Below the pieces are notes generated by a model. It had not been told where the DNA came from. It made no database searches and saw only the letters and a list, made by a program, of their open reading frames with translations. From the IMG/VR virus record IMGVR_UViG_3300019763_000006, positions 24,326 to 88,325 of that record: DNA of 64,000 nt, one strand, 5' to 3'. Below, piece by piece: positions 1 to 64,000 of the stretch; position 1 is the stretch's first letter, and every line of letters starts with the position of its first letter. The translations under genes and the position numbers were made by a program. This DNA comes from a virus.

Positions 1-1272
1 AGTAAGTATGATGTAGTGCAGATGAAAGATTCATCAAGAGGTGGAAGAAGATTTGGTGGTGGAATTGAAGAAATTGCAGATAAAAAATTTGATGGAGATA
101 TATTAAATTCAGTTGTTATTCCTTTGATGGCTGGTAATAGATTATCTACTAAAAATGGTAAAATAGACCCAAATGAAATTCATAAGAGAGAAATATATAT
201 AACAACAGCTGGAACAAAACAACAGTTTGCATATGAAAAATGTTCAGAAATTATGACAGATATGCTTAATAGAAAATCTAGCTTCTGTATAGGTAATTCA
301 TATGAACTTCCTGTGATGTTTGATAGGCTAGATGAAGACTTTATTGAAGAGAAAAGAGAATCTCCAACTTATAGTATCTTAGATTTTATGAGGGAATACG
401 AAAGTATATATACGGGTTCTAATTCAGATAGTTTAGTATCAGATGAGAAGTTAAGAAAGTCAAGAGTAGTAAAATATGCAGAATGGGAACATTGTGGAGA
501 TAAAGATGTAGACTATGTTTTAGCTTATGATGTATCAAGAAACCAAGGAGATGAAAATGCATTATGTGCTCTTGTGGTTATAAAAATAACAAGAGATGGA
601 AATAAATATATTAAAGAAGTTGTGAATATTTTTTCATTAGAAGGTCAACATGATACTTGGCAAGCTAAATTTTTAAAAGATAAAGTAAGAGAATTTCAAT
701 CTAAAATTTTAGTAATAGATGCAAACGGATTAGGTTCTGGGGTGGTAGACCAATTGGTATTAGATTTAGATGATGGTAATCCTCCATATAAAGTAGTAAA
801 TGATAAAAAATTACAATGGAGAAAATATGAGTTGCCAGAAGGAATACCAATGGTATTCGCTTTAAAATCATCTAATGTAGACACTAAAAATAGTGATATG
901 ATTAATCATTTTATGAAATTATTTAATAAATTAGACGTAGGATTATTAGTTTCTCCATATGAAGGATTAAAATATCTAGAAAAAAAAAGAAAAAGAAAAT
1001 TTTCAAAAGATGATAGTGAAGAACAAGTAATTGCGGAAATACCATATGTGAATACTAATAATTTAGTTGACGAAATAATGAATTTAAGATACAAAGCTAA
1101 GGGTAACAATACAGAAGTTGAAAGAATATCTAGAAGTATACAGAAGGATAAATATTCTGCTTTATTGTATGGATTGTATTGGATATTTTTAGAAGAGCAA
1201 AAATTAAGAATTAGAAAATCAGCAGTTGATATATCTAAGTTTAAATCATGTGCCACTGCGGTTTCTTTTTAA
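1..1272 (+). CDS. terL: Terminase large subunit (5'-truncated by the window edge)
   Basis: Frame is open from base 1 (SKYDVVQMKD...). Walker-B-like RGGRRFGGGIEE, ITTAG motif, RNase-H-like nuclease motifs LAYDVSR, IDANGLG and KDKYSAL. Lies directly upstream of the portal gene. Confidence 0.9.
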   Translation, partial: SKYDVVQMKDSSRGGRRFGGGIEEIADKKFDGDILNSVVIPLMAGNRLSTKNGKIDPNEIHKREIYITTAGTKQQFAYEKCSEIMTDMLNRKSSFCIGNSYELPVMFDRLDEDFIEEKRESPTYSILDFMREYESIYTGSNSDSLVSDEKLRKSRVVKYAEWEHCGDKDVDYVLAYDVSRNQGDENALCALVVIKITRDGNKYIKEVVNIFSLEGQHDTWQAKFLKDKVREFQSKILVIDANGLGSGVVDQLVLDLDDGNPPYKVVNDKKLQWRKYELPEGIPMVFALKSSNVDTKNSDMINHFMKLFNKLDVGLLVSPYEGLKYLEKKRKRKFSKDDSEEQVIAEIPYVNTNNLVDEIMNLRYKAKGNNTEVERISRSIQKDKYSALLYGLYWIFLEEQKLRIRKSAVDISKFKSCATAVSF

Positions 1273-1298
1273 AAATATAAAAACGGGAGGAGAGAAAA

Positions 1299-2957
1299 AT
1301 GTCTGATAAAAAGAAAACAATTATAAATGAAAAGGAAGATTTTATTGTAGAAATAGTTGAAGATGTTAAAGATGAAGAGTCTATTTTAATAACCAGTTCG
1401 CAAGAAATGACAAATAGTTTATTAAAAAATGCTATTTCTAGCTATGCGGGCAATCAAAGAACATATTCTAAAAATATAGATGAATATTCTTTAATGCGTA
1501 CAACTTTAACAGAATCTAAACTTGAAAGTTTGGCATTTTTACCTCAAGATAATTTATATAAAGTTCAAGAAATTAATAGTTATGTTGATTTATATTTAAA
1601 TAAAGATGATATTATTGGAAGAACCTATGAAATAATTGAAGCGAATACAAATGCAGACTATCAATTAAAATACCCAGAAGTTAAGAATAAAACCATCTTA
1701 AAAAAAGTACAGAATATAATTGATAATTTTAATAAACAAATAGAATTAGAAAAATTAATTATAGAAACAATCCCATATGCGTACGCTAATGGCAATAGAA
1801 TATTATATCTTAGAAAAACAAAATATGGAAAATATCAAGTAGAAAGATATCCTTTAGGTATGGTTCAAATTAGTTCGTATAAGATTAATAATGAGCCAAT
1901 AGTATTATTTAATTTAACAAATTTATTACAAAGAATTACTGGAAGTGATTTAACGTTTTCACCATTGAATGGTACTAGCTTAGATAATTATGATTTACAA
2001 ATGTTTCCAAATATAGAAGATGAAATTAAAGAAAATTTTCCAAAAGAAGTATATAATGAATTTTTAAATAAAAATTTAACGGTAGCTAAGCTAAATACAG
2101 ATTTAACAGCGGTTATTAGAGTAAATAATAGAGGTAAAAAATATGGGGTGTCTCCAATTTTTAAAGCTCTTAATCCTGCTTTAAAATTAGAAGTGCAAGA
2201 AAAAAGTGATACTTCAAATTCTAAAGCAAGAGGTAAAAAGATTATTTTTCAAAAAATATCTGATAAATTATTAGGAGAGGATGGAAGTATAACCGATATT
2301 GCTCCTTCCGCATATTCACATAATGAGTTGATAAAGGCATGGGGAAATGAAGTTGTAGTTTATACTGGAGCTCCTTGGGTGGAATCTATTAGTTATGTTG
2401 AACCTAAAACAGATTTAGAACATTCTAATACATTAAATTATTATAAAACTAAAGTTTTATCTGCATTAGGAATATCTTTTTTAAGTGGGGATTCAAAGTC
2501 TGGAATGGTAGTTTCGGAATTAAATTTTCAAGAATTACTAAGAATTATAGATAAGATTGGAAAACAATTATCTGATAATATTGTAAAATGGTATAAATAT
2601 ATATTAAATGAAGCAGGGTTACCAGTAGAATATGCTCCTAATATAGAAGTATTAAATTCTGAATTATTAGAAATGAATCTAAGAATGCAATTAGCAGATA
2701 ATTTATTTAATAAGTATGGCATGAGTTTTGAGTCAACATATCAGATGCTAGGAAAAGATTTTGAGTCAGAAAAGGAAAAAAGAATAAAAGAAAATGACGA
2801 AAAATTAGATAGTGATATTTTTTATGCTAGGCAAACCGCATTTACATTTAGTGCAAAGGGTGATGAAGATTATAATAATTCACCTACAGATAATATAGAT
2901 AATAAAGATAAACAAAACCAAACAATTAAAGATGAAGTTAATAAAGATAAAAAATAA
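1299..2957 (+). CDS. Portal protein
   Basis: 552 aa, between terminase and protease; YGVSPIFKAL motif typical of portals; GGGAGG RBS. Confidence 0.8.
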   Translation: MSDKKKTIINEKEDFIVEIVEDVKDEESILITSSQEMTNSLLKNAISSYAGNQRTYSKNIDEYSLMRTTLTESKLESLAFLPQDNLYKVQEINSYVDLYLNKDDIIGRTYEIIEANTNADYQLKYPEVKNKTILKKVQNIIDNFNKQIELEKLIIETIPYAYANGNRILYLRKTKYGKYQVERYPLGMVQISSYKINNEPIVLFNLTNLLQRITGSDLTFSPLNGTSLDNYDLQMFPNIEDEIKENFPKEVYNEFLNKNLTVAKLNTDLTAVIRVNNRGKKYGVSPIFKALNPALKLEVQEKSDTSNSKARGKKIIFQKISDKLLGEDGSITDIAPSAYSHNELIKAWGNEVVVYTGAPWVESISYVEPKTDLEHSNTLNYYKTKVLSALGISFLSGDSKSGMVVSELNFQELLRIIDKIGKQLSDNIVKWYKYILNEAGLPVEYAPNIEVLNSELLEMNLRMQLADNLFNKYGMSFESTYQMLGKDFESEKEKRIKENDEKLDSDIFYARQTAFTFSAKGDEDYNNSPTDNIDNKDKQNQTIKDEVNKDKK

Positions 2958-2973
2958 TTATAGGAGGTATAAA

Positions 2974-3156
2974 ATGGATTATAAGATTTTATCATCAAAT
3001 GATAATTCTTTTTCTTATTTGGCTACTATAAGTAAAACTCCATATATTATTAAAATTTCTACAAATGGAGAATTAATAGATATTAAGCCTTATCAAGATA
3101 ATAAATGTAAAACAACAATAACTTCTAATAAAAATAGAAGTATTGAGTTAGGCTAG
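2974..3156 (+). CDS. Small hypothetical protein
   Basis: AGGAGG RBS before ATG at 2974 (track ORF starts at 2932). Confidence 0.5.
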   Translation: MDYKILSSNDNSFSYLATISKTPYIIKISTNGELIDIKPYQDNKCKTTITSNKNRSIELG

Positions 3157-3167
3157 GAGGTGAAATA

Positions 3168-4433
3168 TTGGATAATAAGAAAGAATTAAGTTCAAGTAGA
3201 ATAATACAGCTATCAGAAACTAATGATGGATTATACCTAGAATTAACAGGACAATTGTGTTATTTAGAAGATTATAATTTAAATGGATTAAGACTTTTAA
3301 AAGGTGAGAATTTTGAAGAAAATTTAAAATCTTTAATTGACACTCCAGTTGTAGCAAAATATGTATGGAATGAAGATAATGGTTCTGATTTTTCTGGACA
3401 CGAAGCTTATAGAGATTGGTATACTGGAAATATTATGTTTGACACAGATGCTATAGGTGTACATCAAGATGTCTGGGTTGAAAACAAAGCTGTAAAACCA
3501 GTTTTTTCAGAAGAAGAAAAAGAATTACCTGTTATTATGTATAAAGCTAGAATATGGGCAGAAAGATTTCCAAATTTTGCAAAAGTAATTAAAAAATTAT
3601 ATAGTGAAAATAATTTAGGTACTTCTTGGGAATTAATTCCAAATAAAATAACTGAAGAAACAAGTAATATTATAGGTATTACTAATCCTAGAAGTTCTGA
3701 TGATTATGAATTTGTAGGGAATTGTTTATTAGGTTCTGATGTGATAGGTGCATACGAAGGGACGTCTAAAGTAACTAATGTTGCGTCTGCAAATTTAGCA
3801 CAGAAACAATTATCAGAAGCTTTAAATAAAGATTTGAAAAATAATTCAAAGAAAGAAAAAGAAATATCTCAAATTAAAGAAGGGAGCAAGGATATGGATA
3901 AAAAAATACAAGAATTAGAATCTAAACTTGCAGAAGCGGTTGCTAAACTACAGGAATATGAAGAAGCAGGTAAGGATAAACAAATTTCAGAATTGGAAAC
4001 TAAAGTTAAAGCTTTAGAAATTGAAAAATCTGAAACCGAAGAAAAATTTGTAAAAGCAACAGAAAATTTAGAAACAGTTACTGCTGAACTAGAAGAATTA
4101 AAACCTTATAAAGCTCAAGTCGAGGCTATTAATTTAGAAAAAGCAGAGCATGAAAAGAAAGAAAAAATAATTGAATTAACAGAGATGGTTAAAAAGGGTG
4201 GGTATATCACAGATAAAGATATTGAAACATCTGAAGAAATCAAAAAATTAATTCAAGATTGTAATGAAGATGCATTAAAAGTTCTTAGAGCAGAAAAAAT
4301 TATTGAAAAGCATGAATCAGAGCAATCACAACACGAAACAGAAACTTCAGAAGCAAAAACTAAATTACCAAAACAAGATTTTGCAGAGGAAACAAAAGTA
4401 TCAAAAAATGCAATGGACACATTTTTAGTTTAA
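3168..4433 (+). CDS. Prohead protease-scaffold fusion
   Basis: N-terminal protease-like region (SGHE, GTSWE, GNCLLG) followed by a long coiled coil; lies between portal and capsid genes; TTG start with GGAGG RBS. Confidence 0.75.
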   Translation: MDNKKELSSSRIIQLSETNDGLYLELTGQLCYLEDYNLNGLRLLKGENFEENLKSLIDTPVVAKYVWNEDNGSDFSGHEAYRDWYTGNIMFDTDAIGVHQDVWVENKAVKPVFSEEEKELPVIMYKARIWAERFPNFAKVIKKLYSENNLGTSWELIPNKITEETSNIIGITNPRSSDDYEFVGNCLLGSDVIGAYEGTSKVTNVASANLAQKQLSEALNKDLKNNSKKEKEISQIKEGSKDMDKKIQELESKLAEAVAKLQEYEEAGKDKQISELETKVKALEIEKSETEEKFVKATENLETVTAELEELKPYKAQVEAINLEKAEHEKKEKIIELTEMVKKGGYITDKDIETSEEIKKLIQDCNEDALKVLRAEKIIEKHESEQSQHETETSEAKTKLPKQDFAEETKVSKNAMDTFLV

Positions 4434-4450
4434 TAAGGAGGACTTAAGTT

Positions 4451-4915
4451 ATGTATAGACGATTAAAAGTAAATTCAGGAAAAAACAAAGATGCAACTTT
4501 TACAGCAGGTGAAGTTATGAAGAAAGGTATGTTTGTAGTTAAAGATTATGCAAATGGTGAAGTTAATCTTCCAGCAACTGCTACAGGTACAAATGTATTT
4601 ATTGTAGATTTTGACCCAGATTATGTTGATTTTTTATCAGTTAGAACAAATGTTTCTGATTATGAAGATGTAATGAATGATATTGCAGACGGAGCAAAAG
4701 TAAGCTTGGAATTATTAGAAGTAGGAGAAGAATATGCAACAGACCAATTCGTGGCAACAGATATAGTAGTTGGTTCTGCTTTATCAGTAAATGATGCAGG
4801 TAAATTGGTTAAAAAAGCAACAGGTACATCTCCATTAGTAGCTACAGATATTGCTTATAACGATGCAGGACATACTCTATTAGCATTTACTGTTACAGAG
4901 AATCCATTCGCATAA
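4451..4915 (+). CDS. Head decoration/cement protein (putative)
   Basis: 154 aa, small-residue beta-rich, immediately before the major capsid gene. Confidence 0.6.
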   Translation: MYRRLKVNSGKNKDATFTAGEVMKKGMFVVKDYANGEVNLPATATGTNVFIVDFDPDYVDFLSVRTNVSDYEDVMNDIADGAKVSLELLEVGEEYATDQFVATDIVVGSALSVNDAGKLVKKATGTSPLVATDIAYNDAGHTLLAFTVTENPFA

Positions 4916-4942
4916 TAAATAGAATAATAGGAGGAATAATAT

Positions 4943-5941
4943 ATGTTGGAATTAGCAGAAGTAATGGAAAAAGAAGGAAGAATGATTGCATGGGCTCAAG
5001 CAGTCGAAAGACAAAGAAAAAATCCAGTATTGCAATTATCAGAAGAGGATAAACTTATTAGTGCAGAAATAGATAAATGGGCAAAAGAAATTGCAGATGG
5101 TAAAAGGTCAACTCGTGAATTATCGGCTTATTTTGTTAAAGTTATTCAACCTGAAGTTTATAATACACCAATGGATATTTTAAATCGTGTATTAGAAGAA
5201 CAACCATCAATTGGTGAGTTTGATGATTGGGAAATTGATAAAGCTCCAAAAAATACATTAAAAGCATATGAAGCTGCTAAAAATGGTAATGTTCAAAAAT
5301 CTTATATTGATTTTGAGAAAATTACACCTGTAAATACTCATTTGCAAATTGAAACTGAAATCAAAATGGTAGATTTAAGAAAAAATGGATTTAAAACAAT
5401 TGCAAGAATGACACAATATGCTATAGATGCACTAAGAAATAAGATGTTCTTTTCTATTTTTAATACTATAGATGCATCAATTACAGCAGGAGACCAAACA
5501 GCAACTGCAACTACAAATCCAGACAAGACAACTATGGATAAATTGGCAAAATATGTAAGAGGTCATTTAGTATCAGGTACTCCAATTACATTATCTAACT
5601 CTGATAGAGCTTATGAAATCTCAGAAGTTCCAGGAGCAACTTTATTATCAGATACTATGAGAGACCAAATGAATAATAATGGTGTTTTAGCAACTTTCAG
5701 ACAATTACAAATTCTTGAAATTGCAGCATCTAGAGAAACTGGAAATGGAGAAAAATTAATTAACCCTAATAGAGTTTACGGATTAGCTGGAGCAATTGGC
5801 GAAAGAGCAATGAAGGGCGAGTTAAGAGTTTTATCTCAAGAAGATATTAATAATGAAGTAATCTCATTAAAATTCACTGGTTTTGAGTTTACTTATGCTA
5901 TTACTTATCCAGATAGAATTTTTAAATTAACAATTAATTAG
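4943..5941 (+). CDS. Major capsid protein
   Basis: 332 aa, synteny, strong RBS, followed by a terminator. Confidence 0.8.
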   Translation: MLELAEVMEKEGRMIAWAQAVERQRKNPVLQLSEEDKLISAEIDKWAKEIADGKRSTRELSAYFVKVIQPEVYNTPMDILNRVLEEQPSIGEFDDWEIDKAPKNTLKAYEAAKNGNVQKSYIDFEKITPVNTHLQIETEIKMVDLRKNGFKTIARMTQYAIDALRNKMFFSIFNTIDASITAGDQTATATTNPDKTTMDKLAKYVRGHLVSGTPITLSNSDRAYEISEVPGATLLSDTMRDQMNNNGVLATFRQLQILEIAASRETGNGEKLINPNRVYGLAGAIGERAMKGELRVLSQEDINNEVISLKFTGFEFTYAITYPDRIFKLTIN

Positions 5942-5955
5942 AAATAAACTTTTTA

Positions 5956-5995
5956 TTGTGTTGGTTATTTATTTGAGTAGCCAACACAATTTTTA
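5956..5995 (+). terminator. Rho-independent terminator
   Basis: ttgtgttggtt...agccaacacaa stem followed by a T-run. Confidence 0.7.
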
Positions 5996-6037
5996 TATTT
6001 AAAAATAAAAAGAAAATATATAATAAGGAGAGATATT

Positions 6038-6739
6038 ATGAATAAAAAATATAATGTTAATAATTACCATAATTTTATTAGTTTACCTACAGAGGATGAT
6101 AAAAGACCTTTAAGTTTAGAAGAAGGGAATTTAAACGAATTAAAGCCATTTTCAAAAATGTTAACTCTTGAACAGATTGAATATATTTCTAAAATGACAG
6201 ATTTATTTTCAACTGGTAGAGTTGAATTTGATAAAGACGACGAAGATGAATTATTTCAATATTTAGGGATAGATAATGTTAGTGAATGTTTTAGAGCTAG
6301 AGATATTATAGATATAATTAAAAACCCAACAAAAGAAAAATTGGAAAGAATAATATCAATTAATAACTTAAATACAATTGATTTATTTAGAGGTATTGTA
6401 GTTTCATTTAGAAACTTAAATTCTGAAGATGTTTCTAATAGGGTTATGACTATAATTAATAAAAGAAGAGATGAAATTTATAAAAGTCCATCTACTGAAA
6501 GTACAATAGTTGTAAAGAAAACAAATACTGAAATTGAGTCAGAGAAGAGAGCAAATGAAAACGCAAAAATCATGGAAGAAATTAAGATTAAAGAAAATGA
6601 TTTTAAAATTAAAGAAGAAAATTATAAAAATGAATTAAAAGAAATGAAAGAAAAGATTAAAAAAATGGAAGATGAATTAAAAAAGTCTAAAAAAGATTCT
6701 ACAAAGAAAAAAGAATCTAGTAAAAAAGAAAATAAATAG
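6038..6739 (+). CDS. Hypothetical head-cluster protein with charged coiled-coil tail
   Basis: 233-aa ORF with RBS, after the capsid gene. Confidence 0.6.
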   Translation: MNKKYNVNNYHNFISLPTEDDKRPLSLEEGNLNELKPFSKMLTLEQIEYISKMTDLFSTGRVEFDKDDEDELFQYLGIDNVSECFRARDIIDIIKNPTKEKLERIISINNLNTIDLFRGIVVSFRNLNSEDVSNRVMTIINKRRDEIYKSPSTESTIVVKKTNTEIESEKRANENAKIMEEIKIKENDFKIKEENYKNELKEMKEKIKKMEDELKKSKKDSTKKKESSKKENK

Positions 6740-6756
6740 TTTGGAGGAGTATAATC

Positions 6757-7233
6757 ATGGCAACTTTATTTTCAACAATTAATGACTTATTTTATAAAAG
6801 AGTATTGAAAGACCCTGATTTTTTCAAATACACAAATGTTTCAGAATCTGAAGTTTTAGAATTGATGGAAACAAGTGCATATGATTATATGATAGAATCT
6901 ATTTCAACAATAAAATTATATTCAGAACCAAGTGTAGATTTTGATGATTATGATGATGTGCAATTTAATTTTGACATGACTAAAACAGAATTACAAATTA
7001 TAGTAAATCTAATGTTTGAAAAATTTTTATCTAGAGATAGAGCAAAATTAAAAATTTATAATAAATATTTTACTACTCAAGAAGTGAATTTATTTTCTCC
7101 AGCTGCTGAAAGAGATAGTTTTATAAAAATGCTTAATAATTTTGAAGAAAAAAATAAAGCAGAAATAAAATCTTATAATTCAAGAGATAGATTGACTGGT
7201 AGTATAAAATCCTATAATGGGGCAGTGATATAA
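6757..7233 (+). CDS. Head-tail adaptor (putative)
   Basis: 158 aa, helical; call rests on synteny. Confidence 0.5.
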   Translation: MATLFSTINDLFYKRVLKDPDFFKYTNVSESEVLELMETSAYDYMIESISTIKLYSEPSVDFDDYDDVQFNFDMTKTELQIIVNLMFEKFLSRDRAKLKIYNKYFTTQEVNLFSPAAERDSFIKMLNNFEEKNKAEIKSYNSRDRLTGSIKSYNGAVI

Positions 7234-7234
7234 T

Positions 7235-8530
7235 ATGATAGATTTAGATAAATATCGGAAATTAGCTGGAACATATCAAGTTAATAGCTCTCAAGATAAT
7301 GCAATAAATAATTTTGTATATCAATCTAATAAAATATGGGATAATACATTAAGTACCTATGACTTACTAGCTCCCTCAAAACGTGGAGATGATATTAAGC
7401 TTACTAATAGTGATGGCATTTTATTAGATAGCAGAGGAGTTTTTAATTATAACAAGAGATTTACAAAAACAAAAATGGCTGAAGGACAAGAACGATGTTT
7501 TTTACAAAAAGACTCTGCAAACATTGGAGATTATGTAGAAAAAATCAGAACAAATGAGATTTATTTAATAGAATATATAAATAGAGATAAATTTAATTTT
7601 ATAGATTCTTTTGTTAGAAAAATAAATGCATATATTAATTATATAGATACAAATGGGATAATTCAATCAATTCCTTGTATTTATAGGGTTTCATCAAAAC
7701 TTTCTACCAATACAGAGGAAAATAAACATATAGAAATATTAGATGGTGATGCTAGTGTAAGATTACAATCTAATACACATACTAGAGAGATTAAAATTGG
7801 AGATAAGTTTATATTTTCAAAAACAGAATCTTATTCTGTTAAGAATATTTATACTGAATTAGAAGAAGGTATAATTACTTTAAAAATGAAACAATATGAA
7901 ATTAATAAAGATTTAGATAAAGAAATTGATTATCAAGGTAAAAAAATATGGATTGCAAATTATGTAAACAGACCTAAATTTACAATTAATTTTAATATTC
8001 AAGATAGTGAATTTCAGATTGGTGAAGATATTACATTAGATTATACATTATTGGATAATGAAGGTAATATTTCTGATAAACCTGTGATTTTTAGTAGTAG
8101 TGATGATAATATAGTTTCTATTACAAATAATATTGCAACTGCTATTAGCCTAGGTTCTGTTATTATTAAAGTAGAAATGGAAAATAATAGGGATGTATTT
8201 GACGAGATTACATTAGAAGTTGTAAATATTCCAATTGAAAATATTTCATATGAACTTAATCCAGATATTTCTGTTTTATTAAGACAACAATCACAAAACT
8301 TTGATATTGTAAAGAAAAATAATGGAGTGGTTGAAAGTGAAACATTTACCATATCTGTAGATTCAAGTAGTACAGTAATAGAAGATTATGACTTTAATGT
8401 GATTAATAGTAATTCATTTAATATTGTAAATAACGGTGTTAGTGGAAATTTAGTAATAAAAATTATACCAGATTCAAAACCAAGTGATATATTTACTAAA
8501 AGTTTTGAATTAAAAAATAGCTTTTGGTAG
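7235..8530 (+). CDS. Head closure/neck protein with Ig-like domain (putative)
   Basis: VIFSSSDDNIVSI...TAISLGSVIIKV resembles a Big_2 Ig-like motif; synteny. Confidence 0.55.
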   Translation: MIDLDKYRKLAGTYQVNSSQDNAINNFVYQSNKIWDNTLSTYDLLAPSKRGDDIKLTNSDGILLDSRGVFNYNKRFTKTKMAEGQERCFLQKDSANIGDYVEKIRTNEIYLIEYINRDKFNFIDSFVRKINAYINYIDTNGIIQSIPCIYRVSSKLSTNTEENKHIEILDGDASVRLQSNTHTREIKIGDKFIFSKTESYSVKNIYTELEEGIITLKMKQYEINKDLDKEIDYQGKKIWIANYVNRPKFTINFNIQDSEFQIGEDITLDYTLLDNEGNISDKPVIFSSSDDNIVSITNNIATAISLGSVIIKVEMENNRDVFDEITLEVVNIPIENISYELNPDISVLLRQQSQNFDIVKKNNGVVESETFTISVDSSSTVIEDYDFNVINSNSFNIVNNGVSGNLVIKIIPDSKPSDIFTKSFELKNSFW

Positions 8531-8540
8531 GAGGGATTAA

Positions 8541-9038
8541 ATGGCTGTTTATAAAAAGGTAAATGAAAATATTAGAAGTATTATTGATTTTATTAGTAAA
8601 AATTCAGATTTAAAAAAATTGATAGCCTATGATAATGGGAATCCTCTTGCTGAAAGTGAGCCTTTTATTCACAATTTAATTAATGATAGAGTGTATCTTA
8701 GTATGAAGATTGTGACACCAGATACAAATGCTAAAAGCTATATTAGTATTTATAAAAATTATAGTAATATTGGCAGGAAAAATGATATATATAATAGAAA
8801 TGTTTTTATTAATATTGATGTTGTATGTCATGAAACATTATGGCTTTTAGATAGTGGAGATATTAGACCGTTATTAATATTGGATGAAATAGATAGTAAA
8901 TTGACTGATATTTCAATAGATAGTATAAGAGGCAATTTAGTTTTTAAAGATTGCAAACATTTAATAATAAATGATAAGTTTTCAGGATATAGGTTTATTT
9001 ATGAATTGACTAATTTTTCAAAAGATTGTGATAGTTAA
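8541..9038 (+). CDS. Tail terminator/completion protein (putative)
   Basis: 165 aa; IDVVCHETLW and RPLLILDEID motifs; upstream of the tail tube gene. Confidence 0.5.
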   Translation: MAVYKKVNENIRSIIDFISKNSDLKKLIAYDNGNPLAESEPFIHNLINDRVYLSMKIVTPDTNAKSYISIYKNYSNIGRKNDIYNRNVFINIDVVCHETLWLLDSGDIRPLLILDEIDSKLTDISIDSIRGNLVFKDCKHLIINDKFSGYRFIYELTNFSKDCDS

Positions 9039-9049
9039 GAGGTATTAAT

Positions 9050-9769
9050 ATGAGAAAAGAAAATATTTTAAGAGGAGATTCATTAATTTTTACAAATGGT
9101 TTTGAAATAAGACAACCAACTGTAAGTGATATTATGGATTTAGGATTTGAAGAATATAGTTGGTTTAAAAACTGTATATGTAGTAATATCTCTGATATGA
9201 TAGTACCTTTATGGGGTATGGGATATGATTTTGAAAAAATAGAAGAAAAAGATTTATTAAAAATATTAGTAGGTCAAAATAAAGCTATATTTTGTGAAAT
9301 TTTTAAATATTTTACTAATGCAGAAAAAATAGATTTTATTATAGATAATAATAAAGAAAAGTTAGTAGGTCAAATTAATAACAAACATTTTCATATAGAT
9401 GAAAAAATATTATTCTTAATTAAAGATTTTTTTTGTAAAATAAATAAAATAAAACATAGTAGAATGAGAAAATTTATCGGTGAAAAAACTAAAAAAAGTA
9501 TTTTAGATGAAGATTATGAAGAATATTTGTTTGAATTAAAAGAAAATAAAGAAAAGAATGAAGATTATTTCGGTAATTTATTATCAGATTTAGTGATTAT
9601 AAATAAAAGAGATTGGAATTTTGTTTATAGTCTTTATTTATCTCAATTATATGAGGAGATTTATAAAACAAGTAAAAAATCTAAAATAGATTTAACACTA
9701 CAAGGAATCTATTGTGGTAATATAGATGGAGGTAAAATTCCAAGCAGTAGCTTAGACCTGAATAATTGA
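9050..9769 (+). CDS. Hypothetical tail-cluster protein
   Basis: 239-aa ORF with RBS. Confidence 0.55.
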   Translation: MRKENILRGDSLIFTNGFEIRQPTVSDIMDLGFEEYSWFKNCICSNISDMIVPLWGMGYDFEKIEEKDLLKILVGQNKAIFCEIFKYFTNAEKIDFIIDNNKEKLVGQINNKHFHIDEKILFLIKDFFCKINKIKHSRMRKFIGEKTKKSILDEDYEEYLFELKENKEKNEDYFGNLLSDLVIINKRDWNFVYSLYLSQLYEEIYKTSKKSKIDLTLQGIYCGNIDGGKIPSSSLDLNN

Positions 9770-9791
9770 TAAATAATAGGAGGAATATATC

Positions 9792-10589
9792 ATGGCAGAA
9801 AGTTTTGATTTAAGTATTCAAAAAGTACCATATGTTATTGGAAGAGACAAAGTAACTAAAGAACCTAAAATTACGTTATCTAGACTAAAAGATTTAACAT
9901 TCACAAATGGTGCAGAAACAGTAGCTTTAACAGCTGGGGGTACACCTTTAGCACATTTTGGACACTCAAAAACATTTGGTATGAGTGGTACTAATGCAAC
10001 AATTAATGGAAGTTTAATGGCTTTACAATTAGGAACAAATGTTGTAGCAGTAGCATCAAGTACGGAAATAAGAATTAATGAAATTGTAACTGTGGATGTA
10101 GCAGATACTGCAACATTATCTTATGTACCAACTGGAACAGCTGGTGAAGAATTATTATGGGCAGAAATTATTGATTCTACTAATACTCCAACTGCTACAT
10201 TACAACAAGCAGCGGCAGTCGCAGCAGGTAAATTTACAGTTACAGCTAAAGCTTTAGCTTTTGAAACAGGAGAAGCTCCAGTAGGGACTAGAATCAGAGT
10301 GAGCTATTATCCAACAGCTTCAAATGTTAAGAAAATTAAAAATATGGCAACTGAATACAGCACGACATTAGATTGGGATGTTCATTGTAGATTTTTAAAT
10401 GTTTGTACTAAAGAAGAGGTAAAAGGTTATATGCATGTACCATCTGGATTTTTAGAAGGTAGTTTTGAATGGGCAACTGGAGAGACTTCTGACCCCGCAA
10501 TAGTTGCCTTTAGTTTAATGGCCGAACAGGGTTGCCTAGATTCAGAATTATACACATTACACATATATTCAGAAGATGATTTAGTATAA
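9792..10589 (+). CDS. Major tail (tube) protein
   Basis: 265 aa, Thr/Ala-rich, strong AGGAGG RBS, synteny. Confidence 0.7.
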   Translation: MAESFDLSIQKVPYVIGRDKVTKEPKITLSRLKDLTFTNGAETVALTAGGTPLAHFGHSKTFGMSGTNATINGSLMALQLGTNVVAVASSTEIRINEIVTVDVADTATLSYVPTGTAGEELLWAEIIDSTNTPTATLQQAAAVAAGKFTVTAKALAFETGEAPVGTRIRVSYYPTASNVKKIKNMATEYSTTLDWDVHCRFLNVCTKEEVKGYMHVPSGFLEGSFEWATGETSDPAIVAFSLMAEQGCLDSELYTLHIYSEDDLV

Positions 10590-10603
10590 GGATGTGAATA
10601 GTA

Positions 10604-10822
10604 ATGAAATATAAATTTCGTGGTCAATTGAATGATGGCACAATGGTAGATATTTTTGATTTTGAAAATGATTTTGCAAAATGCGACCATAAAAAAGGAA
10701 ATATTTATATTGATGAATTTAATTCGATTATTATTCCAAGAGATACTTTTAAAAAGGAATTTTTAAAAAAAGAGATTGAAGAAGTAAAATTTGAAAAGAT
10801 GGTATCTAAAAAGTCAAAATGA
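10604..10822 (+). CDS. Small hypothetical protein
   Basis: 72-aa ORF in operon orientation. Confidence 0.5.
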   Translation: MKYKFRGQLNDGTMVDIFDFENDFAKCDHKKGNIYIDEFNSIIIPRDTFKKEFLKKEIEEVKFEKMVSKKSK

Positions 10823-10872
10823 TGTTAATGTGATTTGTAGTTAACATTTAAAGTGTTAAATTTAGAATAAAT

Positions 10873-10930
10873 AATAAGGAGTCATAAGAGAAGTGTTTAG
10901 ACACAGATTTTGTGTCTCCTTATTTTTTTA
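10873..10930 (+). terminator. Terminator-like hairpin
   Basis: aataaggag...ctccttatt and agacaca/tgtgtct stems, then a T-run. Confidence 0.55.
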
Positions 10931-11066
10931 TTTTTAAAATATGTATTTTAATTATATTTTATTTAAAAATATTAATAAATAATACAAAATAATTAAGTAT
11001 ATAATATATTTATATAAATTTATTACTATAGAACAAAAAATAATAAAATTGGAAGGATGATTAAAA

Positions 11067-11360
11067 ATGGTAAAAAGACCTTATTTCAACACGATATCAA
11101 CTACAACAGCAGGTGGTTCAGTATCTCTACCATCAGGATTAAAAATCTTGTATATTACTAATGATGATGATACTAATTTTACAAAAATATCAATTAATGC
11201 AGCAATTGGTACTGCAAATAATGATGAAGCTACTATTTTAGCAACAAAATCATTAGATTTTACAAATTCATGTGAGCAAATCGGAGGAAATAATTTAACG
11301 CTTTACTTTAAAGCAGATACTGCGGCTGTAGCGGTAACTATTATTGGATATATTTCATAA
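11067..11360 (+). CDS. Small beta-rich protein, possibly a virion accessory
   Basis: 97 aa, Thr/Ala/Gly-rich, RBS, followed by a hairpin at 11374-11408. Confidence 0.6.
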   Translation: MVKRPYFNTISTTTAGGSVSLPSGLKILYITNDDDTNFTKISINAAIGTANNDEATILATKSLDFTNSCEQIGGNNLTLYFKADTAAVAVTIIGYIS

Positions 11361-11435
11361 TAATTAGCATTATGTATAGAGAGGAGTGTAAAACGCTTCT
11401 CTTTATACTTAAATATATAAAAAGAAGGTGAAAAT

Positions 11436-11786
11436 ATGGGTTTAGGTGAATTAAGTGCAAGCGGAATAGTAACAAATTATCATTTGTCGATACCTAATAA
11501 TATATGGTACACAACCACAGAAGAAAATGAAGTTATTCCTTTAGTTGATGAAATGAATGGCTATTTAAGACTAATTAATGATATACAAATATTTGCAAAA
11601 GATACTAGTATTATTTATAGACTATGTAGAATAGATAATAAAGTAGATAAAAATATAGGATATTATACAGATGTTATATTCGTTGATAGTAATTCTATAG
11701 ATAGTACAGTTGGTGTTTCAATAAACGCAATACAGATATTAGGATTGGCTGGACAATCTTTTAGATTTAAAGGTAGTCTATATTAG
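11436..11786 (+). CDS. Hypothetical protein
   Basis: 116-aa ORF with GAAGGTG RBS. Confidence 0.55.
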   Translation: MGLGELSASGIVTNYHLSIPNNIWYTTTEENEVIPLVDEMNGYLRLINDIQIFAKDTSIIYRLCRIDNKVDKNIGYYTDVIFVDSNSIDSTVGVSINAIQILGLAGQSFRFKGSLY

Positions 11787-11797
11787 GAGGTGAAAAA

Positions 11798-13078
11798 ATG
11801 TCAAATGATTATAAAAGAATTACATCTAACGCAGGCACAAATATAGATGGTGCAGGATTATCACAATCTAATACAGTATTTGGTGATGGAATTATTGGTA
11901 GCAGAGTACCTACAGGATTAGGACAATTCTTTTATGGAATAGATGATAGATTCGCAGATTCGACTATTACAAACGGTGGAAGTATAACAATTACTGGAGG
12001 CGTTGGATATGAAAATTTATTAACGGTTTCAACATCTACAACACCAAATTCAAGTGCTATTACTCAAAATACAGAATATTTAAGATATGTTCCAAGTTAT
12101 GAGTTTGGTATGTTTTTTACAATGTTAGCAAATAAGCCAAATGGGGATGGATATATTAAAGGTGGTTTATTTGATGGCGATAATGGGTTTTGGATAGGTT
12201 ATAAGGAAATAGATGGAATCCAAGAATTTGGAATATGTAGAGTAAAAGATGGATTAGAATATTTTATAAAACAAGAAGAATTTAATATAGATACTTTGGA
12301 TGGAAATGGTAGAAGTGGTATGGTATTAAATCCATCATTTGGTAATATTTATAGAATAAGAGGTGGATATTTAGGATTTGCAGAGATACTTTTTGAGATT
12401 ATATCTCCTAAAGGTGAAATAATATTGTTTCATAGAATAGAGTATCCAAATTCAAGTTTTGAAACTCATGTATCAAATACCAATCTTTTAGCAAGGATAG
12501 AAGTTTTTAATGGTACAACCGCAGAAGATGTAGTAGCTAAATTTGGCTCATATTGTACTTATGTAGTAGATGGAAATAGTGCAGATAAAAATAACAGAAA
12601 TTTTTCATTAGGTATTGCAAATTTAGAATTAAGCGCAGTTACTTCATACAATAGAGATACTATTATTTCATTCAGAAGTGCTAAAACATTTCAAGGGAAT
12701 TTAATGCCTACAGCCAAGCCGAATAAGATTTTTTCGTTACTTAATTTTTTCTCATTATCTTTAAATGGACAAAATAAAACAGGACTTATAGAATTAATAA
12801 AAATTAGTTCTGACAATAATCTAACTGGAACTTTTACATCAAAAGACTCTGGAAATTCTACAATCTCATATTCAACAAATGCTACTTATGATTTTGATGG
12901 TAGTGAAGAAGTTGTATTTTCAACATCCTTTAAAAGTACTGATGATATAATTAGTTTATTAGTTCAAGAATTAAATCTAATTTTAAAACCAGGAGAAGAT
13001 ATGGTTTTTGCAATTACAAGTTCTACAACTTTAGATATAGATAGTACATTTTCAATAGCTTGGAGTGAATTATTTTAA
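11798..13078 (+). CDS. Beta-rich putative virion structural protein
   Basis: 426 aa, Gly/Ser/Thr-rich, GGAGG RBS. Confidence 0.6.
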   Translation: MSNDYKRITSNAGTNIDGAGLSQSNTVFGDGIIGSRVPTGLGQFFYGIDDRFADSTITNGGSITITGGVGYENLLTVSTSTTPNSSAITQNTEYLRYVPSYEFGMFFTMLANKPNGDGYIKGGLFDGDNGFWIGYKEIDGIQEFGICRVKDGLEYFIKQEEFNIDTLDGNGRSGMVLNPSFGNIYRIRGGYLGFAEILFEIISPKGEIILFHRIEYPNSSFETHVSNTNLLARIEVFNGTTAEDVVAKFGSYCTYVVDGNSADKNNRNFSLGIANLELSAVTSYNRDTIISFRSAKTFQGNLMPTAKPNKIFSLLNFFSLSLNGQNKTGLIELIKISSDNNLTGTFTSKDSGNSTISYSTNATYDFDGSEEVVFSTSFKSTDDIISLLVQELNLILKPGEDMVFAITSSTTLDIDSTFSIAWSELF

Positions 13079-13149
13079 TGTAGATAAAATGGCGATTTTA
13101 AATAATCGTCATTTACATAATAAAAATATTTTTATAAGGAGAGATAAAA

Positions 13150-13539
13150 ATGAAAAGTAATATAATAGGCATAGTTATGGGAATTATATTAACAATAGGA
13201 GGGATTTTTGGATTTTACGTTATAGAAAAAGAAGTAGAATTATATAAACCACCAATTGAGGAATTGCAAGATAATTTAGATGCAATTCAAGGAGTAGGAG
13301 ATACCCTAAAAATTAGAATAGGCAACGGATTATATATATGGATTGATGAAATAAATGAAATAAATGAGGATAGATTAAATAAAATTGACAAATATAACAT
13401 GTTTATGTTAATATTTAGTATAATAGGATTACTATTTATTATTTTTAATTTATTAATGATATTAATAAGGACAAGTGAATTACATTTAATTAAAGAACAT
13501 AGAGCAACACAAGAAATCATTTTAACAGAAGAAAAGTAG
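13150..13539 (+). CDS. Membrane protein with 2 TM segments
   Basis: Two clear hydrophobic segments. Confidence 0.6.
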   Translation: MKSNIIGIVMGIILTIGGIFGFYVIEKEVELYKPPIEELQDNLDAIQGVGDTLKIRIGNGLYIWIDEINEINEDRLNKIDKYNMFMLIFSIIGLLFIIFNLLMILIRTSELHLIKEHRATQEIILTEEK

Positions 13540-13944
13540 GTGTTTTATATGAATAGTTTAAAGGAGAGTTTGAATGGTTTATATGAAATTAATAAAATCA
13601 ATAATAATAAAGATATAATTGAAAAAATAATAAAAAGGTTTATTCCTAAATTATATGAAAGACATGGCTATCATTATACGGTAAATTGTTATGGAGATGA
13701 GGATTTATATATAAATTATAATGGTAAAAATTTATTTTTTAAAGTAGATAAAAATGGTATTATTGTATTGTATGATTTGAATTGTTCTGTAAATTATAAA
13801 AGAAAGCATAAATACCATAAACAAAAAAGTTTTAGAAGCTGGATAAATGCAATAAGCTATTTGAAAACTTTGCATCTTCCTAAAAATATGAATAAAAAGA
13901 GAATGAAAAGTTCAATTGATAGAATGTTTGATAAAATTAAATAA
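13540..13944 (+). CDS. Basic hypothetical protein
   Basis: 134-aa ORF, Lys/His/Tyr-rich. Confidence 0.55.
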   Translation: MFYMNSLKESLNGLYEINKINNNKDIIEKIIKRFIPKLYERHGYHYTVNCYGDEDLYINYNGKNLFFKVDKNGIIVLYDLNCSVNYKRKHKYHKQKSFRSWINAISYLKTLHLPKNMNKKRMKSSIDRMFDKIK

Positions 13945-13982
13945 AGAAAGGAGGATTGAGAAGAAAGGAAAGGTGATATAAT

Positions 13983-14996
13983 ATGGCAAATAATAACGTA
14001 AAAATGAATACATTAAGGAATAGAGCTACTAAATCAGATGATATAACAGAAGAAATGTGGAATAAAGTAAATGAATCAAGTAGATATTTTTATGATGAAT
14101 ATTTTAAATTGAATTCTAATTTAAGCCCAGATACATTGATACAATATAAAAGTGCATTAAGAATATTCTTTTATTATATTTATGAAAATTGTAAAAATAA
14201 AAATATATGGAAGATAAAAAAGACAGATTTTATAAAATATGTTAATTTTTTAGAAAATAATGGGCTATCTTCAAGTGCGATTAAAGTTAAAAGATATGCT
14301 GTGAGTAGTTTTTGTAATACGATGGAAATTATATCAGAGGAAATAGAAGAAGACGATGATTATCCAGATATGTGTACTTTTAGACATTTTGCAAGAGTCA
14401 AAATTGAGGTTGCGAAAAATCAAACTTACGAAAAAATTCCAATCACAAGAGCAGAATATGAAAAGGTTATGGAAAAATTAAAAGAAGATAATGATATATT
14501 AGCAATTGCTTATTGGGGAATAGCTTTTAATATTGGAGCAAGAAGAAGTGAAATGTTACAATTAAAAAGTGATTTAAGTATTAGGGAGAAACAAGATGGT
14601 AAATCTTTTTATTTAAGTGATAATATAAGATTAAAAGGTAAAGGTAAAACGGGTAAGGTTGAAAAATATATGATAAATGATGAAGCCATGGAGTATATTA
14701 AATTTGCAGTTGATAATAAAGGATATGATAGTGAATACATTTTTCAAAATAAAAATGGCAAACCTTTAAGTAGAGCATGGGTGAATAAAATGTTTAAAGA
14801 TAAAATTTCACCGATATTAGGTAGAAGAAGTACTTCACATAATATGAAAAATAGTTGTGCTACTTATTTATTAGAAAACGGGTTCGATATCAAACTTGTA
14901 AGTAAATATGTTTGTCATCATGAGAGTGTAGATGTTACTATGAAGTTTTATGATTTAAGGAATAATGATGAAGAAATAAATGAAATGTTTAAATAA
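13983..14996 (+). CDS. Tyrosine recombinase/integrase family protein
   Basis: Core-binding-like N-domain (LSPDTLIQYKSAL), GARRSE (R), LKGKG (K), SHNMK at the HxxR position, CHHES (H), TMKFYD (Y). Confidence 0.9.
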   Translation: MANNNVKMNTLRNRATKSDDITEEMWNKVNESSRYFYDEYFKLNSNLSPDTLIQYKSALRIFFYYIYENCKNKNIWKIKKTDFIKYVNFLENNGLSSSAIKVKRYAVSSFCNTMEIISEEIEEDDDYPDMCTFRHFARVKIEVAKNQTYEKIPITRAEYEKVMEKLKEDNDILAIAYWGIAFNIGARRSEMLQLKSDLSIREKQDGKSFYLSDNIRLKGKGKTGKVEKYMINDEAMEYIKFAVDNKGYDSEYIFQNKNGKPLSRAWVNKMFKDKISPILGRRSTSHNMKNSCATYLLENGFDIKLVSKYVCHHESVDVTMKFYDLRNNDEEINEMFK

Positions 14997-15088
14997 TTCA
15001 AGATATTCTATATTTGTGATAAGATTCAATGAAAATAATGATTAATTTAAAGATTTTAATTAAATAAAAAAAATTTTAATTAAAACTA

Positions 15089-15118
15089 TTGACTTTGATA
15101 TTTAAAGTATGATATAGT
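15089..15118 (+). promoter_or_regulatory. Sigma-A-type promoter P1
   Basis: TTGACT-18-TATAGT with extended TG and an A-rich UP element. Confidence 0.65.
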
Positions 15119-15229
15119 GAAGTTAAGTTAAATAACTCTTTAATGGAGAAATTTATTTAACTCGACATCCTTTATCGACAAGAGTTTAGTCATTCTATAT
15201 AAAAATGGCTAATTAAAAAATAAAAAGTA

Positions 15230-15259
15230 TTGACATCATTATATTGTATATGATAATAT
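15230..15259 (+). promoter_or_regulatory. Sigma-A-type promoter P2
   Basis: TTGACA-18-TAATAT with extended TG, upstream of ORF 15308. Confidence 0.7.
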
Positions 15260-15307
15260 TAAATAGTATCAAGTAGCAAATATTAGATTATTAAAGGAGA
15301 TTGAATT

Positions 15308-15526
15308 ATGGAAAAATATGAAGAGAGAGCGAGAGAACGTTTTGAAAAATTTAAAGAGGATTATAAATATGATAATCTTGATGAATTCAGATGGGAACAA
15401 AAATTTCTATTAGAAGAAGAATTTAAAACTATTCCAATTACAGAAACACGAAGGAGAAATGATGTATTAAAACTTATTAATGATATGACTGGTAGGATAA
15501 TACAAGATAGTTTTGTAAAAAGATAA
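15308..15526 (+). CDS. Small charged hypothetical protein
   Basis: 72 aa, AAGGAG RBS, own promoter. Confidence 0.65.
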   Translation: MEKYEERARERFEKFKEDYKYDNLDEFRWEQKFLLEEEFKTIPITETRRRNDVLKLINDMTGRIIQDSFVKR

Positions 15527-15579
15527 TAGCATGATAAATATATATTAATCAAGATTGTTATTTTATGACGAATTAATTT

Positions 15580-15752
15580 ATGGGGTCAACTTATAATCGT
15601 CAGCGGTTATAGGTAAGAATTATAATATATGTCATATGGCATGGTTGCTATAAACATAAACAAATTATAGTACTTTAAAAAATAGGTGTTTGTAACTTCA
15701 AAACAAACAGGTGAGGCACTTCATCTAGATAGTGAGAAATCTCAAGTGCCAA
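15580..15752 (+). ncRNA. Candidate structured ncRNA of unknown family
   Basis: Noncoding and locally GC-richer; hairpins cttataatcg/cggttatagg, tgtttgt/acaaaca and ggcactt/aagtgcc. Confidence 0.35.
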
Positions 15753-15783
15753 AATACATATTAAAAATATTTTTAAAAAAGCA

Positions 15784-15813
15784 TTGACAATAATATGTGA
15801 ATTATGACATACT
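15784..15813 (+). promoter_or_regulatory. Sigma-A-type promoter P3
   Basis: TTGACA-18-CATACT with extended TG. Confidence 0.55.
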
Positions 15814-15911
15814 TGAATAGAAAGTTATTTAAAATATTTTTTATAATTTTGTTTGATAATATAAACTTTGGATAGTCACTAATTATTAAACTAAAAAATA
15901 TTATAAAAGTA

Positions 15912-15940
15912 TTGACAAAATTAATTTAATAATATATACT
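15912..15940 (+). promoter_or_regulatory. Sigma-A-type promoter P4
   Basis: TTGACA-17-TATACT upstream of ORF 15985. Confidence 0.75.
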
Positions 15941-15984
15941 AAAATAGTAAAGATTAAAAATTAAATTTTAAAGGAGAGAGCAAA

Positions 15985-16611
15985 ATGGAAAAAATGACAT
16001 TACACAAAGCATTAGGAGAATTAAAAATATTAGATTCAAGGATTGAAAAATCAATTAATAATGGAGTATTTATCACATCAAATAAGAACTCTAATGAAAA
16101 AATTGATGGAATGAGCATTAAAGATTATGAAGATAAAATTATTAAATCTTCATATGATAAAGTAACTGATTTGATTAGTAGAAGAAGAAAAATCAAAGAT
16201 GCATTGACTCATAAAAATTCAGAAATTGAATTTGAAGTGAATAATGAAAAATTTACAATCGCAACTGCTATTGATAGAAAAAATAATCTAAATAAAGAGA
16301 AATTGTTTTTAAATCAATTAAAAAATCAATATTCAAATACGACAAGTATGGTTAATAGAGTTAATTTGCACTTAGAAGAAGAAGCTTTAAATGAAGCTCA
16401 ACGCTTTTTTGAAAACAAAGATAATGTAGATGTTAAAAAAGTAAAAGCTTTACAAGATGATTATATAGAAAATAGAAAAATGAATCTAATAGACCCATTA
16501 GGAATTAGAGAAAAAATTGAAGAATTAGAATTAAGTATCCAAGTTTTTGAAAGAGAAATTGATTATAAATTATCTGAATTAAATGCAATAAATTTTATTG
16601 AAATAGAATAA
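15985..16611 (+). CDS. Coiled-coil protein resembling the DIP1984/septicolysin-like family
   Basis: MTLHKALGELKILDSRI, TIATAIDRK, DPLGI and EIDYKLSELNA..IEI motifs; family call is from memory and unverified. Confidence 0.6.
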   Translation: MEKMTLHKALGELKILDSRIEKSINNGVFITSNKNSNEKIDGMSIKDYEDKIIKSSYDKVTDLISRRRKIKDALTHKNSEIEFEVNNEKFTIATAIDRKNNLNKEKLFLNQLKNQYSNTTSMVNRVNLHLEEEALNEAQRFFENKDNVDVKKVKALQDDYIENRKMNLIDPLGIREKIEELELSIQVFEREIDYKLSELNAINFIEIE

Positions 16612-16755
16612 AACAATTAATAAGATTATATCCATCATTAAACGAAACCATAAACAATATACATTTAGATTGGTTTTATGCAATTACTAACTAAATTAAA
16701 AAATAAAAGAAATTGCATACTATGCTTATAGTAAACATTAATAAAAAACAAAAAT

Positions 16756-16785
16756 ATTTGGTATAATACCATTTGGTATAATACC
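16756..16785. repeat. 15-bp tandem duplication of a palindromic unit
   Basis: atttggtataatacc x2. Confidence 0.9.
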
Positions 16786-16792
16786 ATAAGTA

Positions 16793-16897
16793 TAAAAGTT
16801 TAAAACTGTAAAAATAAAAGTTTAAAATTGTAAAAATAAAAGTTTAAATTGTGTAAAGATTAAATTGTAAAAATTAATGTTATAAAAATATATAAAA
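16793..16897 (+). repeat. 22-bp tandem repeat built from 6-10-nt TAA(A) subunits
   Basis: taaaagtttaaaactgtaaaaa / taaaagtttaaaattgtaaaaa / taaaagtttaaattgtgtaaaga, then degenerate units. Confidence 0.85.
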
Positions 16898-16984
16898 TCT
16901 TACACCTACAGTTTGTAGTATGTATATTTTGACTCATGGGTTTCTGGTAAGCTGTTTAGTGGTGGATAATCTTTTAAGTAATAT

Positions 16985-17060
16985 AAGGGTGTAGTTCAGA
17001 GAGTAGAACATCGGTCTCCAAAATCGAATGTCGTAGGTTAAAGTCCTACCACCCTTGCCA
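16985..17060 (+). tRNA. trnW: tRNA-Trp (CCA)
   Basis: 76-nt cloverleaf: acceptor aagggtg/caccctt, anticodon loop ctCCAaa, T stem gtagg/cctac, encoded 3' CCA; D and T loops atypical. Confidence 0.9.
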
Positions 17061-17195
17061 AAATTAAATTATGGCATTCTAAAAGATGTAAGTCCATTTA
17101 TAAAAATATATCACATGAATTACAACAAAGAACTTAGAACAAAAATGTTATGTTAGAATTGTCTACATTTCCTTGAGCAAGAAGTGTAGCGTACA

Positions 17196-17252
17196 TAAAA
17201 GTTAAATTTTATTGATAAAATTAGATTTTTAGATGTTGAAATTTCAACGTTT
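17196..17252. repeat. Dispersed bipartite element, copy 1
   Basis: taaaa-gttaaa-tttta, then agatgttgaaatttcaacgttt at 17231; a second core lies at 17216-17231. Confidence 0.75.
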
Positions 17253-17510
17253 ATAAAAATGATAAAATTAAATATTTGGTTTGCAGACATATAAACACTA
17301 TGTTTATGCAAGGGCGGTGTAGATATGGGTTATGAAAGTATATTGTAAGATATAATGAGTAATAATGGCAATATTGAGGTAGGATTAATTTTAGATGTAG
17401 AGATAGGTTGAGAAGTCATGAGCTTAACTGACAAGGTGTCAACTTTCGAGGCATTTTCTCTATATTTATCTTGGTGAGAAGTAGATATACGGAAGGTATG
17501 TGATTTTATA

Positions 17511-19037
17511 GTGTGTGAAGACAAGAAAAAATTAATAAAATTTGAGGATATTAATAATATTGATTTAAGCAAATTTCCAAAATGGAATATACAACAAGTA
17601 GAAGAATTAAAAGATTTTATAATAAAAGATTCTGAACATATTGAAAAAGTTTGCGATATTATAAATAAAACACCAAGAGAAGTAGCATTTTTAATAAGTG
17701 ATTTAGTATTAAATTTAAAATCATCAAATTTTAGAGTTAGATTTAATTTAAAATGTGATATTTGTGGCAAGATAGTAAATCGAACTGTTTTTAGAGTAAA
17801 GAGGTCTAAAAATATATATTGTAGTAGTGAATGTTCAACTAAAAGTCATATGAATGGTCGATATGTAAAATGTATGAATTGCGGAAAAATGGTTTATAAA
17901 AATCCTACAAATCAAGCAAAATCTAAAAATTTATTTTGTAGCAAAAAATGTGCAGATATTTATAATTCAAAACAAAAAATAACTAGAGTTACCCTTATTT
18001 GTAAATTTTGTGGGAAAGAATATGAAGTTAGTAAATACAAAGAATTTACATCTAAATATTGTTCTAATGAATGTAGACATAAATATGAATCAAAATATAA
18101 TATTGGGATTAATAATAAAAGATTTAGTTCAGAAATGGTAAAATGTGACTATTGTGGAGAATATCATTTGAAATCTCAATGCCATTTAAAAGAAGGTAAA
18201 AAGAATTTTTGTAGTAATATATGTAGACAAAAATGGTTTAGTGAAGTATATTCGCAAAATGAAGATTATAAAGAATATAGACGTAAAAATGCAGTAAAAA
18301 TACTAGAAGATGGACTGATTCCACAAGTAAATACATCTATACAATTAAAAATAAATAAATTACTATCTGATTTAAATATAAACTATATTAATGAGAAAGG
18401 GTTTAAATATTATTCAATTGATAATTATTTATACGAGTATAACTTATGTATAGAGGTTATGGGAACATATTGGCATACTGACCATAGAAAATATAAAGAA
18501 ATTAATTATTCAAAACAAGTTGATAGAATAATTAAAGATAAGGCAAAACAATCTTATATAACAAACCATTATAATACTCATATTTTATATTTATGGGAAT
18601 ATGATATAGATAATTATTATAATGAATGCAAGAAATTAATTTTGGAATTTGTTAAAAATAAAGGTATTTTAAATAAATATCATAGCTTTAATTATACAAA
18701 TGATATAAACGGTGTAGCATATATGAATATGGAGATAAAAAGTGTTAATAAAATAGTCAATACTACTGTTAAAAAAGAGAGATGTAAAAAAGATGAATCA
18801 AAATGGATAAAATATAAATGTGATTATTGTGGTAAAGAATGTGAAGAATTAATATCACATTATAAAAAGAAAGATAATCATTGTTGTTCAAGAAATTGTG
18901 CATATAAACTTAAAACTTTTAATCATTCTATAAGAACTAAATGTTCAAAATGTGGTAGGACAATTTTTATTAAAGAAAAACAATATAAAACATACAAAAA
19001 ATATGTTTGTAAAGATAATATTTTTAATAAAAATTAA
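17511..19037 (+). CDS. Multi-Zn-finger Vsr/DUF559-like (homing) endonuclease
   Basis: Repeated CxxC...CSxxC fingers flank IDNYL..NLCIEVMGTYWH...DKAK...LWEYDI, a Vsr-like nuclease core. Confidence 0.75.
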   Translation: MCEDKKKLIKFEDINNIDLSKFPKWNIQQVEELKDFIIKDSEHIEKVCDIINKTPREVAFLISDLVLNLKSSNFRVRFNLKCDICGKIVNRTVFRVKRSKNIYCSSECSTKSHMNGRYVKCMNCGKMVYKNPTNQAKSKNLFCSKKCADIYNSKQKITRVTLICKFCGKEYEVSKYKEFTSKYCSNECRHKYESKYNIGINNKRFSSEMVKCDYCGEYHLKSQCHLKEGKKNFCSNICRQKWFSEVYSQNEDYKEYRRKNAVKILEDGLIPQVNTSIQLKINKLLSDLNINYINEKGFKYYSIDNYLYEYNLCIEVMGTYWHTDHRKYKEINYSKQVDRIIKDKAKQSYITNHYNTHILYLWEYDIDNYYNECKKLILEFVKNKGILNKYHSFNYTNDINGVAYMNMEIKSVNKIVNTTVKKERCKKDESKWIKYKCDYCGKECEELISHYKKKDNHCCSRNCAYKLKTFNHSIRTKCSKCGRTIFIKEKQYKTYKKYVCKDNIFNKN

Positions 19038-19051
19038 AGGAGAGAATAATA

Positions 19052-19207
19052 ATGAAAAAAGGGAATAATAATATAATAGCAATAATATTAATAATACTAT
19101 CAACTGTACTTGCGGTAAAATATCCATTTATATTAGGGTTGTTAGTAGTTATAAGTGTTATAAAAATATTTGGAATGGTATTAAATAAAAATAAAAAGGA
19201 GAAATAA
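19052..19207 (+). CDS. Small membrane protein (51 aa, not in the ORF track)
   Basis: AGGAG RBS; MKKGNNNIIAIILIILSTVLAVKYPFILGLLVVISVIKIFGMVLNKNKKEK. Confidence 0.55.
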   Translation: MKKGNNNIIAIILIILSTVLAVKYPFILGLLVVISVIKIFGMVLNKNKKEK

Positions 19208-19210
19208 TTT

Positions 19211-19690
19211 ATGAAAATATTAAAAAAAAATAAGTCAAAAGGTATTAAAGTAAATAAAAATATTAGCACTTCTAAGAAATATTGTTTTATTAATGATATG
19301 ATAGAATCAATGGATGGTAAATTTAATTCAGTAATGTTTAAAATACATTATGATATTAATTTATTATTATTTTATGCAAATATAGATATATATGAAGAAT
19401 TAAAAGAAGATGAATTATTATTAGATAAATATGAAGAATATTTAGACATTATTCAAAATATTAAGAAAAAGATAGATAAAAAAGATTTAATTTTATTAAA
19501 TGAATTATTAGAAAAACAAGTTGATTTTAATTTTAGTTATAAAAATTTAATTTCAAAAGTTTTAAAATTTACAGAAATAGGAAATGTAAAAGAGATTGTA
19601 AAAGATTTGAAAGATTTAGATTTTTCAAATATTGAGAAGGTAAATAAAATTAAGGAATTTGTTAATAAACCAACAAGTGTAAAAAAATAA
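19211..19690 (+). CDS. Tail assembly chaperone (putative)
   Basis: 159 aa, helical, two genes before the tape measure. Confidence 0.45.
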   Translation: MKILKKNKSKGIKVNKNISTSKKYCFINDMIESMDGKFNSVMFKIHYDINLLLFYANIDIYEELKEDELLLDKYEEYLDIIQNIKKKIDKKDLILLNELLEKQVDFNFSYKNLISKVLKFTEIGNVKEIVKDLKDLDFSNIEKVNKIKEFVNKPTSVKK

Positions 19691-20151
19691 TGGCTACAGT
19701 TGAACAAGTAATGAAACAAAAAATCAGAATGTTGCAAAAGGATTTAGAAGATATTGCAAGACATGATATACCCAACTTAGTTGACAATGAGTTGAGAAAT
19801 GCTATAGATGATACAGTATATAGTGTTCCAGAGAGTGATTATTATGATAGAACTTATGGATTAAGAAATTCTGTAATAGCAAAAACGAATAAAATTAATA
19901 ACAGCTCTTATGAAATCACTGGGTTTGTAGATGCGAATCAGATGTCATATGAACCATATACAGAACATTCAAGTTGGGTTACTGGGTATGATATGAGGGA
20001 TTTAATAGATTATTGGATGAATTATGGGCATCATGGAATAGTGGATTATACCCCTGCATATTTCATTCAATTGGCTCAAAAAAATGTTGATATGAAAGTT
20101 AAGAAGTTAATAAATTTTAAAATGTCAAAGAAAGGCTATAATATAAAGTAG
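19690..20151 (+). CDS. Tail completion/neck protein (HK97 gp10-like, putative)
   Basis: YDRTYGLRNS motif, typical of the RTGxLxxS family. Confidence 0.55.
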   Translation: MATVEQVMKQKIRMLQKDLEDIARHDIPNLVDNELRNAIDDTVYSVPESDYYDRTYGLRNSVIAKTNKINNSSYEITGFVDANQMSYEPYTEHSSWVTGYDMRDLIDYWMNYGHHGIVDYTPAYFIQLAQKNVDMKVKKLINFKMSKKGYNIK

Positions 20152-20162
20152 CCTTTCTTTTT
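20128..20162 (+). terminator. Terminator-like hairpin before the tape measure gene
   Basis: aagaaaggcta...tagcctttctt plus T-run. Confidence 0.55.
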
Positions 20163-20191
20163 ATATGTAGAAAAAGGTAGGTGATTGTATT

Positions 20192-23100
20192 TTGGCTGAT
20201 GAAAAGATAGATGTTAAAGTCAAACTTGGACTTGATAGTACATCGGAACAACAGGTAAAAAAAGATGTTTCAAGAGTTACAAAAGAATTAGAAAATCAAG
20301 TTAATTATGAAAAACAAAGAAAACAAGTAATTAACAATATCGCAAAAGAATTGAACACTACATCTTCAATCATAGAAAAATCTTTAAAATTAACAGAAAG
20401 AGAAAGAAAAGAACACGAAAAGGTTTTACAATTATCAAAAAAAAATGAAATATCTGAAAAGAAGCAATTAGAAGATTTAGAGTTAAAAATAAGATTATTT
20501 AAAGAGTTACAAACTAGAAATATTACCTCTTTACAATCAGGTAATTTAAAAGGATTATATGATAAAAGTGCTTTAGATTCTTTTCAAAAATCTTTATCTG
20601 AATTAAGTATAAATACTCCAGATTTAGAAAAGAAAATGAAATTATTAGGTTCTGAATTTAAAAATATAAAAAATGGAGCTCAAAATAGTTCAAAAGCCAT
20701 ATCAGTTGCTAGTAAAGAAACTGCTTCGTTTGCAACTGGTATTAAAGATGCTGCAATTAAATTTGGATTATGGTCTGCGGTAACTGTTGCTTATTATGGA
20801 GCTATAAGAGCAATAGGCGAAGGTATAGATACTATTAGAGAATTAGATACCGCTCTGGTTGAATTAAAAAAAGTTACTGATGAGACAGATGTTACTTATC
20901 AAAAATTTACTGATACTGCATTTCAAATGGCAGAAGCGACAGGAAGTTCTGGTGTAGATGCTATTAAGGCAACAAGTGCATTTGCTAGAATGAATTTTAC
21001 ATTAGAAGAGTCTATTAAATTAGGCGAAAAGGCTTTAATTTTACAAAATATTGGTGATGGTATAAATACCATAGAAGAAGCAACGACAAGTTTGGTTGCA
21101 ATAATGAAAGGATTTGAGCTTCAAGCAAAAGATTCTGAACATGTTATAGATGGATTGAATGAAGTATCAAATAGATTTGCGGTAAATACAAGTCAATTAT
21201 CAAATGGTTTAATGAGAATATCTGCAACATCTAATCAATCTAATAATAGTTTAGATGAAACGATTGGTTTAATGACTGGTGCGGTTGAAATCTTACAAAA
21301 TTGGGAGAAGGCATCTTCTGGAATAAATGTTTTAACGCAAAGGATTAGAGGGGTAAGTGAAGAAGGAGAAAATCTACTCCCAACACTACAGAAAACATTT
21401 GATAGTTTGAAATTAATTAGTGGGGAAACAGTTAGAATACCTATAGAAGACGCTAATGGAGATTTAAGAAGTACTTATGAAATTTTGCAAGATTTAAGTA
21501 AAATATACCCAAATTTAGAATCTAAAACAAAACAATATGTAGGCTCTTTAGTTGCTGGAAAAAGACAAATTACAGTATTAGAAGCAATATTGCAAAATTT
21601 TGAGAATGTAGAAAAAGCGACCCAAGCAAGCATAGACTCAGCTGGAAGTGCTAGAGTAGAACAAGAGAAGTATTTAGATAGTATCGAAGGTAAAATGAAA
21701 ATTTTAGATAAAACAACACAAGAATTTTGGAGTCATTTTATTAGTTCTGATACTGTAAAAAGTACTATAGAAGCTTTTACTAAATTTATTGAAATATTTG
21801 ATAGATTAACACAATCAATTGGAGAAACAAATACGGTTTTATTGGCATTAACATTAGCAATATTAATTTTTAAAAAAGAAGCTTTGATAGGTGGTATAAA
21901 GGCTTTATATAATTTTTCTTTAAATTTATTAGGTATTGCAACAAGTGCAGAGATTGCGGCTGGGGCTGTAAATGGATTTAATTTATCTGCTAGTGGATTA
22001 ACATTTGGTTTAAGTTTATTAATACCAATGATATTACAAATAATAGATTCTAATAAAAAATTAGAAACAAGTTTGCAAGACACGAATACAGAAATTGAAA
22101 AACAAATAGATAATTTTGATAATTTAACAGAGAAAGAAAAAGAATTATTAGAATTAAGATTAAGAAATAAATTAATTGATGAGGGTTACAGTAATAAGTC
22201 AGATGTTGAAAAAAGAATTGATGATATCAACCAGGAGTTAATAAGATTTGAAAAAATATCACAAAAGTTTAGCAAGATTGGAGAAACAGGTAAAGAGTCA
22301 GAATATAATCGTAGGATTGAAAATAGACAAAAAGAGTTAGATAAACTCCATGAAATAATGAAAACTTTTGAATTATTAGAAAAAGTGGAGATGCATGAAT
22401 CTAATAAATTAACTAATGCTTACACTAATCAAAGAGATGCTTTAAATTCTTTAAAAGATAAAGTTAGTGATACATCAGATGAGATAGAAGAACTTACAGA
22501 CAAAGAAAAAGAACATCAAGAAATGATGCAATTCTCTATAGAACAATTAGATACTCTTGCTCAAAAATACCCTGAATATTCTGAAAAAGTTATAGAATAT
22601 CAAATTAAAGAAACTGAAGCTGTAATTATTGAAGCTCAAAAAAGATTAAGTGCAATGGAAATTGAGTCTTCTGCTATAGATAGAGTTATGCAAAAATACT
22701 ATGGCATGAAAGGTGTTGCGGACGATGCTACTCTTAATATGAGTAGGGCGATTTTGAATACAATAAATAGTGGTACATTTAAAGACGTTATTGATACTAG
22801 TGCATTAGATGGGGCAAAAAAAGATTTACAAGATTTACTAGACCTTCAAGAAAAATATTTTGGTAAAGACAAAAAATCATCATCTAAAACTAAAGAAGCA
22901 ACTGCATACTATAAAGAGCTTGCAAAAATTGCTGAAATAGAGAATAAAATTGCTATTTTAAAGACGAAGCAATCTTTGACTGATAATGAGCGTGAAAAGA
23001 TAAAATTAATCAGACAACAAGTTGAAGAAACTAAAAATCTACAAGAGGCACAACATGTGTTAAATGAAGCTAGAAGAAGAGATTTAGCTAATCTTAAAGT

Positions 23101-26100
23101 GGGTAGCGAGGAATATACTAAACTTGAAAAGTCTATAGAGTCTACTTCTGGTGCATGGTGGACAGCTCAAAAGGCTATTCAAGATTATAATAAAGAAATT
23201 GATAATTTAATTAAAGAAATTAGAGATGATATAAAAGAAACAGATAAAGAATTAGCAAAAATCATTGAAGAACGTAGAATTGAAAATTTTAATAATCAAA
23301 TCAAAATTACTGTTGAAAATATTAAAGATTTTGCGGATGAATTAAATAATGCTAGTAAATATGCTGATAATTTATTAAGTGTGGGAGATTTAGAAGGTGG
23401 TTTTGAGGCGTTAACAAAACAATTAAATTCTCAATTACAAGTCACAAACGAATTAAATAGAGAATACGCTACACTACAAACTTTAATACAACAAGCACAA
23501 TCTTCAGAAGAAAAATCAAAACTAGCAGATAATATGGAAAAAGTTAGTGATTCTATCACTACTGCACAATTAAATGCACAAAAATTAGTAACAGAAATTG
23601 GAAAATTAAAAATTGATGTTATTTCAAAACATTTTGGAGATATTACTTCTGAAATTGAAGAACAAATTAATTTATTAGATTCTCAATTAGTACCACTTAT
23701 GGAAGGGTTTTTAAGTGGATTAGATATTGATTTAGGTGAAAATTTTATTGGAAATCAATTAGATTTTGGTGGATTACAAGATGCATTTAAAAATATTTTT
23801 GACAATGAAAAAAATAGAATTGAAGAAATAAATAGTTTAAGAAGAGAAGCTAATAGTCAAGAAATTAGCGAAACTAAAGCTAGTTATAATAAAGAAATAC
23901 AAGATTTAATGAATCACAGGGCGGATTTAGAACGTAGATTAATGTTATCTTATGGAGCAGAAGAAAACTTAGCTACTCAACACTATCAAAAAATGTTGGA
24001 CTTTGTTGTACAATTCGCAAATGGTAGTGAAGAAGCTTTACAATCAATGTTGTCTGCGACTGGGAATTTAGGTGGTTCGGTATCTAGTGGTAATTATAGT
24101 TCTGCAAATCAAAATGTTTTAAATGATTATTACCAAAGATTCCCAAATAGTTTAATTCCTCCAGAAATTATTTTACAAGCAAATACTAATTCTATGCAAC
24201 CAAAAGGCATGCAATTAAATGTCCCATCTCAATTAAAAAGCACAAGTTCTGACATTAATGATTACATGGATGAAACTGGGGCAGTAATATTTGAAAAAAT
24301 AATGGAATTAGTTGAAAAACATGGTATAGACGATAAATTTTACGAAAAAATATTTGGATATTCTGGAACTGAAACTAATCCTTTTGTAGATTTTGATGAT
24401 GATGCTTTAGAAGGCGATTTTTATGCAATAGCTAAAAATATTCAATCTTATCTAGTTAATTCTACATCTAAAAATCTCGAAGAAACAATTAATAATTGGA
24501 TAGATAATATATTCAAAACAAATCTATTTACAGGTGTGAGTCATAATAGATTAGATAAAGATTATCTTGTAAAAAGGCTTTTTGGGGAAAGAGTGGATAA
24601 AGGGACTGGTGGAGAAGTATTAGAAAGTAAAGGCTTGTCTGCTGTTCAAGGTAAATTAGCAAGTGAATATGGTTTTAGTGTAGAATCTGCTAAAAATTTA
24701 TTGGGTACTGATTTTAGAGAAATTGAAGATGTTGGAGATTTATTAAGGAATTTTACTGCATGGACAAAATCAATACAAGACTTATCTATTGATGAGCGTG
24801 TGGCGGAATTAAATTTAGCAAAACAAACTACAGGTGAGATTGTAAACGAAATGCAACAACTACAGATGAATTTGCCTAAATTTGAATTTGATTTTGACAT
24901 GAAAGAATATCAATCCAATATTAAAGATATTCAAGATGGATTACAAAATACATTTGAAGAAATCAGAGTATCTGGAAAATCAGTCGAAGAACAATTATTA
25001 GCTATTAATGAAGTGAGTAAAAATGCAAGTATTAAAATATCTGAACAACAAATTGAACTAAATCAAGCATTAATAAATAGTCAAAATGAATATATTAAAG
25101 CTCTTGAAGAAGAATATTTAGCAAATGAAGATAATGCCGAATTACAGGCAATTATTCAATCTAAATTAAATGATGCTTATAATCAAAGATTATCTTATGA
25201 ACAACAATTAAGGAATTCAATTAAACAGAGATATGAAACTGAATTTAAGTTTATGGATAAAGAATTAAGTATGATAGAAAGTACAAATTCTTTAAGGGAA
25301 AAAGAATTAAAACTTGCAGAGTTACGAGGGGAAACAGCTGATTTAGATAGTAATACTTTAGCGAATGAAAAAGAAAAACAAAATCTTTTAAAAGAGAATG
25401 TTGAAACTTTAGAGAGCCAAATGGCACAATTAGAAGTAGGTTCTTTTGAGTGGAATTTATTAAATGAACAATTATTAAAATATAAAAATTCTTTATTGGA
25501 TTCAGAAATTGCTGTAGAAGAAATTAATAATAAATTAAAAGAACAAGAAATAGACAGAATTAATGATGAATTAGATGAAGAATTAAGAATATATAAAGAA
25601 CTAAAAAATGCTCAAATTAAAAGACTAGAAGCAATGAAAAAAGGTAATACTGAAGCTGATAAAGAAGCTGAATTTATTGAAAAAATAGCAGATGCGGAGC
25701 AAAAGGTTTTAAATATTCGTGAAAAATTAGCTAATTTAAGAAAAGAAAGAAATATTAAAGTATTTACAGGTAAAGGTTTTGAATTTCAAGCAAATCAAAA
25801 AGAAATTAAAAATACTACTCTTGAATTGCAAGAAGCAAATAAAGATTTGTCGGAAAGTAGAAAAGAATTTGACACGTATAAATTTAATAGAGATATTGAT
25901 TTAAGAATTCAAGCTATAGAAAAAGAAATTCAAAAAGAAGAGAATAATGTTCTAGCTCTTAAAAAACTAGCAGAAGTGGGAAAAATTACTAATGATATGT
26001 ATAAAGAAGGGGCGGAAATTATTACAGGAAATCTAGTGCCTGCTAATGAACTTTTGATTGATACATTAGAATTAACTGGACAAAAATTATTAGATAATAT

Positions 26101-26335
26101 TGAGAAATTTAAAGATATGGAGAATATCTTTGGTAGAATCGGTAATTTATCTGATATATCAATAAGCAATAGTCCAGCAGTAATACCAATTCCTAGTAGA
26201 ATTGGTGGAAGTGAAGGGATGTATAAAGGTGATAATATTGTTATTAAAAATATTGATGTTAAGCATCCTAATGCAGATTTTAATGATGTTATCAAAGAAG
26301 TTCATAATAAAGTAACAATTTATAAACATAAATAA
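20192..26335 (+). CDS. Tail tape measure protein
   Basis: 2047 aa; TP901-like core (ELDTALVELKKVTD, IDGLNEVSNRFAV, LRSTYEIL); hydrophobic segment followed by long coiled coils. Confidence 0.92.
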   Translation: MADEKIDVKVKLGLDSTSEQQVKKDVSRVTKELENQVNYEKQRKQVINNIAKELNTTSSIIEKSLKLTERERKEHEKVLQLSKKNEISEKKQLEDLELKIRLFKELQTRNITSLQSGNLKGLYDKSALDSFQKSLSELSINTPDLEKKMKLLGSEFKNIKNGAQNSSKAISVASKETASFATGIKDAAIKFGLWSAVTVAYYGAIRAIGEGIDTIRELDTALVELKKVTDETDVTYQKFTDTAFQMAEATGSSGVDAIKATSAFARMNFTLEESIKLGEKALILQNIGDGINTIEEATTSLVAIMKGFELQAKDSEHVIDGLNEVSNRFAVNTSQLSNGLMRISATSNQSNNSLDETIGLMTGAVEILQNWEKASSGINVLTQRIRGVSEEGENLLPTLQKTFDSLKLISGETVRIPIEDANGDLRSTYEILQDLSKIYPNLESKTKQYVGSLVAGKRQITVLEAILQNFENVEKATQASIDSAGSARVEQEKYLDSIEGKMKILDKTTQEFWSHFISSDTVKSTIEAFTKFIEIFDRLTQSIGETNTVLLALTLAILIFKKEALIGGIKALYNFSLNLLGIATSAEIAAGAVNGFNLSASGLTFGLSLLIPMILQIIDSNKKLETSLQDTNTEIEKQIDNFDNLTEKEKELLELRLRNKLIDEGYSNKSDVEKRIDDINQELIRFEKISQKFSKIGETGKESEYNRRIENRQKELDKLHEIMKTFELLEKVEMHESNKLTNAYTNQRDALNSLKDKVSDTSDEIEELTDKEKEHQEMMQFSIEQLDTLAQKYPEYSEKVIEYQIKETEAVIIEAQKRLSAMEIESSAIDRVMQKYYGMKGVADDATLNMSRAILNTINSGTFKDVIDTSALDGAKKDLQDLLDLQEKYFGKDKKSSSKTKEATAYYKELAKIAEIENKIAILKTKQSLTDNEREKIKLIRQQVEETKNLQEAQHVLNEARRRDLANLKVGSEEYTKLEKSIESTSGAWWTAQKAIQDYNKEIDNLIKEIRDDIKETDKELAKIIEERRIENFNNQIKITVENIKDFADELNNASKYADNLLSVGDLEGGFEALTKQLNSQLQVTNELNREYATLQTLIQQAQSSEEKSKLADNMEKVSDSITTAQLNAQKLVTEIGKLKIDVISKHFGDITSEIEEQINLLDSQLVPLMEGFLSGLDIDLGENFIGNQLDFGGLQDAFKNIFDNEKNRIEEINSLRREANSQEISETKASYNKEIQDLMNHRADLERRLMLSYGAEENLATQHYQKMLDFVVQFANGSEEALQSMLSATGNLGGSVSSGNYSSANQNVLNDYYQRFPNSLIPPEIILQANTNSMQPKGMQLNVPSQLKSTSSDINDYMDETGAVIFEKIMELVEKHGIDDKFYEKIFGYSGTETNPFVDFDDDALEGDFYAIAKNIQSYLVNSTSKNLEETINNWIDNIFKTNLFTGVSHNRLDKDYLVKRLFGERVDKGTGGEVLESKGLSAVQGKLASEYGFSVESAKNLLGTDFREIEDVGDLLRNFTAWTKSIQDLSIDERVAELNLAKQTTGEIVNEMQQLQMNLPKFEFDFDMKEYQSNIKDIQDGLQNTFEEIRVSGKSVEEQLLAINEVSKNASIKISEQQIELNQALINSQNEYIKALEEEYLANEDNAELQAIIQSKLNDAYNQRLSYEQQLRNSIKQRYETEFKFMDKELSMIESTNSLREKELKLAELRGETADLDSNTLANEKEKQNLLKENVETLESQMAQLEVGSFEWNLLNEQLLKYKNSLLDSEIAVEEINNKLKEQEIDRINDELDEELRIYKELKNAQIKRLEAMKKGNTEADKEAEFIEKIADAEQKVLNIREKLANLRKERNIKVFTGKGFEFQANQKEIKNTTLELQEANKDLSESRKEFDTYKFNRDIDLRIQAIEKEIQKEENNVLALKKLAEVGKITNDMYKEGAEIITGNLVPANELLIDTLELTGQKLLDNIEKFKDMENIFGRIGNLSDISISNSPAVIPIPSRIGGSEGMYKGDNIVIKNIDVKHPNADFNDVIKEVHNKVTIYKHK

Positions 26336-26339
26336 TATA

Positions 26340-26378
26340 AGGGTTGTTGTTTGAATTTATTTTGAGCAACAACTCTAT
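26340..26378 (+). terminator. Hairpin after the tape measure gene
   Basis: gggttgttgttt...gagcaacaactc. Confidence 0.5.
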
Positions 26379-26401
26379 AAAAATAAAGGTGGTGAAATAT
26401 T

Positions 26402-28363
26402 TTGGCTACAATTTATGGAGCAAGAGATTTATCTCCTGAAGGGGTTTTAGATACAACACAAGACATAACATTAAAATGGGTTGCAAACGGAAGTCCACAG
26501 ACAGATTTCCAATTAATAATTAGAAGAGTTGATAATAATACAATTGTGTATGATAGCACAAAAATTACTTCGGCAGTTAGTCAACACATTGTAACTAGCG
26601 GAACTTTATCTACAAATATAGCTTTAAAATGGATGGTTACAACATGGAATGGTAGTGATAGTGCAGATAGTTCTTTTATATCTATTATATTAAATAATAA
26701 ACCTACAATTACATTATCTAATATTATAGAAGGACAAACTTTGACTACTCAAGATTATGAGTTCACTTCAACATATAGTCAACTCGAAGGTAGTACTATA
26801 AAATTTTTTGGATACAGGTTATTTGATAATAATGGTAATTTAATCGAAGATACTGGACAATTATTTCCATTTGATTATCCAAATTCTAAATATACTTTTA
26901 AAAATATGGTAAATGGAGAGAGTTTTAAAGTACAATCTTATGTAGCGGCGCAAAATAATTTAAGTAATGAGAGTGCCATTGTCGGATTTAATATATCTTA
27001 TACTAATCCAGATACAACAGCAGAAGTTATTGCAACAGCAAATAATAGTGAGGGAATAATTACGATAGATTATGCAGATATTAAACAAGTTTTAGGTACG
27101 GTAAGCGGTACTTTTAGTTACCAACCTGCAAAATTTAATAATGGGGTTGATTTAGATAGCGGAGCTTATTTAGAATATACTGAACCAATTAACCAAGATG
27201 ATTTTACATTAACATGGTATCAGAAAATATCTCATGATTACGATGGTAAAATACTTGAAATCCAAGATGATACAGGAACTATTGAATTTGGATATGGGAG
27301 AAATATTAATAACGAAGGAGTATTTTATTTTATAGATAGCGAAGGGAATAGACAAGAAACAAATTATGTAACACCATTTGAAACAAATGATTTTTTAAAT
27401 GACCCAATTGGAAATTTTTTAACTCAAACTATTTTTAATATGGATAGTAATAATATTGGAAATTTTATGTTTGTGCAACTAACTAAAGATAGAGCTTTTA
27501 TTCGCTTAGATAGTCCAACCGAAAGTATTGTGATTAATGAGGTTATTGATTTAAAACCTACAAGTGAGCATGATTCATTAAGATTGTATGGAGATAGTTT
27601 AGTAGACCATTTGCATGTTTATACAAAACAATTTACTGAAACAGAAATGTTGAATCAAGATGTGAATACAATTACAAATTGGGGTGTAAATACTGATTAT
27701 AGGGCTACTTTAGATAATACTTTAGGCGCAGGGAATGTAATTATAGGAATTCCAATTATTGGATGGAGGATTAGAAGAAGAGTAGTAGGTGAAACTACTG
27801 GTGTATTAATTGCTGACAATTTACCAAAAACACAGTTGCAATTTTTAGATACTATAGCTACTAATAATACAAGTTATATTTATACAGTTTCAGCTATAAC
27901 ATCAAGTGGAGAAGGATTAGGGGTAGATAGTAATAGTATTTCATTAGATTTTTGGGGTTGGATTTTAACAGATGGGATAGAAAGTTATCATTTTTTTGCT
28001 GATAATAGTACTTCTGAAATTTCAGTAAATAAAAAATCTTATATATACGAAACTTATACAGATTATCCAATCGTATCTCATTCAGTAGGTAAAGGGCAGA
28101 GAATGTCTATTACTACAAAACCATTTGAATGTGTTAATAATAATTTAGTCTTAGATTTAGCTAGATATAATAATATTAAAAATTTTATAAATAATAATAA
28201 ACCTAAAATATTAAAAGATTCTACAGGAGATATTATGATGGTAGAAACTTTAAATATAAATAAAAAATTTATGGACATTATAGGAGTACAACCTTATGAT
28301 ATTAGTTTTGATATTATACAGACAGGAGATGAGGGTGCATGGCTAACGCTACAAGCAACTTAG
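26402..28363 (+). CDS. Distal tail/baseplate protein with FN3-like domains
   Basis: Follows the tape measure; FN3-like motif FLDT...SYIYTVSAI; Dit-like C-terminus (KPKILKDSTGD). Confidence 0.65.
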   Translation: MATIYGARDLSPEGVLDTTQDITLKWVANGSPQTDFQLIIRRVDNNTIVYDSTKITSAVSQHIVTSGTLSTNIALKWMVTTWNGSDSADSSFISIILNNKPTITLSNIIEGQTLTTQDYEFTSTYSQLEGSTIKFFGYRLFDNNGNLIEDTGQLFPFDYPNSKYTFKNMVNGESFKVQSYVAAQNNLSNESAIVGFNISYTNPDTTAEVIATANNSEGIITIDYADIKQVLGTVSGTFSYQPAKFNNGVDLDSGAYLEYTEPINQDDFTLTWYQKISHDYDGKILEIQDDTGTIEFGYGRNINNEGVFYFIDSEGNRQETNYVTPFETNDFLNDPIGNFLTQTIFNMDSNNIGNFMFVQLTKDRAFIRLDSPTESIVINEVIDLKPTSEHDSLRLYGDSLVDHLHVYTKQFTETEMLNQDVNTITNWGVNTDYRATLDNTLGAGNVIIGIPIIGWRIRRRVVGETTGVLIADNLPKTQLQFLDTIATNNTSYIYTVSAITSSGEGLGVDSNSISLDFWGWILTDGIESYHFFADNSTSEISVNKKSYIYETYTDYPIVSHSVGKGQRMSITTKPFECVNNNLVLDLARYNNIKNFINNNKPKILKDSTGDIMMVETLNINKKFMDIIGVQPYDISFDIIQTGDEGAWLTLQAT

Positions 28364-29505
28364 TATTATATAGAAATGCATTAAAAGCAAAAAATAGATT
28401 TCCTATTGCTCAAATAGAATGGACAGATGAAAATTCTAATGTTATAAGACAAGTCATTGGAGATGTAATAAGTGGAAATATTTCAATGTCATATAAAAAT
28501 GGTATTAGAAGGACTATTAATCTAACTCTTCAAAATATTACAGGAGATTATATCCCAAAAGGAAGATATGGATTAATTTGGTATAATAATGGATTTAAAC
28601 TTAGAACAGGATTAAGAATTGACGGGACGGATTATTTTGTTAATCAAGGTGTTTACGTTTTAGGTAATCCAACATTAGAACATGATTTTGCAAATAATAC
28701 AATTTCTTTTACAGCCTATGATAAATTTGCTACACTAGACGGAACAACAAATGGTGCTTTAATAGATATTTACTCTTTTCCTGTAGGTTCAAATTTTTCA
28801 ACATTAATTAGACAAATATTTTTAGATGCTGGAATAACCACTCCTGTAAATATTAATCCTTATTTTGATAGCGTTACAACTCCTTACACTATTACTGTAG
28901 ATTGGAATAGCACATATGGTACAATGTTAGTAGATAAATTATGTACTCCATTTTCACAAATGGTTTATTTTGATAGAAATGGGATACCTACTTTGAATAA
29001 TCCAGTTTTACAAAATTCAGCTCCTGTGGTATGGGATTTTCGTGCAAATAAAAAAGATGAAACTTTATATATTAAAGGAAAAGTAACTTATGATTTTGCA
29101 GGCACTTATAATTATGTAAAAGTAATAGGAGATACTGAAAACGGAGATACTTTCATAGGAATAGCACAAGATGATGACCCACTATCAGATACTTATGTTA
29201 ATAATATTGGGTTAAAACCTATGCCAGTATTAAGAGATGAAAATATTTACAATAATAATTTAGCAAATTTAAGAGCTACACATGAATTAAATAAAGCTAA
29301 ACAAACATATAAAACTATTGTAATAGAATGTGTGCCAATTGATTTACTACAAGAAGGAGATATAATCACAGTTACAGATGAAAAATTAGATTTGGATAAT
29401 GAACGTTGTATTATAAATCAAATAGATTCTCCTTTAACACACGACGGAATTATGACAATCAATTGTACTGCTACTAGAAATAATGTAGATATAGTTTTAT
29501 TATAA
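28339..29505 (+). CDS. Baseplate hub/tail tip protein
   Basis: IRRTINLTL, YNYVKVIG and LLQEGDIITV motifs; synteny. Confidence 0.65.
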   Translation: MANATSNLVLYRNALKAKNRFPIAQIEWTDENSNVIRQVIGDVISGNISMSYKNGIRRTINLTLQNITGDYIPKGRYGLIWYNNGFKLRTGLRIDGTDYFVNQGVYVLGNPTLEHDFANNTISFTAYDKFATLDGTTNGALIDIYSFPVGSNFSTLIRQIFLDAGITTPVNINPYFDSVTTPYTITVDWNSTYGTMLVDKLCTPFSQMVYFDRNGIPTLNNPVLQNSAPVVWDFRANKKDETLYIKGKVTYDFAGTYNYVKVIGDTENGDTFIGIAQDDDPLSDTYVNNIGLKPMPVLRDENIYNNNLANLRATHELNKAKQTYKTIVIECVPIDLLQEGDIITVTDEKLDLDNERCIINQIDSPLTHDGIMTINCTATRNNVDIVLL

Positions 29506-29521
29506 AATGAGGTGATGATAT

Positions 29522-29794
29522 ATGCCAAAATCAATCGCTACAGAGCTTGTGAATTCATTAGTCGAATCTATGAAAGAATCAACTAATAATGTAATTAGTA
29601 ATGCTATAAAAACAGAATATAGAAAAGCGGAAGTAACCGCTGTAAGTGGAAGTGTCGCAAGTATAAAATTCGATACAAATATTTTAACGAATGTAACTAT
29701 TTTACAAGGAGTATCAATAGTGGTAGGAGATAAAGTAAATGTTGTAATTACAAATGGTAATTTAGATAGATGTGAAATAAATAGAAAATTATAG
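29522..29794 (+). CDS. Small tail tip/spike-like protein
   Basis: 90 aa; OB-like AEVTAV...VGDKVNV. Confidence 0.5.
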   Translation: MPKSIATELVNSLVESMKESTNNVISNAIKTEYRKAEVTAVSGSVASIKFDTNILTNVTILQGVSIVVGDKVNVVITNGNLDRCEINRKL

Positions 29795-29816
29795 TTAATG
29801 AAAGGAGTGACATATA

Positions 29817-30482
29817 TTGGCAACAACAAATTATAATCTTGATAAATATAATGCAAGTGATGTTCATAGTTTGATTATCTCTAAACAGCAAGATAATATG
29901 GATAAAATAGATACTCAAATGAAGGTAAATGCAGATGCAGTTGTGACTGAAGCAAGTCTTAGACAAGATGGAGATAATACATTACAAAATGGATTAGATT
30001 CAACAAATGCAACAGTAGCAGCTTTATCTGGTTCAATAGTTGGGGGTACTACTGAAATTAGATATAATGTATTTACAATCGTACATGCGGATAATGGTGA
30101 TAATACTTTCACATATAAAGATACAAATGATGTAGAGTATACAAAACCATTATCAGTAGAAGGATACCAGAACTTTGATTTGATAGATGGTGTAGAATAT
30201 GAAGTTAATAATAATAGAATAGAAGCTATTATTAATGATACCTTAATTAGAAGCAAAGCTAGTGGTGGACTAGATGAGGTTTCTAGTACTCGTATTGCAT
30301 TAACAATTCCAGAAACAGATGGAACTGAAATAACTTTTAAAGTTTTTGTAAAATTAGGTTTGATTGGACAACATGGTATAACACATGAAGTAGATGGGGT
30401 AGATGAAGTTGAAGGTTTGGCTTATGTGAGCGAAACTCGTCCAGTTAATAATAAAGCTGTTTGGTTTAAAATTATACCTTAG
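29817..30482 (+). CDS. Tail fibre/baseplate upper protein
   Basis: MATTNYNL...NMDKID attachment motif; C-terminal VWFKI. Confidence 0.6.
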   Translation: MATTNYNLDKYNASDVHSLIISKQQDNMDKIDTQMKVNADAVVTEASLRQDGDNTLQNGLDSTNATVAALSGSIVGGTTEIRYNVFTIVHADNGDNTFTYKDTNDVEYTKPLSVEGYQNFDLIDGVEYEVNNNRIEAIINDTLIRSKASGGLDEVSSTRIALTIPETDGTEITFKVFVKLGLIGQHGITHEVDGVDEVEGLAYVSETRPVNNKAVWFKIIP

Positions 30483-30496
30483 GAGATGATTTTTAA

Positions 30497-32332
30497 ATGG
30501 CAGTTTGGGGAAATGAAATTATTAATGAAAAGAAAAAAGAAAAAAATAAATGTAAACATATTGATAAACATTTATTAGGTGATTCATTAAAAGAAGAAAT
30601 AGATAATAAAAGAAATAAAACAGATAAAATAGAATATAGTGATGTTGTAAATGTAAATATATCTTTAAGTGATTTAGGTGTAGATATTAATAATTTATTA
30701 CAGATTATGCAAAATAAAATTAATAGTAATTCTAAATTAAATTATAATAATATAACGAATAAAAATATTATTTATAATGATTTAGCTGAAACATTAAAAT
30801 CTTTAATAAATTCAAAATTAGACAGCGATTCACAGTTAAATTTTAATAATATTGTAGGAATAAATATTACAAAAGAAAAATTAAGTTTAAGTTTGCAAAA
30901 TGAATTGGATAACAAATTAGACGGTAATTCAACATTACCATATAGTCAAATTACAGATATTTCTATCACAAAAGATGATTTAAATAGTAGTTTAAAAAAT
31001 GAAATAGATAATAAATTAACAAATGAGTCAATTATTAGTTGGGAAAATATTTCTGGAAAACCTCAATTAGCTGATGGAAGTTGGAAACCTCCTGTAGAAA
31101 ATTTTTCTGATTTGCCTTTAAATAATAATCAAGATGGAGATTTAAGAATTGTTCTGTCTCAAAATATCGTTTATACATGGACAGATAAAGACACTGGAGT
31201 TTTTCATTGGGAAGAAATTGGTGCAAATGATACAAATGTTGAATGGACACATATTCAGAATAAACCTAGTACATTTACACCATCTAATCATAGCCATAAT
31301 GATTTATATTATACAGAAAGTGAAATACAATCATTATATTATAATAAAACCTATTTGAATGAATATTTACATCAGCATAGCAATAAAAATATTTTAGATA
31401 CTATTGATTCTTCTAAAATAAATAATTGGGATAAAGTAACTTTAAAAGCAAATGCTATAGATTTAGGGAATCATATAGGTAATGCAACTATGCATACTAC
31501 TTTTAGTGATAAAACAAAATGGAATCAGGTTGTAAATAAAGTTGATAAAATTAGCGGTAAAAGTTTATCAACGGAGGATTTTACTACTAATTTAAAAGAT
31601 AAATTAGAAGCATTATCAGAGTCAGCCAGTATTGATTATACAAATATGCATAATGATTTAGAAAGTCATATTACTAATAGTAGTGTGCATGTTACTAGTA
31701 TAGAAAAACAAAAATGGGATGATGTATTAAATAAAGTTAATCAAGAGGTGTTTGAAAACCATTCTAATAATTCTAATATCCATGTTACTAGTACAGAAAA
31801 GAATTTAATAAATCAGATAACTTCTAAAGCATCAAATGTGACATTAAATAATCATATTAATAATGAGGATGTCCACGTTACTAGTATAGAAAAAACAAAG
31901 TGGAATAATATGATTCCGTTAAGTGGTACAACAGAACTAGAAGGGGATATAATACCAAATAATGGTGGATGTAATTTAGGAAATGGTAGTAGAAGATTTT
32001 CACGTATTTATGGGAGTTTTGGATTTTTTTCATTTTTATATAATTTATCTTATTTTTATTGTTCTCCAACTTTCCCTGATAACTATTATTTAAGTTTTGG
32101 AAGTGGAAAAGATTTAAGATTCTATCACAAGTCATCAAATGACATATCATACATCTCTACCCAACAAAATCATGACACAATCTTTTCAGCAAATCCAACT
32201 GGTTCAGCTGAAATACCTATGTTGACGATGAAAAGTGATGGAAGTAAATTAGTAGCAGATGTTGAAATTGAGAATGTTGTGACGGTAGGAGCTAATCAAC
32301 CAAAATGTGGCTTATGGTTAAAAGTAGTATAG
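30497..32332 (+). CDS. Tail fibre protein with His-containing repeats
   Basis: WTHIQNKPSTFTPSNHSH, NKVDKISGKSLSTEDFT and H..N...HVT..EK.KW repeats. Confidence 0.7.
   Translation: MAVWGNEIINEKKKEKNKCKHIDKHLLGDSLKEEIDNKRNKTDKIEYSDVVNVNISLSDLGVDINNLLQIMQNKINSNSKLNYNNITNKNIIYNDLAETLKSLINSKLDSDSQLNFNNIVGINITKEKLSLSLQNELDNKLDGNSTLPYSQITDISITKDDLNSSLKNEIDNKLTNESIISWENISGKPQLADGSWKPPVENFSDLPLNNNQDGDLRIVLSQNIVYTWTDKDTGVFHWEEIGANDTNVEWTHIQNKPSTFTPSNHSHNDLYYTESEIQSLYYNKTYLNEYLHQHSNKNILDTIDSSKINNWDKVTLKANAIDLGNHIGNATMHTTFSDKTKWNQVVNKVDKISGKSLSTEDFTTNLKDKLEALSESASIDYTNMHNDLESHITNSSVHVTSIEKQKWDDVLNKVNQEVFENHSNNSNIHVTSTEKNLINQITSKASNVTLNNHINNEDVHVTSIEKTKWNNMIPLSGTTELEGDIIPNNGGCNLGNGSRRFSRIYGSFGFFSFLYNLSYFYCSPTFPDNYYLSFGSGKDLRFYHKSSNDISYISTQQNHDTIFSANPTGSAEIPMLTMKSDGSKLVADVEIENVVTVGANQPKCGLWLKVV
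31688..31903 (+). repeat. 93-bp (31-aa) intragenic repeat
   Basis: ca(t/c)gttactagta(t/c)agaaaa at 31688, 31781 and 31874. Confidence 0.8.
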
Positions 32333-32339
32333 CAGTAAA

Positions 32340-32431
32340 TAAAAGTAAGGTTTTAATGACTTTTTGAAAATTTAAAACGTTGAAATTTCAACGTTTGTAA
32401 GCATGGTAAAAATTGTAAAAAGTTAATTTTA
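32340..32431. repeat. Dispersed bipartite element, copy 2 (symmetric)
   Basis: taaaa-gtaagg-tttta, 19 bp, perfect palindrome aaacgttgaaatttcaacgttt (32375-32396), 19 bp, taaaa-agttaa-tttta. Confidence 0.85.
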
Positions 32432-32456
32432 ATAATAGAAAGGTGTGATTTTTTAT

Positions 32457-33275
32457 ATGGCTATAAAAAATGTAGAAATCAGAGACCCAAACAGTAATTA
32501 TACTGATATTTTACACCCAATTACAGGTGCGGATGTAGTTTTAAGTACTGATGGGACAGAAGATAGTTTAGATACAGCTATTGGAGTAAGAAGTAATTTA
32601 AATACTACAGATAAAAGTAGTATAGTTAATGCAATAAATGAAGTAAACGACAATACGGGCTCACCTCTTACAACAAATGGTGATATACTTATTTATAATA
32701 ATGGAGATACAAGATTACCAAAAGGGACAGACGGACAAGTTTTAAAATTAGATAGCGGTTTACCTAGTTGGCAAGATGAACAAGGCGGAGCGTGGGAAAC
32801 GGTATCTAGTGTTGTTTTAGTAAGTAATACCTCACAGATAAATTTTGAAAACTTAAATTTATCTACTTATAAAATTTTAAAATTAATTATAAAAGCTAAA
32901 TCTAATGGACTCTATCAATTTAATGTAAGATTTAATAATTTAACTTCAAATTACAGGAGTTCATTAATTTATGGGGACGCACCTTCTACGCCTAGATATT
33001 CTGGAAGTACATCTAATGGAGGTTCGATAGATATACCTAGGGGAATATCATCATTATTTACAAGCGATGGGTTTACAGGAGTAGAAATTGATATACTTCC
33101 TTATGGAGAAATGCGAAATTTAGGATTAAATTATAAATGTTATAGTACGAGCGTATTTATAGGTCATGGATGTTTATTTGAACAATCAGTAACTTTGTCT
33201 AGTATTCAATTGTTTTTGCAAAGTCCTGGAGAATTTGCAACAGGTTCAGCATTTACATTATTGGGGGTGAAATAA
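32457..33275 (+). CDS. Tail fibre/receptor-binding protein
   Basis: LNTTDKSSIVNAINEV and TRLPKGTDGQVL shaft motifs, beta-rich head ending FTLLGVK; start at ATG 32457 (track 32445). Confidence 0.7.
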   Translation: MAIKNVEIRDPNSNYTDILHPITGADVVLSTDGTEDSLDTAIGVRSNLNTTDKSSIVNAINEVNDNTGSPLTTNGDILIYNNGDTRLPKGTDGQVLKLDSGLPSWQDEQGGAWETVSSVVLVSNTSQINFENLNLSTYKILKLIIKAKSNGLYQFNVRFNNLTSNYRSSLIYGDAPSTPRYSGSTSNGGSIDIPRGISSLFTSDGFTGVEIDILPYGEMRNLGLNYKCYSTSVFIGHGCLFEQSVTLSSIQLFLQSPGEFATGSAFTLLGVK

Positions 33276-33793
33276 TGGCAGATAAATTAATAATCTCTAA
33301 TGATGGAGTGCAAGAAGTTGCATTTACACAAGAAGAAATAGCACAAAGACAATTAGAATTAGAACAAAAAAATCTACAAGATGCTCAAAATGAAACAATT
33401 ATTAAGCAACATTCTAATACGGTAGTAACAAATAATATTTCATCAATTATAGAGCCTACAAGAATGTCTATAACACAAATAGAGAGTTGTTGGTGTATTA
33501 CATTATGTAAAATAGAAAAAACAGAAATTATTCAAGTAAATGGAGTAGATACAACAAATTACGTTTATGATAAAATTGAAATTCAAAGAGTAGTTGAAGA
33601 TAGTCAAACATTACAAGAAATCACAGGATATTATGATGTATTATTTGATAAAATGTTTAAAGATAGTTTAAATCCAGAAATTGAAAAATTAGAAAAAATT
33701 ACAAGTGATATACAAATGACAACTGTGATTACAGACTTGATGAAAAAGAATGCAGAGTTAGAACAAAGAATAGCCGTATTGGAAGGAGTGTAG
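33275..33793 (+). CDS. Tail fibre-associated protein/chaperone (putative)
   Basis: Follows the fibre gene; C-terminal coiled coil ELEQRIAVLEG. Confidence 0.5.
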   Translation: MADKLIISNDGVQEVAFTQEEIAQRQLELEQKNLQDAQNETIIKQHSNTVVTNNISSIIEPTRMSITQIESCWCITLCKIEKTEIIQVNGVDTTNYVYDKIEIQRVVEDSQTLQEITGYYDVLFDKMFKDSLNPEIEKLEKITSDIQMTTVITDLMKKNAELEQRIAVLEGV

Positions 33794-33796
33794 ACT

Positions 33797-33982
33797 ATGA
33801 AGATAAATGAATTCGGTTTAAATAGTTCATTATATAACACAATTTCTTATGATATTCAATTAAGTAGTAAAACAAAAACATATTATATAGATATGGTGAA
33901 CACATGGTTCGATGGGAATTATATAGATTTAGATGAAAAAAATAAATGTCTTGCTTTAATAAATGAAAAATTCCCAGATTAA
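33797..33982 (+). CDS. Small protein, XkdX-like by position and size
   Basis: 61 aa after the fibre chaperone; GNYIDLDE motif. Confidence 0.45.
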   Translation: MKINEFGLNSSLYNTISYDIQLSSKTKTYYIDMVNTWFDGNYIDLDEKNKCLALINEKFPD

Positions 33983-33994
33983 GGAGTTGAAAGT

Positions 33995-34366
33995 ATGAAT
34001 TTGTTTACGATTAATAAACATAAACATCTTCATATGGTAGACAAATATAATTCTAAAGAATTGCTTGAAATAAGTTTGTATAATAGAGTGGGAATGTTCT
34101 TTCTCACTCTTATTTTAATACTTGTCTTTTGTATGTTTTTTAATTTATTTATACCTGAACAGAAAATAAATATCAATACTTGTAAAAAAGAAGTATTGAT
34201 GACAGAATTATATAGCACAGGTGAAGTAAAAGCAAATAGAATTATCGAAAATCGACCTTATGATAGTGTATATGATTTATTAGAAAATAAAATTATGACA
34301 GAGCAATGGTTACAGATGAATGTAGATAAAATAAAAGTTGGGAGTGAAGTAAATGACAAAAAATAA
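33995..34366 (+). CDS. Membrane-anchored ComEA-like helix-hairpin-helix protein
   Basis: TM helix, then KININTCKKEVL...TGEVKANRIIENRPYDSVYDL. Confidence 0.7.
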   Translation: MNLFTINKHKHLHMVDKYNSKELLEISLYNRVGMFFLTLILILVFCMFFNLFIPEQKININTCKKEVLMTELYSTGEVKANRIIENRPYDSVYDLLENKIMTEQWLQMNVDKIKVGSEVNDKK

Positions 34367-34382
34367 AGGAGATGGATAATAT

Positions 34383-35408
34383 ATGTATAGGAAAATATTT
34401 GTAAGTTTTTTATTAATAATATTTTTAGGATTTTCAATAACGTTTGCTAGTAATTCATTTTTATATATTGATAATATAAAGATTGATTTGAATTATGCTA
34501 TGAATTATCAACAAGATTTTAATGAATTGTTAGCAAATTTTATAAGAACAGATGGAGATTTAAGTAAGTTAGGATTTTATATTAATGGGGAACAAAAGGA
34601 TATTTATGGAAATCATGATTATAAAGATTTATTTTTAAATAATTATGAATCAAACAAAGATTATACTCAAATTAATTTTTTAAATCTTCAAAATGGTAAT
34701 TATATATATAAATATAATAAAGATTTATATTATCATAATAGTAATGATAATGGATATTTATATAAAAACGAAGAATTATTATATAATCATGAAGTATGGA
34801 ATTTATTTGTTTATAAAGATATTTTATATTTTAATGACTTAACAGATGAAAAATTAAGGAGTATAAATTTAAACACAAAAGAAATTGATATTATTTTTGA
34901 TGGTAATACAGATTTAATTTATGCTTATGATGACATACTTTATTTTAAAGATATTGATTTTGAAACATGGGAATATAAAATCAAAGAAGGAGTATTAAAA
35001 CATAAGATAGGTTCTGTAGACTATTATATGATTTATCAAGATGATTATGTTAATTTAAGTATTACTAACAAAAGTGTTTACTATATTAAGAATAGAAAGA
35101 TTTATGAGTATGAAAAGAATGTAGAAACTTGTAGTTATATCAATGATAAATTATATTTTATTATAGATAATTATTTGTATAAAGATAACGTTATATTCTT
35201 AGAAGATGTAATTAATTATGCGATTTGTGGCAATAAAATATATTATATAAATACAAACAACGAATTATTTTTATATGATAATTATTTAAAGGAAATTAAT
35301 ATTTTAAGCAATGAAGAATGTATACACTTAATTTTGTGTGGAAGTGAATTATATTACACTTATTTTGATGAAAATTATAAAATAAATATAGGGAGGATTG
35401 AATTATAA
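34383..35408 (+). CDS. Exported Tyr-rich beta-propeller-like protein (DUF5050-like)
   Basis: Signal peptide MYRKIFVSFLLIIFLGFSITFA; repeated D.LYY / LYF blade motifs. Confidence 0.55.
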   Translation: MYRKIFVSFLLIIFLGFSITFASNSFLYIDNIKIDLNYAMNYQQDFNELLANFIRTDGDLSKLGFYINGEQKDIYGNHDYKDLFLNNYESNKDYTQINFLNLQNGNYIYKYNKDLYYHNSNDNGYLYKNEELLYNHEVWNLFVYKDILYFNDLTDEKLRSINLNTKEIDIIFDGNTDLIYAYDDILYFKDIDFETWEYKIKEGVLKHKIGSVDYYMIYQDDYVNLSITNKSVYYIKNRKIYEYEKNVETCSYINDKLYFIIDNYLYKDNVIFLEDVINYAICGNKIYYINTNNELFLYDNYLKEINILSNEECIHLILCGSELYYTYFDENYKINIGRIEL

Positions 35409-36352
35409 TGATAGATAAGTTTAAACTTAATGGCTGTATAAAATCACCTTTTGATGCTAATGATTATATTTGTAAAGATATTATACCAAATAATTTAATT
35501 GTCCCTAAAAATTATAAGAGTGAATACAATAAAGTATTACACCAAGGACATGTAAATAGTTGCGTGGCTCATACTTGTGCAAATATCACACATATAACGA
35601 CTTATAAAGAAGAAAATATTTTTAAAGATTTTTCTGTCGGTTTTGTATATGGTAATAGAAAAAATGGATATTGGCAAGGCGAAGGTATGATACAAAGAGA
35701 AGCTATGAAAATATTAAAAAATAATGGCATTTGTGAAAAAGAGATGTTTGATTATAATATTGAAGTGCCTAGATTATATAAAATATTTAATGATAATATT
35801 AATAATAGTATTTTGTCAAATGCAAAAAATTATAGAATTACAAGTTATTATACTTTAAATAATGTAAATGATGTTAAAAAATCCTTATTTTTAAATGGAG
35901 CTTGTACTATTGGCGTAAAAATTAAAGGTGAGGAATTTTATCATTTAAATAAAGAAAATTATATTCTTCATGATAGTAAAAAAGGTGATAAAGTACATGG
36001 AGGTCATTGTATGACAGTTATTGGTTATACAGAGATAGATGGAAAAGTTTATTATATTGTTTTGAATTCTTGGGGTGAAAATTGGGGAAATAGTGGGGAG
36101 TTTTTAATTGCACATGATAATAATATGATATTTGAAATGTGGGGTATAACTGATAAATATTTACCTTCTAATAATGGTAAGTGGTATTTAGCATTAAACA
36201 AAAAACCTATCAGAAGTTTTAAACAAACTAATGGTAAATCTGTTAGAAAAATAAAACAATTTTATTATGTTGTTGAAGAATTCTTTACAGATAAAAATAA
36301 AGCAGAGCAATATTGTAAAGAAAATAATTGTAAAATTTATATAGATAGGTGA
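35408..36352 (+). CDS. Papain-family (C1) cysteine peptidase
   Basis: QGHVNSCVAH (Q, C), GGHCMTVIGY (H), LNSWGENWGNSG (N). Confidence 0.9.
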   Translation: MIDKFKLNGCIKSPFDANDYICKDIIPNNLIVPKNYKSEYNKVLHQGHVNSCVAHTCANITHITTYKEENIFKDFSVGFVYGNRKNGYWQGEGMIQREAMKILKNNGICEKEMFDYNIEVPRLYKIFNDNINNSILSNAKNYRITSYYTLNNVNDVKKSLFLNGACTIGVKIKGEEFYHLNKENYILHDSKKGDKVHGGHCMTVIGYTEIDGKVYYIVLNSWGENWGNSGEFLIAHDNNMIFEMWGITDKYLPSNNGKWYLALNKKPIRSFKQTNGKSVRKIKQFYYVVEEFFTDKNKAEQYCKENNCKIYIDR

Positions 36353-36356
36353 TAAA

Positions 36357-36746
36357 ATGGAAATTTTAATGAATAATATAGAAAAATTAACTCCATATGC
36401 AGTTGTAGTAATATTATTAATTTTAATTGTATCAAAATGGGGCGGTAAAATATTGGATAAGATACCTTCAGTAGATAATAAAAAAAAGAAAAAATCAGAT
36501 GGGGTATATATGGCTTTATCTAAAGCATTAGATGATTTAACGAAACAAACGTTACAATCTAATGAACAAATGAATAATTTAATTACTTTAGTAGTACAAA
36601 GTATAGAAAAAACCAACGAAGATAATGAGAAAATGAGAGAAGAAATCATGGCACTTTCAAAAGAAAATCGTGATAATATTGTACAACAAACCAATGTTTT
36701 AACTTCACTTTTACAAGCTTATTTAGGTGGTGGTAAACGTGATTAA
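36357..36746 (+). CDS. Single-TM coiled-coil protein
   Basis: N-terminal TM followed by a heptad region; holin-like architecture is possible. Confidence 0.55.
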   Translation: MEILMNNIEKLTPYAVVVILLILIVSKWGGKILDKIPSVDNKKKKKSDGVYMALSKALDDLTKQTLQSNEQMNNLITLVVQSIEKTNEDNEKMREEIMALSKENRDNIVQQTNVLTSLLQAYLGGGKRD

Positions 36747-37002
36747 TTTTATAGGATTATTAATATTAGTAATTTTAACAATTATTCTTATATATGTAAT
36801 TATTAAGACATTTGTTTGCCATTCAAAAAATAAAAAAATCAATGACAAGGTGCTATATCAATTTGCAAATTCGATACAAATTAATAGTGAAAAAATTAAA
36901 AAGAACAGAGAAAATTTTGAAGTTAAAAATAAAGATATCATAAAAAATATGACAATAATGTTGGGAGGAAAGACAGATGAATTTAATAGGCATAATCACT
37001 AG
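36727..37002 (+). CDS. Single-TM protein
   Basis: N-terminal hydrophobic helix; overlaps both neighbours. Confidence 0.55.
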   Translation: MVVNVINFIGLLILVILTIILIYVIIKTFVCHSKNKKINDKVLYQFANSIQINSEKIKKNRENFEVKNKDIIKNMTIMLGGKTDEFNRHNH

Positions 37003-37654
37003 TTTGGTTTTTATTATATGCTGTGTATATATTGGTATTCCTTCTATACTGTCATGGAAGAAAGCAAAAGAGAATCATGAATTTATATTTAATTTTGGAG
37101 TTAGTTTTATTATTCTTGCATTTACATTTGTAATATATTTTACTAGTGAATTTACAGATATGAGTAGTTTTGTTTTAACAATTCATTTATTAGATACTTT
37201 TGTATTTTTTAAACAATTACAAGCAATAGAATATATAATGCGTAAGTGTGATATTGGTAAAAATAGTAAAAAATTAAGAATAGGTACAAATATGGTTACG
37301 TTTATTTTTATATTAATGTTTGGATGTAGCTTATATGGATATGGACTAGATGGTAGCCATATTGGTATGCAAGGATTACAAATAATTGGATATTTACCAT
37401 TAGATATTTTATTTGAAGTTTGTCATACATTAATTGCATTTTATATTTTTTATAGATTAACGAATTACAATGGATTTATATATCTAAAAATAGGTTTTTT
37501 ATTTGTTGCAATGAGTGAAATTTTTCAATTATTAAATATTATTATGTATAATTATAATATGGCATTACTTTATATTTTTGAATGGATATTAGCAAATGCA
37601 GGAATACTATTAATGTTTATTTCTACATTTTTGACTTTACGAAAGGAAGAATAA
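36977..37654 (+). CDS. Polytopic membrane protein (about 7 TM)
   Basis: Seven hydrophobic segments in 225 aa, with intramembrane H/D/E residues. Confidence 0.7.
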   Translation: MNLIGIITSLVFIICCVYIGIPSILSWKKAKENHEFIFNFGVSFIILAFTFVIYFTSEFTDMSSFVLTIHLLDTFVFFKQLQAIEYIMRKCDIGKNSKKLRIGTNMVTFIFILMFGCSLYGYGLDGSHIGMQGLQIIGYLPLDILFEVCHTLIAFYIFYRLTNYNGFIYLKIGFLFVAMSEIFQLLNIIMYNYNMALLYIFEWILANAGILLMFISTFLTLRKEE

Positions 37655-37655
37655 T

Positions 37656-37976
37656 ATGAAACCAAAATCTAATAAATGTGCAATAACTTTATTAATTGTA
37701 TTAATAATAGTAATATCTTTTACATTTTTGTTTTTTGGATTGCATTTAAATAAAAAAAATATTCATAATGCTACAAGAGAAGAAATAAGAGCTGCTCTAT
37801 ATAGTGAAAATTATGATGGATTAGTAGATGAAATAGTTATATATTTATCTAATAATAAAAATTGTAATATAGATAATTTAAAAGTAATCAATGGAATTGG
37901 AGATGAAAAAGTTAAAGAATTAAAATTAGTTTTTAGAGATAATATTAGTTTTAAACATTTTTATGAATATGAGTAA
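37656..37976 (+). CDS. Second membrane-anchored ComEA-like HhH protein
   Basis: TM, then KNIHNATREEI...IDNLKVINGIGDEKVKELK. Confidence 0.7.
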   Translation: MKPKSNKCAITLLIVLIIVISFTFLFFGLHLNKKNIHNATREEIRAALYSENYDGLVDEIVIYLSNNKNCNIDNLKVINGIGDEKVKELKLVFRDNISFKHFYEYE

Positions 37977-37993
37977 AAAGGGGAGAAATACTG

Positions 37994-38953
37994 ATGAATT
38001 TACAACAAATAGGAATGTCTATATTAAAAAAATGGTATCATAAAAATAATTTAGTAATGGATTCAATAAATGGTGAAAAAAATGTGGCGCTATTTGTTGA
38101 AGGATTAGGAAGTTATAAAGGTACTAAGAATAAATATCATCCAAATGGAAGATTAGGTGCTTGTGTATTCGTGTTTCATGGGAACGAATTAGTTTATTAT
38201 TCACAAAATGCTAGTACATTACCTGATAAACCACAAGATTTAGATAATAAATTAAAAAAATACAATGGTGGCACTCCAATACCTACTACTATGATTGGTT
38301 CAAATAAACTATATACTAAATATCATGGTAAAAGTAAACCTGAAACTGCTTGTGAGTTAGAATATAGAAATGGTAGAGTTAATGTGATTAGAAATAGTGG
38401 TATAAGCTATTCAACAGGAATAAATATACATCATAGAACTTCAGCATATGATAATTCAAGATATTCATGGTCTACTGGATGTTTAACTATATTACATGAT
38501 AAAAAGCAAAATATGAGTGATTATAGTAAGTTTAGAGAAGGTATTGGTATTACTAAAAACGGTAAATATATAGGAAATGAAAAAAATATAGGCATTTCTA
38601 TTATTGATAGAAGTATGATAAGTGAAGATTTAATTAGTCTTTATATGGATATTTATGGCGAATATTTTGATAAAGCATTTAATATTCAAGATAAAATAAA
38701 TACAAATACTACTATTCCAATTAATAAATCTAAAGACAAATTAAATTTAATTATTAACGATAATTTTGAACAATTAGATGGATTTATCAAGGATGGAAAA
38801 TCTTATATTGAATTTACAGATTTTCTAAAATCTATTAATTTAGATTATTTAGTTAAAAATGGGAAACATTTTGTTGAATTAAGAAATTCTTATGAAACTA
38901 TGGGTAAAAAAGTTTCATGGGATAATAAAAATAAAATAATTAAAATAGATTAA
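37994..38953 (+). CDS. Putative endolysin with L,D-transpeptidase-like catalytic motif
   Basis: GINIHH...WSTGCLTI (H...SxGC); C-terminal copper-amine-oxidase-N-like motif VELRNSYETMGKKVSWD; next to holin-like genes. Confidence 0.6.
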   Translation: MNLQQIGMSILKKWYHKNNLVMDSINGEKNVALFVEGLGSYKGTKNKYHPNGRLGACVFVFHGNELVYYSQNASTLPDKPQDLDNKLKKYNGGTPIPTTMIGSNKLYTKYHGKSKPETACELEYRNGRVNVIRNSGISYSTGINIHHRTSAYDNSRYSWSTGCLTILHDKKQNMSDYSKFREGIGITKNGKYIGNEKNIGISIIDRSMISEDLISLYMDIYGEYFDKAFNIQDKINTNTTIPINKSKDKLNLIINDNFEQLDGFIKDGKSYIEFTDFLKSINLDYLVKNGKHFVELRNSYETMGKKVSWDNKNKIIKID

Positions 38954-38966
38954 AGGAGAGAAATCT

Positions 38967-39293
38967 ATGGATAAAAAAGTAAATATAGATAAAAATAATC
39001 AAATTAAATTTCAGAATACAATGACCAGGAAAAAATATGAATTTTCAAAAATATTTACAATTATAACTTTTATTACTATGGTAGTTCATTTAATTTGTAC
39101 TATAGCTTTTAAAATTAAAGATGTAGATATATTACCTATTTTTACAACTATGATACCAATTTATTTAACTATATTTGGTGGATATTTTGGTAAAAGTGGT
39201 TTTGAAAATCATGCAAAAATCAAAATGAATACTTATGATAGTTATAGCGATAACGATGGTTTTGAAATAAATGATGATGGAGAAATACAATGA
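38967..39293 (+). CDS. Holin-like 2-TM protein
   Basis: KYEFSK-TM-TM-GGYFGKSGFEN. Confidence 0.55.
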   Translation: MDKKVNIDKNNQIKFQNTMTRKKYEFSKIFTIITFITMVVHLICTIAFKIKDVDILPIFTTMIPIYLTIFGGYFGKSGFENHAKIKMNTYDSYSDNDGFEINDDGEIQ

Positions 39294-39427
39294 ATCAAGA
39301 AGAATTAAAATTAATTGGAGAACTAGATAATATACTTTCTATAATGAAATGTAAAGCAACTACTCCAGTTTTTAAAAATTTAATTAAATTATTTCAAAGA
39401 GAACTTGCGAAACATCTAATACAATAA
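39290..39427 (+). CDS. Small hypothetical protein (45 aa, not in the ORF track)
   Basis: ATGA overlap with the upstream stop, GGAG RBS; MNQEELKLIGELDNILSIMK... Confidence 0.4.
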   Translation: MNQEELKLIGELDNILSIMKCKATTPVFKNLIKLFQRELAKHLIQ

Positions 39428-39445
39428 TAGAGAAGGAGAGATATT

Positions 39446-39868
39446 ATGGATATAAGTATGGTTTATGTATTGATTATTATGGTAATTACAATTTTATTAT
39501 CAATAGGTGTAAATTGGTTAGTTAAGAAAAAATATATTGATGAAAGTAGTATCGTACTAGTTGCACAAATTCTTGGAGTTGCAAGTGGTATAGTTTCAGA
39601 AATGGGATTTAAAGACCCTAAAATAGTTAAAATTTCTGAAATAGTTAAAACTGCAATAGATGGAATTTTACAAGAAACTAAAGATTACAAAGATATTAAT
39701 AAATTAAAAGAAGATGTATATAATATAACAATTAATTTATGTATTTCACAAAATATTAAATTAAATAGTAATAGAGAAGCTTTAATTAAGCAGATTATTG
39801 ATTTGATTCTACCGTTAGCTATTAAGGCAATAGTAGAACAAGAAGATAAAATAAAAGCGATAAAATAA
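39446..39868 (+). CDS. Holin (LL-H-like architecture, putative)
   Basis: N-terminal TM plus amphipathic helices; last gene of the + strand arm. Confidence 0.55.
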   Translation: MDISMVYVLIIMVITILLSIGVNWLVKKKYIDESSIVLVAQILGVASGIVSEMGFKDPKIVKISEIVKTAIDGILQETKDYKDINKLKEDVYNITINLCISQNIKLNSNREALIKQIIDLILPLAIKAIVEQEDKIKAIK

Positions 39869-39877
39869 GTATTATTA

Positions 39878-39913
39878 AAGGCTAGGGATAAATTCCTTAG
39901 CCTTATTTTTTTT
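39878..39913. terminator. Terminator at the convergence of the two arms
   Basis: aaggctaggga...tccttagcctt plus T-run between convergent gene blocks. Confidence 0.75.
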
Positions 39914-39954
39914 ACTTATATACTTATATTGCATGTTATTTAAGTATAATAGTA

Positions 39955-40584
39955 TTATTCTATATTCATCAGAGTTTGTACCACTTCGCTCCAATCATGA
40001 AGTCTTCCATCTTGTTTGCTATGAATATCTTCTGTCCAAGCTCTGTTCCAGTCATACAATTCGCCGAATATGAACTTATATTTTGCATTACTTGTTTCTA
40101 AATTTCTCATATTATCATCTATAAAAATAGAGTTTTCCATGTTTACACATGATTTATCCATTGTACAATTATTATTTTTAATTAAAATTTGGTTGTAATC
40201 TGGAAAAAATTTATTTAACCATAAAGCTTTATATGAAATATTTTTAGATGACCCAATGCTACAAAAAGTAATATTATATTTACTTGATAAAATTTTTAAA
40301 GCGTTAATACTATCTTTAGTTGGTTTAATATCATTTGCTATATCCCAAAATTCTTCACTCCCAAACCACTCTTCAATAAGCTTAGAATTTCCACTATCTT
40401 CATTTTTGCAAAGTGGACATTGATTACTGAAATCCCAACATGAAACTTTTGACGGAATTGCTGTAATAAAATCTTTATGGTTACAGAAGTTTTTATTATA
40501 TAATTTACATATTACTGTAATACAATCTAACACTACTCCGTCCACATCTACAAATAAATTCATTTTAGGTTTATTCTTTATCAT
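39955..40584 (-). CDS. HAD-family 5'(3')-deoxyribonucleotidase
   Basis: FVDVDGV motif I, K..WL, DK...IFIDD. Confidence 0.85.
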   Translation of the reverse strand: MIKNKPKMNLFVDVDGVVLDCITVICKLYNKNFCNHKDFITAIPSKVSCWDFSNQCPLCKNEDSGNSKLIEEWFGSEEFWDIANDIKPTKDSINALKILSSKYNITFCSIGSSKNISYKALWLNKFFPDYNQILIKNNNCTMDKSCVNMENSIFIDDNMRNLETSNAKYKFIFGELYDWNRAWTEDIHSKQDGRLHDWSEVVQTLMNIE

Positions 40585-40972
40585 ATGTCACCTCTTCTGT
40601 ATTTTTATTTTTAATTTTGCTTAAAGCACATTTTAATAATGATTCTGTACTATATCTATCTAATCCACAATTCCCATTTGTGAATATAAGATATTTATTT
40701 AGAAAATCGCAAATCTGTTTTACATCTTCTAAATTATTGAAGATTATATCCCATTCTTTGCCATATTTTATAATTTCATAATTGTAATTAAATTGTTCGC
40801 ATAAATTAATTAAATTTCTTTTAGTGCAATTATACGATTGTAATAACATTGATGTGTAGCAAAAATCAATATTATTTATTGGATGTGCGTGGTTTACTAT
40901 GTGATAAAAAGGCTCAAATTTGCCTTGATTCATATTAATATAAATATAGTTTCTTTTTTCTAATTCTTTCAT
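40571..40972 (-). CDS. Hypothetical protein
   Basis: 133 aa, GGAGG RBS. Confidence 0.55.
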   Translation of the reverse strand: MKELEKRNYIYINMNQGKFEPFYHIVNHAHPINNIDFCYTSMLLQSYNCTKRNLINLCEQFNYNYEIIKYGKEWDIIFNNLEDVKQICDFLNKYLIFTNGNCGLDRYSTESLLKCALSKIKNKNTEEVTYDKE

Positions 40973-40987
40973 ATTTTCCTCCTATTT

Positions 40988-41119
40988 TTATTCTACATTT
41001 CCACAATTAGGGCAAATATATTCTAGCACTTTAAATGATTGTCCATCAATTGTTGTTGTAGATTCTTTTATTTGCATTATTATTCCGCATTCGGAACATT
41101 TAATATATTCACCATCCAT
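40988..41119 (-). CDS. Small Zn-ribbon protein (43 aa, not in the ORF track)
   Basis: AGGAG RBS; MDGEYIKCSECG...YICPNCGNVE. Confidence 0.6.
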   Translation of the reverse strand: MDGEYIKCSECGIIMQIKESTTTIDGQSFKVLEYICPNCGNVE

Positions 41120-41150
41120 TAAAACACTCCTTTTATTAATTATTTTAGTC

Positions 41151-41409
41151 CTATAAATCGTAATAATCTATAATATTTTTAAAATTTCCATTCATTTCTT
41201 GTACTTTCATACATATAAAACTAAAATTTTTATCATTATTTTTTAATCCTAATAATTTAATAAGTTTATTGCAGACTAAATCTGTAATAACTCCATAAAC
41301 TTCTAATGTTTCATCATATGAAGCATATATTTTACTATTATTTAATGTTAATAGAGCATTATTATAGGTATCAAATAAATTTTTTGCAATTTTAATATTA
41401 TTCGACATA
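41151..41409 (-). CDS. Hypothetical protein
   Basis: Likely start MSNNIK near 41409 after AGGAGG RBS (track start 41471). Confidence 0.5.
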
Positions 41410-41418
41410 TTATCCTCC

Positions 41419-41916
41419 TTATTTTGTAGTAGAACCAAATCCACCATCTCTACTTTCTTCAGAAATATCATCGGCAGTTTTTAAATATTGTAAAAAGATT
41501 CCTTGACATAATCCATCCCCTTTATTTATTGTTAGAGATTTATTCCCTTCGTTTCTAATTTTTACAAATATATGCCCTTCATTTTTAGAATTAACATAAT
41601 CTGCATCAATTATTCCTACTGTATTTGCGAGTCTTAGATAGTATTTAAATCCATGCCCGCTGCGTGGGTAGATTGATAAAAAATTATCATCATTCATAAA
41701 TGCTCTAATTCCTGTTGGGATTTTGATTTCTTCATTTGGCTCTAGTGTAAAAGTATAAGGTGAATAAAAATCATATCCTGCTGAGAATTTTGTTGCTCTT
41801 TTTGGTAATTTTAATTCGTTTAATAAATCCATCCATTTTACTTTTTGAATATCTGTTGGTGTACAAGCAAGCCATTGTTGTTCTGAAACTTTTTTAAAAT
41901 ATCTTTTATTTTTCAT
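41419..41916 (-). CDS. dut: Trimeric dUTPase
   Basis: SAGYDF, PRSG, GIIDADY, QGIF and RDGGFGST motifs. Confidence 0.95.
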   Translation of the reverse strand: MKNKRYFKKVSEQQWLACTPTDIQKVKWMDLLNELKLPKRATKFSAGYDFYSPYTFTLEPNEEIKIPTGIRAFMNDDNFLSIYPRSGHGFKYYLRLANTVGIIDADYVNSKNEGHIFVKIRNEGNKSLTINKGDGLCQGIFLQYLKTADDISEESRDGGFGSTTK

Positions 41917-42586
41917 AGTTATTTTCTCCTTTTGTTTTGTTATTTAATATACTATAATATTTTTCTATTTTATAATTTTGAACGAATCCAATATTTTTCA
42001 TAAACCATTCTATTTCTTTAATTCTCCCTAGATTTAAATCATAACTTTCTTTACATAAATATTCCCCATTTGAAAATTTTACTTTTTTTGGCTTGTTAGT
42101 TGTGTAGTAAGGATTTAAGCCTAATGTTTTTAATTCAACTTTTAGTTGTTCTATTAATTTCTTGCAAGTTCCTTTAAAAGATATTCGACATGATATTTTT
42201 ATATCTCCATTTTTTGTTTTATTTTTAACTCTTATTACAGAACCATTAGCAGACCATAATCCTCTTAAAAAAGAAAGTTTTTTATCATTATTCCATTGAT
42301 TATATGATGTTGGTAAAACTCTATTTGGCAACTTTTCTGAAGAGAATCCTAAATTTTTTAAATTTTGATTTTCTCCTGTATAATAAATTTTTCTATCAGC
42401 ATACTCTCTTGGATTTATACAAAATAATGGTAATATATCATAATCATTTTTGCCTATATTCACTTCAAGTCCAAGATGTTCTTTAGATTTTAATCTACCT
42501 AAACCACCATCTCCTTGAATAAAACCATATCTTATATACTGGTTGTTAAAAATATTATCACATCCTTTTAAATATAAGTGTATCAT
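41906..42586 (-). CDS. Free-standing LAGLIDADG homing endonuclease
   Basis: YGFIQGDG and FLRGLWSANGS motifs; IGF...K tail typical of intein-type DOD endonucleases. Confidence 0.8.
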   Translation of the reverse strand: MIHLYLKGCDNIFNNQYIRYGFIQGDGGLGRLKSKEHLGLEVNIGKNDYDILPLFCINPREYADRKIYYTGENQNLKNLGFSSEKLPNRVLPTSYNQWNNDKKLSFLRGLWSANGSVIRVKNKTKNGDIKISCRISFKGTCKKLIEQLKVELKTLGLNPYYTTNKPKKVKFSNGEYLCKESYDLNLGRIKEIEWFMKNIGFVQNYKIEKYYSILNNKTKGENNYEK

Positions 42587-42615
42587 TATAAAAACAATAC
42601 ACTTATATAATTTAT

Positions 42616-45615
42616 TTATTCCATACTGTTTTTATTATAAAATTGTCTTTGAGATAATTCTAATTTTCTTTCTTGCTTATAACTATCTTGTTTTACCATA
42701 TATCCTACAATTTTGATACCTTTTGTAACAGATTTTCCTCCACATATAGGACATACATCACCAAAAAAGCTGTGGTCTTTTTCACAAATGTCAATAAGGC
42801 TTACTTTACTATAATATTTTACACCTTTTCTTGCTAATTGTAATGCGAAATCCCATGCTTCTTCAAAAGTATCAAAATCTTCTCCCATTGAAACATGTAA
42901 AATCGAACCCCCATCACAATATTTATCTAATTTTGCACTTTCAATTCTATTGTAAAGAGAAGCATGTTCTTTTAGTGGAATCCATTGATTTCCATAAATA
43001 TTATAATCTTTACCTAATAATTGATTTACTTTTCTATTTCCTAAGACTAAACGGTCTTTTTTGTTTGATTTGATTGCCGAAGATTCACCTGGAATTATTT
43101 CTGAATTTGACAAAAATCCATATTCATTAATAGTATTTTCGTTCTCTTTAATTATGGTATCTAGTATATCTTTTGCTATTTTAAACCCTAAATCATTGTA
43201 ATAACATCCGCTACTATCGTAATTTAATCCATTAAATATTTTTATTGCTTCAAAAATTCCATTAATACCAACGGTTGCGAATTGGTCTTCTAGATTCATC
43301 ATATTGTGACTATATAATGGTAATAATCCATTATTTATTAATTCTTTTAAAATTTCTCGATGAGCATAATGATACTTATGAATTAATTTAACTTTATTCT
43401 TGATTACTTCAATAAAATTATCATAATTATCATAGTTTTCCATTGATAATCTTGATAAATTTAATGTTACAACTTTTGTAGAACCTACATTTAAATCAGA
43501 ACCACCAATGCTATTAAATATTTTTTTAGTATCTTGTATCTTTTTCTTATCTGAAACCAATCTGCAATTATGCGTTATTATACCATTTGGTAAAGTAAAA
43601 TATGGTTCTTCTTTATTGTCCATTGTAAAACAGTACACATCTTTGTTAGTATTCTCAATTTTTTCTATAGAGTTTATTTTAAAATAAATAGAGTTATTAA
43701 TAGTTTTAAAAATATTTTTCATATTTCTTTTATGTTTAGGGTTATACCATCTTATACAATATACTGGGTAATTTCTTTTATATTCTTCTCCTCTTATAAC
43801 TATTGGTTCATCAGTTCTATCAGAACAGTCTATAATTGAATGCATTCCTAAACTTGTGATTAGAGCTTCTAATTGTTCTGTCATTTTTTTAGAAGTAGTA
43901 TAAATCCTATTAGAATTTCCACCATCTGTGATATAGTATCCGTCTAAAATACCTTTTCTAAATTCTAAGGATTGTATTAAACAGTTTAAATTTAATTCTT
44001 TTTCTTGGGAATAGTTTCCAGATGTCCATGTTTTTATAAAGTCTTTTAACTCATACGAAGCAATAGCAACAGGATAAACATTATTATATTCTGCGTGAAG
44101 TTTTACTTCTGTATCTATATTTAATTGTTTTATTACTTTATTTAGGATAGGTAATAATTTAATATATTTCGTTTCATTTAAAGATAATTGAATTACAGGT
44201 TTATGATTTTCTTGTTTTTGCTCAATACTTCCATCCCCTAAATAAGAACCAATTAATACTCCTTGTTCATATGTTAACCCTAAATCTGCTTCTGGATAAG
44301 TGCCAAGTTCTTTTGTATTAAAAAGTAAATAATCATTAGTTGTTAATTTGTCGCTTCTAATATCTCCATTTATAGAAGGGTTTAAATGGTCTGGGGTTAC
44401 TAATATTTCTTTTTTATTTGAAGTAGAAATTTTATATAGAGTATTTGATTGAGTTTTAACTATTTGTCCTTTAGCCCAACTACCATTGTGAAAAATAGAA
44501 CCATTTTGTTTATATTTATATGATTTATTATAAAAAGATTCAAATGTTTCACATACTACTCCTCCTAATGGATTTTTTGTTATAATTTTTTGATTTTTAT
44601 CAAAACAACAGCTTGCTAAACTTGTTACTTCTTCAACGTTCATTATATTAACTTCATTAAATCCATGAGTGTAATTATGTTTAACTACCATCTTTGCAGT
44701 ATCTTCGTCTACATATTCTCCATCTCTAAAAACCAAAGAAGCTGATATTACAGGGAATGTATACCATTTCTTTTTTCTTAAATCAGTTGCATATTCTAAG
44801 AAACTGCTTTGAAATTCAAATAACTCTTCTAAATAGTCTGTAATCAATGTTCCATCAGGATATTTTTTATTCCCAAAAAATTTTAAGATATGGTCTATAT
44901 CTAAAATAGATATATTAGTATATGCTGATTGAACACCACTTTTCAAGTATGGTTGATTTAAATTAAAAATAAATTCTTGAAATTTTTGATTCCTATATTT
45001 TGTTTGTTTATCATGTGTCATATCAGCTGTATCTATTTTATAAAAGTAATATGCATATATCAAATAATCAGGAATTCCTACAGCTCCAGATTGCATATTT
45101 GTTGCATAAGATATAAATTCTAAAATATGATGATTAAAAGTATCCCAATGTTTTGGTCTTTCTGCTTTCATTTCTCCAATAAAAAACAATCCTTTTTCAA
45201 CAATTGGCTCAACCGAAAAAGCAAAGCAATAAGGCATATAAGATGAAGAATGAGAGTCGTGTTCATAAAGTTCTCCGTTTACAGCTGATTCTAAAAATTC
45301 ATCTGCCACCTCACTCCCAAATTCTTTTGACATCTGAGAATATATTTTGTTTCTTGATAATAATTTTGTAAATGGTTTTTGAGATTCATTTAACATTGTA
45401 CAAATATTTCTACCTGTTACATTTGCATTGTCATCTATTGTAGCATCTGCAACTGTCGAAGTGTTTAAAAATCCTTTAAAAAAATCGCATGTATCTAATT
45501 GAGAGGGGCTCATACCTTCAATTTTCATTAATTCATCCCCGTATTTATTATTCAATTCCTCTACTTTATTTTTAAATCTTGTATTTAATGTCATTGGAAA
45601 TTTATATTCTGCCAT
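42616..45615 (-). CDS. nrdD: Anaerobic (class III) ribonucleotide reductase with intein
   Basis: YEHD..YMPYC, QSGAVG, TFPV, SC/CRL, GSTKVVTLN, TVGING, PGES, Zn site and IVGY glycyl-radical loop. Confidence 0.95.
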   Translation of the reverse strand: MAEYKFPMTLNTRFKNKVEELNNKYGDELMKIEGMSPSQLDTCDFFKGFLNTSTVADATIDDNANVTGRNICTMLNESQKPFTKLLSRNKIYSQMSKEFGSEVADEFLESAVNGELYEHDSHSSSYMPYCFAFSVEPIVEKGLFFIGEMKAERPKHWDTFNHHILEFISYATNMQSGAVGIPDYLIYAYYFYKIDTADMTHDKQTKYRNQKFQEFIFNLNQPYLKSGVQSAYTNISILDIDHILKFFGNKKYPDGTLITDYLEELFEFQSSFLEYATDLRKKKWYTFPVISASLVFRDGEYVDEDTAKMVVKHNYTHGFNEVNIMNVEEVTSLASCCFDKNQKIITKNPLGGVVCETFESFYNKSYKYKQNGSIFHNGSWAKGQIVKTQSNTLYKISTSNKKEILVTPDHLNPSINGDIRSDKLTTNDYLLFNTKELGTYPEADLGLTYEQGVLIGSYLGDGSIEQKQENHKPVIQLSLNETKYIKLLPILNKVIKQLNIDTEVKLHAEYNNVYPVAIASYELKDFIKTWTSGNYSQEKELNLNCLIQSLEFRKGILDGYYITDGGNSNRIYTTSKKMTEQLEALITSLGMHSIIDCSDRTDEPIVIRGEEYKRNYPVYCIRWYNPKHKRNMKNIFKTINNSIYFKINSIEKIENTNKDVYCFTMDNKEEPYFTLPNGIITHNCRLVSDKKKIQDTKKIFNSIGGSDLNVGSTKVVTLNLSRLSMENYDNYDNFIEVIKNKVKLIHKYHYAHREILKELINNGLLPLYSHNMMNLEDQFATVGINGIFEAIKIFNGLNYDSSGCYYNDLGFKIAKDILDTIIKENENTINEYGFLSNSEIIPGESSAIKSNKKDRLVLGNRKVNQLLGKDYNIYGNQWIPLKEHASLYNRIESAKLDKYCDGGSILHVSMGEDFDTFEEAWDFALQLARKGVKYYSKVSLIDICEKDHSFFGDVCPICGGKSVTKGIKIVGYMVKQDSYKQERKLELSQRQFYNKNSME
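43567..44607 (-). mobile_element. Intein (347 aa) with LAGLIDADG endonuclease inside nrdD
   Basis: Starts CFDKNQ, block B VTPDH, GSYLGDG and DGYYITDGG motifs, ends ITHN followed by C; removal restores LASC-CRL. Confidence 0.92.
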
Positions 45616-46153
45616 TTATATCCCCTTTCTGAAGTTTGTTCATTTTTTTATGTTCTTTGAAACTGTAAATATACTGATTTTTACTTGCTGGAATTGTGTC
45701 TTTTTCAAAACTATCTTGAATAAATTCGCCCAAAACTCCATAATCTATATATTTTAAAAATTCTTGTTTTTGTTCTTGAAAAATATCTTCAATCATTCTC
45801 CATGAATAAATAATAGTTATAGAATTTTTATAATTTTGTTTTATAAATTTAGATACTTCTAAAACTGCTTTGATATTATAATCTGATAAAGGTTCACCTC
45901 CAACAAAAGCAATCCTAAGTTGTTTATGGTATTGCATAAATAATATAATTTGTTGATTTAATTCATTTATTAAACCTTCTAAAGTATTTGAGTACCCAAC
46001 AAATGGTTTTTGCAATTCTGGATTTTGGCAATTTTTACACTTAACAGGCTTATCACATCCATTAAAATAGATTGATAAACAAGGTTTATATAGTCCATCA
46101 CTATTTATATTATCTACTATTGTAAAATAAAATCTATCTTGATTTTTGTACAA
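45602..46153 (-). CDS. nrdG: Anaerobic RNR activase (radical SAM)
   Basis: GCDKPVKCKNCQNP and GGEPL motifs; adjacent to nrdD. Confidence 0.9.
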   Translation of the reverse strand: MYKNQDRFYFTIVDNINSDGLYKPCLSIYFNGCDKPVKCKNCQNPELQKPFVGYSNTLEGLINELNQQIILFMQYHKQLRIAFVGGEPLSDYNIKAVLEVSKFIKQNYKNSITIIYSWRMIEDIFQEQKQEFLKYIDYGVLGEFIQDSFEKDTIPASKNQYIYSFKEHKKMNKLQKGDINGRI

Positions 46154-46164
46154 TTAATCACCAC

Positions 46165-46263
46165 CTATCTTTTTTTATGTTTAATCCAACTTTCTAACAA
46201 TGCGAATATTAAAACCACACCTCCTATTCCAATCGCTAAAATTATCATATCTATTAAAAACAT
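46165..46263 (-). CDS. Possible 32-aa hydrophobic peptide
   Basis: MFLIDMIILAIGIGGVVLIFALLESWIKHKKR just after a promoter; no clear RBS. Confidence 0.35.
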   Translation of the reverse strand: MFLIDMIILAIGIGGVVLIFALLESWIKHKKR

Positions 46264-46273
46264 TACACTATTA

Positions 46274-46302
46274 AGTATATCACACCACATATTTAAAGTC
46301 AA
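46274..46302 (-). promoter_or_regulatory. Sigma-A-type promoter upstream of nrdG-nrdD
   Basis: TTGACT-17-TATACT with extended TG. Confidence 0.7.
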
Positions 46303-46321
46303 TACTTTTTCTAGAAATAAT

Positions 46322-47065
46322 TTAAACATTTTTAACTATTTTTATTTCAGATTTAGGAGGATATAATCCACACCCTTTATATTCAGGACAATATCCTAAT
46401 TCTTTTCCTTTACATCCAAAATTATTAAATCTCAATCTAATAAATTCATCGCTATTATCATTCTTATCTCTATTATCATAATGTTGTAGTAATTTAACCA
46501 TTTCTAAAGCAATATATCTAAATTCCTCTTCTGTTCTAATACAAACTCTAGTAGTTAACATATCTTCCATGGCTTGAATATTTCCACTAATAATTAAATC
46601 AGTTTGGCTACCTAATGGTAAAAACATTTTACTCACATCTTTTAGCCCTACTAATTCTTCATAATTGTGCCATTTCTTGTAAATATCCAACATAATTTTC
46701 ATATCTTCATTATATTCTTTAATAGCTTCTTTGTTGTTTTTAAAACTGTTTGGAATATAATAGTCTACATCTGACATATCACAATACCTACTAGATTTAA
46801 CAGTTAGATTAATATGTGGATGTCTGCTTATTTGTCTAAGACAAGATTGAGATACATTATCCACCCTAAAAGTTACAATACTATGTCTTGCGATACTCTT
46901 ATGTCCATATCCCATAACTCTATTTGCTAATTTTACAGAATTTTTACTTTTTGTCTGATAAGGCATTTCTGCCGAATCTAAAATCCCTTTTAAACCACCG
47001 ATTTCAATCAAACTCACAATTGGTTTATTTGATTTCTCTTTTCCCATATTATCTCTCCTTTTCAT
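46322..47065 (-). CDS. thyX: Flavin-dependent thymidylate synthase
   Basis: GHKSIARH and RQISRH...SSRY signature; true start probably MGKEK near 47047. Confidence 0.9.
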   Translation of the reverse strand: MKRRDNMGKEKSNKPIVSLIEIGGLKGILDSAEMPYQTKSKNSVKLANRVMGYGHKSIARHSIVTFRVDNVSQSCLRQISRHPHINLTVKSSRYCDMSDVDYYIPNSFKNNKEAIKEYNEDMKIMLDIYKKWHNYEELVGLKDVSKMFLPLGSQTDLIISGNIQAMEDMLTTRVCIRTEEEFRYIALEMVKLLQHYDNRDKNDNSDEFIRLRFNNFGCKGKELGYCPEYKGCGLYPPKSEIKIVKNV

Positions 47066-47675
47066 TCCATAACTCTAAATGTTTATCAATTTTTGTATAG
47101 ACATCTTTTATGTTTTCTTCAAATGTAGTAATCCTAATTTCCATTCTAGGATTATTTTTATCATATTCAGTACTTACTATTAATGGGTTTATATGATTAT
47201 AATTATCATCAATAAACATATTTGATTTAGAATATAATCCATCAAACAATATTTTACTAGCTCCAATACTATTATCATTGTCGGAATTAGCTTTGGTTTC
47301 ATTAAAAAATTTTACTTCTATTAATGAATTTGTTAAATTTAAATCATTATAACCATATTTATCAGCTAGCCAAATTCCTAATTCTCCCCATTTTGTTTTT
47401 GTTGTTTTATAACTCATGCTATTTATAGGCAATAATTCATTTAATGAAATAACTTTATAAAATAAATGACTTTTTTTTATTTCATTAATTTTTCTTGATT
47501 TCTTTTTTGTTTTTTGTCTACCAGTTTTAGTTAATTGAGGTTTCCCGTTTTTAAAAAGTTTTACTATTTCTTTTGTAGCAAATGGAAATGTTCTAGCTTT
47601 AGGATATTTATTTTTATAAAAATTAAAATACTCATACATTATATCTCTATTCAATTCTATATATAATGTATTCAT
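47049..47675 (-). CDS. RusA-like Holliday junction resolvase (putative)
   Basis: DNDN...K.LFDGL....DDN...NPRMEIRI. Confidence 0.65.
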   Translation of the reverse strand: MNTLYIELNRDIMYEYFNFYKNKYPKARTFPFATKEIVKLFKNGKPQLTKTGRQKTKKKSRKINEIKKSHLFYKVISLNELLPINSMSYKTTKTKWGELGIWLADKYGYNDLNLTNSLIEVKFFNETKANSDNDNSIGASKILFDGLYSKSNMFIDDNYNHINPLIVSTEYDKNNPRMEIRITTFEENIKDVYTKIDKHLELWNEKER

Positions 47676-48158
47676 TTAATCTTCCTGTAAGTAAAGTAAT
47701 TTTTTATAGCATATATTTTTTTGTATACACATATCATCAATATATAGCATTTTAAGAATAGATTCAAATTCACTATTATCTCTGCAAGCATTTAAAAATT
47801 CTCTTGAAAAATCTAATGCTTGTTCTTTTGTATAAATTGTATTTCCTAATTTAATTTTATGATTTAAATGTAATTTATCAAGTGCAGTTTTATAATTACA
47901 TTCAATCCAATTTTCATTTTTAATAATATTAAAAGTTAAACTAATTAAATCTTTTGTGGTAAAATTATCATTTATATATTCATCATTTTCTAAATTATAT
48001 AATTCTTCTGCATTTAAAGTATATCTTTTTTTATCCTTCAAACACAGAACTTCTGTTTCTTTTGGCATATTTTCTAACAATGTTATGGTTTCATAAATAT
48101 TATATGTTTTTTCATAATTTAACATACTTGTATTATTTGTGCTTAAGTTGCAGTTCAT
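47676..48158 (-). CDS. Hypothetical protein
   Basis: 160 aa, GGAGG RBS. Confidence 0.55.
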   Translation of the reverse strand: MNCNLSTNNTSMLNYEKTYNIYETITLLENMPKETEVLCLKDKKRYTLNAEELYNLENDEYINDNFTTKDLISLTFNIIKNENWIECNYKTALDKLHLNHKIKLGNTIYTKEQALDFSREFLNACRDNSEFESILKMLYIDDMCIQKNICYKKLLYLQED

Positions 48159-48170
48159 TATTAATTCCTC

Positions 48171-48404
48171 CTAATATATTTTTTCGTTAATTTCTGTTGA
48201 TATCTCTAAATTAAATTTTTTGATTTCGTCTAATGAAATGGTTTCCATTGTGCAAGAGTTAGTAATAGGATTAAATTTATCAATCACTATTGTGTGATAA
48301 TCTGTTTTTTCTTTTACTAAATCATGTAATTTTTCTATAATTCCAACCATTTTATTAAAATCATCAATTGAAATTTCGCATTTTTGTTTATTATATTTTT
48401 CCAT
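48171..48404 (-). CDS. Hypothetical protein
   Basis: 77 aa, AGGAG RBS. Confidence 0.55.
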   Translation of the reverse strand: MEKYNKQKCEISIDDFNKMVGIIEKLHDLVKEKTDYHTIVIDKFNPITNSCTMETISLDEIKKFNLEISTEINEKIY

Positions 48405-48447
48405 CTTATATCTCCTTGTCTTTTTATGGTCTAGTTATTTGTGTAAT

Positions 48448-48570
48448 TAAAATAATCCTTTTAATGACATTTCACCCCCTACAAACGTTGAAATCAAGCC
48501 ATTCTCATTTTCGCAAAAGTTTTGAGAATAGCAAAAAATATCCAATTATTGTAAAAAATGTAATATTTTA
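48448..48570. repeat. Dispersed bipartite element, copy 3 (long form)
   Basis: taaaa-taatcc-ttttaatgac, aaacgttgaaat at 48483, gccattctca/tgagaatagc inverted repeat; about 90 bp closely similar to 51356-51443. Confidence 0.85.
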
Positions 48571-48604
48571 GGTATTATTCATATTATTCAACTCCTTCTA
48601 TATA

Positions 48605-48634
48605 ATATTATCACATTTACTTATTATTTGTCAA
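48605..48634 (-). promoter_or_regulatory. Sigma-A-type promoter
   Basis: TTGACA-18-TAATAT with extended TG. Confidence 0.6.
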
Positions 48635-49511
48635 TATAACTCATAAAATTCAACACAGATTGTTCTTTGTTTTTACATTCAAACATCATATCAAATTTAT
48701 TATTCATAATATTATAAAAATATACGAAATCTTTTTCGCAAATTAACTCTGCGTGCTTTCTATCTGTATCAGATTCTTTACCACTAGATAGATGGCATTT
48801 TGGAATCTTATCTTCCCATGTTTTAATAATTCTATCCAAATAATATTTAAAATTATTATTAGAAGGTAAACATCTATCATGATGTAAATCTATAATCATA
48901 GGGATATTTAATTGTTCACAAATTTCCAATGTATTTTTTACATTAAATGATTTATCATCATTTTCTAAACAAATAATATTTTGTAAGTGTTTTGGTAGCT
49001 TATAAAAATTATCAATAAATCTTTTTTGCCCTTCTTGAATTCCGTTAACTTTTCCACCCACATGTAAGCATAGTGTATCTATGTTTAATAATTGCATTAA
49101 TTCATAATGATATTGTAATTCCTTAATTGCATTTTTAAAAACTTCATCTTTTACACTATTCACCACTACATATTGGCTAGGGTGAATTGTTAATCTAATA
49201 TTATTTTCTAAAGCCAGACATTTTATTTTCTCGCATAAATTAATAATACAATTATCATTTAAGAAATTATATTTACATAGTTCATGAGTATATAAAGGAC
49301 ATAAATTTGATGAAACTCTATATAGTTTAATATTGTTTTTTACATTCCATTTAATAATTTTATATAAATTATTAAAATTTTGTCTAGTTTTTAATTGTAA
49401 AACTTCAAATTGTTGCTCGCTAGATAAAGTTTTATATTTTTTTAACGTGATAGTTTTAAATCCTTCTAATTCTGTATTTAAACATGCATATCCTAATCTT
49501 GTTGTATTCAT
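48624..49511 (-). CDS. uvsE: UV DNA damage endonuclease
   Basis: RLGYAC, YRVSS, RLTIHP, LENDD, DLHH, PKCHLS, RKHA and FECKNKE motifs. Confidence 0.95.
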   Translation of the reverse strand: MNTTRLGYACLNTELEGFKTITLKKYKTLSSEQQFEVLQLKTRQNFNNLYKIIKWNVKNNIKLYRVSSNLCPLYTHELCKYNFLNDNCIINLCEKIKCLALENNIRLTIHPSQYVVVNSVKDEVFKNAIKELQYHYELMQLLNIDTLCLHVGGKVNGIQEGQKRFIDNFYKLPKHLQNIICLENDDKSFNVKNTLEICEQLNIPMIIDLHHDRCLPSNNNFKYYLDRIIKTWEDKIPKCHLSSGKESDTDRKHAELICEKDFVYFYNIMNNKFDMMFECKNKEQSVLNFMSYIDK

Positions 49512-49547
49512 ATCTAATCCTCCTAATTTGTTGTTTCTTATGTATTA

Positions 49548-49576
49548 AGTATACTATATATTAAAAGAGATTGCAA
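49548..49576 (-). promoter_or_regulatory. Promoter for uvsE overlapping a hairpin
   Basis: TTGCAA-17-TATACT; ttaaaagagattg/caatctcttttaa inverted repeat at 49561-49600. Confidence 0.55.
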
Positions 49577-49600
49577 GGTATTTCTCACAATCTCTTTTAA

Positions 49601-49816
49601 TTATTTATTATTTTCATCTATTAAAAATTGCATAAAATGTTTTGCACTACAATATTTACAAGGGTCTATTTCATACTCAAATTCACCTTCACAACATCCA
49701 TCACAATCTATTTCATTACATTCCAGTTCAACAAATTCTGTTTTAAATTCTAATTCACCTTTAAATGGGCATTTGTACCTACAAAATTCTTTAAATTTAT
49801 CTTCTAAATTATTCAT
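49601..49816 (-). CDS. Small Cys-rich acidic protein
   Basis: 71 aa with 8 Cys. Confidence 0.55.
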   Translation of the reverse strand: MNNLEDKFKEFCRYKCPFKGELEFKTEFVELECNEIDCDGCCEGEFEYEIDPCKYCSAKHFMQFLIDENNK

Positions 49817-49817
49817 A

Positions 49818-51023
49818 CTATCTCCTTATTTTAATATCTTTATTTTTAAAATTATATATAGGTTTGATATTTTCTAGAATTGTTACAGTTTCTTTAATAT
49901 TTTCAATAATTTCGTCCATGGGTTTATATGCCATTGGAGACTCGTCTATAGTAGAGCTAACTACAGAAGAAGAATATATATTTTGCATAGATTTTTCAAA
50001 ATTACTTAATGTAATATTTTCTTTTGCTTTTGTTCTACTCATTATTCTTCCTGCTCCATGAGGTGCTGAGCAATTCCAATCTTCGTTCCCTTTCCCTTTA
50101 CATAATAAACAACCATCTCTCATATTCATTGGAATAATGCAAATCTCATCTTTATTTGCAGAAATTGCCCCTTTCCTCAAAATCATATTTTCAATGTCAA
50201 TATAATTATGAATAGTTTCAAACGAACTTTCTGAATCTATTTTTAAATATTTTAAAATTTTATTTGCTATGGTTTTTCTATTTAGCGAAGCGTAATTTTG
50301 AACTATTTTCATATCATGCATATAATTATCAAAATCTTCATTTTCAAGATATGATAAATGTTTTGTAATTTTGCTAGATGATTTTTTTAATTCAATTAAA
50401 GTATCTTCAATTTCAGACTCTCTATGTTCATGTTTCAATTGTTTTATTGTTTCTAATATTTTTAAATCTTTATATATACATTTTTTATAAGCATTTTCTT
50501 GATAATATAAAGCCACCTGTTTGCCCAAATATCTGCTACCAGAATGTATTATTAATAAAACATTTCCATTTTTTGATTTATCAATTTCTATAAAATGATT
50601 ACCTCCTCCTAAAGTTCCTATGCTTTTTAAAGCTCTATCTTTATTAATTTTATTAATACATTTTAAATCATTAATTTTAGAGAAGGATACAATTTGTTTT
50701 GAATTAATATTTTGCCCACTTGGTATATGTTTATTAATATATTTATCTAATTTTTCTAAATTTATGTTTATTTTTCCCATATCAACCACGTACATTCCGC
50801 ACCCTATATCTACCCCTACTAAATTAGGTACGATTTTATCTTTGATTTGTATTGTTGTTCCTATTACACACCCAACTCCAGAATGAAAATCTGGCATAAT
50901 TCTAATTTTTATGTTTTCCATCCATTTTTGATTTAATAATTCTATAATTTGTAAATCAGATTTTTCGTCATGTTTATTTGAAAATATTTTTGCATTATTG
51001 TATAATCCATTTAATTCATACAT
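49818..51023 (-). CDS. rtcB: RtcB RNA ligase
   Basis: MPDFH.G.G..IG, VGVDIGCG, GTLGGGNHFIE, IHSGSR, HNY, SAPHGAGR and DESPMAYK motifs. Confidence 0.95.
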   Translation of the reverse strand: MYELNGLYNNAKIFSNKHDEKSDLQIIELLNQKWMENIKIRIMPDFHSGVGCVIGTTIQIKDKIVPNLVGVDIGCGMYVVDMGKININLEKLDKYINKHIPSGQNINSKQIVSFSKINDLKCINKINKDRALKSIGTLGGGNHFIEIDKSKNGNVLLIIHSGSRYLGKQVALYYQENAYKKCIYKDLKILETIKQLKHEHRESEIEDTLIELKKSSSKITKHLSYLENEDFDNYMHDMKIVQNYASLNRKTIANKILKYLKIDSESSFETIHNYIDIENMILRKGAISANKDEICIIPMNMRDGCLLCKGKGNEDWNCSAPHGAGRIMSRTKAKENITLSNFEKSMQNIYSSSVVSSTIDESPMAYKPMDEIIENIKETVTILENIKPIYNFKNKDIKIRR

Positions 51024-51259
51024 TTTTCTATCTCCTCTTCTATTTTATTTTCTTCTATCTTATTATCTAAAAATTCTTCAAAGATTTTATCTTCAAGGTA
51101 AAACATATCAAAACTTTCCCCATTTTCATCACTTACTATCCAATACCCTCCATTTTGTGACGAAAATTCACTTTGAAGGTTATAAATTAATTGCATAAAT
51201 CTCAATTCTGGATGTTTACTCCATAATAATTTTATTTTATCTAGGATTTTTGTATTCAT
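51011..51259 (-). CDS. Hypothetical protein
   Basis: W..HPELRF.QL motif; likely start 51259 after AGGAG. Confidence 0.6.
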   Translation of the reverse strand: MNTKILDKIKLLWSKHPELRFMQLIYNLQSEFSSQNGGYWIVSDENGESFDMFYLEDKIFEEFLDNKIEENKIEEEIEKCMN

Positions 51260-51287
51260 ATTTATATCTCCTTTCTTCCTTAAATAC

Positions 51288-51317
51288 ATCATATCATACA
51301 TTATTAATTAATGTCAA
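51288..51317 (-). promoter_or_regulatory. Sigma-A-type promoter for the rtcB unit
   Basis: TTGACA-18-TATGAT with extended TG. Confidence 0.65.
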
Positions 51318-51355
51318 GAAAAAATCACTATAAGATTATAAATTATAGTGATTAA

Positions 51356-51470
51356 TAAAATAGGCATTTTAATGACAAAAGTACCCCTTACAAACGTTGA
51401 AAAATAGCCATTCTCATTTTTGCTAAAATTTTGATAATAGCAATATTATAACAATAAATTGTATAATTTA
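51356..51470. repeat. Dispersed bipartite element, copy 4 (long form)
   Basis: taaaa-taggca-ttttaatgac, aaacgttgaaaa at 51392, gccattctca/tgataatagc, then taaat-tgtata-attta at 51455. Confidence 0.85.
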
Positions 51471-51555
51471 TAAACAACCAAGTAGTTTTACCAATAATTG
51501 CCATAATTTTACTACTTTTCTTTAAAACTTATAAATATCTGCTATATTATATAAA

Positions 51556-53484
51556 TTATTTTATTATATCAATAAATTCTTGCTCACTAATCATTTCAAT
51601 GCCTAATTCTTTTGCTTTCTTATTTTTAGAACTATTACTCTCTTTGTCGTTATTTAGTAAATAATTAGTATTTCTACTAACACTCCCACTTACTTTGCCA
51701 CCCAATAATTCAATTTTCTCTTGAAGTTCTTTTCTATTTTTGAATTTTTCTACCTTACCTGTAATTACAAAATTTAATCCTTCTAATTTATTTGAAGTTT
51801 CTTCTTGTGGTTGAATCATTTTCAATCCATGTGATTTAAATAATGCAATTTCTTTTGTCTTAAAATTTTCATTTTGTAAATATTTATAAACTGAATTACC
51901 AACAGAATCACCTACTAAATTTGTTAAATCTAATAATTCTGCTTCTAATAAATTATCAATATTTTTATAATAACTAGCAATTTTTTTACTAGCTGTTTTC
52001 CCACATTGTGGAATTGACAACCCATAAATAAAATTATTTAAGTTTCTATTTTTGGATTCTTCAATTGCTTTACAAATATTATCTACTTTTTTCTTTCCAA
52101 ATCTATCTAATTCGTACAAAGTTTCTTTATTTTTAGGAATATTATAAATATCAGATGGAGTGTTTAAAACAGAGATTTTATCATTGAATTTAAGACTTAT
52201 AATTGCTTTTAATGTTTCTTCACTTAACCCACGAATATCCATAGCATTCCTACTACAAAAATGTACTAGTTTTCCTAACACTTGTCTGCTGCATTTAGAG
52301 TTTTTACAGAATTGATGTACTCCATCATGTACTAAATTAGAACCACATATAGGACATTTTAAAGCTTTAGAATAGGTATTACTTCTAGTTTCGTTTTCAA
52401 CAACAGCTGGAATAATTAAATTCGCTTTAATAACTCCAATTTTATCTCCAATCCCTAACTCCAGATTTTTAATATAATCATAATTATGGAGTGTTGCTCT
52501 TGAAACATCAGTACCATCTATTTCAACACTATCAAAAATTGCCGTATATGAAACTTGTCCTGATTTACCTATATCCACCTCTATATCCCTTAAAATTGTA
52601 TATTCAGGAATATCTTCAAACTTATACGCTAACCCTGAACGAAAATGGTGATTAGTATATCCTAATGAATCAGAATATTTTATATCATCATAAGTTATAA
52701 CCATTCCATCAATAGGAATATCTTTATTATTTTTTGCAAGTTTATTTATCAATTCTTGCAAATTATCTTCTTGTGATATACATTCATAGTCATACACATC
52801 GAATCATAATTGTTTAATCATATTAAACTTTTTATCTTTAGAATTAATTTCTGAAAAACCTTCATTAACTCCAAATACATAAAATTCAACGTTTCTATTT
52901 TTGCAAACTTTACTATTTAGATGCCTTGCACTTCCACTAACTAAATTTCGTGGGTTTTTATATTTTTCTTCTAAATTTTCATTGATTTTATCAAAATTAC
53001 TATAACTAATAATAGATTCTCCTACTACATTTAACTTATTTTTGTATGGTATTGTAGTAGGTACATTTAAAAAGCTGGTAATATTATGTGTAATATCTTC
53101 CCCAATTTCTCCATTCCCTCTTGTAGTAGCTAATACCAATTTTCCATCTTCATAAAATAATGATGTAGTTAGCCCATCTAATTTCGAGCCTAGCAAACAT
53201 TTTTTATTATTCATAAATTTATACAAATCATTAATTTTCTTAGTTTTGTCAAGAGATAATAATTTGTATTTAAGCTTTACTTGTTTCAATTGTGATTTAA
53301 CCTTATATCCTACATTTTGTGTAGGAGAGTTACTTATAAATGTTTGAGTTTCTAATTCTAATTTTTGAAGTTCGTCATATAACTTATCATACTCATAATT
53401 TGGAATTATTTCATTATGATTATAATATGCATTTCTTGCATTATTTAAAATTAAAATTAATTCTTTTATTCTATTTATTTTCAT
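51556..53484 (-). pseudogene. ligA: NAD-dependent DNA ligase interrupted by a single in-frame TGA (pseudogene, readthrough or sequencing error)
   Basis: KLDG, RGNG..GEDIT and NPRN in the first ORF; DGMV, AYKF, RATLHN, Zn finger, HhH and BRCT in the second; both ORFs share a frame and are joined by caa tta TGA ttc gat gtg (TGA at 52804-52806). Confidence 0.85.
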
Positions 53485-53734
53485 TTGTTATTACCATTAT
53501 CCCTTTCTTTTTATCTTTAAATTCAATATTATATAATGTATCGTTATCTGAAATAACTTCTGCATTAATTTTTAATTTTACATTTGGAAATAATACTTCT
53601 CCTTCAATTTTATTATTACCATCTATATTCTCATCAATAAAATCTGAAATACAAATTATCTCATGATTCCCATATTTATTTGGTTTTATTTTTATTTCTT
53701 TAGATTGATTAATAATATTTTCTAAGAATTTCAT
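53471..53734 (-). CDS. Hypothetical protein
   Basis: 87 aa, GGAGG RBS. Confidence 0.55.
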   Translation of the reverse strand: MKFLENIINQSKEIKIKPNKYGNHEIICISDFIDENIDGNNKIEGEVLFPNVKLKINAEVISDNDTLYNIEFKDKKKGIMVITNENK

Positions 53735-53735
53735 T

Positions 53736-53969
53736 TTATTTCCTCCTATTTAAACAATTATCAGTTGTTTTGAATAAGCTATAACTTATAATTAATACAA
53801 TTATACTTATAAAAAATATTATTATAGCTCTAATAAATTCTGTATGTGTAATTACCATTAGAAAAGTAAATATTAGAAATCCTATACTTAATACAACAAA
53901 TGATATACTAATAATAAATAATGCATTTATTGAATATTCTTTTAAATATTTTATAAAATCTTTTTTCAT
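53736..53969 (-). CDS. 2-TM membrane protein
   Basis: Two hydrophobic helices. Confidence 0.55.
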   Translation of the reverse strand: MKKDFIKYLKEYSINALFIISISFVVLSIGFLIFTFLMVITHTEFIRAIIIFFISIIVLIISYSLFKTTDNCLNRRK

Positions 53970-54391
53970 TTTTTATACATCTCCTTATCTAATTGTGTTA
54001 TAATCTTCATATTTTCTTCTATTTGACATGTTAATTTATGATTATTTAATAATTTATTAGATTTTATCATATCATATAATTTATTATTATCCCATTTATC
54101 TAAAGTATATATTAAGTATTGTGATTTTTTATCATTAACCTTATACATTTCTTTTTCAGATATACACCAAATATAATTATTTTTATATATAAAGTCCATA
54201 TAATCATTCTCATCCATTTTATCTATATGTTCTATAGGTGAATTATCATTATAGTAACAATCAAATATTACATAACTTCCTAGGGACGGATGCCATCTAT
54301 CTTTAGACACTAATCTTTGTTTTATTACTTCACATTCTTTTGATATAATTTTTAAATCCTTTTTATTAATTTTATATTCATATATTTTCAT
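53966..54391 (-). CDS. Hypothetical protein
   Basis: 141 aa, translationally coupled to its neighbour. Confidence 0.55.
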   Translation of the reverse strand: MKIYEYKINKKDLKIISKECEVIKQRLVSKDRWHPSLGSYVIFDCYYNDNSPIEHIDKMDENDYMDFIYKNNYIWCISEKEMYKVNDKKSQYLIYTLDKWDNNKLYDMIKSNKLLNNHKLTCQIEENMKIITQLDKEMYKK

Positions 54392-54395
54392 TTAT

Positions 54396-54629
54396 TCATT
54401 CACCATCTTCTTTTGAAAAATTTTTATCTAATACATGCCCTATTTCGTTACATTCAATAAGTATCATAATGTTTACTATAAGACTAATTAAATGTATTAA
54501 TACTTTTTCACCTGTTATTATAAAAGTAAAGTTAAAGATTATAAAAATAATATTAATACAATCCACCATAGATATAATACAAAGCATGGTATCCATTTTA
54601 AGAATTAAATATTCTTGTATTTTTTTCAT
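54396..54629 (-). CDS. Small membrane protein
   Basis: Hydrophobic 77 aa. Confidence 0.5.
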   Translation of the reverse strand: MKKIQEYLILKMDTMLCIISMVDCINIIFIIFNFTFIITGEKVLIHLISLIVNIMILIECNEIGHVLDKNFSKEDGE

Positions 54630-54844
54630 TATTTTCTCCCTTTCTTTTTTATAAAATACATTATCATAAAATCTAATCCAATAATAAATACTATCAAATT
54701 AAATATTGGTATAATTGTTGCAACTATCATAAATATTTTATCATTTTTAGTTAGATATTTATTTTTAAAAATGTAATCCATTATATCAAAAATTAACATA
54801 CCTAAAAATCCAATAATATATGATATAATTAATATTTTTATCAT
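54629..54844 (-). CDS. Small 2-TM membrane protein
   Basis: Hydrophobic 71 aa with basic tail. Confidence 0.5.
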   Translation of the reverse strand: MIKILIISYIIGFLGMLIFDIMDYIFKNKYLTKNDKIFMIVATIIPIFNLIVFIIGLDFMIMYFIKKKGRK

Positions 54845-55662
54845 AATCTAATCTCCTTTCTTGAATCTTTCATTTTATATAATAATCTACTTAATTCTTG
54901 TTCTTTATCATAAGATGATTGTATATAGTTAGAAAATAATTGTGTATATCCATAAAAACCTAAATCATTTATAAGCTTATCTATATTAGGACATTCATCA
55001 TTTTTTACTTCTTTATAAACATTTTTTCTTACTGTATATAAGATATCTTTTCTATATATTTTATCTTTATGATTTTTCAATATAAAATATTCTTTATTAT
55101 ACTTGTTAAATATACTTTTTTTGACTTTTATGATAGAATCATATAAATATTCTTTTAAAAGTTCGTCATATCTTTTTATAATAGTATATTCATTTTGTGG
55201 TAATATGCCATAATTATATAAAATAGTATTTTCACTTGGATTGCATGAGGTATTAATTTGTTTTGAATTTTTTAATAATATAGAATATGAAAAATTTTCT
55301 ATCTTGTATAAACACTTTTTTACATCTATATTTTTGCTTTTTAACTTATTAAGAGCTAGTGCACATCCTATAATTTGGTATTTATCACCAAAAAAATCAT
55401 TTATTTTTATATAATCTACTTCTTGTAATTGGTAATCTATCAACATATTCATTATTTCATGATAATTTTTTGTTACACCTCTATATTCACATTTATATAA
55501 TAAACACACAATTGACTCTATTAATTTTTCACGATATTCATAAGAATATACTGGGTCTTTTATTTGAAATAAAACACCTTCTATGTCTTGTATTATTTCT
55601 TTTATATCCGAATTAGATTTTTTACAAATATCTTTTAATAATAATATATTATAACTATCCAC
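54841..55662 (-). CDS. Hypothetical helical protein
   Basis: 273 aa, GTG start with GGAGG RBS. Confidence 0.6.
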   Translation of the reverse strand: MDSYNILLLKDICKKSNSDIKEIIQDIEGVLFQIKDPVYSYEYREKLIESIVCLLYKCEYRGVTKNYHEIMNMLIDYQLQEVDYIKINDFFGDKYQIIGCALALNKLKSKNIDVKKCLYKIENFSYSILLKNSKQINTSCNPSENTILYNYGILPQNEYTIIKRYDELLKEYLYDSIIKVKKSIFNKYNKEYFILKNHKDKIYRKDILYTVRKNVYKEVKNDECPNIDKLINDLGFYGYTQLFSNYIQSSYDKEQELSRLLYKMKDSRKEIRL

Positions 55663-55702
55663 TTTATTCCTCCTTTTATTAAAATCATAATTTTATGAAT
55701 GC

Positions 55703-56071
55703 CTAATCTTTAAAATAATCACACATGTCATTAACCTCTATTAATCTATTGAGCTCTTTTTGTAATTTTTCTATGCGGACTTTATTTGCTTCCTTCACAA
55801 TATCTAGCATTTTTTCTTTACTCATATACACTCCATTTTGATATGAATCTATTATGTTTACCTTATAGTCTATTTCATCCTCAGCTGTTTTTTCGTTTAC
55901 ATCATAGAATACTCCACACAAAGGATATCTACAATGGTCACAGAGTTTATTTCTAAATATAGACCCGTATCCTCCTCGGGTATTTGTAAATACAAATTCG
56001 CTAAGTTTATTTGAAGTATTTGAAACATTATCTATTTTCTTAGTTTTGCAGTTTGGACAATATTCTAACAT
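55703..56071 (-). CDS. Zn-finger hypothetical protein
   Basis: CPNC...CDHC; likely start MLEYC at 56071 after GAGGAGG (track start 56212). Confidence 0.6.
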   Translation of the reverse strand: MLEYCPNCKTKKIDNVSNTSNKLSEFVFTNTRGGYGSIFRNKLCDHCRYPLCGVFYDVNEKTAEDEIDYKVNIIDSYQNGVYMSKEKMLDIVKEANKVRIEKLQKELNRLIEVNDMCDYFKD

Positions 56072-56084
56072 TTTAATTCCTCCT

Positions 56085-56543
56085 CTAAAATTGTATAAAA
56101 CAATAATCGCTATTCTTTTCTTCTGCTTTTTTATTAGATTGCAACACACCATCTCTAACTTTATCAAATGTTTCCCTAACTTTTTCAAATTCTGACTTGT
56201 AGTGTTTTTCATATTCTTCTTTATTTATTTGTTTTGGAATTTTATTTGGTTTAAAGTAATCACCAGATAGGGATAAGACACCTATACAATCAAGATTTAT
56301 TTTTAATTCATGACATGTCTTAGATACTATATGATTAAGTAAATTAATATCTTTTACAAACTTATCTCTTGAGATACGACCTCCAATAAACATACGTTCT
56401 GAAAATATAAACCAGTCTTTAAATACTATTAGCATTGCTATTTCAAAAGGCGTATTTGGAATGCCGACTGATGATTGTGTAAAAGAATTATAGTACTCTT
56501 TTTTAAAGTTTTCTACAGTGAAATTTTTTACTTTTGTTTTCAT
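56085..56543 (-). CDS. Hypothetical protein
   Basis: 152 aa, GGAGG RBS. Confidence 0.6.
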   Translation of the reverse strand: MKTKVKNFTVENFKKEYYNSFTQSSVGIPNTPFEIAMLIVFKDWFIFSERMFIGGRISRDKFVKDINLLNHIVSKTCHELKINLDCIGVLSLSGDYFKPNKIPKQINKEEYEKHYKSEFEKVRETFDKVRDGVLQSNKKAEEKNSDYCFIQF

Positions 56544-56565
56544 AAATTATTATACCTCCTATAAT

Positions 56566-56622
56566 TAAAATACCAATTTTATTCACTTTTTTCGATTTTT
56601 AAACGTTGAAATTTCAACATTT
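56566..56622. repeat. Dispersed bipartite element, copy 5
   Basis: taaaa-taccaa-tttta, then aaacgttgaaatttcaacattt at 56601. Confidence 0.85.
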
Positions 56623-56643
56623 GCTAAAAAATTAACAATATAT

Positions 56644-57171
56644 TTATTCTATTTTTTCTAATATTTTAAGTAATTTTTCTACTTTTGGACTTCTCCATGC
56701 TGTCATAGCATAAGTATGAGCCTTTTTCGTATAATGATAATTATTTAATCTAATATGCTCTTGGCAAGCTTTCTTTGTTAAGAACATTGTGTTAGCTTCA
56801 ACAATATGTTCTAATTGCTCGCTATAGAAAAATGCATCTTCGTATATATTATTTTTAATATAATCTTCAAAATTGTAATTTGAAATAATACCATTTTCAT
56901 ACTCATATATTACACTTAACAATTCATCGTCATCTTTAAAATCTTCTTTTAATATTTTTATAAAATGATTAATAGTAGAAGATTCACCGTGGTCTGGAAT
57001 AAAAACAGATTCTCTGTCACCTTCACCACGTTCACATTTAAAATATTTATAATCACCAACTACCCAAAATCTTGGACTAGCTTGAAAATCATTTTCCTGT
57101 TCTCTTAATTCTTTTCCTAATTCTTTTAAAAACTTAACTTCTTCTTGGTTTAAATTTAATTCTTTATTCAT
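56644..57171 (-). CDS. Hypothetical phage protein
   Basis: QASPRFWVV...TMFLTKKACQEHI..N.YHY...HTYAMTAWRSP; likely start 57171. Confidence 0.65.
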   Translation of the reverse strand: MNKELNLNQEEVKFLKELGKELREQENDFQASPRFWVVGDYKYFKCERGEGDRESVFIPDHGESSTINHFIKILKEDFKDDDELLSVIYEYENGIISNYNFEDYIKNNIYEDAFFYSEQLEHIVEANTMFLTKKACQEHIRLNNYHYTKKAHTYAMTAWRSPKVEKLLKILEKIE

Positions 57172-57691
57172 TATTATCATCCTTTCCAAATTTATCAAAA
57201 TCATAAGCAAAGTAAATATTATCATTACAAGTAAAATATGAACATAATTCGTTACTTATAACATCTGTATATTTTTTATCAATATCTAATTCTATTTTAT
57301 TATGATAAATATGATAAAATCCTATATCTTTGCGATATTCATATCCAATTTTTAAATCATTTAAATTTTTAAACTTGTATTTTAATTTTTTTTTTAAGTT
57401 TATTATAAAATTTTCTATCTTATTATTGTTGCATTTATTATAATATAAAAATAATTTTTCAATCTCTTTGATAGTTTCATTTATATTTCCTTCACAATTC
57501 AGAATATGAGCGAAACCCTCGGTTATTAAATCATTTGGTATTCCATAATTCTTATTACCATAAAAATCGTCAATATCCATATTATATGCTTCAAATAAGC
57601 AAGTTAACTCATTTTGTAATTTAGCAGTTTTTAAACAAGATTTATTTAATTGTATAATTTTGTCTTTTATTTCTTTTGGTAATTTATTCAT
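57164..57691 (-). CDS. Hypothetical protein
   Basis: Likely start MNKLP at 57691; bounded by a 24-bp direct repeat. Confidence 0.55.
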   Translation of the reverse strand: MNKLPKEIKDKIIQLNKSCLKTAKLQNELTCLFEAYNMDIDDFYGNKNYGIPNDLITEGFAHILNCEGNINETIKEIEKLFLYYNKCNNNKIENFIINLKKKLKYKFKNLNDLKIGYEYRKDIGFYHIYHNKIELDIDKKYTDVISNELCSYFTCNDNIYFAYDFDKFGKDDNNE

Positions 57692-57834
57692 TATTATCAT
57701 CCTTTCTTACTTAACAATCTTCCCTAACAGCGTACAACTATTACTAGCTTGGGTGTTTCCTATTATATAATAGGAGCAGGGATACTGGTTTGGAAGATTT
57801 AATAGTCTACTATTATCCCTTTTTCGACTTTGCT

Positions 57835-57909
57835 TAAAAGAAACATTTTATTGATACTTTGATACCTACTAAACGTTGAAATAAAGCCATTCTTATTTTT
57901 TGAGAATTG
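57835..57909. repeat. Dispersed bipartite element, copy 6
   Basis: taaaa-gaaaca-tttta, then aaacgttgaaataaagccattctta at 57871. Confidence 0.85.
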
Positions 57910-57931
57910 ACTGTTTTTGTGTTAAAATGTG

Positions 57932-58285
57932 TTAAATTATGTTTAAGCTAATTTTTAGAGCTTTATTTATTGAAAATACATCTTTTCTATCAATTTTACC
58001 CACTTTTCTAATAATTTGTGATTTATCAATTGTTAGAATTTGCTCACATAATAAAGCTGAATCCACTTCTAAATTATTTATATTATTTTTTATGATTTCA
58101 ACATGTGTAGGTAATTTTGCTTTAGTTGTTTTACTTGTAAATGGTATTACGATAGTTGTTGGGCTAAATTTATTACCCATATCATTTTGAATTACTACAC
58201 AAACTCTAACACCTGTTTGCACACTCCCTTCTGCCTTACTTAATTTTACTAATACAATTTCATTTCTTTTAATATTAATTTTCAT
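57932..58285 (-). CDS. mazF: MazF/PemK-family endoribonuclease (no adjacent antitoxin seen)
   Basis: GSVQTGVRVCVVIQNDMGNKFSPTTIV.P.TS...KAKLPTHV...EQILTIDK, very close to Firmicute EndoA/NdoA. Confidence 0.92.
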   Translation of the reverse strand: MKINIKRNEIVLVKLSKAEGSVQTGVRVCVVIQNDMGNKFSPTTIVIPFTSKTTKAKLPTHVEIIKNNINNLEVDSALLCEQILTIDKSQIIRKVGKIDRKDVFSINKALKISLNII

Positions 58286-58345
58286 AATATGTAGCCTCCT
58301 TTTTATTAAAATAAAACTATCTATAAAAGTCTTACCCTTATAGAT

Positions 58346-58374
58346 AGTCTATCAAAAATATTATTCCTTGTCAA
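58346..58374 (-). promoter_or_regulatory. Promoter for mazF with an overlapping 11-bp inverted repeat
   Basis: TTGACA-17-TAGACT with TG; actatctataa/ttatagatagt at 58316-58348. Confidence 0.6.
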
Positions 58375-58948
58375 TACTTTTTAAAAAATATTCATCAAAA
58401 TTATTCATTAATTTATGTTTCAGATAATATCTAAATTGAACGTAAACTTTAACTGGCATACTTTCTTTACTATAAAATTTAACTGGTATACCATATTTTA
58501 ATTCAATACCTTCTAGCTTACCTAATAAAGAACGTCTATTATATTTTGAACGATACCTTTGCAAACAAGCATTATCATATTTATCCTCAATATATAAATA
58601 CATTTTCCCTGGATAATTTGCAAATTCTTTATTAATTCTTTCGCCATTTTTATCACATAAATTTGATATTATTTCGTCTAATGAGTTTTTCCTTTCAATT
58701 GCAATGCGTTCATCAAATAAAACATCCTCCATAATTCCAAATTTTTCATTTTTAGGAATCATAAAACTATAATCTCCATAGTCAAGTTTTCTTCTAACTA
58801 CAGGATGTCCTTTTTTAATTAACCAATTTTCAATATATCTATCTTGTTCTCTTGTGTCTACAATTACAACCATTGAATCTAATATTTCATCTACTTCTTT
58901 TTTCTTGATAAAAATCACTCCTCTATGATATATGAATTTAAAATCCAT
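58361..58948 (-). CDS. ERCC4-domain nuclease
   Basis: VDTREQ, LDYGDYS and IERKNSLDE motifs. Confidence 0.85.
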   Translation of the reverse strand: MDFKFIYHRGVIFIKKKEVDEILDSMVVIVDTREQDRYIENWLIKKGHPVVRRKLDYGDYSFMIPKNEKFGIMEDVLFDERIAIERKNSLDEIISNLCDKNGERINKEFANYPGKMYLYIEDKYDNACLQRYRSKYNRRSLLGKLEGIELKYGIPVKFYSKESMPVKVYVQFRYYLKHKLMNNFDEYFLKSIDKE

Positions 58949-61900
58949 TCTTTTTCGTCTAATTCATCATAATATTTTGGCTTGCCATTTTTCTTTCTAA
59001 TTATTTCACCATCTTCTCCTCTCCTTGGAGATAGTTTAAATTTTCTTTCATATTTTTTGATTTTTAGAATATCTTTTACCTCTATTTCTTTATGATAATC
59101 TTGTTTTCTTATTTTGAAAGTTACAGTTTTCCCAGTTGCCAAACAATATAAATCTACAAAAATATTATATTGAGTTTCTTTTTTACCGACAACAGCAGTT
59201 CTATATTTATCACTACCATCTATAACTGTTATATATCCTAAAAAGTCAAATTCCCATTTTATTATATCACGCACAGAAGATTCATTATTAGGTATAGACT
59301 TTTCTACCTCTTTTATAACACCTATAAAATCAACACCACTATATTGCTTTTCTGTTTCTTTCTTAGAATATTTTTTTATTATACTTTCATCAAATAATAA
59401 ATTATCTTTTTTTGCGGTTTTTTTATCATATTGTTTATTGTTGTAAAATATCTTTGCTATTTTTAATAATTTATCTCTTTTATAAAATTCTTTGAAATAA
59501 TTTATTTTAATCAAAACATCAATTTTGGATTTATTTAAAGATGTTTTTTTTGTTATATCATAAAGAAGTTCTGTAAAACTATCGTATTTATTATTTCTTA
59601 AATTATAAAGTTCATCACCTGCATTTAATCCTAATCCTTTTATAGACTTTACACCTTTATATATTGTTTTAGTTTTTTTATTAAAATTATACTCTGATGT
59701 TGAATGTCTAAACAATATAGAATCTATAGTAAATCCATAATAGTTAGCAAGGTTTGTTCCATTTATCATATCTAAATTATTACTAGCCCTATTTAAATAT
59801 GCAGTTGTGAATTCCAATGGGTAATATGTTCTTAATCTCGTACATCTAAATCCATTTTGAGAATATCCAGTTGAATGATTAAATCCAAATTGATATTCAG
59901 AAGAATCTTCTATAATTTTTAAATATTCTTGACATTCTTTTTCAGCAATATTTCTTGGTTTATCTGACACCTTGCAATATCCATTTAGTATTTTTGGCAA
60001 ATATGACATTAATGTATCATGGTCTTTCTTCCCAATACATCTTCTAATAATATCTGCCGTTCCTCCATCAAAACCACATATATCTGTTAAAAATTTAATT
60101 GTATCTTCTTGAAAAATAAGGAAACCATTATTGTCTTTAAGCAATTCATCAATTTGTTTAGATGGGTTTTTATTAAATACACCACTTATTAATTTATCTC
60201 TATATGACTTTCCAGATGGTCTTAATGCTGCATTTATCATAGACATATGTGTAATAGTTTTTGGTTTAAATTTTTTCAATAAACTAAAAGCATAATCACC
60301 TTCAAATTGAAAAACACCAACCGGATTTTTTATCATATTATCCCAAACATTTTTATCATTCCAATCAATTTTATAAGCCTTCTCATGTTTAATATTTGCA
60401 TATTTTTCTGTATCTTTTATTATTCCTAATGTCTTTAACCCTAATATATCAAATTTTGTGTAGTTTAATGAATCTACAGCTTTCATAGAGCAAGAAGATA
60501 CTGGCATGCTTTTATCTCCATTTTTATAATGTAAGCATAAATTATCCTGTAGCGTAATTGGAGAACCAATTATACCTGCTGCATGTAAACCTTTAGACTC
60601 AATTGTACCTTTAATTCCATCAAAATAGTAAAACAAATCTTTGTTATCTAATCTTAATTTATCCCAATCATTTTTAATAATTTGTAATTGTTCGCTTGTT
60701 GTATTATTTTTGATTTTATCCATATATATATCATGGAATGAAAAATCTATATTTTTTGCGTCTATTTCATCTCCTTCTAATTCTTCTAAATTTATTTCTT
60801 GTTGTATTATTTTTTTATATTCTTTATGCAATTTTTCAAATTCATTTTTTATAATTTTCACTAAACTTAAATCATTATGTTCAGGGTCTAAACCTTTTGA
60901 TAATACATCAATTGTTTTTCTATCTTTCATAGTACCTATTGTTAAAATATATGAAGTTTTTTCAGGAGTAAATCTTTTAATAATATATTCATAAACCCTC
61001 TCTCTATCTTCTGGTGCAAAATCGACATCTATATCTCCTAAAGAAACTCTATGCACATTACAAAATCTTGAAAATACAGTTTTACAAATAATTGGGTCTA
61101 TATCAGTCATATCTAATATATATCCAACAGTAGAACCTGTAAACGAACCTCTATCCCCATGTGGTATACCTACAGACTCACACCATTGTAGGAGTTCAGC
61201 CATAAATAATATAAAACTATACATCTCTTGTACGCCATAAACATATAACTCTTCTTCTATTCTAGCACGGTATTCATCTAATTTGTCCATATTAATACTT
61301 TTGTTTTTTTGTTTTTCCAAAAATTTCTTTTCTGTCAAATCTCTTAAAAGTTTTTTTGCATCATCATATAGTTTTGGATATTTAAATTTATTATCAAGCT
61401 TATAATCTTCAAACATTTCTGAAAAAACAACTGTATTATGAATTGATTCATATATTTGTTCATCACTTAAACATTCCTGTTTTTTAAACATTTGAAATAA
61501 TTCATCATAATTTTTCCATGTTAAATCACAAGCATCTTCATCACCATAAAAACTATCTTTTGCCACTTGCACAATTTTTCTACATTCAGCCTTATAAGGA
61601 GTAGAAGAATGAGTATCAGTCCCTGCTATTAATCTAATATTGTACTCATTTGACCATTTAATTAGCAATTTATTAAAATCAATTTGGTCATCTAGCGTAT
61701 GTGCTTGTACTTCTAAAAAGCATCTATGACTGTTTTTAGATAACCATTCTAAAAATATATCTCGTTTTTCTATATAATATTTAGCAATCATTTTAAAATC
61801 TACTGTGTAATTTTGTAAATATTCATCTTGTTTCTTTTTAGTTTTTATTTTTTGAAACTTTGCTCTATCTTCATCACTCATCTCTTTTATTTTAAATTGA

Positions 61901-62439
61901 TTTACTTTATTTTTTTCAGTATTATCTAATTCATCTATAGATATAGCATTAAGTAATTTTCTATATCTTTTTTCTAAAACCCATAACATAGATTGCAAAC
62001 ATGCTGTAGTAACTACTATATTATCACTAGTATTCATTACTTCTTCCATTGACACTCTAGGGTTATAATACATATGTCTATCAGACTTATCTTCCTTTTC
62101 CCCTTTTAAAAAACTTTTTGATATTAACGTATTTAATTCCAATACACCATCCCAATTTTTTGCATATAATCCTAAATGCATCCCTCTATCATTGTCTTTG
62201 AGGTCTATGCACATATATGTTTCTATCCCATGTATATATTTAATACCTGCCTTATCACACTCTTGTTTCTTTTTTATCCAATCATAAATACCGCCATGAT
62301 TTGAAAACGCAATAGCTTTATCTCCATCTCTTTTTGCAAGTTCTATATAATCTTTAAAATTGGTGCATGAATCAAAGTAGCCATTAAGTGTACTTGTATC
62401 ATCATGTAAATGATATATAATTTTTTCTTTTTTATACAT
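58915..62439 (-). CDS. dnaE: DNA polymerase III alpha subunit (family C)
   Basis: PHP motifs (HLH, SNHG, GIE, TDTH), RGS, GDIDVDF, HAAG, KFDILGL, FQFE, FQE and FNHS. Confidence 0.95.
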   Translation of the reverse strand: MYKKEKIIYHLHDDTSTLNGYFDSCTNFKDYIELAKRDGDKAIAFSNHGGIYDWIKKKQECDKAGIKYIHGIETYMCIDLKDNDRGMHLGLYAKNWDGVLELNTLISKSFLKGEKEDKSDRHMYYNPRVSMEEVMNTSDNIVVTTACLQSMLWVLEKRYRKLLNAISIDELDNTEKNKVNQFKIKEMSDEDRAKFQKIKTKKKQDEYLQNYTVDFKMIAKYYIEKRDIFLEWLSKNSHRCFLEVQAHTLDDQIDFNKLLIKWSNEYNIRLIAGTDTHSSTPYKAECRKIVQVAKDSFYGDEDACDLTWKNYDELFQMFKKQECLSDEQIYESIHNTVVFSEMFEDYKLDNKFKYPKLYDDAKKLLRDLTEKKFLEKQKNKSINMDKLDEYRARIEEELYVYGVQEMYSFILFMAELLQWCESVGIPHGDRGSFTGSTVGYILDMTDIDPIICKTVFSRFCNVHRVSLGDIDVDFAPEDRERVYEYIIKRFTPEKTSYILTIGTMKDRKTIDVLSKGLDPEHNDLSLVKIIKNEFEKLHKEYKKIIQQEINLEELEGDEIDAKNIDFSFHDIYMDKIKNNTTSEQLQIIKNDWDKLRLDNKDLFYYFDGIKGTIESKGLHAAGIIGSPITLQDNLCLHYKNGDKSMPVSSCSMKAVDSLNYTKFDILGLKTLGIIKDTEKYANIKHEKAYKIDWNDKNVWDNMIKNPVGVFQFEGDYAFSLLKKFKPKTITHMSMINAALRPSGKSYRDKLISGVFNKNPSKQIDELLKDNNGFLIFQEDTIKFLTDICGFDGGTADIIRRCIGKKDHDTLMSYLPKILNGYCKVSDKPRNIAEKECQEYLKIIEDSSEYQFGFNHSTGYSQNGFRCTRLRTYYPLEFTTAYLNRASNNLDMINGTNLANYYGFTIDSILFRHSTSEYNFNKKTKTIYKGVKSIKGLGLNAGDELYNLRNNKYDSFTELLYDITKKTSLNKSKIDVLIKINYFKEFYKRDKLLKIAKIFYNNKQYDKKTAKKDNLLFDESIIKKYSKKETEKQYSGVDFIGVIKEVEKSIPNNESSVRDIIKWEFDFLGYITVIDGSDKYRTAVVGKKETQYNIFVDLYCLATGKTVTFKIRKQDYHKEIEVKDILKIKKYERKFKLSPRRGEDGEIIRKKNGKPKYYDELDEKEWILNSYIIEE

Positions 62440-62452
62440 GTAATATTCCTCC

Positions 62453-64000
62453 TTATAAATATATACATTCTATATAATCACTTAAAATCTGTTTTGTTGT
62501 TATCATTTCTTTTTTGCCAAAATGATAAAAATAATTCATACCAATAATACCAACAACATTTATATAATCAGAATAATCATACTCAAAAGTATTTTCATCT
62601 GTATTAAATTTCATTATATTTAAATCAATATCGTCTGAAATAGTAAGTTTTGTATGATTTTTTTCTTTACCTATTTTATCAGATTTATCTATTTCTAAAC
62701 CTTTAATTAAAAATCTAGGAGGTTCAAACCCTTCTCCACATATTTTACTCATTTTATCAATAAGGCTTAAGTTATATTCACTCAATTCATCATAAGATAA
62801 CTCTAAATCATAACTTATAACCACCTCGTTAAAATAATCTTTAAATTTATCATTAAAATAACTTTTAATCTTATCTATATTTTCATATTTAAAGCCAACT
62901 CCAAAACTAGACTCATGACCTTCGGCTAATGTAAATAATTTACTATTTCTTAATTCAGTTTTTAATTTAACTTCTTCTCCAAAACTTCTACCACTTCCTT
63001 TAAATTCACCATTTATGACTTTCCCAAAAAAGCAAGGTCTTTGATATTGTTGCCCTATTTTGTTCGCAATCAAACCAAACATTGCAGAATCATATTCAAA
63101 TTCTGTCCCGTCTATAATTATAATTTTATCATCATTTATTAAATTTTTATCTATAATATCTTTTGTAATTTCTGTAGTAAGTTTTTTTCTATCCTCATTT
63201 TTTTCTATTATCATCTTAACTAATTGGTTACATCTTTTAGTATTAGATGTTGTAAATAATTCTAATAAATCATAGATATCTCCTAATCTGACAATAGCGT
63301 TAATGCAAGGTGCTATATAAAAACTAATATCTTGGGTAGTAGGCATAAAGTCTTTTTTTAAGCCTTTAAACAATCTGGACAATCCAATATTTCCATCAAA
63401 AAATTCTCCTTGACACATATCATGTATATTTTTTAATCCATGAAAAGCTATTGCTCTGTTTTCTAAATTATCTAATTTCATCATATCACCAACCATACCA
63501 ACACAAGCTAAATCTAAAAAATTATCAGCGAATTCATATCCATTTATCATATCAAACGCTCTACATAATTGGTAACAAACTGTTGCTCCACTTAAAAATT
63601 TATTTTCATAATTACATACCTGTGGATTAACTATAGTTGCATATGGATTATCTACACTTTTATCATGATGGTCTAAAATTATTACATCACAAAATTGTGA
63701 AATCTCTTTACACTCATTAGATGAATTTGTACTACTATCCACAATTATTAATAAATCTGTATCTTTATCTACTTTATTTACGATTACTCCATGTCCTTCT
63801 TTTCTTTGATTTGATGCATAATAAATATTATTTGTATAAACACGAAAATAATTATATATAATCGCACATGATGTTACACCATCACAATCTGTATCGGCAT
63901 AAACTACAATTTTTTCATTATTTTGTAATGCTTTTAAAATTCTTTTAACTACAATATCCATATTTAATAATTCAAAAGGGTTTCTAATAAAATCTTTAGG
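62453..64000 (-). CDS. recJ: RecJ-like DHH ssDNA exonuclease (start lies beyond the window)
   Basis: DTDCDGVTS, ILDHH, VNP, GSGRS and GHE motifs; frame stays open to the window end (NPFELLNMD). Confidence 0.92.
   Translation of the reverse strand, partial: PKDFIRNPFELLNMDIVVKRILKALQNNEKIVVYADTDCDGVTSCAIIYNYFRVYTNNIYYASNQRKEGHGVIVNKVDKDTDLLIIVDSSTNSSNECKEISQFCDVIILDHHDKSVDNPYATIVNPQVCNYENKFLSGATVCYQLCRAFDMINGYEFADNFLDLACVGMVGDMMKLDNLENRAIAFHGLKNIHDMCQGEFFDGNIGLSRLFKGLKKDFMPTTQDISFYIAPCINAIVRLGDIYDLLELFTTSNTKRCNQLVKMIIEKNEDRKKLTTEITKDIIDKNLINDDKIIIIDGTEFEYDSAMFGLIANKIGQQYQRPCFFGKVINGEFKGSGRSFGEEVKLKTELRNSKLFTLAEGHESSFGVGFKYENIDKIKSYFNDKFKDYFNEVVISYDLELSYDELSEYNLSLIDKMSKICGEGFEPPRFLIKGLEIDKSDKIGKEKNHTKLTISDDIDLNIMKFNTDENTFEYDYSDYINVVGIIGMNYFYHFGKKEMITTKQILSDYIECIYL

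What the first reader, a model, noticed from the sequence alone, without database searches (positions are those of the whole stretch)
15985..16973. Candidate novel ribonucleoprotein: coiled-coil protein plus a ~350-nt structured RNA
Seen: promoter P4 drives a 208-aa all-helical protein. Ten nt after its stop begins a noncoding region whose ends pair over about 20 bp (16622-16643 with 16954-16973, G-U pairs fixing the + strand). Nested helices follow (gaaaccat/atgggtttc; aatatacat 16656-16664 with 16920-16928; atgcttat 16722-16729 with 16786-16793), along with a pseudoknot and a single-stranded periodic TAAA tract. tRNA-Trp starts 11 nt later, so RNase P cleavage could define the 3' end. Inference: an oligomer of the protein (DIP1984/septicolysin-like, unverified) binds one repeat per subunit, giving a protein-ncRNA system such as a type III-like toxin-antitoxin pair, anti-defence sponge or scaffold. 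I cannot assign it to a named RNA family.
Basis: partly seen in the sequence, partly recalled or inferred. Interest (0 to 1): 0.85.

Follow-up and report, generated by a model that had tools for sequence, protein, structure and literature searches.

The report
Knotted phage RNA with partner gene
The stretch between a small phage gene and a tryptophan tRNA encodes a real, elaborately knotted non-coding RNA with a track of roughly 7-base repeats that always travels with that gene in many phages (T5 included) and some bacteria, and nobody knows what the pair does.

Summary
Observation confirmed. Window 16622-16973 (+) is a ~352-nt structured RNA. Its closing helix, two long-range pseudoknots, a 5' H-type pseudoknot and a 3' junction are kept by compensatory changes in 47 diverse relatives: 92.3% of cells paired vs 71.1% shuffled and 33-45% slid; 39 of 45 pairs change on both sides. 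G-U outnumbers A-C 174 to 39, which fixes the + strand. Models built without the window each find it once in 64 kb.

Its 5' ~95 nt is a divergent RAGATH-27 (Rfam RF03100, an orphan 86-nt motif; 27 bits here, below the cut-off). The other three quarters match no Rfam family.

The upstream 208-aa gene (phrog_1491) and the RNA are linked both ways: 153 of 160 homologue loci (all 7 misses are truncated), 77 of 80 bacterial loci, 19 of 21 RNA-first hits, phage T5 and four other cultured phages.

Function is unknown; a protein-RNA particle is the best guess.

Earlier agents of this scan found the same pair on other DNA. I found no published description.

The parts
15912..15940 (+).
   Evidence: Best consensus match in 15600-17600, 11 of 12. 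It is a consensus match only: 18 sites were found against 17.3 expected from shuffles.
15985..16611 (+). 208-aa protein gene, family phrog_1491
   Evidence: ORF. Full-length PHROG match, E 7.9e-48. No Pfam, NCBIfam or PADLOC family. The family has 3463 50%-identity representatives at E<=1e-3, and the best 150 are 204-228 aa.
16622..16973 (+). Whole structured RNA, about 352 nt, from the 5' arm to the 3' arm of closing helix P1
   Evidence: Covariation on A3. Profiles and a covariance model built without the window hit 16795-16971 (E 2.9e-10) and 16628-16722 (32.3 bits, E 3.5e-4); each is the only significant hit in 64 kb.
16622..16643 (+). P1 5' strand. The family register is 16631-16643; the window-specific extension 16622-16629 bulges A16630/U16631.
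   Evidence: Pairs with 16954-16973. 13 family pairs are 96.2% paired and 12 change on both sides.
16645..16651 (+). P2 5' strand (AAACC core); a pseudoknot with the 3' domain
   Evidence: Columns 278-282 with 905-910: 92.5% paired. 16648-16940 and 16649-16939 are paired in 47 of 47 sequences, as CG, UA or UG.
16656..16664 (+). 5' strand of the long-range helix to the P4 loop (aatatacat)
   Evidence: Pairs with 16920-16928. Over 7 family pairs, 92.7% of cells are paired and 6 pairs change on both sides.
16663..16696 (+). Stem A hairpin (ATTTAG 16663-16668 with CTAAAT 16691-16696)
   Evidence: RNAalifold finds the family's 8-bp stem A on A5, and all 8 pairs have compensatory changes. The window row is one column out of register in MAFFT, so its 6 bp are read directly.
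16678..16718 (+). Stem B (ATGCAATT 16678-16685 with AATTGCAT 16711-16718). Its 5' strand lies in the loop of stem A, giving an H-type pseudoknot. It is the hairpin modelled by Rfam RAGATH-27.
   Evidence: Rfam alignment. 46 of 47 relatives have a complement of 6 nt or more at this place, mean 8.1 vs 5.8 shuffled. The column count is only 57.9% because of register shifts.
16719..16793 (+). Lineage-specific variable region: two 15-nt tandem copies ATTTGGTATAATACC and a possible closing helix 16722-16729 with 16786-16793
   Evidence: Tandem repeat. The region is not alignable among relatives, where it holds other inserts, some tRNA-like. The helix is untested.
16794..16898 (+). A-rich repeat tract: 13 units of type YAAA(G/A), period about 7.3 in the window and 7 in the family
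   Evidence: RNAalifold leaves it almost unpaired.
16899..16951 (+). 3' domain: P3 (16899-16903 with 16947-16951), P3b (16909-16911 with 16944-16946), P4 (16917-19 with 16932-34) with its loop 16920-16931, and the P2 3' strand 16936-16943
   Evidence: P3 99.6%, P3b 93.6% and P4 81.4% paired, with changes on both sides in 4 of 5, 3 of 3 and 3 of 4 pairs. The window's P4 is one column out of register.
16954..16973 (+). P1 3' strand
   Evidence: In L082, G16962A turns a U-G pair into U-A.
16985..17060 (+). tRNA-Trp (CCA), 11 nt after the RNA; RNase P cleavage at its 5' end would free the RNA's 3' end (inferred)
   Evidence: ARAGORN. Rfam tRNA, 65 bits.

Best explanation
Window 15912-17060 is one transcription unit: promoter, a 208-aa gene of family phrog_1491, a ~352-nt non-coding RNA (16622-16973, + strand) and tRNA-Trp.

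The RNA is a divergent full-length member of a widespread family of which Rfam holds only the 5' fifth, as the orphan motif RAGATH-27. A 12-20 bp closing helix, a 5' H-type pseudoknot and two long-range pseudoknots lock the 5' and 3' domains together. They leave a ~105-nt A-rich tract of 13 repeats of about 7 nt, plus a variable insert, looped out between them.

Gene and RNA form a two-part module that moves as a unit among phages and into bacterial chromosomes.

The mechanism I think most likely is that the protein binds its own RNA, probably as several copies along the repeat tract, to give a ribonucleoprotein particle. In this phage its 3' end would be freed by RNase P at the tRNA. The particle would act in trans during infection. 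The setting among tRNA genes hints at tRNA or translation-linked conflict.

Shown: the RNA structure, its strand, family membership and the two-way gene-RNA linkage. Inferred: co-transcription, the processing step, binding, stoichiometry and biological role.
For: Structure: 45 pairs in 7 helices are 92.3% paired, against 71.1% shuffled (0 of 500) and 33-45% slid. 39 of 45 pairs have changes on both sides. The covariation score is 0.664 vs 0.256. RNAalifold, run independently, recovers 32 of the 45 pairs and stem A.

Strand: 174 G-U cells vs 39 A-C cells out of 2095.

Membership: bona fide RAGATH-27 hits (78-97 bits) sit just after the homologous gene in 7 of 17 loci. The window's weak hit, 27 bits, sits at the same place. 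Models built without the window hit it once each.

Linkage:
- 153 of 160 loci.
- 77 of 80 bacterial loci.
- 5 of 5 cultured phages tested, T5 among them.
- RNA-first search: 19 of 21, and the other 2 lack upstream DNA.
- No other protein neighbour is shared by more than 8 of 46 loci, apart from a 13-locus cluster of antisense ORFs overlapping the gene, which I take to be spurious.

One unit:
- No terminator-like site was found in window 15600-17600.
- In Lysinibacillus the order is promoter-like site, gene, RNA, then a 13-bp terminator, amid housekeeping genes.
- A 98%-identical cassette, 15827-17544, is shared with L082, whose flanks diverge.

Repeats: lag-7 periodicity; a median of 12 units (range 8-14).
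Against:
- The protein is mildly acidic (pI 5.64; family median 5.72, net charge -3), which is not typical of an RNA binder, although seven conserved K/R lie in the N-terminal half.
- It matches no known RNA-binding family.
- Large phage RNAs that lie near tRNA genes, such as ROOL and GOLLD, are reported to assemble without protein (abstract of 10.1101/2024.12.08.627333, seen in the listing). So linkage need not mean contact.
- Expression of this locus was not shown.
- The window's 5' domain fails Rfam's own cut-off (27 vs 76.1 bits).
- In L082, 2 of the 4 differences inside the RNA weaken proposed pairs (T16941G in P2, T16787A in the variable helix).
Confidence: 0.55

Rival explanations
1. 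The RNA works without touching the encoded protein. It could be a self-assembling or host-factor-binding RNA, with the repeat tract soaking up a host RNA-binding protein or RNase. The gene would then be a co-transcribed helper (chaperone, processing or regulatory factor) or simply share the operon.
For: ROOL and GOLLD are large phage-linked RNAs that are often located near tRNA genes (PMC5737381, passages read) and are reported as RNA-only complexes (abstract in the listing). The protein is acidic and matches no RNA-binding family. The RNA's knotted frame is kept by RNA-RNA pairs alone.
Against: The two-way linkage, with no other shared neighbour, across proteins only 27-49% identical and in unrelated chromosomal settings, is hard to keep up without a direct functional tie. 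Rfam ROOL and GOLLD models do not match.
Confidence: 0.22
2. A toxin-antitoxin-like or defence/counter-defence pair: the protein is harmful or is an effector, and the repeat RNA holds it in check, in the manner of a type III system.
For: It is a compact two-part module found in variable settings in phages and in chromosomes, with its own promoter-like site and terminator. That is the usual habit of such pairs. The RNA carries tandem repeats.
Against: The defining anatomy of type III systems (recalled, not from a call) is repeats of about 34-36 nt upstream of the toxin gene with a terminator between them. Here the units are about 7 nt, lie downstream, sit inside an ornate single RNA, and no terminator was found between the gene and the RNA. 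No PADLOC model matches the window's protein or a phage homologue at E<=0.1; the Lysinibacillus homologue gave only a weak PDC-S26 match (E 0.015, 12.3 bits). No toxicity data exist.
Confidence: 0.1
3. A cis-acting element: a structured 3' UTR that stabilises or regulates the mRNA of the upstream gene, or a leader that helps process the tRNA(s) downstream.
For: It lies on the same transcript as the gene. It abuts a tRNA within 11 nt in 21 of 68 tRNA-bearing loci, including this one.
Against: About 350-460 nt with four pseudoknot-type contacts and a conserved repeat tract is far more than a stabiliser needs. 39 of 107 distinct loci have no tRNA downstream in the locus, and most bacterial loci, including all Lysinibacillus and Sporosarcina ones, have none within 1.5 kb. 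So a tRNA-leader role cannot be general.
Confidence: 0.07
4. A DNA-level element: replication origin iterons, a recombinase or attP site next to the integrase gene, or a small inverted-repeat transposable element.
For: AT-rich direct repeats (22 nt x 2.6, 15 nt x 2) flanked by a 20-bp inverted repeat. A tyrosine integrase gene lies 1.6 kb upstream.
Against: Helices are kept by compensatory changes, with a 174:39 excess of G-U over A-C. The helices cross as pseudoknots. Orientation is fixed relative to the gene. One copy per genome. Chromosomal copies end in a terminator. Integrases are not a shared neighbour.
Confidence: 0.02

Closest known systems
RAGATH-27 RNA motif (Rfam RF03100; 86 positions, orphan candidate sRNA)
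   Same: Same place (starting 10-30 nt after the stop of the same gene family), same strand, same hairpin (stem B) and the same conserved 5' words (CGAAAAC...UAAAC). True hits of 78-97 bits occur in 7 of 17 homologous loci. The window aligns end to end with the model.
   Different: The window scores 27 bits against the 76.1-bit cut-off. The Rfam model covers only about a fifth to a quarter of the RNA. It marks as unpaired the very stretches that form P1, P2, the loop-contact helix and stem A. It has no repeat tract, no 3' domain and no protein partner.
ROOL and GOLLD large ornate RNAs
   Same: Large, highly structured RNAs of unknown function, in phages, prophages and also outside them, often beside tRNA genes (PMC5737381, passages read).
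   Different: No match to their Rfam models. They are reported as RNA-only multimers (abstract in the listing) with no dedicated protein gene. This RNA is smaller, carries a repeat tract of about 7-nt period and is tied to one gene.
Repeat-RNA/oligomeric-protein pairs: TRAP with the trp leader, CsrA with CsrB/RsmZ (recalled, not from a call)
   Same: An RNA showing a dozen short, evenly spaced, purine-rich words that could each seat one protein subunit. This is how I think it works.
   Different: No sequence relation. Those proteins are encoded elsewhere and the RNAs are simple leaders or hairpin arrays, not a knotted frame. Binding here is untested.
Type III toxin-antitoxin systems (ToxIN and similar; recalled)
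   Same: A two-part protein plus repeat-RNA module that is mobile between phages, plasmids and chromosomes.
   Different: Repeat length, gene order and the intervening terminator differ, and no toxin-family match was found for the window's protein.
Ro60 with Y RNA / YrlA (recalled)
   Same: A protein-RNA pair encoded side by side. Some relatives of this RNA carry a tRNA-like module (T arm, capped acceptor stem, D arm) in the variable region (by eye).
   Different: The protein is unrelated in size and family. The window's own RNA has no tRNA-like insert.

Membership tests
RAGATH-27 (Rfam RF03100) | Score at or above Rfam's gathering cut-off (76.1 bits) | tested here: not met
   27.0 bits, E 1.5, window 16631-16717, model positions 1-86 of 86.
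RAGATH-27 (Rfam RF03100) | The model's 7-bp hairpin, with the conserved AAAGAA word before its 3' strand | tested here: met
   ATGCAATT 16678-16685 pairs with AATTGCAT 16711-16718, preceded by AAAAGAAA.
RAGATH-27 (Rfam RF03100) | Homology to sequences that pass the cut-off (same gene upstream, same position, detectable by a model trained on them) | tested here: met
   7 of 17 homologous loci pass the cut-off at the same place. Covariance model R1 was built from 44 relatives without the window; 2 of the 46 non-window representatives, L072 and L111, were dropped as badly aligned. It hits 16628-16722 at 32.3 bits, rough E 3.5e-4, and the next hit has E 0.89.
Full-length RNA family (RAGATH-27 5' domain + repeat tract + 3' domain; unnamed in public libraries) | Closing helix P1 joining the 5' conserved word to the segment after GCUG | tested here: met
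   Window 16631-16643 with 16954-16966, all 13 standard pairs. Family: 96.2% paired.
Full-length RNA family (RAGATH-27 5' domain + repeat tract + 3' domain; unnamed in public libraries) | Two long-range pseudoknots (P2, and the 5' word with the P4 loop) and the P3/P3b/P4 junction | tested here: met
   The window forms 36 of the 45 family pairs by column. The 9 misses are 6 stem A pairs and 2 P4 pairs that are one column out of register, and form when read directly, plus A16650-G16938 in P2.
Full-length RNA family (RAGATH-27 5' domain + repeat tract + 3' domain; unnamed in public libraries) | A-rich repeat tract of 8-14 units with a period of about 7 nt | tested here: met
   The window has 13 units. 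Its autocorrelation peaks at 7-8, 14-16 and 22, so its period is 22/3 rather than exactly 7. A sequence profile built without the window hits 16795-16971, E 2.9e-10.
phrog_1491 protein family | Full-length HMM match | tested here: met
   E 7.9e-48, residues 1-208 on profile positions 2-210 of 211. The family label 'tail fiber protein' is not supported by anything I saw.
DIP1984 / DUF6847 (PF20935) | Match to the Pfam model | tested here: not met
   No hit for the protein. PF20935 is not among the 25 of 34 families listed for 18 relatives. No hit in the whole 88-kb record at E<=10. The Atlas's nearest named cluster carries DUF6847 on only 16% of members, score 0.87.
DIP1984 / DUF6847 (PF20935) | Shared fold with the solved family member | not testable with these tools
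PDB 3kdq ('uncharacterized conserved protein') reaches E 0.011 with profile A1 but is absent at E<=1 with profile A4. That 3kdq is DIP1984 is my recollection only.
Type III toxin-antitoxin | Tandem RNA repeats of about 34-36 nt upstream of the toxin gene, separated from it by a terminator (features recalled) | tested here: not met
   The units are about 7 nt and lie downstream of the gene; no terminator-like site was found between them.
Type III toxin-antitoxin | Toxin of a known endoribonuclease family | tested here: not met
   No PADLOC or Pfam match for the window's protein.
ROOL / GOLLD | Match to the Rfam models | tested here: not met
   Not among the matches at E<=10 in window 14000-19000, nor at gathering score in 17 related loci.

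The most novel reading that the evidence does not exclude
An undescribed ribonucleoprotein machine. The knotted RNA frame displays 12-14 repeats of about 7 nt, each seating one copy of the phrog_1491 protein, so that a ring or short filament forms. The units read NN-YAA-AG. This is complementary to positions 32-36 of anticodon loops with anticodon UUN (Lys, Gln, Glu and ochre-suppressor type; my own reading plus recalled tRNA numbering). The boldest version is therefore a phage and cell device that lines up or shields such tRNAs, the classic targets of anticodon nucleases, or decoys the nucleases themselves. The pair occurs in T5, E. coli phage 4MG, Bacillus and C. difficile phages and Lysinibacillus chromosomes, so it would be a widespread and so far unrecognised player in host-phage RNA conflict.
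Probability: 0.4. Interest if true: 0.9.

Novelty: new variant of a known kind. Interest (0 to 1): 0.8.

Why it matters
If this is right, a gene-plus-RNA module has been sitting unannotated in many phage genomes. The protein family has 3463 50%-identity representatives in public data. It is found in 189 deposited phage records, in model phage T5 and in bacterial chromosomes.

The gene is mislabelled 'tail fiber protein'. The RNA is catalogued only as an 86-nt orphan fragment.

The full RNA is one of the more intricate bacterial and phage RNAs, with four crossing helices in about 350 nt. Unlike ROOL, GOLLD, OLE or raiA, it comes with an obvious candidate protein partner. That makes the long-standing question of what large ornate phage RNAs do directly testable in E. 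coli with T5 or 4MG.

For annotation, the immediate gains are:
- a full-length model to replace RF03100;
- a correction of the 'tail fiber' label;
- an explanation for the roughly 400-nt 'empty' gap in many phage tRNA regions.

Tried and rejected
Expression: the look-up of sequencing runs (kind rna) on window 15985-17060 listed no RNA holder. This says nothing about expression.

Closest relatives: proteins P0003-P0008 (62-67% identical) would have allowed a close-range test of the window-specific helices. The first related-loci scan with the single protein found nothing.

Sequence-level substitutes gave nothing firm:
- PDB by phmmer: none.
- PDB by profile A1: 3kdq at E 0.011. By profile A4: lost.
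- NCBIfam on 55 members: only scattered weak hits.
- Pfam on 18 members: none consistent.
- PF20935 on the own record: none.
- ESM Atlas: unnamed viral clusters.
- PADLOC: none for the window's protein.

Helices tried and not adopted:
- A brute-force listing of all column pairs that are at least 85% paired was useless, because G-U tolerance in T/G-rich columns gives hundreds of false pairs.
- Stem B counted by MAFFT columns reaches only 57.9% because of register shifts. It was replaced by a per-sequence test.
- A possible fifth contact, UAAAC 16651-16655 with GUUUA 16842-16846 in the middle of the tract, was proposed by RNAalifold. It is 34-46 of 45-47 paired but almost invariant, so it is neither supported nor excluded.
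- The internal promoter-like site 16738-16767 (TTAATA-18-TATAAT with TG) is one of 18 matches against 17.3 expected, so it is not evidence.

Conserved protein neighbours were looked for and not found.

Literature:
- No paper in the held library contains 'RAGATH-27'.
- 'RF03100', 'DUF6847' and 'phrog_1491' gave nothing; 'DIP1984' occurs once, in an unrelated Acinetobacter paper.
- Searches on T5 stable or non-coding RNA and on GOLLD/ROOL since 2023 showed no description of this RNA in the listed titles and abstract starts.
- The main text of PMC5737381 has no occurrence of 'RAGATH'. Its supplementary files, which may hold the RAGATH-27 drawing and comments, were closed.
Full report
WHAT IS THERE. 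The window is bases 24326-88325 of an 88,325-bp IMG/VR virus record estimated 69% complete. Its G+C content is about 25%. Its genes are those of a large tailed phage: virion proteins, a 2047-aa ORF and a tyrosine integrase.

The finding covers three things:
- ORF 15985-16611 (+, 208 aa).
- A 373-nt ORF-poor spacer, 16612-16984.
- tRNA-Trp(CCA) at 16985-17060.

The stop codon ends at 16611. The 5' arm 16622-16643 starts 10 nt later and is complementary to 16954-16973, with two U-G pairs. The tRNA starts 11 nt after the 3' arm. The best promoter-like site nearby is TTGACA-17-TATACT at 15912-15940. No terminator-like site was found anywhere in 15600-17600.

IS IT MORE THAN CHANCE? A single-sequence fold is not decisive. 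The + strand gives -70.1 kcal/mol (z -3.87) and the - strand -63.2 (z -3.68). The answer came from relatives.

The protein matches PHROG family phrog_1491 over its full length (E 7.9e-48). It matches nothing in Pfam, NCBIfam or the PDB by sequence.

Homologues are plentiful:
- 189 deposited phage records.
- 245 of 290 candidate stretches in viral contigs.
- 431 of 487 in metagenome contigs.
- 168 of 228 in bacterial genome contigs.
- 3463 50%-identity representatives at E<=1e-3, of which the best 150 are all 204-228 aa.

In the 160 viral and metagenome loci that I kept, the gene is almost always followed by a long ORF-free stretch. In many of them the first tRNA starts about 370-560 nt after the gene.

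An Rfam scan of 17 such loci found RAGATH-27 (RF03100) at 78-97 bits in 7 of them. It always starts 10-30 nt after the stop codon, on the gene's strand. The window's own weak RAGATH-27 hit sits at exactly that place: 27 bits against a cut-off of 76.1, E 1.5, 16631-16717.

THE RNA FAMILY AND ITS STRUCTURE. Printing the downstream sequences side by side showed conservation far beyond the 86-nt Rfam motif. A-rich repeats of about 7 nt and a 3' domain end in ...GGCUGG-UAAAUGGUGGAUAA, which is complementary to the start of the RAGATH-27 motif.

A sequence profile of this 3' block was built from 40 sequences. It finds the block on the + strand just after the gene in 153 of 160 loci. The 7 misses all have 166 nt or less of contig after the gene.

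I reduced 148 usable regions to 107 distinct sequences, and these to 47 clusters at 85% identity or less. I then aligned the 47 representatives, the window among them (A3).

On A3 I tested a structure of 45 pairs in 7 helices:

| Measure | Observed | Shuffled | Partners slid |
|---|---|---|---|
| Cells forming standard pairs | 92.3% | 71.1% (0 of 500 reach the observed value) | 33-45% |
| Covariation score | 0.664 | 0.256 | at most 0.14 |

39 of the 45 pairs show changes on both sides. The structure was read from these same sequences, which favours it somewhat, but the margins are very large. RNAalifold, which knew nothing of my structure, recovers 32 of the 45 pairs. It cannot predict the 12 pseudoknot pairs. 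On a separate alignment without the window it finds stem A, with compensatory changes in all 8 pairs.

Across the pairs, G-U cells outnumber A-C cells 174 to 39 out of 2095. The functional strand is therefore the + strand and the molecule is RNA, not a DNA palindrome.

ANATOMY IN WINDOW COORDINATES.
- P1: 16631-16643 with 16954-16966. The window-specific extension is 16622-16629 with 16966-16973, bulging A16630/U16631.
- P2: AAACC 16645-16649 with GGUUU 16939-16943. A16650 and U16651 can pair with U16937 and A16936 if G16938 bulges. P2 crosses P3 and is therefore a pseudoknot.
- Loop contact: 16656-16664 with 16920-16928, the loop of P4. This is the second pseudoknot.
- Stem A: 16663-16668 with 16691-16696.
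- Stem B: 16678-16685, inside the loop of stem A, with 16711-16718. This gives an H-type pseudoknot. Stem B is the only helix in the Rfam model.
- Variable region: 16719-16793.
- Repeat tract: about 16794-16898.
- P3: 16899-16903 with 16947-16951.
- P3b: 16909-16911 with 16944-16946.
- P4: 16917-16919 with 16932-16934.

By alignment column the window forms 36 of the 45 family pairs. The 9 misses are 6 stem A pairs and 2 P4 pairs where MAFFT puts the window one column out of register, which form when read directly, plus A16650-G16938 in P2.

Stem B is badly aligned by MAFFT: 57.9% paired by column. Taken sequence by sequence, 46 of 47 relatives have a complement of 6 nt or more at that place, quite different in sequence from lineage to lineage (mean 8.1 nt vs 5.8 shuffled).

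The tract has a 7-nt period in the family: autocorrelation 0.504, 0.459 and 0.417 at lags 7, 14 and 21, against 0.32 shuffled. The median is 12 units (range 8-14). The window has 13 units, and its period is 22/3 because three units form the 22-nt tandem repeat. RNAalifold leaves the tract almost unpaired. One proposed contact, UAAAC with GUUUA, is too invariant to judge.

IS THE WINDOW A MEMBER? By Rfam's own threshold it is not: 27 vs 76.1 bits. By homology it is:
- A 3'-block profile built without the window hits the 64-kb window once, at 16795-16971 (+), E 2.9e-10.
- A covariance model of the 5' domain was built from 44 relatives without the window. L072 and L111 were dropped as badly aligned. 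It hits 16628-16722 end to end at 32.3 bits, rough E 3.5e-4. The next hit has E 0.89.

No Rfam family covers the rest of the RNA, at E<=10 in the window or at gathering score in the 17 loci.

LINKAGE OF GENE AND RNA. Forward, starting from the gene:
- 153 of 160 loci.
- 77 of 80 bacterial genome loci (76 of the 79 with at least 450 nt downstream, plus one shorter locus).
- All five cultured phages I fetched: Pectobacterium phage My1 (a T5 relative), C. difficile phage phiCDIF1296T, Bacillus phage Bc431v3 and E. coli phage 4MG (E 2e-8 to 2e-15), and T5 itself.

In T5, T5.085 (43505-44143, minus strand; 27.8% identical, E 1.7e-13) is followed by the block at 43150-43315 (E 1.3e-9). That gap carries no RNA annotation, although the record lists eight other 'stable RNAs'.

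21 of them are true RNA blocks (E<=1e-5). 19 of those have the protein gene directly upstream, and the other 2 have only 110-154 nt of upstream DNA in the stored locus.

Apart from a 13-locus cluster of antisense ORFs overlapping the gene, which I take to be spurious, no other protein is shared by more than 8 of 46 representative loci.

In Lysinibacillus and Sporosarcina the pair sits among housekeeping genes: an MFS transporter, DUF1963, a TrmA-like methyltransferase, a LytS/LytTR pair and an EamA transporter. There is no tRNA nearby. In Lysinibacillus the order is promoter-like site, gene, RNA, and then a 13-bp-stem terminator right after the RNA.

In a related metagenome phage (L082) a cassette from the promoter to just inside the next gene (window 15827-17544) is 98% identical, while the flanks are diverged or replaced. 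Of the 4 differences inside the RNA:
- G16962A upgrades a U-G pair in P1 to U-A.
- T16941G weakens P2.
- T16787A breaks a pair of the untested variable-region helix.
- T16878G lies in the tract.

HOW IT PROBABLY WORKS. Shown: a conserved, knotted, + strand RNA; a rigidly sized protein family; and a two-way, exclusive genetic linkage as one apparent transcription unit.

Inferred:
- The protein and the RNA act together, most simply by binding.
- The looped-out tract of a dozen evenly spaced YAAA(G) words is the obvious multi-site platform.
- In this phage RNase P would cut 11 nt after P1.

Abutment to a tRNA (11 nt or less) occurs in 21 of the 68 loci that have a downstream tRNA. 37 have the tRNA 30-100 nt away. 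39 of 107 distinct loci have none in the locus. The tRNA is therefore a frequent neighbour, not a requirement.

Against simple binding: the protein is mildly acidic (pI 5.64; family median 5.72), although K14, R19, K34, K39, R66, K71 and K99 are at least 90% conserved. No RNA-binding family matches.

My estimates:
- That the RNA is real and a family member: above 0.95.
- That gene and RNA are functionally coupled: about 0.9.
- That they bind each other: about 0.55.
- That several copies sit on the repeats: about 0.4.

The rivals are listed with their evidence in the fields above: an RNA that acts alone or on a host factor, a toxin-antitoxin-like pair, a cis-acting UTR or leader, and a DNA element.

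COMPARISON WITH WHAT IS KNOWN. The closest catalogued entity is RAGATH-27. The expansion of that name, and its origin in the 2017 survey of 224 motifs, are from my memory. The paper's main text contains no 'RAGATH', and its supplements were closed.

In kind it resembles ROOL and GOLLD: large, phage-linked and near tRNAs (PMC5737381, passages). It differs in having a dedicated protein gene.

In likely mode of action it resembles repeat-RNA/oligomer pairs such as TRAP-trp leader or CsrA-CsrB (recalled). It does not meet the anatomy of type III toxin-antitoxin systems.

It could not be tested by fold. The RefSeq and PHROG label 'tail fiber protein' has no support. In T5 the gene lies next to genes annotated as exonuclease, RNase H and thymidylate synthase.

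NOVELTY. My literature searches found no description of the full RNA, of its protein partner, or of the family in T5. Earlier agents of this scan reported the same gene-plus-RNA pair on other genomes. I re-derived the structure, the linkage, the T5 case and the bacterial copies independently here. Their claim of abundance in RNA-seq I could not test.

I class it as a new variant of a known kind. It is a divergent, full-length member of a family known publicly only as an 86-nt orphan fragment. The ribonucleoprotein reading is the bold but unproven part.

Noticed in passing
window 17061-17510: A further 450 nt without a convincing ORF lies between tRNA-Trp and the next gene. It is 97.6% identical in L082. 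The part 17179-17267 recurs at window 32322-32411 (74%) and, in both orientations, at 56575-56630. It contains the palindrome around 17226-17257.
   Followed up: partly
window 17511-19037: A 508-aa ORF rich in CxxC pairs, with weak HNH / homing-endonuclease PHROG matches (phrog_1271, E 1.8e-12). In L082 the first ~10 codons and the leader are shared, the N-terminal body differs, and the C-terminal part (18368-18974) is 82% identical. It looks like a mosaic free-standing endonuclease gene next to the tRNA.
   Followed up: partly
window 13983-14996: A tyrosine recombinase / integrase gene (Phage_integrase, E 3e-16) lies inside the structural-gene region of a large phage, 1.6 kb upstream of the module. 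No attP-like evidence was sought.
   Followed up: no
L090:805-1236, L103, L095, L009, L098, L137 and others (variable region of the RNA): Several relatives carry, inside the RNA's variable region, a tRNA-like module in permuted order: a T arm (GGCAGTTCGAGCCTGCC), then an acceptor-like stem capped by a tetraloop, then a D arm (TAGCTCAGTTGGGAGAGC). ARAGORN does not call it a tRNA. The window's RNA has two 15-nt GGTATAATACC-type repeats there instead.
   Followed up: partly
L166 (phage T5 record NC_005859, 43142-43504, minus strand): T5 has the gene (T5.085, labelled 'tail fiber protein') and the RNA 3' block in a stretch with no RNA annotation. The record lists eight other stable RNAs of unknown function elsewhere in the tRNA region. 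The 'tail fiber' label recurs in many RefSeq phage records and looks like a propagated error.
   Followed up: partly
L205 (Lysinibacillus sp. RS11 chromosome), L228 (Sporosarcina sp. ANT_H38 chromosome): Stand-alone chromosomal copies of the gene-plus-RNA pair (RNA roughly 290 nt) lie among housekeeping genes and have no tRNA nearby. The flanking genes differ between the two genera. Many of the 80 bacterial loci listed are Lysinibacillus, Sporosarcina and Solibacillus.
   Followed up: partly
L004:3654-3826 (-), L116:2925-2994 (+), L095:7213-7282 (+): Other Rfam orphan RNAs lie close to the module in related phages: FuFi-1 (66.7 bits), RAGATH-18 (63.9 bits) and int-alpA (40.7 bits). These tRNA islands are rich in structured RNAs.
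   Followed up: no
window 15308-15526: A 72-aa ORF between the integrase gene and the module has a weak PADLOC AbiB match (E 0.01, 13.4 bits). Probably chance.
   Followed up: no
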